In this document: one piece after another, positions 1 to 64,000 of the stretch
How the letters are laid out: each line of letters begins with the position of its first letter
Position numbering within the stretch: position 1 is the first letter of the stretch
Assembly (NCBI GenBank): GCA_964016885.1
Contig: OZ024747.1
Coordinates: 18,476,001 to 18,540,000 of the forward strand
Source: Eledone cirrhosa
Taxonomy: Eukaryota
Length of the DNA stretch: 64,000 bases
Reading direction: 5' to 3'
The notes under the pieces: generated by a model
The model's input: the letters and a program-made list of their open reading frames with translations, nothing else
What the model was told of the DNA's origin: nothing
The model's database searches: none
Program-made: the position numbers and the translations under genes

Positions 1-142
1 CCAACAGAACTACCAACTCCTTTAATTATACTAGCAGAAAAACCGCCCTCGGGCTAGCATATGTAGTGTGCAAGTTGGTAGTGTGCATATTGGTATTATA
101 CGCAAATATATATATGTAAATTGAAAAGTAAATTGACAATAT

Positions 143-790
143 CTTCTTCTTAGCCCACTTATTTCTGAGAGGGTCGTGGAGGCAGAGTCCTTCTCAAACA
201 CTCCTTCCAGCGAGTCTGTCAGAAGCAAACATCTCTAACTGATCCAGCTGGATCCCAAAGTGTGACCAGCCAAACTCATGGATGTTATCCAACTATCTTG
301 CTCAGGGTCTACCTCTGGGTCTCTTGCCGGATGGTTTTGCCTGTAAAATGTGTCCAGCGATTCTTTACTGAGACATTCTAACCACATGATCATAATATCG
401 GTGTTGTGATATCTCAATTCGGAGAAGTAGCAGCTCTACCATGAGTGACTCTCTGGTCTCTGAGCTATGCACTTTATCGAGTAACGTTTCTCCAAAGACC
501 CTTCGGAGGAATCCCATTTCTGCCGCTTTTATTTGCAATTGTATTCTTTTGGTTATTACTCAAGATTCATGATCCTCGATAAGAGTTGGCAGGAATACCA
601 GGAAGACAGCGAGTTTGGCTTTTACACCTACCCCCTTCTTCTGATTGCTGAATGCTAAGGCTGGCGCATTACTGCATCAGCTTTTGCAATTCTTGCACTT
701 AATTCAGCCTCCTGCATTCCATCACTCATGAACACGGCTCCAAGATACTTGAACTTCTCTAACTGCTTCAGTAAAACTCCATTCACATGT
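143..790 (-). mobile_element. RTE-type LINE 3' fragment (degenerate RT C-terminus plus tail)
   Basis: Minus strand reads KFKYLGAVFMSDG near 720-760 and a degenerate ...WITSMSL.../RARWLDNIH-type C-terminus. The same 3' end recurs at about 5040-5180, 23750-23850, 25990-26290 (-) and 49690-49930 (+), most with GAA-rich tails. Confidence 0.7.
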
Positions 791-997
791 ATATAAATTT
801 GAGGGACTTCTGTCCACCCGTCCATCACACAATGTGTATGTGTGTTTGTGTGAATGTATTTGTGTGTAAAAGGAAGGAAAGGGATACACTCATATATGTC
901 TCTAACTTAAAAACAGTGACATACACTCACACATGTCTCTAAATTAAGAACACCGACAAACTCGCGCATGCACACATACACACTGTCCTATTACAAC

Positions 998-1700
998 TCA
1001 AGAGCTTTGGTCCGGGCAAACATCCTCTCAATTTTGGAGCCGTCTGGGTTGTCCAGAATTGATGGGAAAAGACTTGATGGTCTTACTCTGTGCTCCTGGT
1101 CAAGAGGCAGGTGCCTTACCTGGGACGTCACAGTTAGTGACTCTTTTGCTTCTTCCCTCATCCTGGATGCAGCGGTAAGGGCGAGAGCTACATCATCCGC
1201 AGCTGAACGGAACAACAGCCTAAAATACTGTGTTCTGTCAACTAACTACATTATCCAGCCTGTGGCGTTCGAGACGTTTGGGAGAATCGGGCTACTGACA
1301 GCGAGATTCTTATCTTCACTGGCGGCTCGCCAAACAGCGGTAAGTGGTGATGCTCGTGAGGGCACTTGGTTATTCCAGCACCTCAGCCTCGCCATTACCC
1401 CAGGTAACGCTGCGAGCCTGCTGACTTGCCTAAAAAATTATTAGAGAGGTTTCCCAGTGCTCCTCGCTATATTGCTATCTTTTGCTCTGGTAGCGTCTCG
1501 TTTATCCATTCTTTCGCCTGCATATTGTTCTGTGTGGTCTAAGATGTGGGTATTACGTGCTTGTGTATTTTTTCTCTTTCCTTTTCCTTTGTATATATTA
1601 TATTTATTAGTGTTTTCGATCTGTAATCATTATATTAAATTTTTATAAAAATGAGTTTTAAAAAAAGAGTTAAACTGTGTTGTTAATAAATAAATAAAAA
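998..1700 (+). mobile_element. CRE-like non-LTR retrotransposon 3' fragment (restriction-like endonuclease domain plus 3' UTR)
   Basis: ORF 968-1444 has EPSGLSRIDGKRLDG...WDVTV...KY...PVAFETFG...FQHLSLAI..GNA, the RLE C-terminus of CRE-type elements. An A-rich tail lies near 1685-1700. A partial tandem duplicate lies at about 1851-2230. Confidence 0.8.
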
Positions 1701-2873
1701 GCTGTACTTTTACCCTTCCATTTCCAATTCACCGAGCGCTATCATGGCTGTATGACTGTATGTGTGTGTTTGTGTAAATGTATATGTGTGAATGTGTGTT
1801 TGTGTGAATGTATATATGTGTTTGTGTGAAAGTATGTGTATTTGTGTGAATGGGACGTCACAGTTAGTGACTCTTTTGCTTCTTCCCACATCCTGGATGC
1901 AGCGGTTAGGGTGAGAGCTACAGCATCCGCAGCTGAACAGAACAAAATCCTAAAATACCGTGTTCTGTTAGCTAACTACATTATCCAGCCTATGTGATCT
2001 TAGATGTGTGTATTACGTGCTTGTGTATTTTTTTCTCTTTCTTTTTTTCGTTTTCCTTTCCTTTGTATATATTATATTTGATTGTTTTTCGGTTCTGTAA
2101 ACATTATATTAAATTATTATACAAATGAGTTTTAAAAAAAAGAGTTAAACTGTGTTGTTAATAAATAAATAAAACGTTATACTTGTTTTACCCTCCCATT
2201 TCCAATTCACCGAACGCTATCATGACTGTATGTGTGTGTTTGTGTAAATGTATGTGTGAATGTGTGTTTTTGTAAATGTATACGTGTGAAAGTATGTGTA
2301 TTTATCTGAATGTATGTCCATGAGCGTGTATTTTTATAAATTTGTGTTTGCGCGATTATAGTTATATACTCATAATAATTATATACTCATACATATAGAT
2401 GTATGTATGTATGTGCACAATCATACGCGTCAGCGTGTAGAAAATCATAATCACTCTATCTCTCTCTATCTCTCTCATCACAAACTCTCTCTTTCTATAT
2501 ATATAGTAGTTGAAGTGGTGGTGGTGGTGGCGACAATATACCGGAAGTGTAGAAATTTGAAACTTTGAAAAGAAGTCAATTTTGAATTATTTATATTTAC
2601 GAAATTTAGTAGATAAATTATGTAATATTCATTCATTATTTATTCAAAGTAATCCAACTTATTTTACTAACTGGATTAAAAGAAATAAACCGTACGCAGT
2701 CCCGCACTCCTTACTTTATTATAGTTTAGATCTTTAAGTGTCCAAGTATTCTAATATTCCTACATAAACCCTTAATTCTAAATTCTTAAACAGAATCAGC
2801 GTAACTGTGTGACATGGCTAGCACCCTTTTTTTTTTAAATTGCAGGACATTTGACTAGGAGTACAAACAGTAA

Positions 2874-3058
2874 ATAATTGTTTCTACTTTTGGCACAAGG
2901 CCAGCAATTAGTCCAGTATATTACTGGTACTATATTTTATCGACCCCGTAAGGATGAAAGGCAAAGTTAACCTCGGCGGGATTTGAACTCAGATCGTAAA
3001 GGGACGTAACTATGCTGGAAAGCATGGCGTCCGACCCTCTACCGATACTGCCAAAGCC
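2874..3058 (-). mobile_element. tRNA-derived SINE family 1 (representative copy)
   Basis: A-box-like TGGCAGTATCGG, B-box-like GAGTTCAAATCC and core GCCGAGGTTAACTTTGCCTTTCATCCTTACGGGGTCGATAAAATA. Full or partial copies at about 12300, 16920, 19030, 20360, 22620, 30070, 30870, 32860, 35845, 38306, 45070, 47403, 50405, 51490, 51663, 53535 and 58573. Confidence 0.85.
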
Positions 3059-3241
3059 CCGCAAACAATAAATAATGGAAGCGGAACACTCGCCGCCGCT
3101 GCCGCCACCACCACCACCACCACCACCACCAACAACAATGATAATAATAATTGCTTTAACAACACGGCTAATCCAACCAAACTGGCATCCTAAATATATA
3201 TTTCTTAATTGGTAACCTCTCTGTTAACTCGTTTGTTTAAC

Positions 3242-3296
<55 letters not shown>

Positions 3297-3313
3297 TATA
3301 TATATATACGTAT

Positions 3314-3393
<80 letters not shown>

Positions 3394-3525
3394 GTATATA
3401 TATGTAAGTATATTTATATATATATATATATGTGTGTGTTTGTGTGTGTCAAAAACTTGTCGAGTGCTTTATATCAGTTATAAAATATTTACTTGTTGTA
3501 TCCCAACAATTTTAAATAGAACTTT

Positions 3526-3589
<64 letters not shown>

Positions 3590-3685
3590 GGAGGTGAGTT
3601 TTATTGTAGTACAATAAAGCAATCAATATGTTGATTTAAAACTGCACTATCCACAAGTGTTTTTAACCTTCATATCATGTCTTCC

Positions 3686-3756
3686 TATTTTATCTGATGA
3701 AAACACAAATGTTATTGCATGATGATATTTGTTTTTGAAATGCGCATAATAAAATA
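3686..3756 (+). ncRNA. Type I hammerhead ribozyme, family A
   Basis: tattttat-CTGATGA-[aaacacaaatgttatt gcat gatgatatttgttttt]-GAAA-tgcgca-TA-ataaaata. Stem I is 8 bp, stem III is palindromic, AUA site. It lies in a (TA)n-flanked element at 3587-3788. Confidence 0.85.
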
Positions 3757-3811
3757 CATGGAACTCTTTTAACCATCTTTTGATCTTATATATATATATA
3801 TATATATATAT

Positions 3812-4339
3812 AGATTTAGAATTTATGTTGGTTGTATACCAACACCTCAGTATGCAGGCTGGAGCACTCGACGAAGTGCGCAGGTTGGTTTGGTTACTCC
3901 GGAGTAGTGTAAAATAAAGTTAAATAAAAGTCAAATGATTAAAATTTGGCTTCGTTTATTACTGCTATATATATTTCAGTGACAGCCATCTTTGGCTGTG
4001 ACCTCTTCAGGCAGTTTGAATTAGTATGGTATAGACAAGTACATATGTTGTTTAGGTGTATGATATTGTCAATACTCTGATATGCCCAGTTCCTTGTTGG
4101 GTTGTTAATTCACTGGGGAACTCATATGACTCCAGTTCCCCAGTGAATTAACAACCCAACAAGGAACTGGGCATATCAGAGTATTGACAATATCATACAC
4201 CTAAACAATATATGTACTTGTCTATACCATACTAATTCAAACTGCCTGAAGAGGTCACAGCCAAAGATGGCTGTCACTGAAATATATATAGCAGTAATAA
4301 ACGAAGCCAAATTTTAATCATTTGACTTTTATTTAACTT

Positions 4340-4346
<7 letters not shown>
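3812..4346. mobile_element. Fold-back HHR element, family B: 213-bp inverted arms in (TA)n
   Basis: Arms 3910-4122 and 4134-4346 with an 11-nt loop, unique extension 3812-3909, (TA)n on both sides. Confidence 0.9.
4241..4295 (+). ncRNA. Type I hammerhead ribozyme, family B (mirror copy 3961-4015, -)
   Basis: actgc-CTGAAGA-[ggtcacagcc aaagat ggctgtcact]-GAAA-tatata-TA-gcagt, followed immediately by AATAAA. Confidence 0.88.
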
Positions 4347-4381
<35 letters not shown>

Positions 4382-4583
4382 ATACTATTTGTAGTTATGT
4401 ATATAGTATAAACAACCACAAACAGGAAGGTCAGTAATTTCTTAATAACCTTATTACCAGTAAGGGAATAAATTATGTATATATGTCGGGGTCCTACTCG
4501 TTCCTATTACCCACTCTACTACCCTAAGTATTGAGTACTTTGGTGCGTTATGCTCCACCTGGTTCCTTACCACATTTCCTTCG

Positions 4584-4618
<35 letters not shown>

Positions 4619-4715
4619 ATTTATATATATTAAATATATATGCGTTCATAAGCATACTGCATGCGTATGCATGTATGTTTGTTTGTTTGTTTGTATGTAT
4701 GTATGCATTTATGTA

Positions 4716-4762
<47 letters not shown>

Positions 4763-5665
4763 GATACATCTGTTTTCTATTCTGAATGTTGTGTCAATCT
4801 GCAGTGAACCCCACCCCTCCATAAAAACACCACCACAGGACGTTTGGTGGTGCTGATGATGATGGTGGTTTACAGGTTTGATAATTCTAGGAGTCACCCA
4901 GTCATCATACACATCTGTTACACGTTAACAATTCCTGTAACCCTTTACTTCCCTTCCTCTCGTTTTCCTCCTCCTCCTCCCCCCTTCTTTTCACTTCCTC
5001 CTCCTCCCCTTTCTTTCTTTCTTTCTTTCTTCTTCTTCTTCTTCTTCTTCTTCTTGAGAAGGTCGTGGTGACAGAGTCCTGTCAGTAGCAACCGTCTCCA
5101 ATTGATCCAGCTGTATCCCCAACAAGCAGTACCAACCGAGCTCATGGACGTTATTCAACCATCTTGCTCGGGGCCTGCAGTGACGAGAGTTGTGGGTTGT
5201 TATGAACTGTCACATGATTTATCGTGGGAGAATATGGACTGTGTAATAGAAACCATAAGAAGTCTCGTTTGTTTGTCAATTTGTAAGGTGAGATTATTTA
5301 ATTCAGGAAGATGGAGTGCATTACCGGAAGAAGGGCGCGCTCATTGTAAACTAACACAGGGTGCTATACACACAGACGCTGCCCCTTTGTATATATGTAC
5401 ATATTTTGTAATTCCTGTGAATAAAGTTTTTTGGACCCTGGTGGCCAATAAAGAAAAATAATTATCATTACTACTGTTGTTATTGTTAAACATATTCTTG
5501 TTTCTACATATGGTATGTATTTTTGACACTAAAGCAGTTTTGATGAAGTTAAGACGACATACTCGAAGAATACTTTGTTGGGTGACAATCCCTCTCCGCC
5601 TATAAAATGATTACCTCCCTTAAAAAATAAATGAATAAAAATACTTAATAGGCATAAACAATAGG

Positions 5666-5707
<42 letters not shown>

Positions 5708-6992
5708 GTAGAACACTAGAGGGAATATCCGTAGTACATACCGATGGTGAACTAACTGTTGTGGAACTACTTATATATATACAATATGATTTGTACATTT
5801 GCTTGGTAACAAGGGAAGAGACAATCAGATAGAGAAACTCATACACACTCATATGTAGTTGTTGAGGATTCTGATCTTGTCTTATTTTCGTTTTATTTTC
5901 GTTTTAATTCAGGATTAGTATATGAAGGACCACGTTCTCCACTATGTACATTGTGTTTTTTTAAAGACTGTAGGTTATGAGTTGGTGAATATTCAACGTA
6001 TATTTCTAGCAGACTTAGTACTAGCGAAGATATTCCCTCGTTAGCTCTTATTTGATAGCTCCGACGGTATCCAACAAAATGTCTTCACAAACATATTTAA
6101 CGTAAAAAGGAAAATAAATAAATTTGCATCTGCTATTGAGAAACAAATTTAGAAATCTAGTTTCTTTCTCCATTAAGAAACATCTGGTCAGAGTTAGTTA
6201 GATTGAGAAAATAAACTATATTTTTACTTTCCATTTTTTTGTCTTTTTCTCCCCAAACAAAGGCATCTTATATTTTAGAGGAAACGCTACTTTCAACAAT
6301 TTAGTTTATTTCTGTAAGAAATTTCGTTGAAATTGTTGATTTGTCTTTATTGGTGAACATTAATTACACCGAAGTTGCGTGTTTTCGCTACATATGTTTT
6401 ACATTGATGTTAATAACATAGAACATGTTAACAGTTTATATCACAGTCTAGTATCAGAGATAACTAAACGTCCGCCAAGAACGAAACCAAAGGAACATTA
6501 CTCACTGTCCACTGGCATTCCACATGTTTTTGCTGTAAGTCATGAAACATACATACACAGACCCGTAACTCGTAATAGAGTCGTAGGGGTGCTGTAGTGA
6601 CATACAGCGTCTCTTGGGTATTTTAAACATGACTGAGTTCATCCCTTCTCCAGGTTTAAATACACACAATTTCTTCCAGAGAGAAAGACAGTGGGAGAGA
6701 GAGGAAGAGAGAGAGGGAGGGAGAGGGAGAGAGAGAGCAGACGATTACTAGACTCGTACTTTTTATGTATTTAATGAATAAAAAAAGGTGGGCGAAGATA
6801 ACGAAAAAACGGATGAAACAGAGGGCAGTCGCTGCTCATTAGTCGACCGCTGAAGGTCCGTTGTTTCGATGCTTTAAAGTCGATACAACTGGCCCCAGGG
6901 TACATGGGACCGTAACAAATGGACACAAGACAGGATGATTGGTCTTTCGACTATTTACAAATAAGATAGAATGTCTTTATTACTGCATATGT

Positions 6993-7114
<122 letters not shown>

Positions 7115-7115
7115 G

Positions 7116-7224
<109 letters not shown>

Positions 7225-7257
7225 ATATATATATATATATATACATACATATATGTA

Positions 7258-7868
7258 TGTCAGGTCACCAGATGGTGCTACTGGTAACATGTATCCCAGT
7301 ACAACCTGTCTCATGGTCGGGTCGTTGGCGACTAAACTGGCAACCCCACCAAGGTTTCTTGGTGAGGAGGGTGACTTTGGACATCCTGCAGGACTAAAAA
7401 CAAAACCTGTCAAAGGGCAAGGGAGCTCTTAAGAGTCAATAGCCATCCAAAATCACTGGGAGAGATGACCCCTTAGCCTTTGTCAAGGCAGAATTCTAGG
7501 AGAAGGAAAACTCTGATATAACACCTGCAACCCTGATGGTAGCCAATGATGTTGACTTGTTCTTCTTTTTGGTAAATATCATCTTGGTTAAGAGAGTGGG
7601 ACTGGCTTTGTGCAGTGCCTTTGCTCACTATAAAAGCTTCACGGCACAGGCATTGCTTTATATCTGGAGATCTCTCTGCACTTGTCATCACATGGTACCA
7701 TGGGCCCTGCACTATGTGTCAATAATGGTCACAAGTGTAGTCTTTGTACCAGAGTTTTCAAGTCGCTGGCTGGACTAAAAAGTCACATTCGTTCAGCGCA
7801 TCGGTAGGTGTTCTCCTACATGGATATAAAGTAGTGGCCGTACTCGAAAACGAGTTGGCAGCCACCAT
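7258..7868 (+). mobile_element. Interspersed repeat, probably derived from an RTE-type LINE 5' region
   Basis: Reverse-complement copies at 37731-37905 and 56045-56445. Contains TCTAGGAGAAGGAAAACTCTG, reminiscent of RTE 5' UTRs. Each copy abuts a microsatellite. Confidence 0.5.
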
Positions 7869-7881
7869 ATATATATATATT

Positions 7882-7912
<31 letters not shown>

Positions 7913-8257
7913 GTATATATTTCGTTTCTGAATTTATTTAGCAAGATTCTTTATCTGAAATCGTCTGGTTGTGGAATCAACCAACCAACCGGAAATTTAT
8001 AAATTCCTAAATTTATAAATTTAATTCATAATAAATTGAAGTGAAAGCAACTGGTGCGTGTGTTTCTTATTGGCAACATGACCCTCCCGAAGCATAACAA
8101 TATATGTATATATATATGTATATATGTATATATATATATATATATATTTATATATGTATAAATATATATGTATATATATGTATATATAAATATATATGTA
8201 TATATATAAATATATATATATATAATGTATATATATATGTATATATAAATATATATG

Positions 8258-8408
<151 letters not shown>

Positions 8409-8671
8409 TCCTACGGACTATGTGTAGGCTTCTACATAACCTGGACATTATTTTCCCAATTTGTAGAAAACTTATAATGAAACGATCGTTTGTAAAGAGA
8501 GATGTATTTTAATTATGTCTCATATAAAATAATACAACTGGCTATCCGCAAAATACGTATAGTTAGCACCCCAAACGTATAATTGGGTTTATACTAAGGT
8601 ATATCCTAATGTTTGTTGAGTGAGACGGAAGCCGGTCGGAGTATTGCTTAAAGCTTTCTCTGTTAATGTAT

Positions 8672-8780
<109 letters not shown>

Positions 8781-8806
8781 TTATATATATACGCACTCAT
8801 ATCAGT

Positions 8807-9695
8807 ATTGTCGAACCTCATTAACATAATATTGTCCAACCTCATTAACATAAAATTATCTTACCTCACTAACATAAAATTATTTTACCTCATTAACATA
8901 ATATTGACCAACCTCGTTAACATATTATTGTCCAACCTCATTAACATAATATTTTCCTTCCTCATTAACATAATATTGTCCAATCTCATTAACATAAAAT
9001 TATGTTACCTCATTAACATAAAATTATCTTACCTCATTAACATAATATTGACCAACCTCATTAACATAAAATTATCTTTTCTCATTAACATAAAATTATT
9101 TTACCTCATTAACATAAGATTATCTTATCTCATTAACATAAAGCTATCTTACCTCATTAACATAAACGTATTTTACCTCAATAACATAATATTGTCCAAC
9201 CTCATTAACATAAAATTATCTTACCTCATTAACATAAAATTATCTTACCTCATTAACATAAAATTATTTTACCTCAATAACATAATATTGTCCAACCTCA
9301 TAAACATAAAATTATCTTACCTCATTAACATAAGATTATTTTACCTCACTAACTTAAAATTATCTTACCTCATTAACATAAAATTATCTTACCTCATTAA
9401 CATAAAATTATCTTACCTCATTAATATAAAATTATTTTACCTCATTAACATAATATTGTCCAACGTCATTAACATTATATTTTCCTACCTCATTAACATA
9501 AAACTATCTTACCTCATTAACATAAAATTATTTTACCTCATTAACATAAAATTATCTTACCTCATTAACATAAAATTATTTTACCTCATTAACATAATAT
9601 TGTCCAACCTCATTAACATAAGATTGTCCAACCACATTAACCTAAAATAATCTTACCTCATTAACATAATATTGTCAACCTCATTAACATAACAT
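8807..9695. repeat. 24-bp minisatellite (about 36 units)
   Basis: Unit ctcattaacataaaattatcttac, with variant ctcattaacataatattgtccaac. Confidence 0.95.
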
Positions 9696-10402
9696 TATTG
9701 GGATAGGAAAAATATCTGCATTTCAATATTACTCAATGTAAAATGTAATACATGAAAAGTCGGAAAACATTAATAATATACATTTGTAATATATCAAATC
9801 AAAATTACATTATTAAATCTTATTCTTATTTTGTTTCTTGTAAATAATTTTTTTCAAAATATCAATTCAAATCTTTTGTGAATAGGCATCATATGTTGTC
9901 ATTTATCTATGGTTTAAATTTCATATACATAGAAGGGAAAACATTTCAGCGGGGATTTGTGCCTCCGGGGAACGCTAATAGGGGGTTTAACCCCCATTAG
10001 GGTGTCTTAATATTATTGAAATTTGTTGAAATTTTGTGAATAGGCATCATATGTTGGCATTTACCTATGGTTTAAATTTCATATAAATCGAAATGAAAAA
10101 ACTTTCAGCGGGGGTTTGTGCCTCAGGGAACCCTTTGATTACAATGAAATATACTTATCCAAGTACCCTGTGCCAATGTAGTTTCAGAATATATATGGTT
10201 ATGGGGATCTATCTCCAAAACCATAGGAGTAGTTCGTGAACAAACAAACAGACAGGAACACAACTTTATATATATATATATATATATAGTAATAATAATA
10301 AATTTGAAGACTAAAATCCAAAGAGGGCTCGATAAGGATAAATATATATCAAATATATAAGAAAATCTGTTATTTTAATAAATATATATATATATATATA
10401 TA

Positions 10403-10723
10403 TATAACAACTAGAAATTGATTAACATATAAATAAACACATGAATAATCACATATTATAAGGTATCTATTTTTGAAGTTCTAGTTAACTTTATTTAGTT
10501 ACCTACCTAGCTATGTGTGCTTACACACTTGTAAAAATTATCTCCTGTGATTATTCATGTGTTTATTTATATGTTAATCAATTTCTAGTTGTTATAAAAT
10601 GCTCGGACCTATTCATTAGAATCTTAGAGCTTATTTTGCGGGTGATATGGCGCATGCCTTTCTGGCATGACACCCATAATTTTGATTTAGATTAAATTCA
10701 TTTTGATTTATCTTAATTTTGGA
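10403..10723. mobile_element. (TA)n-flanked inverted-repeat element (51-bp arms)
   Basis: Arms 10403-10453 and 10546-10596, unique extension to about 10723. No intact HHR core found. Confidence 0.75.
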
Positions 10724-10785
10724 TATATATATATATATTAGTTTTGCCAGGTTTTTGATATGAAATCGTGTGTCGAAACAAATAT

Positions 10786-11025
10786 TATTATACTTGGGGA
10801 GGGTCATATTTGTGTAATATTGCCAGAATTAATAACAGAACACACTCACTGTTTGGTTGGTTTTCGCTTTTCGCTTCTGTGTTATAAAATGTGTTATTTC
10901 GCTTATAAAATGTGTTATTTCGAAATAAACACAGAAGCGAAAAGCGAAAACCAACCAAACAGTGAGTGTGTTCTGTTATTAATTCTGGCAATATTACACA
11001 AATATGACCCTCCCCAAGTATAATA
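10786..11025. mobile_element. Fold-back element family D (98-bp arms)
   Basis: Arms 10786-10883 and 10928-11025. The loop holds a duplicated ataaaatgtgttatttcg. Related ends at 59776-59826 and about 8050-8100. Confidence 0.85.
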
Positions 11026-14000
11026 TATATATATATATATATTAAAAATATTAAAAGGGAACAAGGAACCAGTATTGCATCATTTACACATTTAATTACA
11101 TTACATATGTTCCACTGCCGATCAGCTCGAGGAACGATCGATTAATGTTTGATCCTGACTGTGGAATCGAAGTCTCCTCAGATATGTGTTCACATGTAGA
11201 CGCACGTCCAATATACAACGTGTGTGTGTTTTAATGAATTATATCTATTTAAAAGGAAACCTATTTTGAATCTATGTCGTAAATGTAAAGTACACCTCGC
11301 GTCAAGGGAATTGATATTCTAGGGAAATTATTGCTTTCTCATTCACCATCAATGGACCAATAAAGCTTTGCATTTATTACTGAATTTCCTTTCAGAAATT
11401 ATCTCCTTTCTGTACATCCGTTTCTACTATGTTTCGATTCTTTCTGTTTGAAAGACTCTGAGACTATTGATGCTCTATTTCCATAAATTATCTGGTTTAA
11501 AAGATTTGAAGTAAAACCCATGGGAATTTCTCCTACTCGTTTTAATATTTCTGTTTTTACACCACTTTCCAAGCGACGGGGGAATCCTTCATCAGCAAGC
11601 TTACTCGATATGTTAGAAATAGCGGCTAAATGTTCTCCAAATCACGGCCTACTGTCTTAAAAAGTAGAATGCGTAAAATATCGGCATGGTGCCGGTTGGA
11701 ATGCTTTTGATCATACCTCTGTTCGATCAGGGTTTACTTCAATAACAATAACAGTACCAGCACCATTACCCGTAGCAGACCTGTCAACTCTTCCCGTCCG
11801 ATGAGGAGATCTCCATCCACATTGGGGTGGGTGAGAGATATCTATGAAATAGGTATAGCTTTCATTATATAAAATCTCTCCATTTTGCCTCATTTCTCCC
11901 CGTTTTGAGGCACCTTTTTTCATGTTACTCCTTGTTTGGAATTTTAGAGGTTGGCAGGTCTGCAATAGTACCAGTATTACCTCCAGCAATAGCAGTAGTC
12001 TAATGAACTATGTGTTTCTTAGACTAATAGGATTGTATAGCAGAGTATCAAGAATAGTTTGGCATAAAACTAATTCTTATTGCTTATGCATTATCACAGA
12101 ATGTTTGGCCCAGTTAGGTAGGATGACTTGCTAATACTCTTTTGATTGTAGGTTGAGCCCAACATAGTGGGGTGGTTCGATCCTACTGCATGGCATCTTA
12201 AGCAAGTGTCTTTTACTGTAGCTTCCTTCAAGACAATCTATGCTTTGTGAGTAAAATTAGGTGGACGGAAACTTTTTAGAAGCTCGTCGAAACCTAGCTT
12301 ATAATTGTTTCTAATTTAAGCACAAGACCAGCAATTCGAGGGGAGGAGGAAGTCGATTAAATCGGCCCCAGTGCATTACTGGTACTCCGTAAGGATGAAA
12401 GGCAAAGTTAACCTCGGTGGTATTTGAACTCAGCCAATAATTGTTTCTACTTTATTAATCTATTCAACAGAAGTTTAACAGTACAACGATTCATAGAAAC
12501 AATTCAAAGAATTTCTCTTCGAACATAATAAGATTTAAAAGTTGACCATGAACCAGTTTTTTTCTTCGAACATATCTATCATATATTCCATCCTGTATTC
12601 TTCCTACTGAATTTCTTTAATCTTGTAAAGCGATCTATAACTCTTCACTCTACTTCTATAAGACCACAGTATCTACTACTGCCTGTACCATCTCAGTTAC
12701 AGTTCTTCAGTAACCAAACTAATTAGTTTAATTTAGTTTCCAGTCTAATGAACAAGAGATAAAGATGTCATCGTATTACATTTCAATTATTTGCTTTCGA
12801 AGAGTTTTCAACACCAATGAGAGAGCCAATGCACGGTCGCTCAACAAGCTAGGAATAATAGCCAAATCTCCTTAAAATTAAAATTTCCCGTCATATAGGA
12901 AGAACACATTCAATAATCTAATCCTACATACATTATGTATGAAAATGGGATGGAAGGGTGTGGTCACGACTTGAATACCTTTTATCATAGGTCTGCTTTA
13001 TCAGGGTAGATTGGGGTTAAAAAAACAAATACACATCAATTCCTTATCTTATCAGTTATCAAAGAACCACACCATTTGCCAGAGTCTGTTTTAAATTATT
13101 CCATTGCTAGGTGGTCTGGAATGTTCTAATGGAGAAATCGATCTTTGTATACAAATATAAAATAAACAGAATTAGGGAACGTCGTGCGGTCATTCGATAT
13201 GTCAGAAATAGCAGTTACTTCTCTTGCAAATCAAACTATACCATCTTAAAATGGAAGGACACAATGACTAATGCAAGAAAATTGAATATTTGTCGTGGGC
13301 GCGCATACCTATATAACGATACACAACAGGTCAATACTTCTGTCAGCAAATCAGCATTATAATGCCACAAACAGTTGTGATTCTTTTGTTACTATGCCCT
13401 TCATTCATATTGACTTTACACCATATAATCATTAATCGATCGACGTGGTTGATTGTGGGATGACCCCCACCGCCTCTCTCTCTCTCTCACACACACGACA
13501 CACACACACACTATGTCATATTATTGTGAAATACATTACAGAGACTTTATATGTATTGCCGTACTTCAGTCTCTTTATTTTAGCAGAATAGTATCAGCAT
13601 TAGCTAGGCTTTAACTTTACCTCAAACTGGCGTCCCATTCAAATCTCATGTTATCTTTGGGAAATAATCGAGATCAGGGCTTTATTTTGATGGCTACTAA
13701 TATCGAAGGTGACAATTAATTTTCTTTATACATTATATTATACATGACAAAAAGTACTTTATTAGAAATCCCATACGTTATAAAATAAATAGGATGGGTT
13801 GGGGTCTCAATATGTAAACTAAACCACTAATTTCGGTCTTTTCAAAAATCAACGGAGACAACCTAGAAAAATTACCGATTTTCCAATTCTCTGCTTATCT
13901 CCTCTCCCTCACTTACCCCTCTCCCCTCGCTTATTCCAACTCCCCCGCTATTCCAGCTTATTCACCCCACCTCCCCCGCCTCCCGCTTATTCACCCCACC

Positions 14001-14448
14001 TCCTATTATTTGGGACCCGAGAATACTTCACGAGTTACTAGTCACATTATAGTCTGACTAAACGATAACAAACAATATTTAGAAGAATATTTTGTAATAT
14101 AAACCGCAATCACTTGTACTTCTTTTCTGTCACCCTTACTTTTTTTTACAGTAATTTGATATCGATGCGTCAGATTCCAATCATATTTTGACACTAATAT
14201 CTTTGAAGAAAGACTCCCTCAGGGCGGCATATGGCGTCAGAGAATAAATTAGAGCACAAGTATTCAGCTACCCAAAATTGAGAAGAAATTTATGATTTAT
14301 TATTTCTATTTAACAATGGCAGAAGCTGATTTGTAAGGTCACACAGACACAGACACAAATCCACACACACTATATATATGTATAATACACACACACACAC
14401 ACATATATATACATACATACACACACACATATATATATATATTTATAT

Positions 14449-14503
<55 letters not shown>

Positions 14504-14504
14504 A

Positions 14505-15140
14505 AGTAGTTCCTGTCTGTTTGTTTGTTTGTTTGTTTGTTCACGAACTCCTATGGTTTTGGAGATAGACCCCCGTAACCATATATATTCTGAAACTACA
14601 TTTCCCAGGGTACTTGGATAAGAATATTTAATTTTAATCAAGGGGTTCCTCGGGGGCACGAACCCCCGGTGAAAGTTTTTTCCCTTCCATTTATATGAAA
14701 TTTAAACCATAGGTAAATGAGTAAGATATGATGCCTATTTACAAAATTTCAGCAAAATTCAATAATATTGAGACACCCTTATGGGGGTTAAACGCCCTAT
14801 AGTGAAAATTTGGGAAGCCCATAACTTGAGTATTGGAACTTTGAATTTCTAATTTGAAAATAATGCTTTACACAAAAATGAAATGATCAAGTTTTGAATT
14901 GATATTTTGAAAGAAATTATTCAAAAGAAACAAAATAAGAATAAGATTTAATAATGTAATTTTGATTTGATATATTACAAAAAATAATGTTTTCCAATTT
15001 TTCATGCATTACATTTTACATTGAGTAATATTGAAATGCAGATATTTTCTCCATAAATTATATCACTGATTTAAAATCAATCATCATTTTCCTACAAAAA
15101 AAAATTTGTGAAACACAGTAAGGCGCGGGTAATTCGGCTA

Positions 15141-15143
<3 letters not shown>
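14505..15143 (-). mobile_element. Helentron/Helitron-like non-autonomous element
   Basis: Begins TACTAGCCGAATTACCCGCGC on the minus strand and ends acaaacagacaggaactacttta(TA)n. Homologous to 16764-18030 and 9710-10268. Confidence 0.6.
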
Positions 15144-15196
<53 letters not shown>

Positions 15197-15383
15197 TTCT
15201 GGTGTTGGTTAATAGTTTTCGAGTTTTAACACCAATGGCCCAGATCTCATCTAGTGTTCAATGGAATGGCCCAAATGTTGGTGTGAGTTCTGAAACAACA
15301 AATACACTGAAGATGATTTATCTGCTTGCCTGTACATCCACACACATACACACACACACACGCACACGCACACACACACACAT

Positions 15384-15480
<97 letters not shown>

Positions 15481-15965
15481 ATCGTCAGTCGATTGACTTT
15501 CGTCAAATCGGACCGAGGAAACGATGTTTCCATGGGTCTTTCTAATTGCTAATACTATCTATCGCGGTCGCAACTCCAGGTAGAAGGAGCAACGAGAAAT
15601 AAAGTGTCTTGCTCAAGGACATAACGTATCACATGGTCGGGGAATCGAAATCACAACCTCACGATTGCGATTCCAATTCTCTTACCACTCACCCACGTGC
15701 ATGTTTATATATGTAAATGTACACCCCCCCTCCATATATATATATATGTCTGTGAAGGCGTGTGGCGGAGTGGTTAGGGAATTGGATTCGCAATCGTAAG
15801 GTTGTGAGTTCGATTCCTGGACCAGGCGATGCGTTATGTCCTTGAGCAAGACACTTTATTTCACGTTGCTCCTTCTACCTGGAGTTGCGACCGATAGATA
15901 GTATTAGCAATTGGAAAGACCAACGGAAACATTGTTCCCTCGGTCCGATTTGACGAAAGTCGATC
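15481..15965. mobile_element. Inverted pair of tRNA-derived SINE family 2 (CORE-like)
   Basis: 15481-15700 (-) and 15753-15965 (+) share GTGGTTAG...GTGAGTTCGATTCC...GTCCTTGAGCAAGACACTTTATTTC and a common tail. Other copies at about 15984, 37982 and 42925. Confidence 0.8.
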
Positions 15966-16357
15966 GTTCCTATATGTCTGTGTGAAGGTGCATGGCTTAG
16001 TGGTTAGATTATTGAGTTTGCAATCGAAAGACTGTGAGTTCAATTCTCGGACCTGGTGATGTGTTGTTTCCTTGAGCAAGACACTTTATTTCACGTTGCT
16101 CCAGTTTACTCAGCTGTAGAAATGAGATGATAGGACTGGGGTCCCTATCATTAAACCACCCAAGACACCTCCAACGAGATATACTTTGGAGGAGGCCAGC
16201 TAAACCTGCATAGGTGTGAGCTGTCACACGCACACACATATATATATATATGATTTCTACCGAATGAAACAGTTCTAGTCCTGTAGAAGCCTCTCTATAT
16301 GTATACTCTGCTATGTGTTGAGTACCTTACTTACTGTGGTTACCCCTGATTGAACCT

Positions 16358-16434
<77 letters not shown>

Positions 16435-16763
16435 ACATTTACATATATATTAGCACATATTTAACTGATATATACATATACATGAACGGATACAGATGTT
16501 GAGATAAACGAGAAGAGCCATAACCTCTTAGAGAACACTTAATGGTGCAATGTTGACTCATTATAACGAACTCTAATTCTTGGGTTCTGAAAAACTTAAC
16601 TTCCGGTCGTCGTAGAAAAAACAAAACAAAGGTATGACCTACCACTTATTACTTTCATATCATATTTCTAAGAGACATGCAATCCCCCCCCCCCTCACGC
16701 ACATGCACACACGGGAGCCAAATTACTTAATTCAAGTACCGACATTTTACAAAATAATATATA

Positions 16764-18030
16764 TACTAGCCGAATTACCCGCGCCTTGCTGCGTTTCACA
16801 ACCTTTTTTTGTAAGAAAATGATGATTGATTTTAAATATCATTTATGGAGAAAAACTCTGCATTTCAATATTACTCAATGTAAAATGTAATGCATAGAAA
16901 ATTGGAAAACATTATTTTTGGTGGATTGGCAGTATCGGTAGAGGGTCGGATGCCATACTTTGACGCATAGAATTACGGTTCTTGCCATTCTGAGTTCAAA
17001 TCCCGCCGAGGTTAACTTTGCCTTTCATCCTCACGGGGTCGATGAAATAAAGTACCAGTAATGCACTGGCCTTGTGCCAAAAGTAGAAACAATTATTTTT
17101 GTAATATATCAAATCAAAATTACATTATTAAATCTTATTCTTATTTTGTTTCTTGTAAATAACTTTTTTCAAAATATAAATTTTAAACTTTTGTGAATAG
17201 GCATCATAAGTTGTCATTTACCTATGGTTTATGGTTTAAATTTTATATAAATCGAAGGGAATACATTTTCAGCGGGGGTTTGTGCCTCCGGGGAACCCTA
17301 ATGGGGGTTAAACCTCCTATTAGGGTGTCTTAATATTATTGAAATTTGCTGAAATTTTGTGAATAAGCATCATACTTTGTCATTTACCGATGGTTTAAAT
17401 TTCATGTAAAACGAAGGGAAAACATTTTCAGCGGGGGTTTCTGCCTGCAGCAAACCCTAATAGGGGTTGAACCCCCATTAGGGTGTCTTAATATTATTGA
17501 AATTTGCTGAAATTTTGTGAATAAGCATCATACTTTGTCATTTACCGATGGTTTAAATTTCATGTAAAACGAAGGGAAAACATTTTCAGCGGGGGTTTCT
17601 GCCTGCAGCAAACCCTAATAGGGGTTGAACCCCCATTAGGGTGTCTTAATATTATTGAAATTTGCTGAAATTTTGTGAATAAGCATCATACTTTGTCATT
17701 TACCGATGGTTTAAATTTCATGTAAAACGAAGGGAAAACATTTTCAGCGGGGGTTTCTGCCTGCAGCAAACCCTAATAGGGGTTGAACCCCCATTAGGGT
17801 GTCTTAATATTATTGAAATTTGCTGAAATTTTGTCAATAGGCAGGTGTTTTTGTCAATAGCAGGTGTTTTCAGCGGGCATTTTGTACCCCCGGGGAACCC
17901 TTTGATTAAAATGAAATATACTTATCCAAGTATCCTGGGCAATGTAGTTTCAGAATACATATGGTTATGGGTGTGTATCTCCAAAACCATAGGTGTAGTT
18001 CGTGAACAAACAGACAGGAATACAACTTTA
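16764..18030 (+). mobile_element. Helentron/Helitron-like non-autonomous element with internal 158-bp tandem repeat and nested SINE
   Basis: TACTAGCCGAATTACCCGCGC start. The internal repeat recurs at 17341, 17499, 17657 and 17815, each unit with hairpin accctaataggggttgaacccccattagggt. A SINE is inserted at 16920-17096. Confidence 0.65.
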
Positions 18031-18046
18031 TATATATATATATATA

Positions 18047-19029
18047 AGTGGTAACACAACATTTAGTTCACTATACCGAGAACAATCGTTTCACCTTAGC
18101 GGATCTTCAGCTCGTACCGGTCATAGTTATACGGAACAGGAATAACAACTGTATGAACGCGCATGCGCAGAAACGGTCACTTCACCCAAGTGATACAAAG
18201 CCACAGGCGAAAGGTGTAAGGGAGATAACTACAAAAGTCCGGAAAAGATGTTCGAGTTGATAAGAAAATTAGAATGTTGTTGTTATTCAATCAGGAGCTT
18301 TGTAGTTATGTAAGAGGTGTTTCCAGACATGTGGACAACGTGAGAAGATTTCATTTCTTGAATTTAGGCAATCGCTATTGCGTAATCTCCTTAGAATATT
18401 TATCCTTTCTTCAATACACAGTCCACAAGACGGATTGCCCGTAGCGTATGGCTTGGACTTAGTGATGGCTTTCCATTGAATGGAGTAGTCTATACCTGAG
18501 ACCTTGAGGGACCATACGTGGCTCACGAGTTTCGTGGATGATCATTTGTCCGGGTACCTAAAGGTCGACTGATGGTTCAGGAAGCGTTCCTTAAATCGAC
18601 CCTCCGCCATACCCACATAGGATTTGGCCTCCTGTGGTTGATTTGGTCGGTTGGAAGTGACCGCAGCTTCATAAACTACAGCGGGTGTGTTGCATTGCTG
18701 TTGAAGGGGACAAGCTTCAGGCTTTCGGCAAGAGCATCCTGGTGGGGTGCCGCTCTTAAGACTCTTAGGTAATGTGGGCCTTCGTATTCTTAGCGCAGGA
18801 GTACCCTAGTTTTACTCTGTCTGTTAAAGATGGAGCAGTATTTGTGAACAATGGGAAAGTATTTATATATTGCGTAATCTCCTTAGAATATATTTCTAAT
18901 ATATTCTAAGGAGATTACGCAATAACGTTTGCCTAAATTCAAGATATGAAATCTTCTCACGTTGTCCACATCTCTGGAAACACCTCTTGCATAACTACAA
19001 AGCTCCGGATTGAATAACAACAAAATTCT
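18047..19029 (-). mobile_element. Penelope-like element remnant (GIY-YIG C-terminus, HHR-bearing tail, inverted 5' segment)
   Basis: 18287-18526 encodes HVWSLK...IQWKAI..SKPY....CGLCIEERINI...LNSRNEIFSRCPH..KHLL. Near 18790-18870 it reads YKYFPIVHKYCSIFNR and, after a frameshift, VKLGYSCAKN. Both are typical of PLE proteins. 18900-19029 is an inverted copy of about 18271-18400. The 3' end abuts (TA)n. Confidence 0.85.
18077..18114 (-). ncRNA. Minimal hammerhead ribozyme in the PLE 3' tail
   Basis: cgag-CTGAAGA-[tcc gctaa ggt]-GAAA-cgattg-TT-ctcg. A related copy at about 59885-59922 has palindromic stem III caattg but a mutated core. Confidence 0.75.
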
Positions 19030-20810
19030 GCCGAGGTTAACTTTGCCTTTCATCCTTACGGGGTCGATAAAATAAAGTACCAGTAATGCACTGGAGTAAA
19101 TGCTGACCTTGTGCCAAAAGTAGAAACAATTATTACACTGACGGCACTAATTTCGTTACTGCATTAGGGCTTGATGAACACAACTACAAGGATATGGTCC
19201 GAACTTGGAAGAGCCGAACTCCCATTGTCATCTCCCCCATCTCTCTCGCCCTCCCCATCTCTCTGTATGGTGAGCAAATGGGGTCCCATGTGCTGGCCAC
19301 ATACGAAGGTATTTTTCACAATTTCCACCAATCAAATTCCACCCACAAGTCATTAATCAACCCGAGGTAAAGTTATGGTAGAGGAGCCTTTGTCCATGGC
19401 GTCGCACAAAGAATCGAACTCCAAAGGAGTCCCTTGTTTACGATGTAAAATGTTTAACTATACAGCCATGCTTCCCTTTCCCGTGGCCCACCAAACTATC
19501 TAGGTTGGTTTTTGTTCCGGACTTGTTACAATGTAATTACTTCTATGGTAGTTCATTTGATCACTTAGTACACCTCTTTGGTAGATTAACACATTTAATA
19601 CACTTAAACCCCTTTAACATTATTGCTACCTTGTATTAAACTATATAAACTGTCTATAAATAAATATAGTGTCAATATAACACTTGGCTCAAGCAGATTC
19701 CAAAGAAAAAAGTAATAAAGAAATACGTAAGGAAAGAGAAAATGAAATCTTTGTAGACATTAAGTAAATGTCACGGCGAAGCAGCCTGCATTGATTCCTT
19801 CTAAATCCCAATGGGAGTTTAGAAGTGGTTCTCTTGATAAATATAGCGTTTATATTCTCATATTTATTAATCTTTTTCGTATCAGCATTTACATAACACA
19901 TATTTTAATTCTCCCTCAAGTATATCAAATAAACGTGTCAAATGTAAGATTTGCGAAAAATATCAACATTGCGTGCACGTATGTGTGTATTTATCATCGC
20001 CTTTTAACGTCTATTTTCCTTGCTTGCACATATTTCACACGAATGTTCGTGTTTATGTTTCAGTGAGTGTGTATACATGTATGTTGTTCGTGTTGCTATT
20101 TAGTCCCAACTCACCGCTGACTCGGCTATGATCAAAGAGATTCAAGTTGCGACTATCCTTATCTCATTCTGTACATTTAGAATTATATTGGTTAATGTAT
20201 TCTTCCTTTTTATAGACAAGAGTGTGATTTTAGGGAATTTTGTGGGTATTTCAAGCAATTCCAGACGCTGCCAACCTCTAAAACCTCAAACGGGGAGTAC
20301 TATGAAAACAAGTGCCCCAAAAGGGGGAGAAATGAGGCAAAATGGGGAGATTTTACATAATTGTTTCTATTTTTGGCACAAGGCCAGCGATTACCCAAGT
20401 GTATTACTGGTGATTTATTTTATCGACCCCGTAAGGATGAAAGGCAAAGTTAACCTCGGCGGTATTTGAACTCAGACCATAAAGGGCCATAACTCTTTGC
20501 TGCAAAGCATGGCGTCAGACCCTCTACCGATATTGCCAATCCACCGGGGAGATTTTACATAATGAAAGCTATACCCATTTTTACGTCCGACGGGGAGAAT
20601 TGACAGGTCTGCAATTCGTAAGGTTTTGAGTTCGATGCCCTTTTTTTTTAAACAGTAGAGAAATTTATATATATATATATATATAATCTGCCAATAAATG
20701 TGAAGACTAAAATCCCAAGACGGCTCGATAAGGATAAATATATATCAGATATATAGAAGATCCCGTTAAGGGTGAAAGCAGTGATTCTTTGCTTAAACTT
20801 TAATCTGTTA

Positions 20811-20859
<49 letters not shown>

Positions 20860-20861
<2 letters not shown>

Positions 20862-21337
20862 AAAGTTATATTTAAATTGTTGGGTTACAACTAGTAAATA
20901 TTTATAACTGATATAAAAGCACTCAACAAGTATTTGGAGTATATTTACGATATTAAATAAATGGAAACTATATTTATAAAACCATATCTATTTCATTATA
21001 TATATTTCAGGGATATCATATTAACAATATGTTATGCCTTCTTCAGACAAAATACAATATAGACAGTTTTATAGATAAATAGATTTGACATACCGTTCAA
21101 CATCGACTTGTATTTGAAAAAGTTGATTTGGCAGTCAAATCAAAAAATGGTCTGCCAAATCAACTTTTTCAAATACAAGTCGATGTTGAACGGTATGTCA
21201 AATCTATTTATCTATAAAACTGTCTATATTGTATTTTGTCTGAAGAAGGCATAACATATTGTTAATATGATATCCCTGAAATATATATAATGAAATAGAT
21301 ATGGTTTTATAAATATAGTTTCCATTTATTTAATATC

Positions 21338-21340
<3 letters not shown>
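20860..21340. mobile_element. Fold-back HHR element family E (189-bp arms)
   Basis: Arms 20946-21134 and 21152-21340, unique extension 20860-20945, (TA)n on both sides. Related copy 57236-57588, fragment about 3450-3528. Confidence 0.9.
21232..21297 (+). ncRNA. Type I hammerhead ribozyme, family E (mirror 20989-21054, -)
   Basis: tattttgt-CTGAAGA-[aggcataacatatt gtt aatatgatatccct]-GAAA-tatata-TA-atgaaata. Confidence 0.8.
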
Positions 21341-21402
<62 letters not shown>

Positions 21403-21406
<4 letters not shown>

Positions 21407-21976
21407 ATTATTTGGGTTTGTTGGTTCACCACTGGATAGAACTGGTCATCCTGTGTGGTCAGCCATGATGTAATGTTATGGAAAGCACTCAACGTAATGC
21501 AACCACCTCTCTTCGTTTGTGTAGTTGGTGGTGCGAGTACGGAGTTAATTATTACAAAATAACAGGAGGCATGTTCTGGTATAAATCCTTGAAAGGTTTA
21601 TTTTACTATGATCATTTCAATGACTGGGTTCAGTATGAATCCGGTGACATCATCAGGTATTTCAAAATATAACGAAGGAATATATCAGATAAAAATCTTT
21701 GGTGTTTAAATCAGAGACAAGGGGCGGCCGGTATTTTAGCGACTAGTATCTACGTCAACCGTCTTGAGGGTGGTCTACGTAGATACAAGTCGCTAAAATA
21801 CTGGCCACCCTCTTGATTTAAACACCAAAGATTTTTATCTGATATATTTTTTCGTTATATTTTGAATTACCTGATGATGTCACCGGATTCATACTGAACC
21901 CAGTCATTGAAATGATCATAGTAAAATATACCTTTCAAGGATTTACACCAGAACATGCCTCCTGTTATTTTGTAAT
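21403..21976. mobile_element. Fold-back HHR element family F (about 200-bp arms)
   Basis: Arms 21551-21755 and 21777-21976, slightly diverged. Unique extension 21403-21550. (TA)n flanks. Confidence 0.88.
21867..21924 (+). ncRNA. Type I hammerhead ribozyme, family F (mirror 21603-21659, -)
   Basis: ttac-CTGATGA-[tgtcaccggattca tac tgaacccagtcatt]-GAAA-tgatca-TA-gtaa. Stem III is palindromic; stem II is imperfect. Confidence 0.7.
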
Positions 21977-24900
21977 ATATATACATATACATATATATGC
22001 ATACATACATACATGAGTGTATTCTCTCTCTCTATATATATACATATTTAAGCCCCGGCTAGCCGAGTTAATATATATATGTATGTTGATACTTATTCTA
22101 TCAAATTAAACAAGAAAATCAAACCCCCTGCGGGATTTGAAATCAGAATATATGATGTAATATTAAATTCCATTAGTTGTTTAACCAGCTAGTCTATAGT
22201 TTCTATCACAACCTCCCTCCCTCCACCGCAAAGTTTCCTTCTAAATATTTAATACTTCTCTGTAACAAGGGACGTAGAGAAATCGGTTAGTACACGACCA
22301 TTAGAAAGACAAAATGTCATTTTTTTGAAATTTGTATCTAGTATAGACCGAAACAAAAGACCATTTTTTAAATTGATGTGTAGTAGAGACCGAGGCAAAA
22401 GATCAATTTTTACTTCATATCTATCTAGTAGACGACAGACAAAAAATATCAATTCTTACATGTGAATTATAGAACAAATTGATCTGACATATATAGATAC
22501 TTATTTTGTTGAGAATGTAGTCAAATCCAATGTGATTATGAACTTAAAATTTAAAATGACATAATACAAACTAGCACAGCTCCAATTTCGCCCTTAATGT
22601 ATTTCTCAAACAAGTAGTGGTTTGGAAGAATTAGTAGAGCCGTGGATAAAATGCTATTGTGATATTTGTTCTGGATCTTTACATTCTGAGTTCAAATTCC
22701 ATCGAGGTCAACTTTGTTTTTCATGCTTCCGGTGTCGATAAAATAAAGTACCACTCAAAAACCTGTGTTTGATTCAATCAACTTTACCCTTTCCGCAAAT
22801 TTGCTTATCTTGTTCCTAGGTTAGAAATCAATATTTCATTTCTCATCGGTAGGAAATTGGTAGAACGCTAATTCTCTTCATTTACATTATTCATATCTTT
22901 GAGCGGGCCTTTGATTAGCATTAAAACAATCCATTTCTCTTACGTTAGATGTATATGGCTGCAAAGAAAAATAAGATTAATTTCGGGCATATGAAGTCAA
23001 TTGAATAGCAGAAATAGTTCAAATTTCGTTTACGTCAGTTTTTTTTTATTATTTAGCCAAGGGCGGAAGGACAGTTCCCATGACGATTTACACAGCCTCC
23101 TCGATATAGGAAGGGTGGAAAGTATCCTCAAACCGGAGAAGTGGTTTAAGTGCTTGTAATAGAGCGAACTATGTTAAAATTATACAAGAACTATGCGGTG
23201 TTGTTAAATAAAGTGACGTATTAAACATACAATCGAAGTAGGCCACAGCCAGATTTGAATCCAGAATGCAAAGATACGGAAAAACTAACACAAAGCATCG
23301 TGTCTGACAGACATTCCAACAAGTCCACCAATCGCCCAATGCCTCGGACTAAGAATTTGTTTTAACGACCCTGAAAGGATGAAAGATGCTTCTGTCTCTC
23401 TCGTTCTCCTCCCGTCTTCCCCTTTTATCTCGTCGATATAAACATGTTACAGACATATACTTGAGTCTCGTATATTAGACACTCGTCCACTAAATATTGC
23501 TGGCATTACTATGAGTCAGATTTCCATGTAAAGACTGCAAGGAACTTATACTATTAAAATTATTTCCTCTTTTCCTTCCGTTGATCCACTTAAGATATAA
23601 AACGTTGTCTCTTATCCCATCCTTTAATACAACAACAACAAAACATATTTCTTTATGTGAAAGTTGGATTTGTTGCACATGAGGAAGGAAAATAATTCAT
23701 TATGAAGATAAATAAAATACGAGATAAAAATATATAATAAAAATAGGTTTATCTTCTTCGCCCACTTATTCCTGGGAGGGGCCGAGTCTTCAAACCCTCC
23801 TTCTAGCGAGTCCTGTCAGAATCAACCGTTTCCAATTGATCCGTCTGAATTCCACTCTAATAATTATATTTTCTCTCCAAACTATCAAAACACATATCTA
23901 TGCGCTACAATTTATGGGAATGTTGTTTATCGCACATCGAAGTTGTCTGACCATTTTAAAGTGCAAAGAGCTAAACTAATTACTACAACTAAATTATCCA
24001 AATCCCGCCCCCAAATTCAGAAATGCTTCCACCGTCCCCGGTAAGTATATATGTATGTCTCTATGCGCACGTGGAGAGAGAGAGAGCTAAGATACCATAT
24101 AAACAGCTGTGAAGTCAACAATACGCTGCCAAGTCACTTGATTCTCAAATGACCCAGTCAGTTTAGTCGAACGTACGTACCGCAGTATACGACAGCCTCT
24201 CTATGGAGAGAACAGGCATTCTGCTATATTGATACAGGATGATTCTTTAGTTTTTAGTGTTCAATACAACTGCCCAACTTTGCGGAGAAGCTGTTTCGGT
24301 GGTTTAATTGAGAGTTTTTTTGTTCTGCATTATATAAATTGTTATAACGTTTAAAACAACGCAGTAAAAACAATATAATACAAATAAAACTAAGAATAAT
24401 GCACAAGTCACTGTAAAACTAAGAATAATGCATATATCACAATGATATATGCCTGGACAATGTGTGAGAACTCTCTCCGATGTGCAGAGCTGAAGGTGTA
24501 TGTTGCCTGGTGGTTCCTGGGGACAAAATAGAGGATAACGAGAAAGACATGCTGAAACAGCCATTCAAACTTGCGCGGCTCACTTTTGCAGATGGCCTAC
24601 TCCATCCCGATAGCAGCGAATAGGGAAGGTGTTTCGGAGAGCCAGAACGACAGATGTCTCCACCGTTATAGATTCAAAGTCTATAGATTTAAGAACTTCT
24701 CGGGGCCCCTCTTCAATTATCTCAGTGGCATCTGTGTAGAATCTGTCTTTGCTCTTGGTTAGGAACTGCTGCAATCGATATTGATTCTGCCGACCTATCA
24801 TCAAAGACATTTCAGTCATGACCATTATCTTTTTTCTTCTCAGGCTTAGCATATCTAAGACAACACTCTTCAATGTATCCTTCCATTTATTTTTTAAATA

Positions 24901-25604
24901 TAGCAGTATGATATAAGTGAGATTTAGCTCTTATTTCTTGCAAGTCGTGCAGCCACGTATAAGTTTCTATGATTGCTTGTATTGGTCAAAGCATAAACTC
25001 GTTTCACTCTGGCATTTCTCCAGTATTGCGCTTATGTTCCAGAAGTTTGATGGATACTGCGAGCTAACGAACCAGCTTCTACATGGTCCATCAACCTGCT
25101 AAAATAGCAGCTAAACCTCGCTCAAACCACAACTTTAAAGTAGTTCCTGATATACAAAAAGATACATGATTTGGGGTTAAATATGGATAACAACGACAGC
25201 CAGGGAGTCCGTGCAATGGCGATATTTATATAATATAAATACTACACGTAGTATTTCTACTCATGTTTTATCGGATCCATTTCAACATCATTATTGATTC
25301 CCTGCATACATAAAAATCAACAAAGAGTTTGAGTAACAAAATCAATCTTCAACAACTTTTTGTCTTCCACTGCAGTATTGGAATGTAGTGAGGGAAGAAG
25401 GAAGCTAGATTAGAAATCGAAGTATTTATTTAAACAATCTGAAAATATTTATCATCTATAGGACTGATAAGAAAAATGAGTGTAACAACTGCTTACTTTC
25501 TTCTCTTTCTGTGGCTCACATTGTCTGTCTGTCTCTCTCTCTTTCTCTCTCTCCCATTTCTCTCTCTCTCTTCCCCCGTCTCCCTCTCTCCTCTCTCTCT
25601 CTCG

Positions 25605-25677
<73 letters not shown>

Positions 25678-25753
25678 TATATTATATATCCAGCGATTTA
25701 TTTATTTCTCCCTCTCTCTTCCCCGTCTCCCCCCCCCCTCTCTCCCTCTCTCT

Positions 25754-25820
<67 letters not shown>

Positions 25821-25891
25821 TATATTATATATCCAGCGATTTATTTCTCCCTCTCTCTTCCCCCGTCTCCCCCCTCTCTCTCTCTCTCTCA

Positions 25892-25926
<35 letters not shown>

Positions 25927-27072
25927 TATATTATATATCCAGCGATTTATTTCTCCCTCTCTCTTTTTCTTTCTCTCTTTATATATCTCTCTTCTTCTTT
26001 GCCCACTCATTCCGTGGAGGGTCGTAGGGGAAGAGGCCTCAAACGCTGTTTCTAGCGGGTCCTGTTAGAAGCAACGGTGTCCAATTGATCCGGCTGGATC
26101 CCCAAGCGAGACCAGCCAAGCACATGGATGTTATCCAGCCATCTTGCTCGGCGGTCTATCCCTGGATCTCCTGCCAGTTGGTTTAGCCCGTAAAATCTGT
26201 CCAGCGATTCTTTCCTGGGACATTCTAACCACATGCCTATAGTATCGGAGCTGTGATCTCTAAATTTGGAGAAGTAGCGGCTCTACCGATCGAAATAAAT
26301 TATATGGATCTCATTTTACCATAAAAAGCTCAATGAATATTATGGGCTAAAACCTTTCAGAGCATAATTGACACAATATCATTATGGTACAATAATACTT
26401 ATATTTAGCAAAACAAAGCATAGTCAGAAATGCAAGCAAAAATACATTTATTAGCAAACTCAGTATCAAATGATACATATCATTTATAAATATAGTAAAA
26501 TAAAAATATATAATATTTATTTATATATAGTATATATATTATATTATTTATTATCAATAAATTAACGATTTTATTTATTATATATTATTTGCAATTTGTG
26601 TGTAGACAGATCTCTCTGGAAATAGGGTTTGTGGGGCGCTGAGGGTATTACGTGGACATGAGGGAGGCGGTGGCCCCAAAAGGTTTGAGAACCTCTGATC
26701 TAGATGTATTTAGACATAGTTGAGTGGTGCTTAACGTATTTATTTTGCAAACTCGTGGTACTTAGTTATATCTATGTAGCCATTGATATCCAAATCTTTT
26801 GGTCAGGGAAGAAACAATGTAGTAACGTTGATGAATGACTGTTAAGCCAAAATACTTTTAATGAAATGCCAAACATTTATGGAAGGCTTTGAAAATTATA
26901 ACTTTCAACAGCTGCATATAATTGATAGAATTTAGATAAACCATCTGAATTCCATCGCTTGGTTTTCCATTACCACTATAAATCTTGAGTTCATTTGGAT
27001 CAGGTCGTTAGTCTGAGGGTAACTCGATGTCCTGATACTCTGCATTTTATTGCAGCTGTCCAGATAGTTTTG

Positions 27073-27250
27073 CAGGTAAAATTCCGTTATAACGAATACC
27101 ATTATAACGAATTTTTCAGTATAACGAATTTTTTTTCAATCCGCGAAGTAATAACAAACAAACGCTCGATTTGTTTCGGTTATAATGAATTTTTCGTTTA
27201 AATGAATTTTTTTTATATCCCGTGAATTTCGTTATAATGAAATTTCACTG
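27073..27250. mobile_element. Tc1/mariner-pogo-type MITE
   Basis: Imperfect TIRs caggtaaaattccgttataacgaa and ttcgttataatgaaatttcactg, followed by TA. Confidence 0.6.
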
Positions 27251-27943
27251 TAGTCCTTTCTCCTCTGATTAATACATAAAAATTAACAGTCGTAATCGAC
27301 AGGATTTGTATAATTCAGGTAAAGAATTTCTGTTCATTGTTTTGAGAACCCAATATTTTCAAGGTTATGCTAAACAGGCCAGACACAGTGCAACACTTCT
27401 ATATACCCATGGGTATAAGTATGTAACGAATGCATACAGACATGAATTGCATGTATGAATACATGTGGTGTAAACATCAGTAGACTATAATATTCATTTT
27501 TGACGAGAGCCTGCTAAGCTAGACTGTTATGAAGTGGAGGTAGTGATGGTGACTAGAAACAAAAGATGTGAAAACAAAAGGGGGACATAGGCAAGTCTCT
27601 GATGGCAAATGGCACGCTTAAACATGCAGCAATTACATAGAGAACATACGTGTGCACAGATTCCCGCTGGCTTTAGAAACAAACAAACAACAGAAACCCT
27701 CAAAGCAGCCAACCCAGACTTGAAACTTATATGCAGTAGTAGATCTCGTGTTAAACTTGTCATATATGTTGTTCTTGGAGTTAGGTTTCTGGCGTATGTT
27801 TAGGCTCGTGTCAGGGCTTGTATAAGGGAACATTTGGTTTGGCATGCAGGGCGCCACGCGACGCGACAGAGCGTTTGCAGGGAAGCATCAATATAGGTAA
27901 CATGATGTTCATCTCAGAAGGTTCTGGTAAATAGAGCAGAAAT

Positions 27944-27978
<35 letters not shown>

Positions 27979-28040
27979 ATATATATATATATATATATAT
28001 AATCCAAAAAAAAACAAAAAAAAAAATATATATATATATA

Positions 28041-29910
28041 TTGGAATAAATGCTCTGAAATAGCGATATATATGTGAATATAGACATAGAATATTCGAAA
28101 ATATTCTGTATGTTTATAATAAACATTTTGAAGACCTAATCGCTATAGAATAGAATACGTCACGTATTACAATTAGATTCTCGATAAAAGCAAGGGAAGT
28201 AATCTACGCGTTTCATTCTTGTTAGAAATCATCAGGACTACATATCCAGTGCTTTTATCGAGAATGACACAGCTAGAGACTTATAGAATACTTAGCTGTG
28301 TACAGGAACTGGTTTGAAAGAGCGGTTGCCGGTCCGGCAGAAATTAGAAATTGGAATAAATGCTCTGAAATAGCGATATATATGTGAATATAGACATAGA
28401 ATATTCGAAAATATTCTGTATGTTTATAATAAACATTTTGAAGACCTAATCGCTATAGAATAGAATACGTCACGTATTACAATTAGATTCTCGATAAAAG
28501 CAAGGGAAGTAATCTACGCGTTTCATTCTTGTTAGAAATCATCAGGACTACATATCCAGTGCTTTTATCGAGAATGACACAGCTAGAGACTTATAGAATA
28601 CTTAGCTGTGTACAGGAACTGGTTTGAAAGAGCGGTTGCCGGTCCGGCAGAAATTAGAAATTGGAATAAATGCTCTGAAATAGCGATATATATGTGAATA
28701 TAGACATAGAATATTCGAAAATATTCTGTATGTTTATAATAAACATTTTGAAGACCTAATCGCTATAGAATAGAATACGTCACGTATTACAATTAGATTC
28801 TCGATAAAAGCAAGGGAAGTAATCTACGCGTTTCATTCTTGTTAGAAATCATCAGGACTACATATCCAGTGCTTTTATCGAGAATGACACAGCTAGAGAC
28901 TTATAGAATACTTAGCTGTGTACAGGAACTGGTTTGAAAGAGCGGTTGCCGGTCCGGCAGAAATTAGAAATTGGAATAAATGCTCTGAAATAGCGATATA
29001 TATGTGAATATAGACATAGAATATTCGAAAATATTCTGTATGTTTATAATAAACATTTTGAAGACCTAATCGCTATAGAATAGAATAAGTCTCTAGCTGT
29101 GTCATTCTCGATAAAAGCACTGGATATGTAGTCCTGATGATTTCTAACAAGAATGAAACGCGTAGATTACTTCCCTTGCTTTTATCGAGAATCTAATTGT
29201 AATACGTGACGTATTCTATTCTATAGCGATTAGGTCTTCAAAATGTTTATTATAAACATACAGAATATTTTCGAATATTCTATGTCTATATTCACATATA
29301 TATCGCTATTTCAGAGCATTTATTCCAATTTCTAATTTCTGCCGGACCGGCAACCGCTCTTTCAAACCAGTTCCTGTACACAGCTAAGTATTCTATAAGT
29401 CTCTAGCTGTGTCATTCTCGATAAAAGCACTGGATATGTAGTCCTGATGATTTCTAACAAGAATGAAACGCGTAGATTACTTCCCTTGCTTTTATCGAGA
29501 ATCTAATTGTAATACGTGACGTATTCTATTCTATAGCGATTAGGTCTTCAAAATGTTTATTATAAACATACAGAATATTTTCGAATATTCTATGTCTATA
29601 TTCACATATATATCGCTATTTCAGAGCATTTATTCCAATTTCTAATTTCTGCCGGACCGGCAACCGCTCTTTCAAACCAGTTCCTGTACACAGCTAAGTA
29701 TTCTATAAGTCTCTAGCTGTGTCATTCTCGATAAAAGCACTGGATATGTAGTCCTGATGATTTCTAACAAGAATGAAACGCGTAGATTACTTCCCTTGCT
29801 TTTATCGAGAATCTAATTGTAATACGTGACGTATTCTATTCTATAGCGATTAGGTCTTCAAAATGTTTATTATAAACATACAGAATATTTTCGAATATTC
29901 TATGTCTATA
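28041..29910. mobile_element. Retrozyme-like 310-bp tandem array with a central inversion
   Basis: Units start at 28041, 28351, 28661 and 28971 (partial). Orientation flips at 29085-29087 and reverse units continue with period 310 to about 29910. Both ends lie in (TA)n. One HHR per unit. Confidence 0.93.
29104..29192 (+). ncRNA. Type I hammerhead ribozyme of the 310-bp monomer, with extended stem I
   Basis: gtagtc-CTGATGA-[tttct aaca agaat]-GAAA-cgcg-TA-gattac (core 29128-29170, GUA site). A distal 16-bp helix, 29104-29119 with 29177-29192, lies beyond an internal loop. Copies at 29438 and 29748 (+) and at 28199, 28509 and 28819 (-). Confidence 0.92.
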
Positions 29911-29912
29911 TT

Positions 29913-29967
<55 letters not shown>

Positions 29968-30281
29968 TATAATATATATAATATATATTATATATATTAT
30001 ATATATTATATATATATATATATAATATATATATAATATATATAATATATATTATATATATAATATATATAATTGTTTCTACTTTTGGCACGAGGCCAGC
30101 AATTACCCAGTGCATTACTGGTACTTTATTTTATCGACCCCGTAAGGATGAAAGGTAAAGTCAACCTCGGCGGGATTATATATATAATATATATAATAAA
30201 TATAATATATATAATATATATAATAAATATATATACATAATATATATAATATATATGATATATATATATAATATATATATG

Positions 30282-30325
<44 letters not shown>

Positions 30326-30815
30326 TAGAGAGATAGACACACAAAGCAGGAGGGGACGTGGTAGATAAACTGTTGCACAATAATGTGACATATAATCATT
30401 TGACTCTGTATGACTCTCTCTCTCTCTCTCCCTCTCTCTCTCTCTCTGTGTCTCTCTCTCTCTCTGTCGCTTTCTATCTATCTGTCTGTCAATCTAGATC
30501 TTTAACAAACACTGATAAATAAAGCTATGTTTTTAGATTGGTGAAGTGTTATATAGATGGCTAGATAAAAAAATAGGGTAAAAGGTAAATGGATGTATAA
30601 GTAGAGAGGGGGGTAGGAGGGGGGATTTGCTTGTATGTAGACTACGACACAGATGAGTAAGGGGGTAGGTAGAGAGACAGATATATAGAGAGGCAGGTAT
30701 AGTAACACATACATAGAGAGGCATATATAGAGACAAATAGAAGGTAGGTAGGTAGAGAGGGAGAGAGAGCGAGAGAGAGATTGTGTGTGTGTGAAAGAGA
30801 GATAGATAGATAGAG

Positions 30816-30847
<32 letters not shown>

Positions 30848-31390
30848 AGAAATAAATAGGTAAGAAAATAATTGTTTCTACTTTAGGCACAAGGCCAGCA
30901 ATTACCCAGTGCATTACTGGTACTTTATTTTATCGACCCCGTAAGGATGAAAGGCAAAGTCAACCTCGGCGGGATTTAGGTAAGAAAATAATATAGGCGA
31001 AAGATGAGTTGGTATGCAGACAAAACTTTATGTATTATTTTTAATAATAATAATAATAGTAATAAACGAAAGATATATACTTTATACCATCTCTATTTAT
31101 TTTATTGTATACTAGCACAATGGCCCGGCGTTACTCGGGATTTGCTCTAGGGTTCTTATATATTTGTTATATATTTATCCTTATCGAGCCTCGTGAAATA
31201 ATACGTTTGTTTATATTTTGTTATTGTGTATGCAAAAATATCTGTACACGAATATATAATTATATATATATTAAAATAACAGATTCAAGTTTAAGCAAAG
31301 AATCGCTGCTTTCACCCTTAACGGGATCTTCTGAAACTGAAAAAATAAATCTGTGAACGCAGAAGTAAATATTTCGAAAAACGTTACACA

Positions 31391-31447
<57 letters not shown>

Positions 31448-31450
<3 letters not shown>

Positions 31451-32039
31451 AACCGTAGAGCAAATATTTATTAAAATAACAGATTAAAGTTTAAGCAAAG
31501 AATCGCTGCTTTCACCCTTAACGGGATCTTCTGAAACTAACAAAGTCAATCTGTAAACGCAGAACTGGATATTTCAAAAAACGTTGCAACCGGAGGAAGA
31601 CAGGAAGACGATACTTTGGTTCGTGGTAACGTTCGCTGGCAAAGAACGGGAAAAAACGAATAATACGTCATTAATAGGAGCGGTGAAAAACAATTACGCG
31701 CAAAGACAAAACCACGTTTATGGTATATTGTTTTTCACCGCTCCTATTAATGACGTATTATTCGTTTTTTCCCGTTCTTTGCCAGCGAACGTTACCACGA
31801 ACCAAAGTATCGTCTTCCTGTCTTCCTCCGGTTGCAACGTTTTTTGAAATATCCAGTTCTGCGTTTACAGATTGACTTTGTTAGTTTCAGAAGATCCCGT
31901 TAAGGGTGAAAGCAGCGATTCTTTGCTTAAACTTTAATCTGTTATTTTAATAAATATTTGCTCTACGGTTCTTAAATATTTGATATATATTTTCCTTATC
32001 GAGCCCTCTTTGGATTTTAGTCTTCAATTTTATTATTAT

Positions 32040-32043
<4 letters not shown>
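31448..32043. mobile_element. Fold-back element family G (247-bp arms) with variant-core HHR-like motif
   Basis: Arms 31448-31694 and 31727-31973 with a 32-nt loop, unique extension to 32043. Fragments at about 10288, 20690, 31143, 31271, 32306 and 34841. Confidence 0.9.
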
Positions 32044-32073
<30 letters not shown>

Positions 32074-33289
32074 TTAAATCATTTTGTTTGTTACCCTAAC
32101 GTCCCCTTTATTTACGTGTCCCAACGACTTTTTTTAGCCGTTGTTCGCACCAACCTGAGGCATATGGCCCTTAAAGCGATGAAATGCCTGGGACGGTTGG
32201 AGGGTCACTGATGAAGGACTTACTTTTTCATATGCACCACCATTTGCAACGCGCAGCCATCATTATTATCATATTTACATATATATATATATATATATAT
32301 ATATACTTATCGAGCCCTCTCTGGATTTTAGTCTTCAATTTTATTATTATTACTATATATATATATATATGACGCTGTGTGTGTGTGTATATATATATGT
32401 ATATATAGTGTATATACAGCGTCATAATGTCGTAATGCAGACAGCCAGACATACAGACAGATATTATAAGGGCGCAACGTTATATCTATGTATCTATCTA
32501 AAAAGAAAGACTGAGAATTATAGAGTGAGATCGCTAAATCGCCTAATGCGGTCCCTAGGGCATTGAAAATTTGAAATATTTTTTGCTCAAAACACTCACA
32601 GGACCATAAGTATTACATGTATAAAGTTTGAAAACAGTAGGTTGGGTGCTTCTCGAGTTTTAGGAATTTGACAGACAGACAGACATTCTCTGTTTTAGAT
32701 AAATATTTCGAAGATGCACAGTTTTATGTATAACATGAACTAAAGCATGTCCTCTTCAGACAAAATACATATGAGATGTATAATATTTTTCATGATATGT
32801 TGGTAGACAAACGAGCTGGACAGATCAGTGACCACCAAGCATATATTATTTTTTACATGTCGGACGCCATGCTTTGGCGCATAGAGTTACGGCCCTTTCC
32901 ATTCTGAGTTCAAATCCCGCCAAGGTTAACTTTGCCTTTCATCCTTACGGGGTCGATAAAATAAAGCACCAGTAATGCACTGGGTATATAGAAACAATTA
33001 TTTTTTACATATATTTGAGGCTAGGTGAGAAACATATACATATACACCATGTCCGAATACCAAAGAACCAAACTCCCACTGTCACTGCCTCTATCTCTCA
33101 CTATTATGATCAAAAGGGTGTACTTGTAATTGAAAGGTCCAGCTTTGCTATAGACTGCCACTGAATTTCCCTGAGAACTACGTTACTTTCACGAACGGGC
33201 CGACCTGCTGATTGAAACAGCTGGAGCACTCGTTATCAGAACCGATGAAGGTCCTAGACAGACACATACACATCAATATACACTCTTGA

Positions 33290-33590
33290 CAGGTGCAATG
33301 TGTCCCAACACGGAAGAATCGAACTCGCACCGTCATCGCCTCCATCTCTCTCGCTCTCCCCATCTATCTGTATAGTGAGCAAATGGGGTCCCACGTGCTG
33401 GCCGCCTCACAGCCTCGCAGCCTCGGCGGACAGAATGGAGAAGGCGTTTCCTCGGAGGATGGTAAGGGCGATGCGTTGGAAAAGCCATTCCATCTCGCGA
33501 GACTCACACCTGCGGCTGGCCAGCTCAGCGCCTATGGTGGTGAATAGGGAGGTAGCCCTCGGGCCAAGGACACCGGAAGTCTCCACTCCA
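33290..33590 (-). mobile_element. CRE-like non-LTR 3' fragment
   Basis: Reads VETSGVLGPRATSLF...EWLFQRIALTILRGNAFSIL, an RLE C-terminus. 3' UTR copies at about 19190-19300 and 33045-33100. Confidence 0.75.
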
Positions 33591-34369
33591 CATACACAGT
33601 GTGATGACATCTTCGGTGTTAATTCTACAGTTTGCATCAGTTGGCAATTTTAGGTGGTTTATTTGTAATCCTTATCTCTTTTGTACATTAGGTATTTCGC
33701 TGTTAAATGTTGTTCCTCGATCACAAAAGCCTACCTTTCAAAGTAAGAGCGTGTATACTGGCCGTTGGCCGTTGGCCGTTGGTTGAAGGTGGTAGCCTAT
33801 TTTGTGCGTGTCTCTAAGTGTGTGTGTGTGTGTGTGTGGATGTGTGTGTGGATGTGTGTGCGTCTGTATGGGTGTCGGTATGGATGTCTATATGGATTTG
33901 TGACCATATAGATGTCTGTATGGATGTGTGTGTGTGCTTGTTTGAATAGATGTATGCGTATATCTGTGTATGTATGTAAATTTCTCTCTCTCTCTGTATG
34001 TGTAGGAGAGAGGCGCCAATGAAAACCTTTTAATAATGCAAAGCGGAGAGAAAAAATGCGTCACATCTGTGCAACAGTTCAACACTAACAAGCTCTGTTT
34101 TGCAACTGAAAAATAATAAGTAAAAAACTGTAAATAATACCAAAGCAATAATGATGCATGCAGAGACCCACAGCATGGCAAGGATGTGTACTGGAATCAC
34201 TAAGCACAATAATATACCACGTGTGTTTGTATATATATATACAGTTGTATGTCTCCGTCTGTAACTCTTCAAAGTTTACACACACAAACCATACACACAA
34301 TGCATTTCATATCCCAGTAAAGTTGTTAGTTGTTACAACCATCAACCATAGTAATAAGCTACGTATACT

Positions 34370-34478
<109 letters not shown>

Positions 34479-34592
34479 TCCATCTGCAACTGTTTAAAAT
34501 TTATACAATCAGTCCGCCATTAGTATACGTGGATGGAATGAATCAAACAATATGTCACGTGTGTTTGTGTACCCCCCTCTCTTCCTCTCTCT

Positions 34593-34693
<101 letters not shown>

Positions 34694-34762
34694 TCAAGAA
34701 TAAGCAAGAATAAACAGAATTGCAAAAATACAGTCTTATTAGTTTTATGCTTGGGAAGTAGA

Positions 34763-34821
<59 letters not shown>

Positions 34822-35276
34822 TATATGTGTATATATATATAGTAATAATAATGATTTGAAGACCAAAATCCAAAGAGGGCTCGATAAGGATAAATATATA
34901 TCAAATATATAAGAACCCTAGAGCAAATATTTATTAAAATAACAGAATAAAGTAAGCAAAGAATCGTTGTTTTCACCCTTAACGGGATCTTCTGAAACTT
35001 TGCTTAAACTTTAATCTGTTATTTTAATATATATATATATATTTCATTCATTTATATTATTATTTGTCTGACCCGAATTTTCCTGGTCGTTTTTTTCGGC
35101 TGTGCGAGTGATTTTAAACATTGTCTCCGTGTGTTGGTCTTTAAACGATAGTTATAGCTCTGGTTTATCCAAACTATTGAGCCCTTTGCCACGCATTTCG
35201 AAGATTGTGTTTCGTTATTTCGTTGGCCGAAATTCCGATTCTCGATAATTTATTTGTAGATATATATATATATATT

Positions 35277-35386
<110 letters not shown>

Positions 35387-36359
35387 GTAACGAGGGAAAT
35401 GTGGTAAGGAACCAGGTGGACCATAACGCACCAAAGTACAATGTATGTATGTGTATTCGTTTGTAACTCTTTAAAATATACACACGTAATACATTTCCTA
35501 TCTATCATGTTGTTAAAAAAAGAAGTTCACTTTCTATTCATAAGGTTCAGAGTTCTAACCTTGCGTTTGTCCCCGTAAACGGTTATTCCTCCAAAGTTAC
35601 TCATACATTCAATTCTGTTTGTCATTTGCTAAACATTTATGTAATTATATCATAATATCATTCTTATCTTTTATCACTTTCACGTGTAAGTAATCATCAT
35701 AAGCTCTACAGCTTATCTTACGCAAACAATTAATTTATAAAAACGTAAATTTCCCAGTTTGTATGAGTGTTCATATTTCGGTGGTCATGGTACATATCGC
35801 ATACAAATCCTGAACTCTAAACATTATATAACTCAATTTCATTCGTGGATTGGCAGTATCGGTAGAGCTCTGGAATGATTTTCGGTATATAGTTATGAAT
35901 TTCTATGTTCCGAGGTCAAATCCCGCCGAAGTCAACTTTGCCTTTCACTCTTTTGGGGTCGATAAAATAAAATACCAAATCAAGTATTGGGATTCATATA
36001 ATCGACTTTCCCTCCCTCTAAAGTGCAGGCCTTGTGCTAAATTCAGAAATCACTTTTGCCAAGGCTTGGAAATAAGTCCTCCTTCTTGCTCTTGCAGTAC
36101 AAGCATGCGCGAAAATTTACACCAAAGACTGTAAAAGCGTCTAAAGTTAAGATAGAAGAACTTTGGGGTTAAGCTGGAATCCAACTTCAGATCAGCAAAT
36201 GAAGTGTTCCGGCAGACGATCCGCCGATTTCGTAATAAAAAGTTCTCTTCCAAACCGGCTATCTCTTCTCCACTCTTCAGAGAGGTGCATCCTCACGAGG
36301 TGTAGAGCATGCTTTGCTGATCTCCTAATCCCCATCACAACAGCATATTGTAATGTACA

Positions 36360-37080
36360 CGAGGTGCATCTGGGAGTGATGACTAATCTCTCTGAGGCTA
36401 AGATCACAAAAGCAATTAAAGAGCTCAATTGTGATAAGGCCACTGGAGAGGATGAAATTCGACCTAAGATGTTAAACGCCTTAAAAAGAGAAGGTATTCT
36501 CTGATTAACTCGTGTGTGCCGAATGGCTTTGATCTCTGGAAAGGCACATAAAGAATGGTAATCGCGGGTAATAGTCCCAATTTTCAAAAAGGAAGGCAAA
36601 AGCAAAAGAGATTGCTCTAGTTATAGAGGGATATCCTAGTTAACTCGCTCTGGTAAAGCCCATGCTAAGTGTCTGGAAGAGAAATGTAGGGAGATTGTTG
36701 AGTCCAAGCTAACAGTTAAACAATGCGGTTTTTCGCCAGGGACGCAACACAGCCGACCAAATATTCATACTGTGACAGGTCTTTGAGAAATCGTGAGAAT
36801 ACTGCAAAGACGTGTATGTTTGCTTCGTAGACCCCGAAGACTGCTGTGGAAGGTTCTGCAGGAGTATGGGATCGATGGACAGTTTCTTGTTGACCTGATG
36901 TCTCTATACAAATGCTCTGCCATTCAATGTAGGAGTCGGACTCCGCCAAGGGTGCGTACTGTCACACCTCCTCTTCATAATCTTCATGAACTGGATTGAC
37001 GTGCGCAGCCTGGTTGGAAGTGATACTACCATTGGTGGGTGTAAGATCAGTTGGCTGGAATTTGAGGGTGACATGGTGTT
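36360..37080 (+). pseudogene. RTE-type reverse transcriptase remnant
   Basis: Reads KATGEDEIRPKML...IVPIFKK...YRGIS...QCGFSPG...ADQIF...VYVCFVD, with stops and frameshifts. Confidence 0.85.
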
Positions 37081-37224
37081 ACCTACGACTGAAAGCAGAA
37101 TTGTTTGCTTTCAAGAAACCACTAGTAAATGAAATAATTATCTTATGTTGCTTATTACATAACTAATAAGCTCTGTAACCTACATAGAGCACTCTTTTTT
37201 CCTGGACCTTTCCAACGGAATTAC

Positions 37225-37276
<52 letters not shown>

Positions 37277-37279
<3 letters not shown>

Positions 37280-37678
37280 GGTCTGAGCTGCTGTACGGGT
37301 CTGAGACTTGGACACTGACCAAGAAACTCACTCAGATGGTGGATGGGTGCTACACGAGAATGTTGAGGATGTCTCTGAACATTAATCAGTATACACTGAG
37401 GATAAAAAACTCAGAGCTGTATGGGAGCCTCCCCAAAGTCAGCTCAAAAGTGACACAGAGGAGATTGAGGTTAGCTGGACATGCTCACCGACATCCAGAG
37501 TTGACATTGCACTCAGTGCTCCTGTGAAAGCCCCTACATGGACACACAAGAGGAAGACCAAGGTTAACGTTTGTTGATGCCCTAGGAACAGACACTGGTC
37601 TGTTGGAGATGCAGGACATGGCAGCGATAATGAGGGACAGAGACCGCTGGAGAGAACTCGTCCATGGATCTCGAGAAT

Positions 37679-37682
<4 letters not shown>
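37277..37682 (+). mobile_element. RTE/RTEX-type LINE 3' fragment
   Basis: Reads LLYGSETWTLTK...DGCYTRMLR...RRLRLAGH. Flanked by (TA)n. Confidence 0.8.
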
Positions 37683-37732
<50 letters not shown>

Positions 37733-37906
37733 GGTGGCTGCCAACTCGTTTTCGAGTACGGCCACTACTTTATATCCATGTAGGAGAACCCCTACCGATG
37801 CGCTGAACGAGTGTGACTTTTTAGTCCAGCCACCGACTTGAAAACTCTGGTACAAACACTACACTTGTGACAATTATTGACACATAGTGCTGGGCCCATG
37901 GTACCA

Positions 37907-37973
<67 letters not shown>

Positions 37974-38503
37974 ATAAAAGTGAGGGTGTGTGGCTCATTG
38001 GTTAGAGAACTGGATTCGCAATCGTGAGGTTGTGAGTTCGATTCCTGGACCAGGTGATGCGTTATATCCTTGAACAAGCCACTTTATTTCATGTTACTCC
38101 TTATACCTGGAGTTGCGACCGATAGATAGTATTAGCAATTGGAAAGACCAACGGAAACATTGTTTCCTCGGTCCGATTTGACGAAAGTCGATCGACAAAT
38201 TATATTTATATATATATATATAAAGTAGGAATTTCCGCATTTAATTGTACCGGTTCCTGCTTATATGCTTTTTCAAGTATGTGTATAATGCAATTAAATT
38301 GCATATTTGTTTCTACTTTAGGCACAAGGCCAGCAATAACCCAGTTCATTACTGGTACTTTATTTTATCGACCCCGTAAGGATGAAAGGCAAAGTCAACC
38401 TCGGCGGGATTTGCATATTGATAAGAATATACAGAAAAAATACATTTTTACATACATATTTAGGGAGAAAAGTTCACATTATGTCCCTAGTTTTCTTTCT
38501 CTC

Positions 38504-38588
<85 letters not shown>

Positions 38589-38870
38589 TTTTGAGTTTAT
38601 GTTGGTTGTATACCAACACCTCAGTATGCAGGCTGGAGCACTCGACGAAGTGCGCAGGTTGGTTTGGTTACTCCGGAGTAGTGTAAAATAAAGTTAAATA
38701 AAAGTCAAATGATTAAAATTTAGCTTCGTTTATTACTGCTATATATATTTCAGTGACAGCCATCTTTGGCTGTGACCTCTTCAGACATATATATATATAT
38801 ATATGACAAGTAAGTATGTTTTGAAACAGTGAGCAAGTTTGAAATTAGAAATAGAATAGCTTTCACCGTG

Positions 38871-38902
<32 letters not shown>

Positions 38903-39139
38903 TATCACAGAAAAAAGAGAATGAGTGTTGCGACAAATGGAATTTATTGGACATATTACAATCATTTCTCTGGCAACCAGCTCGATGCACGATCGCTGTG
39001 ATGATCGAACCTGACTCTGAAAATCGCAAGGCCCTCAGATACGTCTTGATTCTACAAACCAGATTTCCCTTATCATACTCTGCTCTATGAGAGCATCGAG
39101 TGCTCAAACCACAACCGGACGCGTTAAGCATCCAAGACC

Positions 39140-39226
<87 letters not shown>

Positions 39227-39250
39227 CATATATACATACATATATATATA

Positions 39251-39322
<72 letters not shown>

Positions 39323-39361
39323 CATATATATATACATATATATATATATATACATACATAT

Positions 39362-39400
<39 letters not shown>

Positions 39401-39475
39401 CATATATACATACATATATATATATATATATACATACATATATACATACATATATACATACATATATACATACAC

Positions 39476-39523
<48 letters not shown>

Positions 39524-39589
39524 GCATATATACATACATATATATATATATATATACATACATATATACATACATATATACATACATAT

Positions 39590-39642
<53 letters not shown>

Positions 39643-39659
39643 CATATATATATACATAC

Positions 39660-39690
<31 letters not shown>

Positions 39691-39699
39691 CATACATAT

Positions 39700-39750
<51 letters not shown>

Positions 39751-39928
39751 TAAACGGAGAAGGCTATTAGCGATACGCCGACCAATTTCCAACTCACTCA
39801 AAAAACATTAGGAAATACCCGAGTATATTCCCAATTAAACGTTTGGGGTGCTAACTATATTGTATTGTGTGGATAATTGGCTGTATTATTTTATATGAGA
39901 TTTATTAAAGATCTCATTGTATATATAA

Positions 39929-40243
<315 letters not shown>

Positions 40244-40429
40244 TATATATATATATATATATAACGAAGGAAATGTGGTAAGGAACCAGGTGGACCATAA
40301 CGCACCAAAGTACTCAATACTTGAGGTAGTAGAGTGGGTAATAGGAACCAGTAAGACCCCTTTTAGACAGCTGAGCTCAAGCCGTCGAAACGGCTTGAGC
40401 TCAGCTGTCTAAAAGGGGTCTTACTGGTT

Positions 40430-40482
<53 letters not shown>

Positions 40483-40918
40483 CAAGCTCCGATGAACTGA
40501 CTGGTTATAACTTTGTATTGGCGATCGAGTAACGTGAAAATAAGCGGATATCGATCTCTAGACCTACCAGTTCAGAGAAACAATTGTCAACAATGAGATT
40601 AAAAACCTTTTTTGTATAGCAAACCGTGTCACTCTTCTTTCCTGATTTATTATTACTCCAAGTGTTTACAACATAGGAATTACAGCGTACTCGCAGCATC
40701 ACTATGGAAACGCCTTGTTGAGTCAAACTTAGCCAAGCGTTGATATCATCCACTACCCGGAGTACCATAACTGGACTACACCTAAGTGGACTGCATATAA
40801 CTATTATATATATACACACATACATACACCCACACACCCACACAAACACATATATATATGTGTGTGTGAGTGTGTGTCTGTGTATACATATATATATACA
40901 TATACTCACACTCACACT

Positions 40919-40949
<31 letters not shown>

Positions 40950-41313
40950 GTAGGAGGTGAGTTTTATTGTAGCACAATAAAGCAATGCAAATATCGGATA
41001 AGTAGCACTCCACATTTTATAGGACTGGGGTATAAATAAAATAAGATCAAAAGATGGTTAAAAGAGTTCCAAGTATTTTATTATGCGCATTTCAAAAACA
41101 AATATCATTATGGGATGATATTTGCGTTCTCATCAGATAAAAATCAAGATATGTTGATTTAAAACTTCACTGCTCACAAAGTGTTTTTTAAGCTTCATAT
41201 CATGTTTCCCTATTTTATCTGATGAGAACGAAAATATCATCCCATGATGATATTTGTTTTTGAAATGCGCATAATAAAATACTTGGAATTCTTTTAACCA
41301 TCTTTTGATCTTA
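40950..41313. mobile_element. Fold-back HHR element family A with two hammerheads
   Basis: HHRs at 41074-41142 (-) and 41211-41281 (+): tattttat-CTGATGA-stem II-GAAA-tgcgca-TA-ataaaata. Unique extension 40950-41040. Confidence 0.88.
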
Positions 41314-41728
41314 TATATATATATATACTCCATCTTTTGATCATATATATATATATATATAGATATAGATAGGTAAATATACACGGGTGTGTATGATTGT
41401 GTATAGAAGATTATATTAATAAGAGGAATTCCAACTTTGTCTGATTTACTCGTTTTATTTACAATCCTTTAAAATATATATAATGGTATTATAATGAAAT
41501 AGTATGATAGAATATATATATATACAAAAAGTTATGAAACGAAAGGAGCTGTGTGGTTACTAAAAACACGGTTTAGGTTGGTGGTTAGCACGGAACAGGA
41601 GGAGAAAGGAAGAAAGGAGTTTCCATCGTCAGCTGTAAATGTTTCTCGAACCGATGTTTCGGCGATGCGTGCGTGTGTGCGAGTGTATGTGTGCGTGTCT
41701 GTATATATATATACATACATATACTCAC

Positions 41729-41857
<129 letters not shown>

Positions 41858-42063
41858 GCAGTAATAAACGAAGCTAAATTTTAAACATTTGACTTATTTA
41901 TTTTACTTTATTTTATATATATATATATATATATATGAAGTATATATACATTTATACAGCTATATATATATATATAAGGTAAGTTATTCCGGGTTGAATC
42001 GGAGGTAACCACAGTAAGTAAGGTACTCAATACATAGCAGAGTATAAAAGTTTTAATATAGAT

Positions 42064-42116
42064 GAGATTCTACAGGACTAGAACTGTTTCATTCTTTAGA
42101 AATCATCAGGAATCCC
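42064..42116 (-). ncRNA. Type I hammerhead ribozyme, family I
   Basis: gggattc-CTGATGA-[tttct aa agaat]-GAAA-cag ttctagtc ctg-TA-gaatctc (GUA site), in element 41978-42116. 5'-truncated copies at about 16251-16341 and 43683-43807 (+). Confidence 0.8.
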
Positions 42117-43433
42117 TGCGTGCGTGTGTGCGAGTGTATGCGTGTGTGTAAAACTAACGTCAGTCTGAAATCGAAAGTTATCATCACAGCAAACTGTCAG
42201 CAACAGGACTGAGGTAGTAGCAGAGAAGCACACACGGTAAAATCGCAGCCGCCACCAACCGTTAGTTTATACGTACATAGCCAATTACACACATCTCACA
42301 GACTCATACACATCTCATAGCTCTTGACAGCTACAATTATACACGAAATATTATAATTTGTATGAATAAAATAAAATAAAATTTCACATAACATAATATA
42401 ATATAATATAATATAATATAATATAATATAATATAATATAACAGTGTAATATGGTGTATCCTGGCACTATTTCTTTGACCGTCATAGATTCGGTTCTTGT
42501 TTTTTTCTTTTTGTGTATAATTTAAGTAGAAGAAAGGGCAAAACATTTCTCAACTGAGGGATCTCTGGAGAAAAGAGGGATACGTTGATGTGTTTGGAAA
42601 GAAAACGGAACAAACACAGGGTAACTGACACAAACTATAAACTTTCGTCCCCTTAATGTTTTTTTAAAAATATTTTTGTAAATTTATATTTATATTATTT
42701 ATTTTGGAGGGGTTTATGCTTAACTTTTATTTATTTTCTTGTACATTCTTTCTTTTTTGTTTCACTTTCTTTAAATTTATCGAATTTCTAAACGACACCC
42801 TAGCATTTACTTCATATTTCTTTCGTTGCATTTCACCTTTATAAGCAAAAAGTTTTCTTATCTACCTATCTCTCTATCTATCTATCTGCCAGTCTGTCTG
42901 CCCCTTCTCTCTCTGTACATAAGGGTATTGTTGGACTTACGATCATAATGTCGTGGGTTCGATTCCTGGGTTGCATGTCGTGTTCTTTAGCAAAACACTT
43001 CATTCCACGTTGCTCCAGTATACTCAGCTGAAAATGAGTACCAGCAATAGCTGGAGGGTTTAACCCTGTGATGGACTGGCGTCCTGTCCAGGGGGGAGTC
43101 TTGTACACTCAGTCGCTTCATTCCATGAAACCTTGATAAGCGCCGGCCAAAGGAGGCTTCTGACTTAAGACAGACTTCAGACTTTCGACACACACACATA
43201 TTTATCTCTACGATATACAGTGGTAGAACCTCCTACTTTACATTCTCTCCTCCTTCACACACATCATGTTCCACTCCCATTCAGTGATTCTCTCACTCAT
43301 TCCCGCTCTTATCTATTCGCTCACCTTTTCGATCAAAGAACTTTTTATGATACATATTTAGTTTCGAGAGATAGATACTCTCTTCTTGTTCTCGTTGGAG
43401 ATTAATTTTTTTTTTTCTAAGCATTTGGACACA

Positions 43434-43615
43434 ATGGATACCGTTCGAAATATTACTACCACTGCCTGGATGTTGTTTTTTACGGCGCTGCTTTTAATAG
43501 CAGACTTAACTAAATCTTTTAATGTAGAAGTGAAGAATTATGTTGTCCACGAAGGTGTTAATGGGAGCATGTTCGGTTATTCTGTAGCAGTGCATATTGA
43601 ACAGGCAAGAAGCTG
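43434..43615 (+). CDS. Integrin alpha subunit, first coding exon (signal peptide plus start of beta-propeller)
   Basis: MDTVRNITTTAWMLFFTALLLIADLTKS-FNVEVKNYVVHEGVNGSMFGYSVAVHIEQARS(W): hydrophobic signal peptide, FNx(D/E) mature N-terminus and FG-GAP motif SMFGYSV. Phase-2 donor TG|GTAAGT at 43616. Candidate upstream acceptor tttttttctaAG at 43421. No downstream exon recognised. Confidence 0.88.
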
Positions 43616-43818
43616 GTAAGTTCTTGCAAGAGACTTTTTTTAATAATTTTTTTTTTTATAAATGTATATATATGTATATATAGATGATTTGTAAAGAATG
43701 AAACAGTTCTAGTCCTGTAGAATCTCATCTATATTAAAACTTTTATACTCTGCAATGTATTGAGTACCTTACTTACTGTGGTTACCTCAGACTCAACCCG
43801 GAATAACGTATATACATA

Positions 43819-43852
<34 letters not shown>

Positions 43853-43879
43853 TGTATGTATGTAGTATGTATGTATGTA

Positions 43880-44182
43880 TAAAATAAGTAAGTCAAATAT
43901 GTAAAATTTGGCTTCGTTTATTATAAATTATAAATTTACTGCTATACATATTTCGGTGACAGCCATCATTGGCTGTGACCTCTTCAGGCAGTCCGAATTG
44001 GTGTGGAAAAGACAGGTATACATGTGTACCTGTCTTTGTATACATGTATACCTGTCTTTTCCACACCAATTCGAACTGCCTGAAGAGGTCACAGCCAATG
44101 ATGGCTGTCACCGAAATTTATATAGAAGTAAATTTATAATTTATAATAAACGAAGCCAGATTTTACATATTTGACTTACTTA

Positions 44183-44187
<5 letters not shown>
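43880..44187. mobile_element. Fold-back HHR element, family B relative, in the integrin intron
   Basis: Arms about 43880-44025 and 44042-44187. HHRs at 43938-43992 (-) and 44075-44129 (+), stem II ggtcacagcca atga tggctgtcacc. Confidence 0.88.
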
Positions 44188-44248
<61 letters not shown>

Positions 44249-44465
44249 AGTGATGACATTGAAATATACATACATGCATACTTTTTTTTTATTAGTTTCA
44301 GTCATGTGACTGCGCCCATATGCTGGGGTACCACCTGGGAAGGGATTTAATCGACATACCGACCCTCGTATTTACTTTTTCAAGTTTCTTATATATTTTA
44401 TCGATCTTTTTTTATCGGGACATAAAAAGACACAAACTTAAACACGGACGCCGCATAAATACACT

Positions 44466-44515
<50 letters not shown>

Positions 44516-45634
44516 TAAATATATATATATAATGTCTATATAAGGTATATACACTTTAACCATATACTAGTTTTACAGAATCGAAACGGAATTCTATAAA
44601 ACAAGTATATGAATATGATAAATCACACAACTTAACCTCCAAAGAATTAAGTACTGTATTTCCATAAAATAAGTCTAAAAAATCTATCATGCGTCCTGGA
44701 GGTCGAAGGTTGTTTATTATTTTTTTCAAATTTTTGGTTGTCAAAATACTTAAATACACAGTTGTTGCATCGGGCAGAGGGTGCGTCCTCGAGGACGAAG
44801 TGTCTTCAGTGCCAGGAAATACGGTAATTTCATTGGAAAGAGCTGTTCTAACGGACAAAACAACAACTACATTTGTGTCTCTGCTTATCTGCCATAAGTT
44901 AGTGGTTCGACAAAAAAAAAAAAAAAAAAAAAAAAAATCGATAAAATGAGTATCTCACTTCAAAAAAAAAAAAAATGTACTAGGATTGTTATGATCGCCT
45001 TGATCAAGCCGGCACCCCAGCATGGCCGCTGTGTTCTGAGTACAAGAATTAATATATATGTATGTGTATATAATTGCTTCTACTTTTGGCACAAGGCCAG
45101 CAATTATCCCAGTGTATTACTGGTACTTTATTTTATCGACCCCGTAAGGATGAAAGGCAAAGTTAACCTCGGCGGGATTTGAACTCAGACCATAAAGGAC
45201 CGTAACTCTTTGCTGCAAAGCATGGTGTACGACCCTCTACCGATACTGCCAGACCACAATGAAAGGAAAGGAGTCCATCGTTAGACCGGATCAAGGAACT
45301 AATGATTCCATTGGTTTTTCTAATGAAGATGCTATCTGCTGCATGCAACAACTGTGTAATTAAGTATTTTGCATAAGAACACAAGGCGCTATCTCGTTCT
45401 GGAATCGAACACTCGACCTTACGATTGTGTGTGAATATATATATTGCATGTTTGTCTATATATTCATACATTTGTATAAATATTTCTATGTATGTGTGGC
45501 CACACACATACATATTTGTATGTATATTTGTGCCAATGTGTATGCATGTATATATATATATATATACATACATACACATTGGCACAAATATATATTATGG
45601 AATACTGTTGGCTTCTTGCTACAATACTTTCATT

Positions 45635-45674
<40 letters not shown>

Positions 45675-45766
45675 CATACACACACACATACATAGATACA
45701 TACATTTATCTAAATATTTGTACGTATAAACACACGCACACATATATACATATGTATGTATGCACA

Positions 45767-45812
<46 letters not shown>

Positions 45813-45888
45813 CACACAGGTGTGTGCATTGAAAACGTCCATGTAACGAGCAAACTTTGGATATAAATATACAGGTATTCACAGACAC

Positions 45889-45933
<45 letters not shown>

Positions 45934-46023
45934 CGTGAATGCTTACGCATATGTACACGAAATTGTGCATTTAGATCGTGTTTTGTGTATAAGTCAATAG
46001 GAACATAAACACATCCGCACTGA

Positions 46024-46065
<42 letters not shown>

Positions 46066-46095
46066 AACTTGAATATATATATATATATATAAACC

Positions 46096-46142
<47 letters not shown>

Positions 46143-46250
46143 ACCTGAATATATATATATATATATATATATAAACCTGAATATATATAGCATATATATA
46201 TATATATATATATAAACCTGAATATATATATATATATATATATATAAACC

Positions 46251-46314
<64 letters not shown>

Positions 46315-46342
46315 TGAATATATATATATATATATATATATA

Positions 46343-46529
46343 TAGGAACAAGTAAGACCCCGACGGCTGAGCTCAAGCCGTTTCGACGGCTAATTCTGGA
46401 CTGAATTAGCCGTCGAAACGGCTTGAGCTCAGCCGTCGGGGTCTTGTTCCTATTACCCACTCTACTACCCTAAGTTTTGAGTACTTTGGTGCGTTATGGT
46501 CCACCTGGTTCCTTACTACATTTCCTTCG

Positions 46530-46532
<3 letters not shown>
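46343..46532 (+). mobile_element. Fold-back element family C with HHR 3' half
   Basis: Palindrome centred at 46397-46402, then GAAA-cggct tgagctc agccg-TC-ggggtc and a unique tail. Copies at 40262-40433, 54773-54972, 4485-4586 and 35387-35440. Confidence 0.85.
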
Positions 46533-46610
<78 letters not shown>

Positions 46611-47071
46611 GTGTGTGTGTGTTTATATATAACTATATACATTTGTTTGTAGGTGCCACTGTCCATTACGTGTAACTAGTAAAAGAAAAGCCAATATGTA
46701 TATATATACCAACAGACATTCACTTAAGATTCTTAGCTGTGTATAGAATTTAATGTTCAAATATATGTATATATATATGTTCGCATATACATTCAGACGC
46801 GTATATCAAGCGTTAACCTAATATATCCCTTCCATATACTGTACCGACTGTGTTGTTATTTCTGTTTAACTTTTACACACACACACACACACACACCACA
46901 CCACACCACACACACACACCACACCACACACACACACAGTTGAATAAATGGGCAGAGAACAAAAAACAGAGAGGCAGTACAAATGGTATGGTTTTTAGTT
47001 TCACGCTTGAGAGTGTGGTGTGGATATATATGTGTGTGTGTGTGTGTATACATTTGTATATATATATGTGT

Positions 47072-47117
<46 letters not shown>

Positions 47118-47220
47118 GTATGTATATGCATATATATGTATGGATATATATACATATATGTATCTGTATATATTTGTATATATAAGTATATGCATATATA
47201 TTTATGTATATGCATACATA

Positions 47221-47272
<52 letters not shown>

Positions 47273-48002
47273 AGTGTGTTTATATATCTATATGTATATA
47301 TGCATACATATAGACGTATACATGTGTCAAACTCTTTCTTTTCCTGGTGGCAAGCTGTATCGGCCTTTACCTTTCCTTGGACGACATCATTATATAGTCT
47401 CTCGCCGAGGTTAATTTTGCCTTTCATCCTTACGGGGTCGATAAAGTAAAGTACCAGTAATACACTGGGTTATTGCTGGCCTTGTGTCAAACGTAGAAAC
47501 AATTATATAGTCTGTATATAGTGTATAGATAAGTGAAACCGCAGTGGTGCCAACGCGTATCAATCTTAGGCTTTCTCTTGGACAACATCGTTGGCGTGAA
47601 AGGAGGAGATTAACATGTATGGGGGGACTGTTTGTCTTCCACAAAGTACCATGCCCTGGGTTGCACACGGGAGAGGAACTTTCCAGGTGCAAACTTGTGG
47701 TTAGTCATGCTCGAAAGGGGCCTATACTATACTACACTCACACATACACACACACGCAAGCTCACTCATTTACTCTCTCTCTCTCTCCATACACATATAT
47801 AATAGCATATATATAACTTTCATCGAGTCCTCTGGGTATGACATTAAACTACATCCCGTGGCAAGGCTCCAGTTCGGGAGTTCAGGAGCTGTGGGGAATG
47901 TGGAGTTACCCCTTAGTTGTCATAACTCCCAGGTCTGCTCTGGCCCGGAGTAGTAGTACCTGTTAGGGCCCCATTTATGGGTTAAATAATTACCTTATTC
48001 AA

Positions 48003-48245
48003 GTGGCACCGGTAAGGTATTATCAACCACTGAAAAGAACCATGGAGAGTCGATTTAATAGCACTAGGGTTAGAGCCCCTAACTACACTGTCAAGGAGCA
48101 GTCTGGTCGTTATGACTCTGCTGGCTTAGAGCCACAGGGAGGGCCAGTGGATGGTGGATCAGCTGTCTCTGAGACAAATATAAAGAATTCAGTTTTGTCC
48201 CGCAGAAGAGCCATCAAAATGGGCACTCTGAATGTGAGGACTAAT
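48003..48245 (+). mobile_element. LINE 5' fragment (AP endonuclease N-terminus)
   Basis: The ORF contains AIKMGTLNVRT, matching the first APE motif. Confidence 0.5.
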
Positions 48246-48733
48246 AAGCCAAAAAACGGAGAGATGATCCAGATAGGCCAGTTGAAATCACCTTACGATT
48301 TTGAGGGGACCTCCAACTCTCAAGTTCTAGTTATCTTATAATCTGTTCTGTTACTAATAAGTAAATTGTTTAAACTACATGTATAAACTTATAACCTCTA
48401 CATAAACCACATAGATGTATCATTTAATAGCTAAATACTGAATCGGACCACTTTGTATCGGATCTTTTGTACATACGGGGTGTTCCCACCAAAATGTATA
48501 CAAACTTTGATTACCTGTACAGGTAATATTTATTAGAATGCTGTTAAAGTGTGTATACATTTTTTTTGTTTGTTTTGGGAGACCCTTTATTTCATTCTCA
48601 CTTGAGGTGCTTTTGTTTACATTTACTATTACATATTAATCCTTAATAAATTAAAACAGAAACACAGCGCTTTAAAGTTTCAGAAAGTGAAACAAATCAA
48701 AGCATTCAAAAGCCAACAAAATATGCATTTATA

Positions 48734-48906
48734 TACCGTATTTCCAGGCGTCGAAGACGCTACTATTTTTCCTAAAATAAGTCTCAAAAATCTACCATGC
48801 ATCCTGGAGGCCGAAGGTTGTTTATTATTATTTTTTTAAATTTTGGTTCTCAAAATTAGGGTGCGTCCTCGACGACGAAGCGTCTTCGGTGCCGGGAAAT
48901 ACAGTA
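48734..48906. mobile_element. pogo/Tigger-like MITE
   Basis: TA-CCGTATTTCCAGGCGTCGAAGACGC ... GCGTCTTCGGTGCCGGGAAATACAG-TA. Related copy at 44652-44826. Confidence 0.75.
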
Positions 48907-48949
48907 CTTTAAATGTAAACAAAAGAGGTCTGTGATTGTAAATCACCTG

Positions 48950-49270
48950 CTCTCGGATCCCAAATAATAGGGAGGGGGTTGGAATAAGCGGGGTTAGGGG
49001 TGGAAAATTGGTAATTTTATTAGGTTGTCCGTTTTATTATTTTTAAAGACCAGAATCTGTCGTTTGGTTTACATATTGAGACCCCAACCTATTCTATTTA
49101 TTTTATATACGTATGGGATTTCTAGTAATGTAGAAAATTAATTGTCTCAGGAATGCTACTACTTAAAATAAAATTTCGTCGGAGATTGATTAGCAAAATT
49201 TAATAAGCGGAGCGGGGTAGGTCTGAAAAATTAACAAGCGAAGAATGGGGATTATTCGAGACCCGAGAGT
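48950..49270. mobile_element. TIR MITE
   Basis: ctctcggatcccaaataat ... attattcgagacccgagag. Reverse-orientation relative at about 13755-14025. Confidence 0.65.
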
Positions 49271-49282
49271 CACCATAATCAG

Positions 49283-49357
<75 letters not shown>

Positions 49358-50185
49358 GAATTTTGAGTAAAAAAAGTTTGGTACTTATTTTATCGATTTT
49401 TGTTGTTGACCCCCCCCCCCCCCCTTCTCACACACACACACACGATGTGCTTCCGTCTACCAAATTTCTTTCACAAGACATATCAACTCGAACCTATAGT
49501 ACAAGACAGTGGTGCCGCGCATTGGGAGTAAAACCGAAACCACGTAGCTGCAAATCGAACACCTTAACCATAGATCCAATTTCTTTACATTCTGAGTTCT
49601 CAGGGACTACTTTGCTTTCATCTTTTCGTGAGTGGGGAGGGAGGGGGGGGATTCAATATAATAGAGTTACATAATTTAACGTTTGATTCAAAATGGAAAA
49701 GAATCGCTGAACCGATTTTACGAGCAAAACCAACCGGCAGGAGACCCAGGAGGTAGAACCCGAGCAAGTTGGTTGGAAAACATCCATGACCTCGGCTGGT
49801 CACGCTTGGAGATCCAGCCGGATCTGTTGGAGACTGTTGCTTCTGACAGGACCCCCCCCCCCCCCGGAAGGAGTGTTTGAGGACTCTGACCCCACGATCC
49901 TCTCATAAATAAGTGGGTGATGAAGAAGAAGATCCAAAATGGTTATTTACAAATATTAGAAGTGAGAGAAGAAGAGAGAAAATAAAAAGAACGACAGCAG
50001 CAATGAGAGAATGAGAGAATGAAAGGAAGATTTAAAAGTACAGAGAATTCTGAGTGTGAAAACAAACAAATAAACAAACAAACAAACAAAAAAAAACGAA
50101 CGCCAACAAAATGGAATTTGTTTGTAAATAGATACGTTTGTGTGTGTATATGTTTGAGTTGTTTTCAGTTGAATATATCCACTTA

Positions 50186-50303
<118 letters not shown>

Positions 50304-50704
50304 CTATTGTTATAGTGAGATGGGTGGTGGTATGGCTGGTGTAATATGTACATGAAGTGTAGAAGTGTGTAGGTATGTGTGTTATTATTTTTTACGTGGG
50401 AAGGGCGGGGAATTGGCAGTATCGGTAGTGAGTCGAGCACCATGCTTTGCAGCATAGAGTTATGGTCCTTTACGATCTGAGTTCGAATCCCGCCGAGGTT
50501 AACTTTGCCTTTCATCCTTACGGGGTCGATAAAATAAAGTACCAGTCACGCACTGGGGTCAATTTAATCGACTTCCCCTTCCCCCAAATTACTGGCCTTG
50601 TGCCTAGATAAGAAACCATTATTTTTTACGTGGGAGGAGGAGAGAGTAGGGGTGTGAGTATGAATGTGGTATAGTGGGGAAGGGGGAGGCTTCTAGGGTG
50701 TATT

Positions 50705-51136
50705 ATAGTGCGATGGACTATGCAGTATATATATGGTTATAAATATGGTTATAGTATAGTGTGGTGGACTATACAGTATATATATGGATATAGTATAGTG
50801 TGGTGGACTATACAGTATATATATATGGGTATAGTATAGTGTGGTGAACTATACAGTATATATATGGGTATAGTATAGTGTGGTGGACTATACAGTATAT
50901 ATATGGGTATAGTATAGTGTGGTGGACTATACAGTATATATATATGGGTATAGTATAGTGTGGTGGACTATACAGTATATATATGGGTATAGTATAGTGT
51001 GGTGGACTATACAGTATATATATGGGTATAGTATAGTGTGTGTATGTAATGGTATTGTAGGGTGTATTATAGTGCGATGGACTATACAGTATATATATGG
51101 GTATAGTATAGTGTGGTGGACTATACAGTATATATA
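50705..51136. repeat. About 38-40-bp minisatellite
   Basis: Unit gtatagtatagtgtggtggactatacagtatatatatgg. Confidence 0.9.
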
Positions 51137-52858
51137 TGGAGGGGGGTGGACTAATCCCCTGGTACCCCCCTGAAACAAGGCCCTTGTATATATGGTATAG
51201 TGTGTGTAATGGTGTAGTGGGGATGTTTATAGGGTGTATCATAGTGTGGTGGACTGTAGAAGATATATGTGTGTATGGTGAGGGGTTCGAGTGTATATTC
51301 GTGTGTGTGATGTAGTATAGAGCTTTCTTTCTGCTGTAGTATGTGTGTAACGCGGGATTTGTAGGCTTTATTGTTGTTGTTTAACTCCGGTCAGCACTGA
51401 TCGAGCTGACCTATGGTCAAAGAGACATTCCTGTCTTTTCCCTCTGTACATGAAACCAAGAGCTACGTTAACCAACACATATTATTTTGGTGGATTGGCA
51501 GTATCGGTAGAGGGTCGGGCGCTATGATTTGCAACATAGAGTTACGGCTCTTTACGGTCTTTTGAAATTAGGCGTGCCATTCAGAAAGCCAAATGGGTTG
51601 CAGGTTAACTATGTCTGGTGTAGTGTGGTATGGTGTTTTTAGTGTATATATGTTCACTCATAGGCGGCAAATTGGCAGAATCGTTAAGACGTCGGATAGA
51701 ATGCTTTACGGTGTTCGTCCCACCTAATGGCGCGCTCTGAGTTCAAATCCCACGCTAGTCTACTTTGCCTTTAATCCTTTCGAGGTCGATAAAAAAAAGT
51801 ACCAATCCAGTACTGGGGTCGATTCTTCCCCTATAGAAAAAATCGACTGTGTTCAGATCTGGAGAGGGTTGGGCTCCGTCAGGTTTAAAAGTACCCAAGA
51901 CACGCCATATGACAGTGCCTCTATGACTCCACAAGGAGTTATGGGATCTTTATCCTTTATGTTCACCCTATGTCATGGATTCTTAACTCCTAGTGAAGTC
52001 GTAGGGGTACAATTTACAGACATGTGTGTATGTACTTGTAAGTATGTATATGTGTACATAAGTCTGCATATGTGGTCCAATGAATATAGAATCGTGATGT
52101 GTGTAGGGCGTCTGCCGGCCTTAAGTATTGTGTAATATATGCTGTGATGTATGTACGATATTGTTGATATTTATCCCTTGATCAGTTCTGATCAAACAGA
52201 TCTATAGTCAAAGTCGTTCCAACCACGACCTTACCGTCTTTCAAATTCGCCGTTCCTTTAAGACAATTAGATAAGATAGGGAGAAAATTTACCTACTATT
52301 ACTAGCACGTTGAGGGACCACATAGGTTCTGTCACAGAGGCTTCTTAGTTGCTCTATAAATGTATGGATAGATGTATACTAGTGGTATGTGTGTGTATAT
52401 ACGGCATCTATAAATGTGTAAAGTGTAAACGTATGTGCTTTGATCTATATGTGGTATGCAGTGTGATTGTACGTGAATGTATGTGATTTGGCACTATATT
52501 CATACATTATTAACATGTTTGTTTTATGACTTTTAAACACTTAACATTCTATATTGAATTGAGGTAGGTGTTTGACTAGAGTTCACTGTCTTATTGCTGA
52601 CAGACTGACAGACTGACTGTCTGACTGTTTGACTGGCTAACCTCTACCCCAGCCACTCTCCTGTGGTGAAGCAGTTCCTTTCTGAATTATATGGTATCGG
52701 CTTCGATCTCCAATATATCGTGGCATCTTAGGTAAACCTTTTATCATAGGGTTCAAGTTGACTCAAGTTTTGTGAGCCGAATTGGATAGATAAAAGCCTG
52801 TCAGGTGGACGGTGCCTGAATTCAAAGGTGCTGACTGGTCTCTCTCGATCTCTCTTTT

Positions 52859-52919
<61 letters not shown>

Positions 52920-54719
52920 GTCTCATCCACACACACACATCTACACCCTTACACACACATACACACACCCACACCCACACCCACTACCACACACCTACAC
53001 ACTTACTCACACACTCACTCACACACACACACAGTGTCATGTCGAATCTCCCCGAGAACTATGATAAAAAGAACACGTGTCTGTGGTATACAACAGTCAC
53101 TTGACACGTTAATTCAATGAGTGGGTCATTAACTTGATTGAACAGCTGGACTCAACTGTAGTGATGCCGCAATGGCAACAGAAATAGAACATTGGACTAA
53201 AATACTCTAGATGTTTTAGTCACATATTTTTATCTTTTCCCCGTGTTGAGGAAGGGACACATTAGCCGATGTAGTCCTAGAATGATGTTCTTACATTGGC
53301 ATGACATTCGCCATCTTGTCCGTGAGACGCAGCTGAGATATATCACCTAGACAGGGGTATAGAGTCTGCCTTTTCCATTCTCCTTTCTCCAAATTTTTAT
53401 TATTTAATTTCTTTTTTTTTCTGTTCATTATCTGAAATATTTATGTAAATAAAATTTCAATAAAAAAAACTTAGCAGAGTAGGAGAGGTAGTGTACTTAG
53501 TTATAATGGTTTAGCCTTGATGCAGCAGAGAAATCTTTCTAATATTGGCACAAGGCCAGCAGTTTGGGGAAACGGGAAACTCACTTATATCAAACTGCAA
53601 CTCAAATAGTATTTTATTTTATCGACCCCGGAAAGATGAAAGGTAAAGTTGGCCTCGGTAGTATTTGAACTCAGAACGTAGAAAATTATAACCTCGCCCG
53701 ACCTTCTACCGATACTGCCAATCCATCCCACTATTGTAGACTTAGGTTATCTCCCCTCTCACCGAAATGTTCCAGGATTGGCGTATTTTGGATTTTATTG
53801 TTCAATGAATTCTTCTTTTAGATGATAGGGATTTAGGGGGGATAAATGATGGTTCTCGGTCGATTTAGACGATGAGAAGCCACTTGCCCACTAATTTCAT
53901 GAGCAGGCTGTTCCGTTGATCGTATCAACTGGGACCCTCATCGTCGTAACCGACGGAGTACCATAGACATGTATATATATATATATATATTAGCTGTTAT
54001 TTATTTTCGGTTACATATTAATCATGAAGGAGGGGAAGTACCAATAGTTCTTCCAGGCTCTCGAACACAGGCAGGGTTGCTGCATATAATGAACGCGTAG
54101 GTAGAGAACTATTTCCAGAATATTGTAGTTTGGTGGAAATCCTGATTGAATAAAGCTTTTAGTCGGGTGGGGTTCGGTGGGATGGGTGTGTTGGGTTGGT
54201 TGGGTGGTGTGGGGTTGGGTGGGATGGGATGGGATGAGGCTTAGGGATGAGACCATGTGGGCGAAAGAAAGAGAGAAATGTTGAAGGAATTAGGCTTCTG
54301 TTGAGGTAAAGCAATGGAAAGTGGAAACAAAATATATATGTTAGTGGTCGGTTGGAGAGAAAAAAGTTTTGCGATTCAGACCGACTGTGTATATCTAGAA
54401 CGTGTGTGTGTGTGTGTGTAACAGCTGTTTGGCCTTGAAGAGATTCAGTTCTGGCTATAGATGTGTGCTTACCACGAGAAACCTAACACAAAATAATTCC
54501 GTGAAACTCTCATATCTGGACATAATATACATAATACATCCGAGGGTAGGTTGATTATGAAGGCGTGATGCTCGAGCTGTGAAATCTAGAATGTATTAAT
54601 TCAACTCTTGTTATTAATAATTGCATTGTTTCTTTCCAAATAAACCTCATTTGGTCATTCTATGAGAGTATCTTGGTCAGCCTATGAACTTTTCAGTCGA
54701 CCCACGTACATACACACAC

Positions 54720-54776
<57 letters not shown>

Positions 54777-56502
54777 AAAATGTTCAAGACCCCGACGGCA
54801 GAGCTCAAGCCGTTTCGACGGCTATTTCTGGATCCAGAAAAATCCGTCGAAATGGCTTGAGCTCTGCCGTCGAGGTCTTGAACATTTTCCTATTACCCAC
54901 TCTACTACCCTAAGTATTGAGTACTTTGGTGCGTTATGGTCCACCTGGTTCCTTACCACATTTCCTTCGTTAATTAGGATTTAGCTTCATGCATAGCTGT
55001 ATACAGATATGTATTGAATTTTCGTATTTCTAAAGAAATACGTTATGTTTTTGGATAAACATTTAGAAAGCCGTAACTATGCAAAACACTGGTGCTATCG
55101 CCCTCTGGTGGTGTCCAGCAGAAGCAAGGGGGATAACGGTCAATGCATTTCGAACTTCACTGGTTCTCATCAGCGACTGCATACAAATATAAATGCATTT
55201 TGACGTACATATACGCATACACATAACTGTATGCATAGACACACATATACATACATACATATGCATACATTGATGAGGAGTTTTCAGATCTGGCGCTCAA
55301 GATATACGTTAAGCTTCATACCTGTTATTATTGGAGCTACAGGACATGTACGGACCCATCGGGACCAAAGTATGACTGAACTTGGATTCTTGAAGAAAGA
55401 ACACAGCTCATTCATAACTTACAAATGACCAGGATACCTGGAACCTTCACAATCTGGAAACATTCTTAGGATTTGAAGGATGAATGATTGCATAAGGGTC
55501 GATGAAAATTTCCTTTTCTTTACAGCTTTGCCCCCTGGAAGTTGGCCAGTCAAAAATTAACTCAAAATTGGGAGGTGCATACAGGCACGCACACACACAC
55601 ACGGGCACACACGGGCACATACAGGCACATACACACACAAGCACCCCCGCCCCACACACACACCCACATACACAAACATATACAAACACACAGATGCACA
55701 CATACATTCAGACGCACCCCCTACCGTACATACATACGTAAATACATACACACATACGTAAATACATACATAAATACATACATACATAAATACATACACA
55801 CACACATACATACATACATACATACATACATACATACATACACATGCATGCATGCAGACATGCATACATATCTACCTAGTTGATGTTGTGTAAATTCCAA
55901 TGAGAGAGTTTTGTAACTATGTTAGAAACCGACTCTCTCTCTCTATTGGCAAACATTGGCGAAATTATAAAACCAGAAGAACATATACATAAGTACATAC
56001 ATACATACACACATACATACATACATACATACATACATACACAGATGGTGGCTGCCAACTCGTTTTCGAGTACGGCCACTACTTTATATCCATGTAGGAG
56101 AACCCCTACCTATGCGCTGAACAAGTGTGACTTTTTAGTCCAGCCAACGACTTGAAAACTCTGGTACAAACACTACACTTGTGACAATTATTGACACATA
56201 GCGCTGGGCCCATGGTACCATGTGATGACAAGTGCAGAGAGATCTCCAAATATAAAGCAATGCCTGTGCCATGAAGCTTTTATAGTGAGCAAAGGCACTG
56301 CACAAAGCCAGTCCCACTCTCTTAACCAAGATGATATTTACCAAAAAGAAGAACAAGTCAACATCATTGGATACCATCAAGATTGCAGGTGTTATATCAG
56401 AGTTTTCCTTCTAGAATTCTGCCTTGACAAAGGCTAAGGGGTCATACACACATACACACATACATACATACATACATACATACATACATACATACATACA
56501 TA

Positions 56503-64000: not shown

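Follow-up and report, generated by a model that had tools for sequence, protein, structure and literature searches.

The insertion at 18047-19029 is very probably a dead-on-arrival copy of a high-copy retrotransposon from the Hydra clade of Penelope-like elements (PLEs). It lies in a 64-kb stretch of AT-rich, (TA)n-dense eukaryotic DNA, here called the window, in which 356 TA runs were counted over the whole length; features are collected in Table 1. The clade, its targeting of TA, the hammerhead ribozyme, inverted 5' copies, junction palindromes and short repeats derived from PLEs are already known, and what is new is the family. No description of it was found in the literature searched, but these searches were made without Repbase, Dfam and most subscription papers, and the family may already be deposited. 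An abundant family is thereby added to a little-studied clade; no new system is revealed, and the importance of the locus is modest.

Table 1. The insertion, its surroundings and its two solo relatives, with positions in the window.
Feature	Position	Strand	Basis or remark
Left host repeat with internal 158-bp array	16757..18028	+	Repeat comparison in the window
(TA)9 target, also the TA-rich end of the left repeat	18029..18046	.	3' end of element adjoins
Main arm: Hydra-clade PLE copy truncated at its 5' side, final ~820 nt of the element	18047..18867	-	Homology to relatives; family reads cover the main arm in 4 of 4 runs examined
Tail of 34 nt, from predicted cut to 3' end	18047..18080	-	Within the window, common only to the two solos
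3' UTR, pLTR-type terminal region	18047..18286	-	Lies 3' of the stop at 18287-18289
Type I hammerhead motif (putative)	18070..18127	-	Core from 18110; predicted cut after 18081; descriptor and Hydra-table layout
Linker (CxCX5C and fourth conserved Cys) and GIY-YIG endonuclease (VVY/YVG, R, H, E, N; CxxC, CxH)	18290..18766	-	Sequence and relatives
Remnants of the ORF 5' of the linker, frame-shifted in two pieces (18870-18814, about 18821-18768)	18768..18870	-	tblastn of relatives
Junction hairpin, 27-nt arms, 3-nt loop	18868..18924	.	Perfect self-complementarity
Inverted arm: final 36 codons with the stop, then ~16 nt from the start of the 3' UTR	18901..19029	+	Rest of UTR and hammerhead missing
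SINE-like repeat, 3' part, abundant	19023..19138	+	'SINE' is a label from copy number and structure, with no database match
Solo relative: leader of its own (~25 nt), then the final ~80 nt of the element; mutated hammerhead core	59853..59953	+	TA on both sides
Second solo: leader and tail similar to those of the first; deletion of the hammerhead core	5703..5772 (start approximate)	+	TA on both sides

Endonuclease domain and clade membership

The minus strand over 18290-18805 translates as CSCRKPEACP...VVY...YVG...CGLCIEE...LNSRNE...CPH, with one in-frame stop (TGA, 18542-18544) and an endonuclease domain that reaches up to the terminal stop at 18287-18289. With this protein as query, phmmer retrieved 4,967 cluster representatives (E no higher than 0.001). 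Among the best 150 of these, the CxCX5C linker, which the window protein carries as CSCRKPEAC, is present in 105, CxxC..E in 146, and CxH after LN in 120, while two cysteines between the tyrosine motifs are found in none of the 123 relatives that could be tested and are absent from the window protein too. The same 150 include eight relatives of at least 590 aa. All eight have YRDD upstream of the matched domain, seven have DK[TS] and three RW[KR] (the remainder are N-truncated or variant), the signature of a reverse transcriptase (RT) that would precede the C-terminal endonuclease in the same protein. A regular expression for the full motif gave one real match and none in 50 shuffles, which adds little, the pattern having been written after inspection of the sequence.

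The fold of one relative, P0005, is GIY-YIG according to its predicted structure (86-sequence alignment, pLDDT 93), which best matches I-TevI (Z 9.1, rmsd 2.4, 90 residues aligned) and also T4 EndoII (Z 7.5) and UvrC (Z 6.2). In Foldseek the top six ranks were all GIY-YIG proteins, none of them reaching E 0.001. With PF01541, 25 of the 86 relatives were matched (E up to 0.5), whereas the window protein was not. Pfam assigned no family to the window pieces or to the read-through protein, nor to nine relatives at E 0.01, which left the RT without a name there; the same was true of searches of PDB sequences with both alignments, which gave no match. A word-index search among longer proteins produced 205 candidates, none significant, and a cluster look-up of ten relatives returned no protein names.

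In an alignment of the 150 best phmmer matches with 20 cluster members, a fourth cysteine after CxCX5C is conserved in 161 of 164 aligned rows, and Hydra-type endonuclease domains may bind zinc at two complete sites, CCCC and CCCH. Passages on Hydra endonucleases in the defining study name only three linker cysteines (PMC8557442). In relative P0001, the stretches of conserved CxCX5CX5C and CxxC...CxH fall at residues 24-38 and 127-159.

That study defines the endonuclease of the clade, for which its table gives 27 families, by a C-terminal GIY-YIG domain, a CxCX5C linker in place of CX2-5CxxC, the lack of CCHH, and the pair CxxC and CxH (Craig et al. 2021, PMC8557442). Every one of these features is found in the window protein, with CxxC and CxH placed around E/N. 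The CCHH finger inside the GIY-YIG core that marks Neptune, Nematis and Penelope/Poseidon is absent; so are the marks of Naiad and Chlamys, namely an N-terminal endonuclease and the lack of a canonical hammerhead, since here the endonuclease is C-terminal and a hammerhead motif is present. Placement in the clade by RT would rest on relatives at 34-51% identity, because the window has no RT sequence. The locus further resembles Hydra elements in its predicted 3'-UTR hammerhead and in its insertion into (TA)n, reported in PMC8557442 for nearly all Hydra families. All three copies of the family in the window end in TA runs, one of them decayed, and boundaries of TA runs make up ~1.1% of window positions. 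TA-flanked 3' ends are not displayed by the 14 relative loci, most of whose contigs stop before reaching them; terminal direct repeats are present in three of them (L004, L005, L008).

A first-pass annotation, made from the letters alone, had described the locus as a Penelope-like remnant with a PLE-type C-terminus (CxLC..E...LNxRxE...CxH), inserted with a possible preference for TA repeats. The C-terminus is read on the minus strand as CGLCIEE, LNSRNE and CPH; the Penelope-like identity can be narrowed to the Hydra clade, the long relatives of the protein joining an RT to a C-terminal endonuclease; and the preference for TA agrees with what is known of nearly all Hydra families (PMC8557442).

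The nearest named family is Hydra-1_Obim (PMC8557442), with ~40-45% identity to the window domain in a count by eye. It has, again by eye, the minority residues CSCR, CNT, SNR, ER, LNSR and CPH in common with the window protein, and the two may possibly sit on one sub-branch. At this level of identity, and with an unrelated 3' UTR and a different hammerhead of shorter stem II, the window family is to be kept separate; unlike Hydra-1_Obim as presented there, it is also abundant and has solo derivatives.

The 3' region, abundance and decay of the copy

The core of the predicted hammerhead starts at 18110 on the minus strand, 176 nt after the terminal stop, and its fold would comprise an extended stem I, a stem II of 2 bp closed by U/U, and a near-palindromic stem III. 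This layout is that of the entries in the Hydra hammerhead table, where most rows have a short, U/U-closed stem II (PMC8557442). Taken singly the motif is weak. Its folding z-scores (-0.27 and 0.52) are no stabler than those of shuffles, and a hammerhead model built from outside relatives, namely those 6 of 14 metagenome loci with a complete motif, gives it 12.5 bits at E 0.88. Rfam at its gathering threshold had no match in the whole window, and by E-value it gave one chance match and no hammerhead on 18040-18300; this type of PLE is overlooked by standard Pfam and Rfam scans. By comparison, the window contains 23 cores that fit a strict type I descriptor, where 30 local shuffles average 0.23, and 18 of the 19 matches of the model coincide with hammerheads so defined. 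In relatives L004, L005 and L008 the hammerhead lies 180-200 nt past the endonuclease. We read the 18110 motif as a putative type I hammerhead near the 3' end of the element. The earlier suggestion of a minimal ribozyme about 170 nt past the stop holds on the descriptor, albeit with a weak model score, and so does that of a 3' end in (TA)n, the element abutting (TA)9.

As in the metazoan PLE hammerheads described by Cervera & de la Pena (2014, PMC4209133), the predicted topology is type I with an extra base after A9, and stem III is palindromic in a way suited to activation as a dimer. At 18110 this stem is one base short of a perfect palindrome, which is found in the solo copy at 59.9 kb and in >99% of the family depth in runs X1 and X2, as activation through dimers would lead one to expect (PMC4209133). 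That paper also describes hammerheads paired on opposite strands at distances of 100-700 bp, and these have their counterpart in the palindromes of the window. Unlike the minimal consensus given in that paper, with a long stem II and G10.1-C11.1, stem II at 18110 has 2 bp and is closed by U/U.

Four public sequencing runs were examined at a likeness threshold of 85%. Pieces mostly 85-99% identical to the element cover it in all four, including, at low depth, one with a second organism label; the listed matching runs included no RNA run. Summed depth, which is not a copy number, reaches 520,692 in the last bin in X1, against 31,949-156,426 in the endonuclease region and 7,810-39,147 farther upstream. 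The family is abundant and biased towards its 3' end. In run X7, 18245 is the point at which 3,766 reads depart from the element into one common, different sequence, which suggests that just the final 200 nt are common to the element and an abundant subfamily or derivative.

Where this copy has the in-frame TGA, 42,744 of 42,920 depth in X1 shows a sense codon, and >99% does so in both X1 and X2; in the alignment described above the column of this codon holds R, K or A, never Cys. On these two grounds the stop is a private nonsense change and not selenocysteine. Selenoproteins are known among Naiad PLEs (PMC8557442), and the catalytic-type residues of the window protein are intact, so that a TGA read as selenocysteine, or an ORF retained as a stand-alone nuclease gene, could be imagined. 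We give these two readings together practically no credence: the first is refuted at the level of the family by the sense codon, with the TGA private to this copy, and in the second the upstream frameshifts sever the frame from any start. Other copies of the family show indel differences near 18767 and 18817 in the pieces from sequencing runs. With no RT, two frameshifts and one stop, this copy is not a possible autonomous partner of other elements, whatever holds for its family.

Outside the insertion, the repeat on the left, which we tentatively take from its terminal motifs to be Helentron/DINE-like, has relatives at 9709-10292 and 14482-15150 with varying numbers of 158-bp units. The TA-rich terminus is shared by its copies at 10243-10292 and 14482-14560; this 3' end is the insertion target here, and at 10293 another repeat adjoins it. 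A search with seven relatives (tblastn) found no convincing PLE coding remnant elsewhere in the window, the one match being weak (E 0.26), and ARAGORN found no tRNA in the window.

The head-to-head 5' junction

The inverted copy of the ORF end and the small hairpin that the first-pass annotation had placed at the 5' junction are both present. In inverted orientation, 18901-19029 is identical to 18271-18399 at 122 of 129 positions (5.4% different). The two hairpin arms (18868-18894 and 18898-18924) are complementary at 27 of 27 positions, with a folding z of -12.9, and 24 nt of each correspond to ORF positions 18376-18399. The 27 nt with which the inverted arm begins, and not the broken main-arm end, supply the sequence of the hairpin. 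We saw no target-site duplication around the insertion.

Comparable structures have been reported. In Penelope insertions of Adineta vaga, which have an inverted pLTR and a tail, junction palindromes were ascribed to self-priming and occur with microhomology junctions and deletions, and mobilisation in trans by pLTR sequences is described (Arkhipova et al. 2013, PMC3846280). The listing for Penelope-13_HM, a Hydra family, includes an inverted 5'-truncated copy (PMC8557442), and purified Poseidon protein is described as cleaving and extending both target strands, with two start sites by which the tail is delimited (PMC11167929). The present locus resembles the Adineta insertions in its palindrome at a head-to-head junction, its microhomology and its probable deletion, as well as in mobilisation in trans, which is likely for its solo relatives. 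It is unlike them in that the inverted piece begins inside the ORF end, its outer end is lost and a target-site duplication is not seen.

We propose that the RT-GIY-YIG protein of an intact master nicked the (TA)n run and that reverse transcription was primed there at the tail of the RNA. The first cDNA would have ended after about 820 nt, and a second one, of opposite polarity, 112 nt into the ORF end. The shorter cDNA would then have folded back and copied 27 nt of itself, giving the hairpin, and joined the broken end of the first to yield a head-to-head insertion. The outer part of the inverted arm would have been removed by a later deletion, probably through a short match between this arm and the SINE-like repeat. 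If so, the locus records a fold-back junction, which is one unexplained step in the integration of PLEs.

It is rather unlikely that the arms are instead separate insertions of one family, or were brought together by later inversion or recombination, and not by a single integration event. Such an origin would accommodate the 5.4% difference between the arms, the lack of a 3' end proper to the inverted arm, and the abundance of the family, but not readily the exact meeting of the arms at a fold-back hairpin derived from the first 27 nt of one of them; moreover, head-to-head order is the rule in the other palindromes of the window, whose arms are 79-97% identical. The differences between the arms (four nonsynonymous, two synonymous, one in the UTR or at the junction) and the change private to each with respect to the family majority (18293; 18972) fit a neutral decay that would amount to some 3% in each arm.

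The same seven differences, at least one of them private to each side, would not be produced by a duplication artefact of assembly. No listed contig from the sequencing runs covers the full stretch and spans the junction, which is known from the assembly alone, but junctions with inverted copies were judged real in the account of other PLEs in PMC3846280, and we regard an artefactual origin of the inverted arm and hairpin as very improbable.

At its outer end, the inverted arm overlaps the SINE-like fragment by a short, imperfect microhomology (19023-19029). A deletion at this junction is likely because both the rest of the inverted arm and the right-hand TA flank are absent. Other SINE-like copies begin at about the same point, however, so the junction need not be a deletion and the order of events may differ from that proposed. 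The copies at 19023, 30177, 30977, 38413 and 47400 are 5'-truncated at nearly one position, suggesting a preferred stop in reverse transcription.

Solo relatives and other hammerhead repeats of the window

The two short solos noted by the first-pass annotation, at 59852-59953 and about 5706-5772, are indeed present and share the tail of the element. A query of the 35-nt tail scores 58 and 36 on them (59.9 kb and 5.7 kb, respectively) and at most 30 elsewhere in the window, with shuffled maxima of 24-30. Their leader is common to both copies, is absent from the UTR of the main element, and pairs with the end of the tail. The self-complementary ends, of ~12 nt, include one compensated pair between the copies, of which there are only two. 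Where the core is deleted in the 5.7-kb solo, a short stretch of the neighbouring tail stands in inverted orientation.

The solos are most likely non-autonomous derivatives that kept the hammerhead-tail end and were moved in trans by this Hydra-clade family; they suggest that the last ~80 nt suffice for such mobilisation. They resemble non-LTR retrozymes, described as short hammerhead repeats homologous to PLE termini (bioRxiv 10.64898/2026.07.22.740005), but differ from retrozyme tandem arrays, whose units carry an intact type I hammerhead: both are monomers of ~100 nt with a mutated, dead core or a deleted one, and with self-complementary ends. A stronger version, which we put forward only tentatively and consider rather less likely to be right than wrong, is that the family has spawned a dedicated ~100-nt parasite, built of a tail-pairing leader, the hammerhead and the tail, amplified in trans to ~10x the abundance of its parent and always in (TA)n. 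If true, the parasite would form a sequence-linked autonomous/non-autonomous pair within the Hydra clade and a minimal cis signal for a TA-specific GIY-YIG/RT, and a set of such PLE systems could help to build the dense TA microsatellites and palindromes of the genome.

Beyond the solos, the first-pass annotation had seen in this element the class of autonomous partner that mobilises the hammerhead palindromes and arrays of the window. This stands for the two ~100-nt solos, which share the hammerhead region and tail with the element; the palindromes and the 310-bp arrays share no sequence with it beyond the core. A comparison of tail and UTR with the short families found nothing in common above shuffled scores, and the hammerheads are different. 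The best matches elsewhere in the window scored 30 for the tail and 34-36 for longer queries, against shuffled maxima of 24-34, and the upstream part of the UTR had no other match in the window.

That these palindromes and arrays are mobilised by this family, or by the Hydra clade in general, is doubtful to us, although several features speak for it. The other families likewise end in (TA)n, on one arm and 38-54 nt past the predicted cut; a short stem II closed by U/U, as in Hydra hammerheads, occurs in three of them (the 31431 and 42109 families and the 310-bp array); and non-LTR or tandem retrozymes have been argued to derive from PLEs (bioRxiv 10.64898/2026.07.22.740005, whose supplements may list related families). 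Against it stand the unshared tail and UTR, the long stems II and different stem III palindromes of four families, and the hammerhead model from Hydra-type loci, which scores long-stem families equally to short-stem ones and does not separate clades. Naiads that target TA in cephalopods provide an alternative source (PMC8557442), and the account of Adineta reports no cross-mobilisation between types of PLE (PMC3846280). The architecture common to the element and the palindromes, that is, a hammerhead, a 3' end in (TA)n tens of nt later, and head-to-head arms, is general to PLEs. It was probably PLEs as a class that made the palindromes and arrays of the window; no link connects them to this particular Hydra-clade family.

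A TA run of at least 10 nt is found at one end only in 10 of the 12 fold-back palindromes, at both ends in one and at neither in one, a geometry resembling that of PLEs. Fold-back palindromes at 3910-4346, 20940-21346, 21550-21977, 41026-41332, 43813-44249 and 57233-57501 have a hammerhead in one or both arms and mostly a TA run at one end with an extra tail at the other, and several contain small central duplications or hairpins. A hammerhead-like motif at 31333, 31533 (minus strand) and 31888 (plus strand) has the core change U4 to A in all three copies together with a longer, stable stem III, and may be a variant core or the product of a dead master. The 310-bp tandem arrays at 28040-29923, which is head-to-head, and 63140-64000 have units 99-100% identical, each with an intact Hydra-like hammerhead, and look like young arrays of the retrozyme type. 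A (TA)-type microsatellite of ~2.9 kb (60240-63149) adjoins the latter array.

Follow-up and report, generated by a model that had tools for sequence, protein, structure and literature searches.

What is the 310-bp hammerhead repeat found at this locus of the Eledone cirrhosa genome, and by what route was it pasted, in two opposite arms, into a TA microsatellite? The question bears on how retrozymes enter genomes and on how Penelope-like elements (PLEs) make inverted, tailed insertions. The locus lies in a window of 64,000 nucleotides (contig OZ024747.1, positions 18,476,001 to 18,540,000) and is one of roughly 2,000 near-identical insertions of a young, protein-free non-LTR retrozyme. This class of element is already known, and the locus adds a member with unusually clear mechanistic footprints: among some 2,000 young, near-identical events the ends and haplotypes can be read much like an experiment. 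They point to a single start site on each target strand, a template common to both arms, a bottleneck of one unit and apparent selection on the ribozyme. From these DNA footprints we favour, with a probability of about 0.6, a non-LTR retrozyme whose two arms were placed in a TA microsatellite by a PLE reverse transcriptase (RT)-endonuclease that primed both cut strands on one RNA, mostly a 310-nt circle.

Anatomy of the locus

Tandem Repeats Finder places head-to-tail arrays with a period of 310 bp and 99-100% matches at 28040-29091 and 29085-29923, in opposite orientations, and a third at the end of the window (Table 1). The preliminary description had reported one array at 28041..29910; the array and its tandem 310-bp units are real, but its limits are corrected to 28040-29923 and it consists of two arms in inverted orientation that overlap by 3 nt where they meet. 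Units are numbered here from the base after the predicted cut (nt 1), with 29165-29474 as the reference monomer. Every unit of both arms is identical to this monomer with zero mismatches, as had been judged by eye, and the core positions confirm six hammerheads spaced 310 bp apart within each orientation.

The second insertion of the family (locus L031) extends beyond the window and has arms of 9.8 and 10.5 units, with one private substitution present in 20/20 units. It adjoins a 2.9-kb (AT)n tract (60240-63149). Besides the array, the window holds tandem repeats at 8815-9698, 17189-17843 and 50738-51140, with periods of 24, 158 and 39 bp, and two copies (30075-30180 and 30870-30980) of an abundant SINE-like repeat that is also found inside the 3' region of a Hydra-type PLE at locus L235.

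Table 1. Coordinates of the features in the window
Feature	Position	Strand	Remark
Left flank: (TC)n, (TA)n, A-rich, (TA)n target	27948..28039	.	
Left arm	28040..29087	-	3.38 units; RNA sense on minus strand
Left arm outer 3' end	long site, nt 165 after cut	-	
PLE-type tail, 26-35 nt, at left end only	28040..28074	-	cf. Craig 2021, Frangieh 2024
Hammerhead domain	28177..28265	-	CUGAUGA core starts at 28235; H17 at 28205
Second complete monomer, left arm	28205..28514	-	
Hammerhead domain	28487..28575	-	CUGAUGA core starts at 28545; H17 at 28515
Complete monomer, left arm	28515..28824	-	
Hammerhead domain	28797..28885	-	CUGAUGA core starts at 28855; H17 at 28825
Head-to-head inversion junction	29085..29087	.	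3-nt overlap
Right arm	29085..29923	+	2.71 units
Type I hammerhead domain with distal helix	29104..29192	+	core 29134-29164, CUGAUGA starting at 29134; H17 at 29164, predicted cut after it
Reference monomer from cut to cut (RNA of 310 nt predicted)	29165..29474	+	
Conserved region, also present in sister families B and C (nt ~59-165)	29223..29329	+	contains both end sites
Hammerhead domain	29414..29502	+	CUGAUGA core starts at 29444; H17 at 29474, predicted cut after it
Second complete monomer, right arm	29475..29784	+	
Hammerhead domain	29724..29812	+	CUGAUGA core starts at 29754; H17 at 29784, predicted cut after it
Right arm outer 3' end	short site, nt 131-139	+	made indistinct by AT microhomology
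Right flank (TA)n target	29916..30071	.	
Second, independent insertion of the same family (start)	63149..64000	-	locus L031

Family size and sampling

Genome counts were made with exact sequence patterns in a genome of 3.0 Gb. An exact 37-nt core has 4,541 matches (control 0), which supplies the genome-wide copy count proposed as a check in the preliminary description, and patterns for the two kinds of arm end described below have 1,119 (long end) and 1,291 (short end). The overlap of the long-end and short-end lists in the first 217 Mb of C1 gives a rough estimate of ~2,100 insertions, and the presence of the exact core in 243/778 sampled units gives an equally rough ~14,500 units, or 4.5-5.6 Mb. 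Some 800 sampled units have only a few bases different from the window monomer, which, with the 4,541 exact cores, bears out the earlier view of a young element; the tandem 310-bp unit, the hammerhead in each unit, the lack of an ORF and the dispersed high copy number likewise support its identification as a retrozyme.

The sample was drawn from two sources. The core list gave 11 regions, and the end lists, for which 122 regions had been planned, gave 80, namely the first 60 of 79 long-end and the first 20 of 43 short-only regions. After L037 (an overlap) and L108 (a near-duplicate beside a gap) were dropped, 91 insertions including that of the window were available; L078 is cut and was excluded from end counts. 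The 80 loci were chosen through end patterns, which biases the sample toward the end rule and toward TA targets.

The monomer's 25 words are 76-100% present in 20 public runs from 16 studies under 17 coded organism labels, although one of the 20 runs may be the assembly's own source. An assembly artefact appears unlikely, because thousands of copies have fixed end phases and these runs contain the monomer words. Among the public runs listed with these words, none is an RNA run. Related species, mixed samples or horizontal spread could account for the occurrence of the monomer under 17 organism codes.

The hammerhead motif and the predicted RNA

Each unit contains one complete type I hammerhead motif. 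The hammerhead elements listed in the preliminary description are all found: a stem I of 6 bp, including one G-U, a distal helix that extends it by 16 perfectly paired bp, a stem III of the form A-CGCG-U and a GUA cleavage site. Stem II consists of 4 bp over a U.U pair. The 93-nt hammerhead domain folds at -31.9 kcal/mol (z -6.96, with 0/200 shuffles as good) and the circular monomer at -67.8 kcal/mol (z -4.6, better than 100/100 shuffles), and the 61-nt core alone folds no better than its shuffles (z -0.21). A search of the window against Rfam at gathering thresholds gave 0 matches. The longest stop-to-stop frame in the unit is 59 aa, in agreement with the earlier statement that there is no long ORF; the unit has no coding capacity and no ORF for RT plus GIY-YIG.

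Similar features are described for metazoan non-LTR retrozymes from coral, mussel and axolotl (Cervera and de la Pena 2020, PMC7229834), which share the low-GC tandem unit of 150-450 bp, a single type I hammerhead and the lack of an ORF. In the axolotl elements the likeness extends to detail, as HHR_Amex1 has a 1-bp stem III with a palindromic tetraloop and HHR_Amex2 has a U.U at the base of stem II (PMC7229834). Circles and cleavage were demonstrated for the retrozymes of that study and are predicted for the Eledone family. PLEs have been proposed as the drivers of non-LTR retrozymes (PMC7229834), and the main text of the same paper has no mention of inverted arrays or microsatellite targets in a term search. 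The same class and the same proposed driver are treated by Li, Clavereau and Pollet (2026, 10.64898/2026.07.22.740005), on the basis of co-occurrence and pLTR homology in vertebrates and with local amplification by unequal crossover favoured; insertion ends, tails and within-array haplotypes, which are analysed here, do not form part of their analysis as far as its accessible text goes.

On the reading we favour, read-through transcription of an array would first give multimers, in which adjacent hammerheads are predicted to pair through the palindromic ACGCGU. The resulting cuts would free monomers of 310 nt, to be closed by a ligase of the host. The computed pairing energy of two stem III segments is -9.5 kcal/mol. 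For other hammerheads with a short palindromic stem III, a dimer is reported to be required and monomer circles to be silenced (PMC4209133, PMC7229834), and a lone circle of the present family is predicted to cut itself poorly. The weak stem III and the U.U in stem II would moreover predict slow cleavage. It also weighs against the favoured reading that 8/9 Xenopus retrozyme dimers failed to cleave (10.64898/2026.07.22.740005).

Insertion ends, arms and target

Two head-to-head arms with the RNA 3' ends outward are found in 79/91 insertions; the remaining 12/91 are one-armed, two of them stopping in assembly gaps and one at the limit of the retrieved region. In each of the 78 two-armed insertions that could be scored, one end is long (157-172) and the other short (118-139). 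Long ends lie at nt 165 in 68/85 and short ends at 130 or 131-139 in 72/84, most of the lower values adjoining a variant, so that the modal ends, 165 and 130, are about 35 nt apart. Of 86 long ends, 54 lie opposite a short end and 0 opposite a second long one, and among 12 insertions found independently of their ends the 10/10 that are two-armed follow the rule. Both flanks carry (TA)5 in 69/77, against 5% of window positions, although the sampling partly favours this. One insertion at a non-microsatellite site (L035) has a target duplication of 11-15 bp, a feature that is unreadable in (TA)n targets and is given by this single site.

The inner ends behave differently from the outer ones, being uniform round the unit (p 0.16), with 3/158 near the cut against 5.1 expected. 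The arms meet over 1-5 nt of overlap in 37/79 junctions and bluntly in 10/79, with fillers in most others, and some junctions carry short inverted fillers. The longest arms have 27 units.

A one-sided tail of ~35 nt, mostly inside (TA)n, is a PLE tail signature, and with the head-to-head arms it makes up a PLE-type anatomy that the preliminary description did not include and that likely identifies the mobilising machinery. An inverted arm, a tail of 30-40 bp on one end and a bias toward (TA)n are the published marks of PLEs (Craig 2021, PMC8557442; Arkhipova 2013, PMC3846280), and PLEs with an endonuclease (EN+) share with the present family the head-to-head arm, the one-end tail, the (TA)n target and two RT start sites (PMC8557442, PMC11167929, PMC3846280). 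The retrozyme differs from them in being non-coding, in having multi-unit arms on both sides and in a rule of one long and one short end that is strict in the sample. Multicopy tandems also occur in non-autonomous PLEs of the Chlamydomonas MRC1 type, most Chlamys elements lacking hammerheads. A biochemical parallel is the Anolis PLE, a predicted dimer that cuts both strands and extends each of them, its tail being defined by two neighbouring internal start sites (Frangieh 2024, PMC11167929). A literature search on cephalopod retrozymes, non-autonomous PLEs and Penelope twin priming, mostly outside the subscription literature, gave no account of this insertion anatomy, end rule or haplotype test for a retrozyme.

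Taken on its own, a PLE-type twin-primed insertion is highly probable. The PLE enzyme would nick both strands of the (TA)n, and cDNA would start at two fixed sites ~35 nt apart, one per strand; each cDNA would then be extended around the circle, the number of laps differing from one to the next. The joining of the two cDNA ends at unrelated points, often with 1-5 nt of microhomology or a short filler, is the step visible in the DNA itself.

For head-to-head Penelope junctions a different origin has been proposed (PMC3846280), in which priming occurs once and the cDNA then folds back and primes itself to make the inverted arm. Applied here, fold-back would account for the haplotypes shared by the arms and for the mirrored variants described below, and the inverted fillers at some junctions would suit it. 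Two primers are favoured because the short-end arm extends further upstream in 33/75 insertions, so that either arm may be the longer, and only 4/75 are near-symmetric about the junction (within 40 nt); fold-back would also leave unexplained why the second arm ends precisely at the other fixed site, and we judge it quite improbable.

Two junctions hold foreign sequence. That of L100 (5470-5523) has captured 54 bp of another repeat family inserted in (TA)n, and the one in the middle of L038 contains 272 bp of unknown sequence. Both suggest that copying switched to another RNA as template.

Haplotypes and the template

Variants fixed in one arm are also present in the opposite arm in 109/112 tests, and the 91 insertions carry at least 34 haplotypes. 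Of the array-fixed variants, 17/32 are restricted to one insertion, some of them in more than 20 units across both arms, though such sample-private variants may derive from rare source arrays rather than from new bottlenecks. Common haplotypes are mixed in 2/60 arrays of five or more units. The agreement between arms indicates that both were likely copied from one RNA template, and, together with the differences between insertions, points to a template of one unit, for which the simplest source is a monomer circle likely copied by rolling reverse transcription. As the usual template, such a circle seems to us probable. Should circles be confirmed as templates, they would directly document that a circular RNA of the host is reverse-transcribed by a rolling-circle mode into an animal genome. 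A model in which copying jumps from the end of one linear monomer to the next was rejected, as it would mix haplotypes, which 2/60 arrays do, and the inner ends are not enriched at the cut.

A minority of arrays follow another pattern. Unit-specific variants are mirrored at equal rank in both arms of L031, L069, L089 and L120 (three single changes and one haplotype switch), 60 unit-specific variants in 31 arrays are unmirrored, and L060 has a haplotype switch in one arm only. Because a monomer circle cannot yield mirrored rank-specific variants, these suggest that some templates were multimers read in register by both primers, or that conversion between arms took place later.

It would be possible to extend the multimer to the whole family, with an uncleaved linear RNA read from an existing array as template, the same twin priming by a PLE, DNA-level turnover to homogenise the units and the circle, if any, as a by-product. 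The four mirrored arrays and the predicted slow cleavage lend this some weight, as does the Anolis PLE, which in vitro used uncleaved RNA and for which its own hammerhead was dispensable (PMC11167929). We nevertheless consider it unlikely. At ~0.14 single-unit variants per unit, the ~236 units covered in both arms should contain mirrored variants by the tens, had the sources been as aged as the present arrays, and only the three changes and one switch were seen; private variants are fixed across the inverted arms of young arrays, the ribozyme appears to be under strict selection (see below), and linear copying could presumably only shorten the arms.

Apparent selection on the ribozyme

Within the 43-nt ribozyme the fold is kept by 9/9 array-fixed and by 0/9 single-unit substitutions (p 4e-5), a pairing-aware comparison that leaves out two fixed stem I insertions. 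The tolerated fixed changes lie at position 7, in loop II and in wobble pairs or repair the U.U, and changes of the tolerated kinds make up 26% of all those possible in the 43 nt. When the distal helix is included the fold is kept by 12/12 fixed and 4/20 single-unit substitutions, and a test confined to avoidance of the 12 catalytic positions gave no significant difference (0/32 fixed vs 4/96). Because fixed substitutions preserve the fold and single-unit ones do not, ribozyme function appears to be selected, and the molecules that are copied appear to need the ribozyme fold.

A second, strand-specific bias is an excess of A>G among fixed substitutions (10/28 vs 7/76 single ones, p 0.0025), which recurs on several backgrounds at nt 20 and at nt 276. 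Since 8/10 sites are A-U paired, the excess is explained by tolerated G-U pairs just as well as by A-to-I editing. A bolder reading would join these observations in a genome-encoded, viroid-like 310-nt circle serving as direct template of a PLE dimer, which primes both strands at the two fixed sites of a single molecule and rolls round twice. Every insertion would then be the clonal copy of a single RNA that had passed a filter for ribozyme activity, with A-to-I edits written into DNA; the near-identity under 17 labels would reflect recent spread between species. We put this forward as speculative, with the balance against it.

The same data bear on whether the family might be a DNA-level dispersed satellite, or an artefact of assembly, in which the hammerhead-like fold is incidental. 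The want of an Rfam match and the assembly-level nature of the sequence would fit such an origin, and recombination can amplify tandem repeats (Li 2026, 10.64898/2026.07.22.740005). It is nonetheless highly implausible in the face of the fixed end phases, the target preference and duplication, the strand-specific A>G excess, the structure-preserving inheritance and the monomer's presence in 20 runs of 16 studies.

Sister families and candidate PLE drivers

The window family has two older sisters, B (unit of 318-321 bp) and C (for which a 29-nt motif has 1,209 matches). All three share nt ~55-240, both end sites and the inverted arrangement, and B and C differ from the window family in stem II. 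The conserved region of Table 1 that contains both end sites is likely to be the signal read by the PLE protein. Covariation in it is modest, with 4/27 predicted pairs changed on both sides among 10 related sequences, a count made without a shuffle control. Family C loci, read with ~500 bases upstream at 30 of the 1,209 matches, are short non-coding inverted arrays. Retrozymes of B and C type with the same end sites and decayed hammerheads lie at L098:3770-4580, at L152:278-705 and at L172-L201.

The retrozyme co-occurs in the genome with PLEs, as GIY-YIG and RT matches show. GIY-YIG matches are abundant (150 of 10,595 candidates were scored and 50 loci examined), and RT plus GIY-YIG is found in several frames, one at L152 reaching 938 aa. 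Head-to-head PLE insertions in (TA)n, with the same layout as the retrozyme, occur at L157 and L160 and also at L235. Among the 50 GIY-YIG and 39 Hydra-type loci there was no autonomous PLE terminus homologous to the end-site region, and blastn of the monomer against them returned only sister families and the shared stem-loop II.

That stem-loop occurs in a Hydra-type PLE of the same genome (L235:3505-8370 and L232), in which the frame is followed by a 3' region and then a hammerhead. Its hammerhead core and stem II equal those of the retrozyme at 26/28 aligned positions, including the U.U, and it too is inserted head-to-head in (TA)n with unequal ends; it differs in lacking any other homology to the monomer, in a tail of ~65-70 nt and in ends closer to the ribozyme. 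Its protein (P0001, a frame of 772 aa) has the motifs RWR, DKT, CxCX5C, CxxC and CxH as described for Hydra, a Pfam search of it gave no significant match, and more than 25 near-full-length stop-free copies with 95-97% identity are present among 61 scored. This element is likely the donor of the stem-loop and is not a proven driver. With its mapped start sites, the 310-nt unit offers a substrate on which the PLE mechanism can be tested in vitro.

A 39-nt motif of the Hydra-type PLE has 2,993 copies that are strand-skewed (2,269 vs 724), which hints at a large tandem cluster. At L165:8068-9553 a tandem repeat of 483-511 bp with another type I hammerhead lies downstream of an RT plus GIY-YIG frame.

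What the first reader, a model, noticed from the sequence alone, without database searches (positions are those of the whole stretch)
29041..29130. Strand flip inside the tandem array mirrors the fold-back elements
Seen: the forward unit stops at tagaATA and the inverted phase starts ATAagtctc, a 3-nt microhomology at 29085-29087. The two halves are head-to-head with 3' ends outward in (TA)n, the same geometry as the short palindromes and the PLE remnant. Inference: arrays and palindromes share one integration mechanism (template switch or twin priming). A read-through transcript would give about 0.8 kb of dsRNA.
Basis: partly seen in the sequence, partly recalled or inferred. Interest (0 to 1): 0.7.

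Follow-up and report, generated by a model that had tools for sequence, protein, structure and literature searches.

The report
Head-to-head ribozyme repeat insertion
A short ribozyme-carrying repeat sits in an animal genome as two back-to-back halves, a known habit of Penelope-like retrotransposons, and neighbouring insertions suggest that both cut DNA strands start copying the RNA.

Summary
The flip is in the assembly as described. A 310-bp unit runs 28040-29087, then inverted 29085-29923, with no mismatches and ATA shared. The unit carries a type I hammerhead-like motif, so this looks like a non-LTR retrozyme array. Both 3' ends point outward into (TA)n, and only the left half has a 26-nt extra 'tail'. 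An inverted 5'-truncated copy, a one-sided tail and (TA)n targeting are published traits of Penelope-like elements (PMC8557442), so the geometry is a known kind. The 3-nt overlap alone is weak (6.7% of random joins). However, the join lies within 3 nt of register with the unit's own 16-bp stem. Of 17 short head-to-head insertions found, 16 have a one-sided tail. Three consist of pieces that do not overlap in sequence, which a fold-back copy cannot make. Best model (0.6): both target strands prime reverse transcription, and the two cDNAs join at a hairpin. Single-strand fold-back fits the array alone equally well. An 839-bp RNA hairpin is possible, but transcription is unshown. Reads could not be checked.

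The parts
27976..28039 (.). Left target: (TA)13, an A-rich stretch, then about 6 TA units
28040..29087 (-). Left half of the array, 3.4 units of 310 bp, sense on minus; RNA 3' end at 28040
28040..28065 (-). 26-nt one-sided 'tail' (unit 1-26) beyond the internal TA site, absent from the right end
29085..29087 (.). Inversion junction, ATA shared (unit 116-118 forward, 245-243 inverted); 7 of the last 9 nt of the inverted strand's end are complementary to the forward phase
29104..29192 (+). The unit's longest inverted repeat: 16-bp arms 29104-29119 and 29177-29192, enclosing the hammerhead; the junction is 3 nt off its register
29128..29170 (+). Type I hammerhead-like motif: stem I 29128-33 with 29165-70, core from 29134, U-U at the base of stem II, minimal palindromic stem III, predicted cut after 29164; repeated in every unit
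   Evidence: motif scan; Rfam HH9, E 0.031, 19.2 bits, below the gathering score of 52; no match at gathering
29085..29923 (+). Right half of the array, 2.7 units, sense on plus; ends at the unit's internal ATATATAT (29916-29923)
29924..30071 (.). Right target: degenerate (TA)n
63140..64000 (-). Second locus of the same unit, cut by the window end; begins at the same internal TA site; one locus-specific substitution in all 3 units
18045..19029 (-). PLE remnant: GIY-YIG-type endonuclease C-terminus 18290-18805 with an in-frame TGA, a hammerhead core at 18110, an inverted piece 18901-19029 and a 27-bp snap-back 18868-18924
3585..3787 (.). Head-to-head insertion of two non-overlapping pieces: 39 nt of tail end plus the tail-less body (family C)
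10289..10385 (.). Head-to-head insertion of two non-overlapping pieces: tail only plus 22 nt from the internal end (family D)
20693..20823 (.). Head-to-head insertion of two non-overlapping pieces: tail only plus 69 nt from the internal end (family D)
40948..41314 (.). Closest short analogue: hammerhead palindrome with the tail on the left and a 70-nt spacer that is the element's own imperfect hairpin, carried by the tail-less arm
40266..40435 (.). Short palindrome centred on an intrinsic 6-bp hairpin; the spacer is on the tail-less arm

Best explanation
The array is a non-autonomous hammerhead-bearing repeat (non-LTR retrozyme type) inserted into (TA)n by the RT/GIY-YIG protein of a Penelope-like element. 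The flip was made during that insertion. Steps: (1, inferred from PMC11167929) the endonuclease nicks both strands of the AT-rich target, and each 3' end primes reverse transcription. (2, inferred) the right end starts at the unit's internal ATATATAT and copies 2.7 units; the left end starts 26 nt (modulo 310) further 3' and copies 3.4 units. The template is a multimeric or circular RNA read through intact ribozyme sites. (3, inferred) the two cDNAs have the same polarity, so they can pair only through an inverted repeat. The 16-bp stem around the hammerhead holds the right cDNA's 3' end (unit 245) beside unit 116-124, where 7 of 9 nt pair, and DNA synthesis seals a head-to-head join. The pairing may be a snap-back within the right cDNA or pairing between the two cDNAs. 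Shown in sequence: the geometry, the one-sided tail, the junction register, and non-overlapping two-piece insertions nearby. Not shown: any enzymatic step, ribozyme activity, transcription, or which PLE family did it.
For: Array anatomy. The junction encloses the longest inverted repeat, within 25 nt and 3 nt of register; 163 of 96,100 position pairs do so (0.17%, criterion chosen after seeing the data). At least 7 of 9 matches occur in 7.6% of pairs with a 3-nt terminal run. The 712-nt mirror arm in this register is 336 = 310 + 26 nt shorter than the left half, so the left half needs its own source. Of 17 short head-to-head insertions found, 16 have one tailed and one tail-less end, and 3 have non-overlapping pieces that need two primings. 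In 4 of 6 palindromes with a usable in-window reference, the spacer lies on the tail-less arm, as it does here in this register. Copies of one family have different centres (family E: 40347, 46354, 54778; D: 31453, 34842; A: 3919, 43885), so inversions arise anew at each insertion. The median spacer of 13 palindromes is 17 nt against about 81 for independent truncation (p 0.010), so the two ends are coupled. A purified PLE protein cleaves and extends both strands and starts at two RNA sites that define the tail (PMC11167929). A Hydra-like PLE endonuclease remnant lies in the window, and Hydra elements insert into (TA)n.
Against: Equilibrium DNA folding of a cDNA ending at unit 245 forms the 16-18-bp stem but leaves the 3' end over 90% unpaired and does not pair it with unit 116-118, which sits in a competing small hairpin. 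Because the units are identical, a second register fits as well: a 180-nt spacer with the right half wholly contained in the left, needing only one priming. In 2 of the 6 informative palindromes the spacer is on the tailed arm (34842-35034, 57233-57590). The motif scan found a hammerhead core in only 4 of the 8 short head-to-head families (A, B, C, F), so grouping them all as PLE-mobilised is partly by geometry. The unit shows no BLAST similarity to the Hydra-like remnant. No target-site duplication can be read in (TA)n. The permutation null pools unrelated families, and the references were seeded from the palindromes themselves.
Confidence: 0.6

Rival explanations
1. Single priming plus fold-back at integration. 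The left cDNA (28040-29087) stops, loops back 180 nt to pair ATA with TAT at 28902-28904, copies itself back to the internal ATATATAT at 28066-28073, and joins the other (TA)n target end there. The tail is the part left uncopied.
For: The right half (839 nt) is exactly the reverse complement of 28066-28904, the longest copy this model allows. The left cDNA ends 3-4 nt into a small hairpin (unit 115-129), a plausible RT stall site. Two short palindromes (34842-35034, 57233-57590) have the spacer on the tailed arm as predicted. Short spacers in general fit fold-back.
Against: The primer would have only 3 terminal pairs (5 of 9) over a 180-nt loop, and folding leaves it unpaired. The model ignores the near-register with the 16-bp stem. 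It cannot produce the 3 non-overlapping insertions or the 4 palindromes with the spacer on the tail-less arm.
Confidence: 0.2
2. Post-integration rearrangement: a replication or repair template switch (fold-back or MMBIR type) duplicated and inverted part of an existing array, re-entering through TA microhomology.
For: The right half is contained in the left in the 180-nt register. (TA)n is self-complementary. Fold-back inversions with short microhomology are a general repair outcome (search listing; passages of bioRxiv 10.1101/2024.12.14.628481).
Against: The copy stops at the same internal site where the second locus starts and includes no flanking DNA. The 17 short head-to-head insertions found also end at element 3' ends in simple repeats, with one-sided tails in 16.
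Confidence: 0.1
3. Artefact: a fold-back or chimeric long read, or a mis-join of two loci with opposite orientation.
For: The arms are 100% identical, so divergence cannot vouch for them. Strong hairpins favour fold-back chimeras (general knowledge). No reads were available.
Against: The 2-kb flanks share no BLAST match with low-complexity masking on (0 hits), whereas a fold-back read retraces its flank. The two outer ends differ by the tail. Both halves carry C at unit 252 where the other locus has T. Seven of 13 short palindromes have diverged arms (82-99.5%), so such structures are genomic here.
Confidence: 0.1

Closest known systems
Inverted 5'-truncated copies and one-sided tails of EN+ Penelope-like elements (PMC8557442; passages and section 11 read)
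   Same: Head-to-head inverted 5'-truncated copy, a tail at one end only, (TA)n targets and a hammerhead near the 3' end. The remnant's endonuclease has the Hydra-clade marks CxCX5C, CxxC and CxH.
   Different: Here the inverted structure is built from a non-coding 310-bp tandem unit with no ORF. The array tail is 26 nt and the short-insertion tails are about 50-140 nt, against the 30-40 bp described. That paper calls the mechanism undefined.
Non-LTR retrozymes of animals (PMC7229834, passages; bioRxiv 10.64898/2026.07.22.740005, first fifth and term search)
   Same: Tandem 150-450-bp units, low GC, one type I hammerhead per unit with a weak helix III; a U-U at the base of helix II as in axolotl HHR_Amex2; proposed mobilisation by PLEs.
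   Different: Neither text describes an array with an internal strand flip (term searches). Expression, self-cleavage and circular RNA were not tested here.
Two-strand, two-start-site TPRT of Poseidon PAc in vitro (PMC11167929; abstract and main text read)
   Same: Nicks and extends both strands of AT-rich DNA; two RT start sites define the tail; uncleaved RNA is the main template.
   Different: A different clade and host. In PAc the start is not homologous to the cut DNA, whereas the right end here has 8 nt of TA homology. That paper does not address how inverted copies are joined.
L1 twin priming and 'dual priming' (PMC2837659, passages)
   Same: Head-to-head join of two cDNAs primed from the two target strands, with little microhomology at the internal junction. 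On one multimeric RNA the array would need only a 65-nt gap.
   Different: No poly(A) and no readable TSD. Twin priming on one monomer gives non-overlapping pieces, while 14 of the 17 short insertions here are palindromes with short spacers.

Membership tests
Non-LTR retrozyme | Tandem units of 150-450 bp with GC below 50% | tested here: met
   310-bp unit; GC 0.30-0.33 in the 1-kb bins covering the array
Non-LTR retrozyme | A type I hammerhead motif in each unit, at least two consecutive units | tested here: met
   Core with closing stem I in all 6 positions of the flipped array. Rfam HH9 gives E 0.031, below gathering, so the call rests on the motif anatomy.
Non-LTR retrozyme | No protein-coding capacity | tested here: met
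   No stop-to-stop frame of 100 aa or more lies within the array, and none of 60 aa or more passed the complexity filter there
Non-LTR retrozyme | Highly self-paired monomer RNA | tested here: met
   MFE -73.7 kcal/mol, z -5.2, 0 of 100 shuffles fold as well
Non-LTR retrozyme | Self-cleavage and accumulation as linear and circular RNA | not testable with these tools
   Needs in vitro transcription and RNA data
PLE-type inverted insertion | Inverted 5'-truncated copy directly at the 5' end | tested here: met
PLE-type inverted insertion | Tail at one end only (30-40 bp as published) | tested here: inconclusive
   A one-sided extension is present but is 26 nt, or 336 nt in the other register
PLE-type inverted insertion | Insertion into (TA)n | tested here: met
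   Both ends, and the second locus; the left run is short
PLE-type inverted insertion | Sequence link to an autonomous PLE (shared pLTR or 3' end) | tested here: inconclusive
   No hit to the Hydra-like remnant; only a 28-nt hammerhead-core match to a dispersed family at 42086-42111. The rest of the genome was not available.
Hydra-clade PLE (remnant 18045-18867) | C-terminal GIY-YIG endonuclease with CxCX5C linker, and CxxC and CxH around the conserved E and N | tested here: met
   Motifs present in the translation and as described. CxCX5C in 132 of 150 relatives. GIY-YIG PF01541 in 1 of 7 relatives scanned (E 2.6e-4, below cut-off) and not in the query. An Atlas cluster carries PF01541 in 18% of members.
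Hydra-clade PLE (remnant 18045-18867) | Upstream RT with RWK and DKT motifs | not testable with these tools
   The remnant is truncated before the RT. In 5 of 6 relatives of 400 aa or more an [YF]xDD lies upstream of the match, and 1 has DKT; Pfam found no RT family in the 5 of them scanned.
Hydra-clade PLE (remnant 18045-18867) | Hammerhead present, and (TA)n target | tested here: met
   Core at 18110 on minus; 3' end at a short TA run near 18030-18046
L1-type twin priming | Two non-overlapping pieces of one RNA, head-to-head, with an internal deletion | tested here: inconclusive
   Met by 3 short insertions (gaps 11, 18 and about 54 nt in family coordinates); not met by the 14 palindromes; undecidable for the array because the units are identical
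L1-type twin priming | Target-site duplication and poly(A) tail | tested here: not met
   No poly(A) at the sense 3' ends; no TSD readable in (TA)n

The most novel reading that the evidence does not exclude
In this genome PLE machinery routinely primes both target strands and joins the two cDNAs on the passenger RNA's own hairpin. Head-to-head products are then about as common as plain ones (19 against 16 found in 64 kb). Ribozyme repeats would thus be a steady source of perfect 50-840-bp hairpins. If the host is an octopus (recalled from the look of its repeats, not shown by any search), they could be a main source of the unusually abundant long dsRNA and ADAR hyper-editing reported for Octopus bimaculoides (PMC5625713). 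Flipping would also silence the ribozymes of the new copy by burying them in the duplex.
Probability: 0.2. Interest if true: 0.75.

Novelty: new variant of a known kind. Interest (0 to 1): 0.45.

Why it matters
How Penelope-like elements make their tandem and inverted structures is stated to be undefined (PMC8557442), and the one in vitro study shows two-strand priming without showing the products (PMC11167929). Young, nearly unmutated insertions like these record both start sites and the join point at single-base resolution, so a genome-wide tally could decide between fold-back, twin priming and two-RNA priming. The array extends the inverted PLE structure to a retrozyme-type repeat, which supports PLE mobilisation of such repeats. 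It would also yield an 839-bp perfect RNA duplex if read through.

Tried and rejected
Rfam at gathering score: 0 matches in the window. At E up to 10 over 29050-29420: 4 matches, of which only HH9 fits the anatomy; MIR161, NAE and Fluoride were taken as chance. The whole-window inverted-repeat finder was swamped by the 2.9-kb (TA)n tract and was replaced by masked self-BLAST (output partly cut). Pfam on 148 of 229 filtered frames (those of 60 aa or more) gave 2 hits, zf-RVT at 56428-57138 and a weak UL20, and none for the PLE remnant. Two word-indexed homolog searches with the remnant found nothing; the full HMMER search then gave 1161 hits at E up to 0.001. Stable pairing of the cDNA 3' end in either register was not predicted. 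The idea that the left cDNA ended at a ribozyme-cut RNA 5' end is not supported by the junction itself: the cut is at unit 165/166 and the left half stops at 118. The inverted pair 41976-42140 / 43683-43807 was first taken for the PLE remnant, but no such frame was seen between them and the second piece starts at a TA run, so they were counted as two single copies. The inverted pair 15490-15966 was left out because it overlaps a different abundant repeat. An A-to-G bias between palindrome arms was not seen (6 of 24 substitutions). Left out of the 13-palindrome statistics: 57233-57590 (composite) and the PLE remnant. Literature searches and term searches in two retrozyme papers found no description of a flipped retrozyme array or of twin priming in PLEs; subscription papers, Repbase and supplements were not seen. 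No eukaryotic genome, read or RNA data were available and no contig collection was searched, so copies outside the window stayed unchecked.

Full report
OBSERVATION. Tandem Repeats Finder reports two abutting arrays of period 310, at 28040-29091 and 29085-29923. Base-by-base comparison with the first unit gives 0 mismatches for the forward phase 28040-29087 and 0 for the inverted phase 29085-29923. The forward phase stops at unit position 118, the inverted phase starts at unit 245, and ATA at 29085-29087 is shared. The overlap alone is weak evidence: 6.7% of all 96,100 blunt forward/inverted joins of this unit show 3 nt or more.

WHAT THE UNIT IS. Each unit holds a type I hammerhead-like motif with a 6-bp stem I, a U-U at the base of stem II, a minimal palindromic stem III and a GUA cut site after 29164. 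Rfam finds nothing at gathering score in the window and gives HH9 at E 0.031 locally, so the identification rests on the anatomy. The motif is enclosed by the unit's longest inverted repeat, 16 bp, and the monomer folds better than all 100 shuffles. Size, GC content, tandem layout and motif match the non-LTR retrozymes of animals (PMC7229834, passages), which are argued to be non-autonomous PLE derivatives (bioRxiv 10.64898/2026.07.22.740005, first of five parts). The motif is on plus in the right half and on minus in the left, so the halves are head-to-head with 3' ends outward. The right half ends at the unit's internal ATATATAT and runs into (TA)n. A second locus at 63140-64000 begins at the same site, to within 2 nt. 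The left half runs 26 nt further: a one-sided tail. All units within a locus are identical, and the second locus carries its own substitution in all 3 units. That fits copying of one template per insertion, although assembly polishing could also do it.

THE NEIGHBOURS. Masked self-BLAST and a search with 15 reference arms taken from the window give 17 short head-to-head insertions, plus the array and the PLE remnant. They also give 16 single copies and the cut-off second array. The references were seeded from the palindromes, so this ratio is biased upward. In 16 of the 17, one end stops straight in (TA)n and the other carries a tail of about 50-140 nt; 43880-44190 has no tail. Fourteen are palindromes. 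For 13 of them the median spacer is 17 nt against about 81 expected from independent truncation (p 0.010, pooled null), 6 have identical arms and 7 have diverged arms. Copies of one family have different centres, so each inversion arose at its own insertion. Three insertions (3585-3787, 10289-10385, 20693-20823) consist of a tail piece joined head-to-head to a piece from further upstream, with no shared sequence. No fold-back copy can make these; short of later deletions, they need two primings. Where an in-window copy shows which arm owns the spacer, it is the tail-less arm in 4 cases (40125, 40347, 41048, 46354) and the tailed arm in 2 (34842, 57233). In 40347 and 41048 the centre is a hairpin intrinsic to the element. 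Junction overlaps run from 0 to 6 nt. A hammerhead core was found by motif scan in 4 of these 8 families.

THE PLE REMNANT. 18290-18805 on minus translates, through one in-frame TGA, to a sequence with CxCX5C, a GIY-YIG-like pair of motifs, CxxC and CxH. These are the marks given for the Hydra clade, which inserts into (TA)n (PMC8557442 section 11). It has 1161 relatives at E up to 0.001; 132 of the best 150 share CxCX5C, and 1 of 7 scanned gives a sub-threshold GIY-YIG match. The Atlas gives a cluster with PF01541 in 18% of members. Pfam does not recognise the remnant itself. Its inverted piece 18901-19029 has a 27-bp snap-back and ends on another repeat, so it shares the orientation but not the outer end. 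The array unit has no detected similarity to it.

THE JUNCTION. Two registers fit because the units are identical. In register B the spacer is 124 nt, belongs to the tail-less right half and is the hammerhead hairpin itself. The right cDNA's end (unit 245) faces unit 116, 3 nt off the register of the 16-bp stem, with 7 of its last 9 nt complementary. Only 163 of 96,100 position pairs enclose the stem that closely (criterion set after the fact), and 7.6% of pairs with a 3-nt run reach 7 of 9. The left half is then 336 = 310 + 26 nt longer than anything the right cDNA could template, so it needs its own priming. In register A the spacer is 180 nt and the right half is an exact copy of 28066-28904, stopping at the internal TA site. 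One priming and one fold-back suffice, but the primer has 5 of 9 pairs. Against both registers, equilibrium DNA folding leaves the 3' end unpaired, and the landing site in register B lies in a small competing hairpin. The stem can tether the end but does not by itself set the join. L1-type twin priming on one multimeric RNA would need a 65-nt gap and is a special case of the two-priming model.

MECHANISM. A purified PLE protein cuts and extends both strands of AT-rich DNA, starts at two RNA sites whose interval is the tail, and mainly uses uncleaved RNA (PMC11167929, abstract and main text). Applied here, the two target ends start at the internal TA site and at the tail site. Each copies several units through intact ribozyme sites, and the two same-polarity cDNAs are joined where the unit's inverted repeat lets them pair. 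I put this at 0.6, single fold-back at 0.2, later rearrangement at 0.1 and artefact at 0.1. Against an artefact: the 2-kb flanks have no BLAST match to each other, the outer ends differ, both halves share an allele absent from the other locus, and diverged palindromes of the same design are nearby. Reads were not available.

dsRNA. Sense transcription from within either half would run away from the junction, so the duplex needs read-through from outside (inference). No host gene was identified in the window, and no RNA data were available.

COMPARISON AND NOVELTY. An inverted 5'-truncated copy, a one-sided tail and (TA)n bias are published PLE traits, with the mechanism called undefined (PMC8557442, passages). 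Twin and dual priming are described for L1 (PMC2837659, passages). Fold-back of TPRT ends is described in bioRxiv 10.1101/2024.12.14.628481 (passages). I found no report of a flipped retrozyme array, or of twin priming in PLEs, in searches or in term searches. Supplements of these papers were not read and may list such cases. The host is not established by any search: the repeats look like an octopus to me from recall, and the Atlas names Mollusca as the commonest phylum of its top cluster on 2 records. The link to cephalopod dsRNA editing (PMC5625713, passages) is therefore speculative. Verdict: a real feature of the assembly, a new variant of a known PLE insertion structure, and useful mainly as a test bed for an open mechanistic question. 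Interest 0.45.

Noticed in passing
window 60240-63139: A 2.9-kb (TA)n tract directly before the second array, with 202 G against 14 C on the top strand, the strand that would be that array's cDNA. It could reflect reiterative copying of the unit's CA/TA start site, but 39143-39752 shows the mirror skew with no array beside it.
   Followed up: partly
window 18868-18924: A 27-bp perfect snap-back with a 3-nt loop at the inner end of the PLE remnant's inverted piece; it suggests a cDNA end that folded back briefly before joining the main cDNA.
   Followed up: partly
window 57233-57590: A composite insertion: a 38-nt tail-less piece, a 44-nt fold-back of the tailed arm, then the tailed arm with a hammerhead core.
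   Followed up: partly
window 41976-42140, 43683-43807, 16250-16363: A dispersed family whose hammerhead core matches the array unit over 28 nt at 93%; possibly a relative of the unit's source element.
   Followed up: partly
window 56428-57138 (+) and 920-1441 (+): C-terminal fragments resembling non-LTR retrotransposons of the restriction-like endonuclease type (recalled). The first has a sub-threshold zf-RVT match; the second has no Pfam hit.
   Followed up: no
window 17189-17843 and 8815-9698: Further tandem arrays with 158-bp and 24-bp periods; no hammerhead core by motif scan. The 158-bp unit also occurs within dispersed copies near 9709-10262 and 14547-15048.
   Followed up: no
window 10883-10928 and 44005-44060: Palindrome centres that contain 21-22-nt local duplications, suggesting repeated slippage or self-priming at the cDNA end before joining.
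   Followed up: no
window 29960-30020: Within the right (TA)n flank, units with a doubled A are followed by units with a doubled T, a small mirror pattern inside the microsatellite.
   Followed up: no
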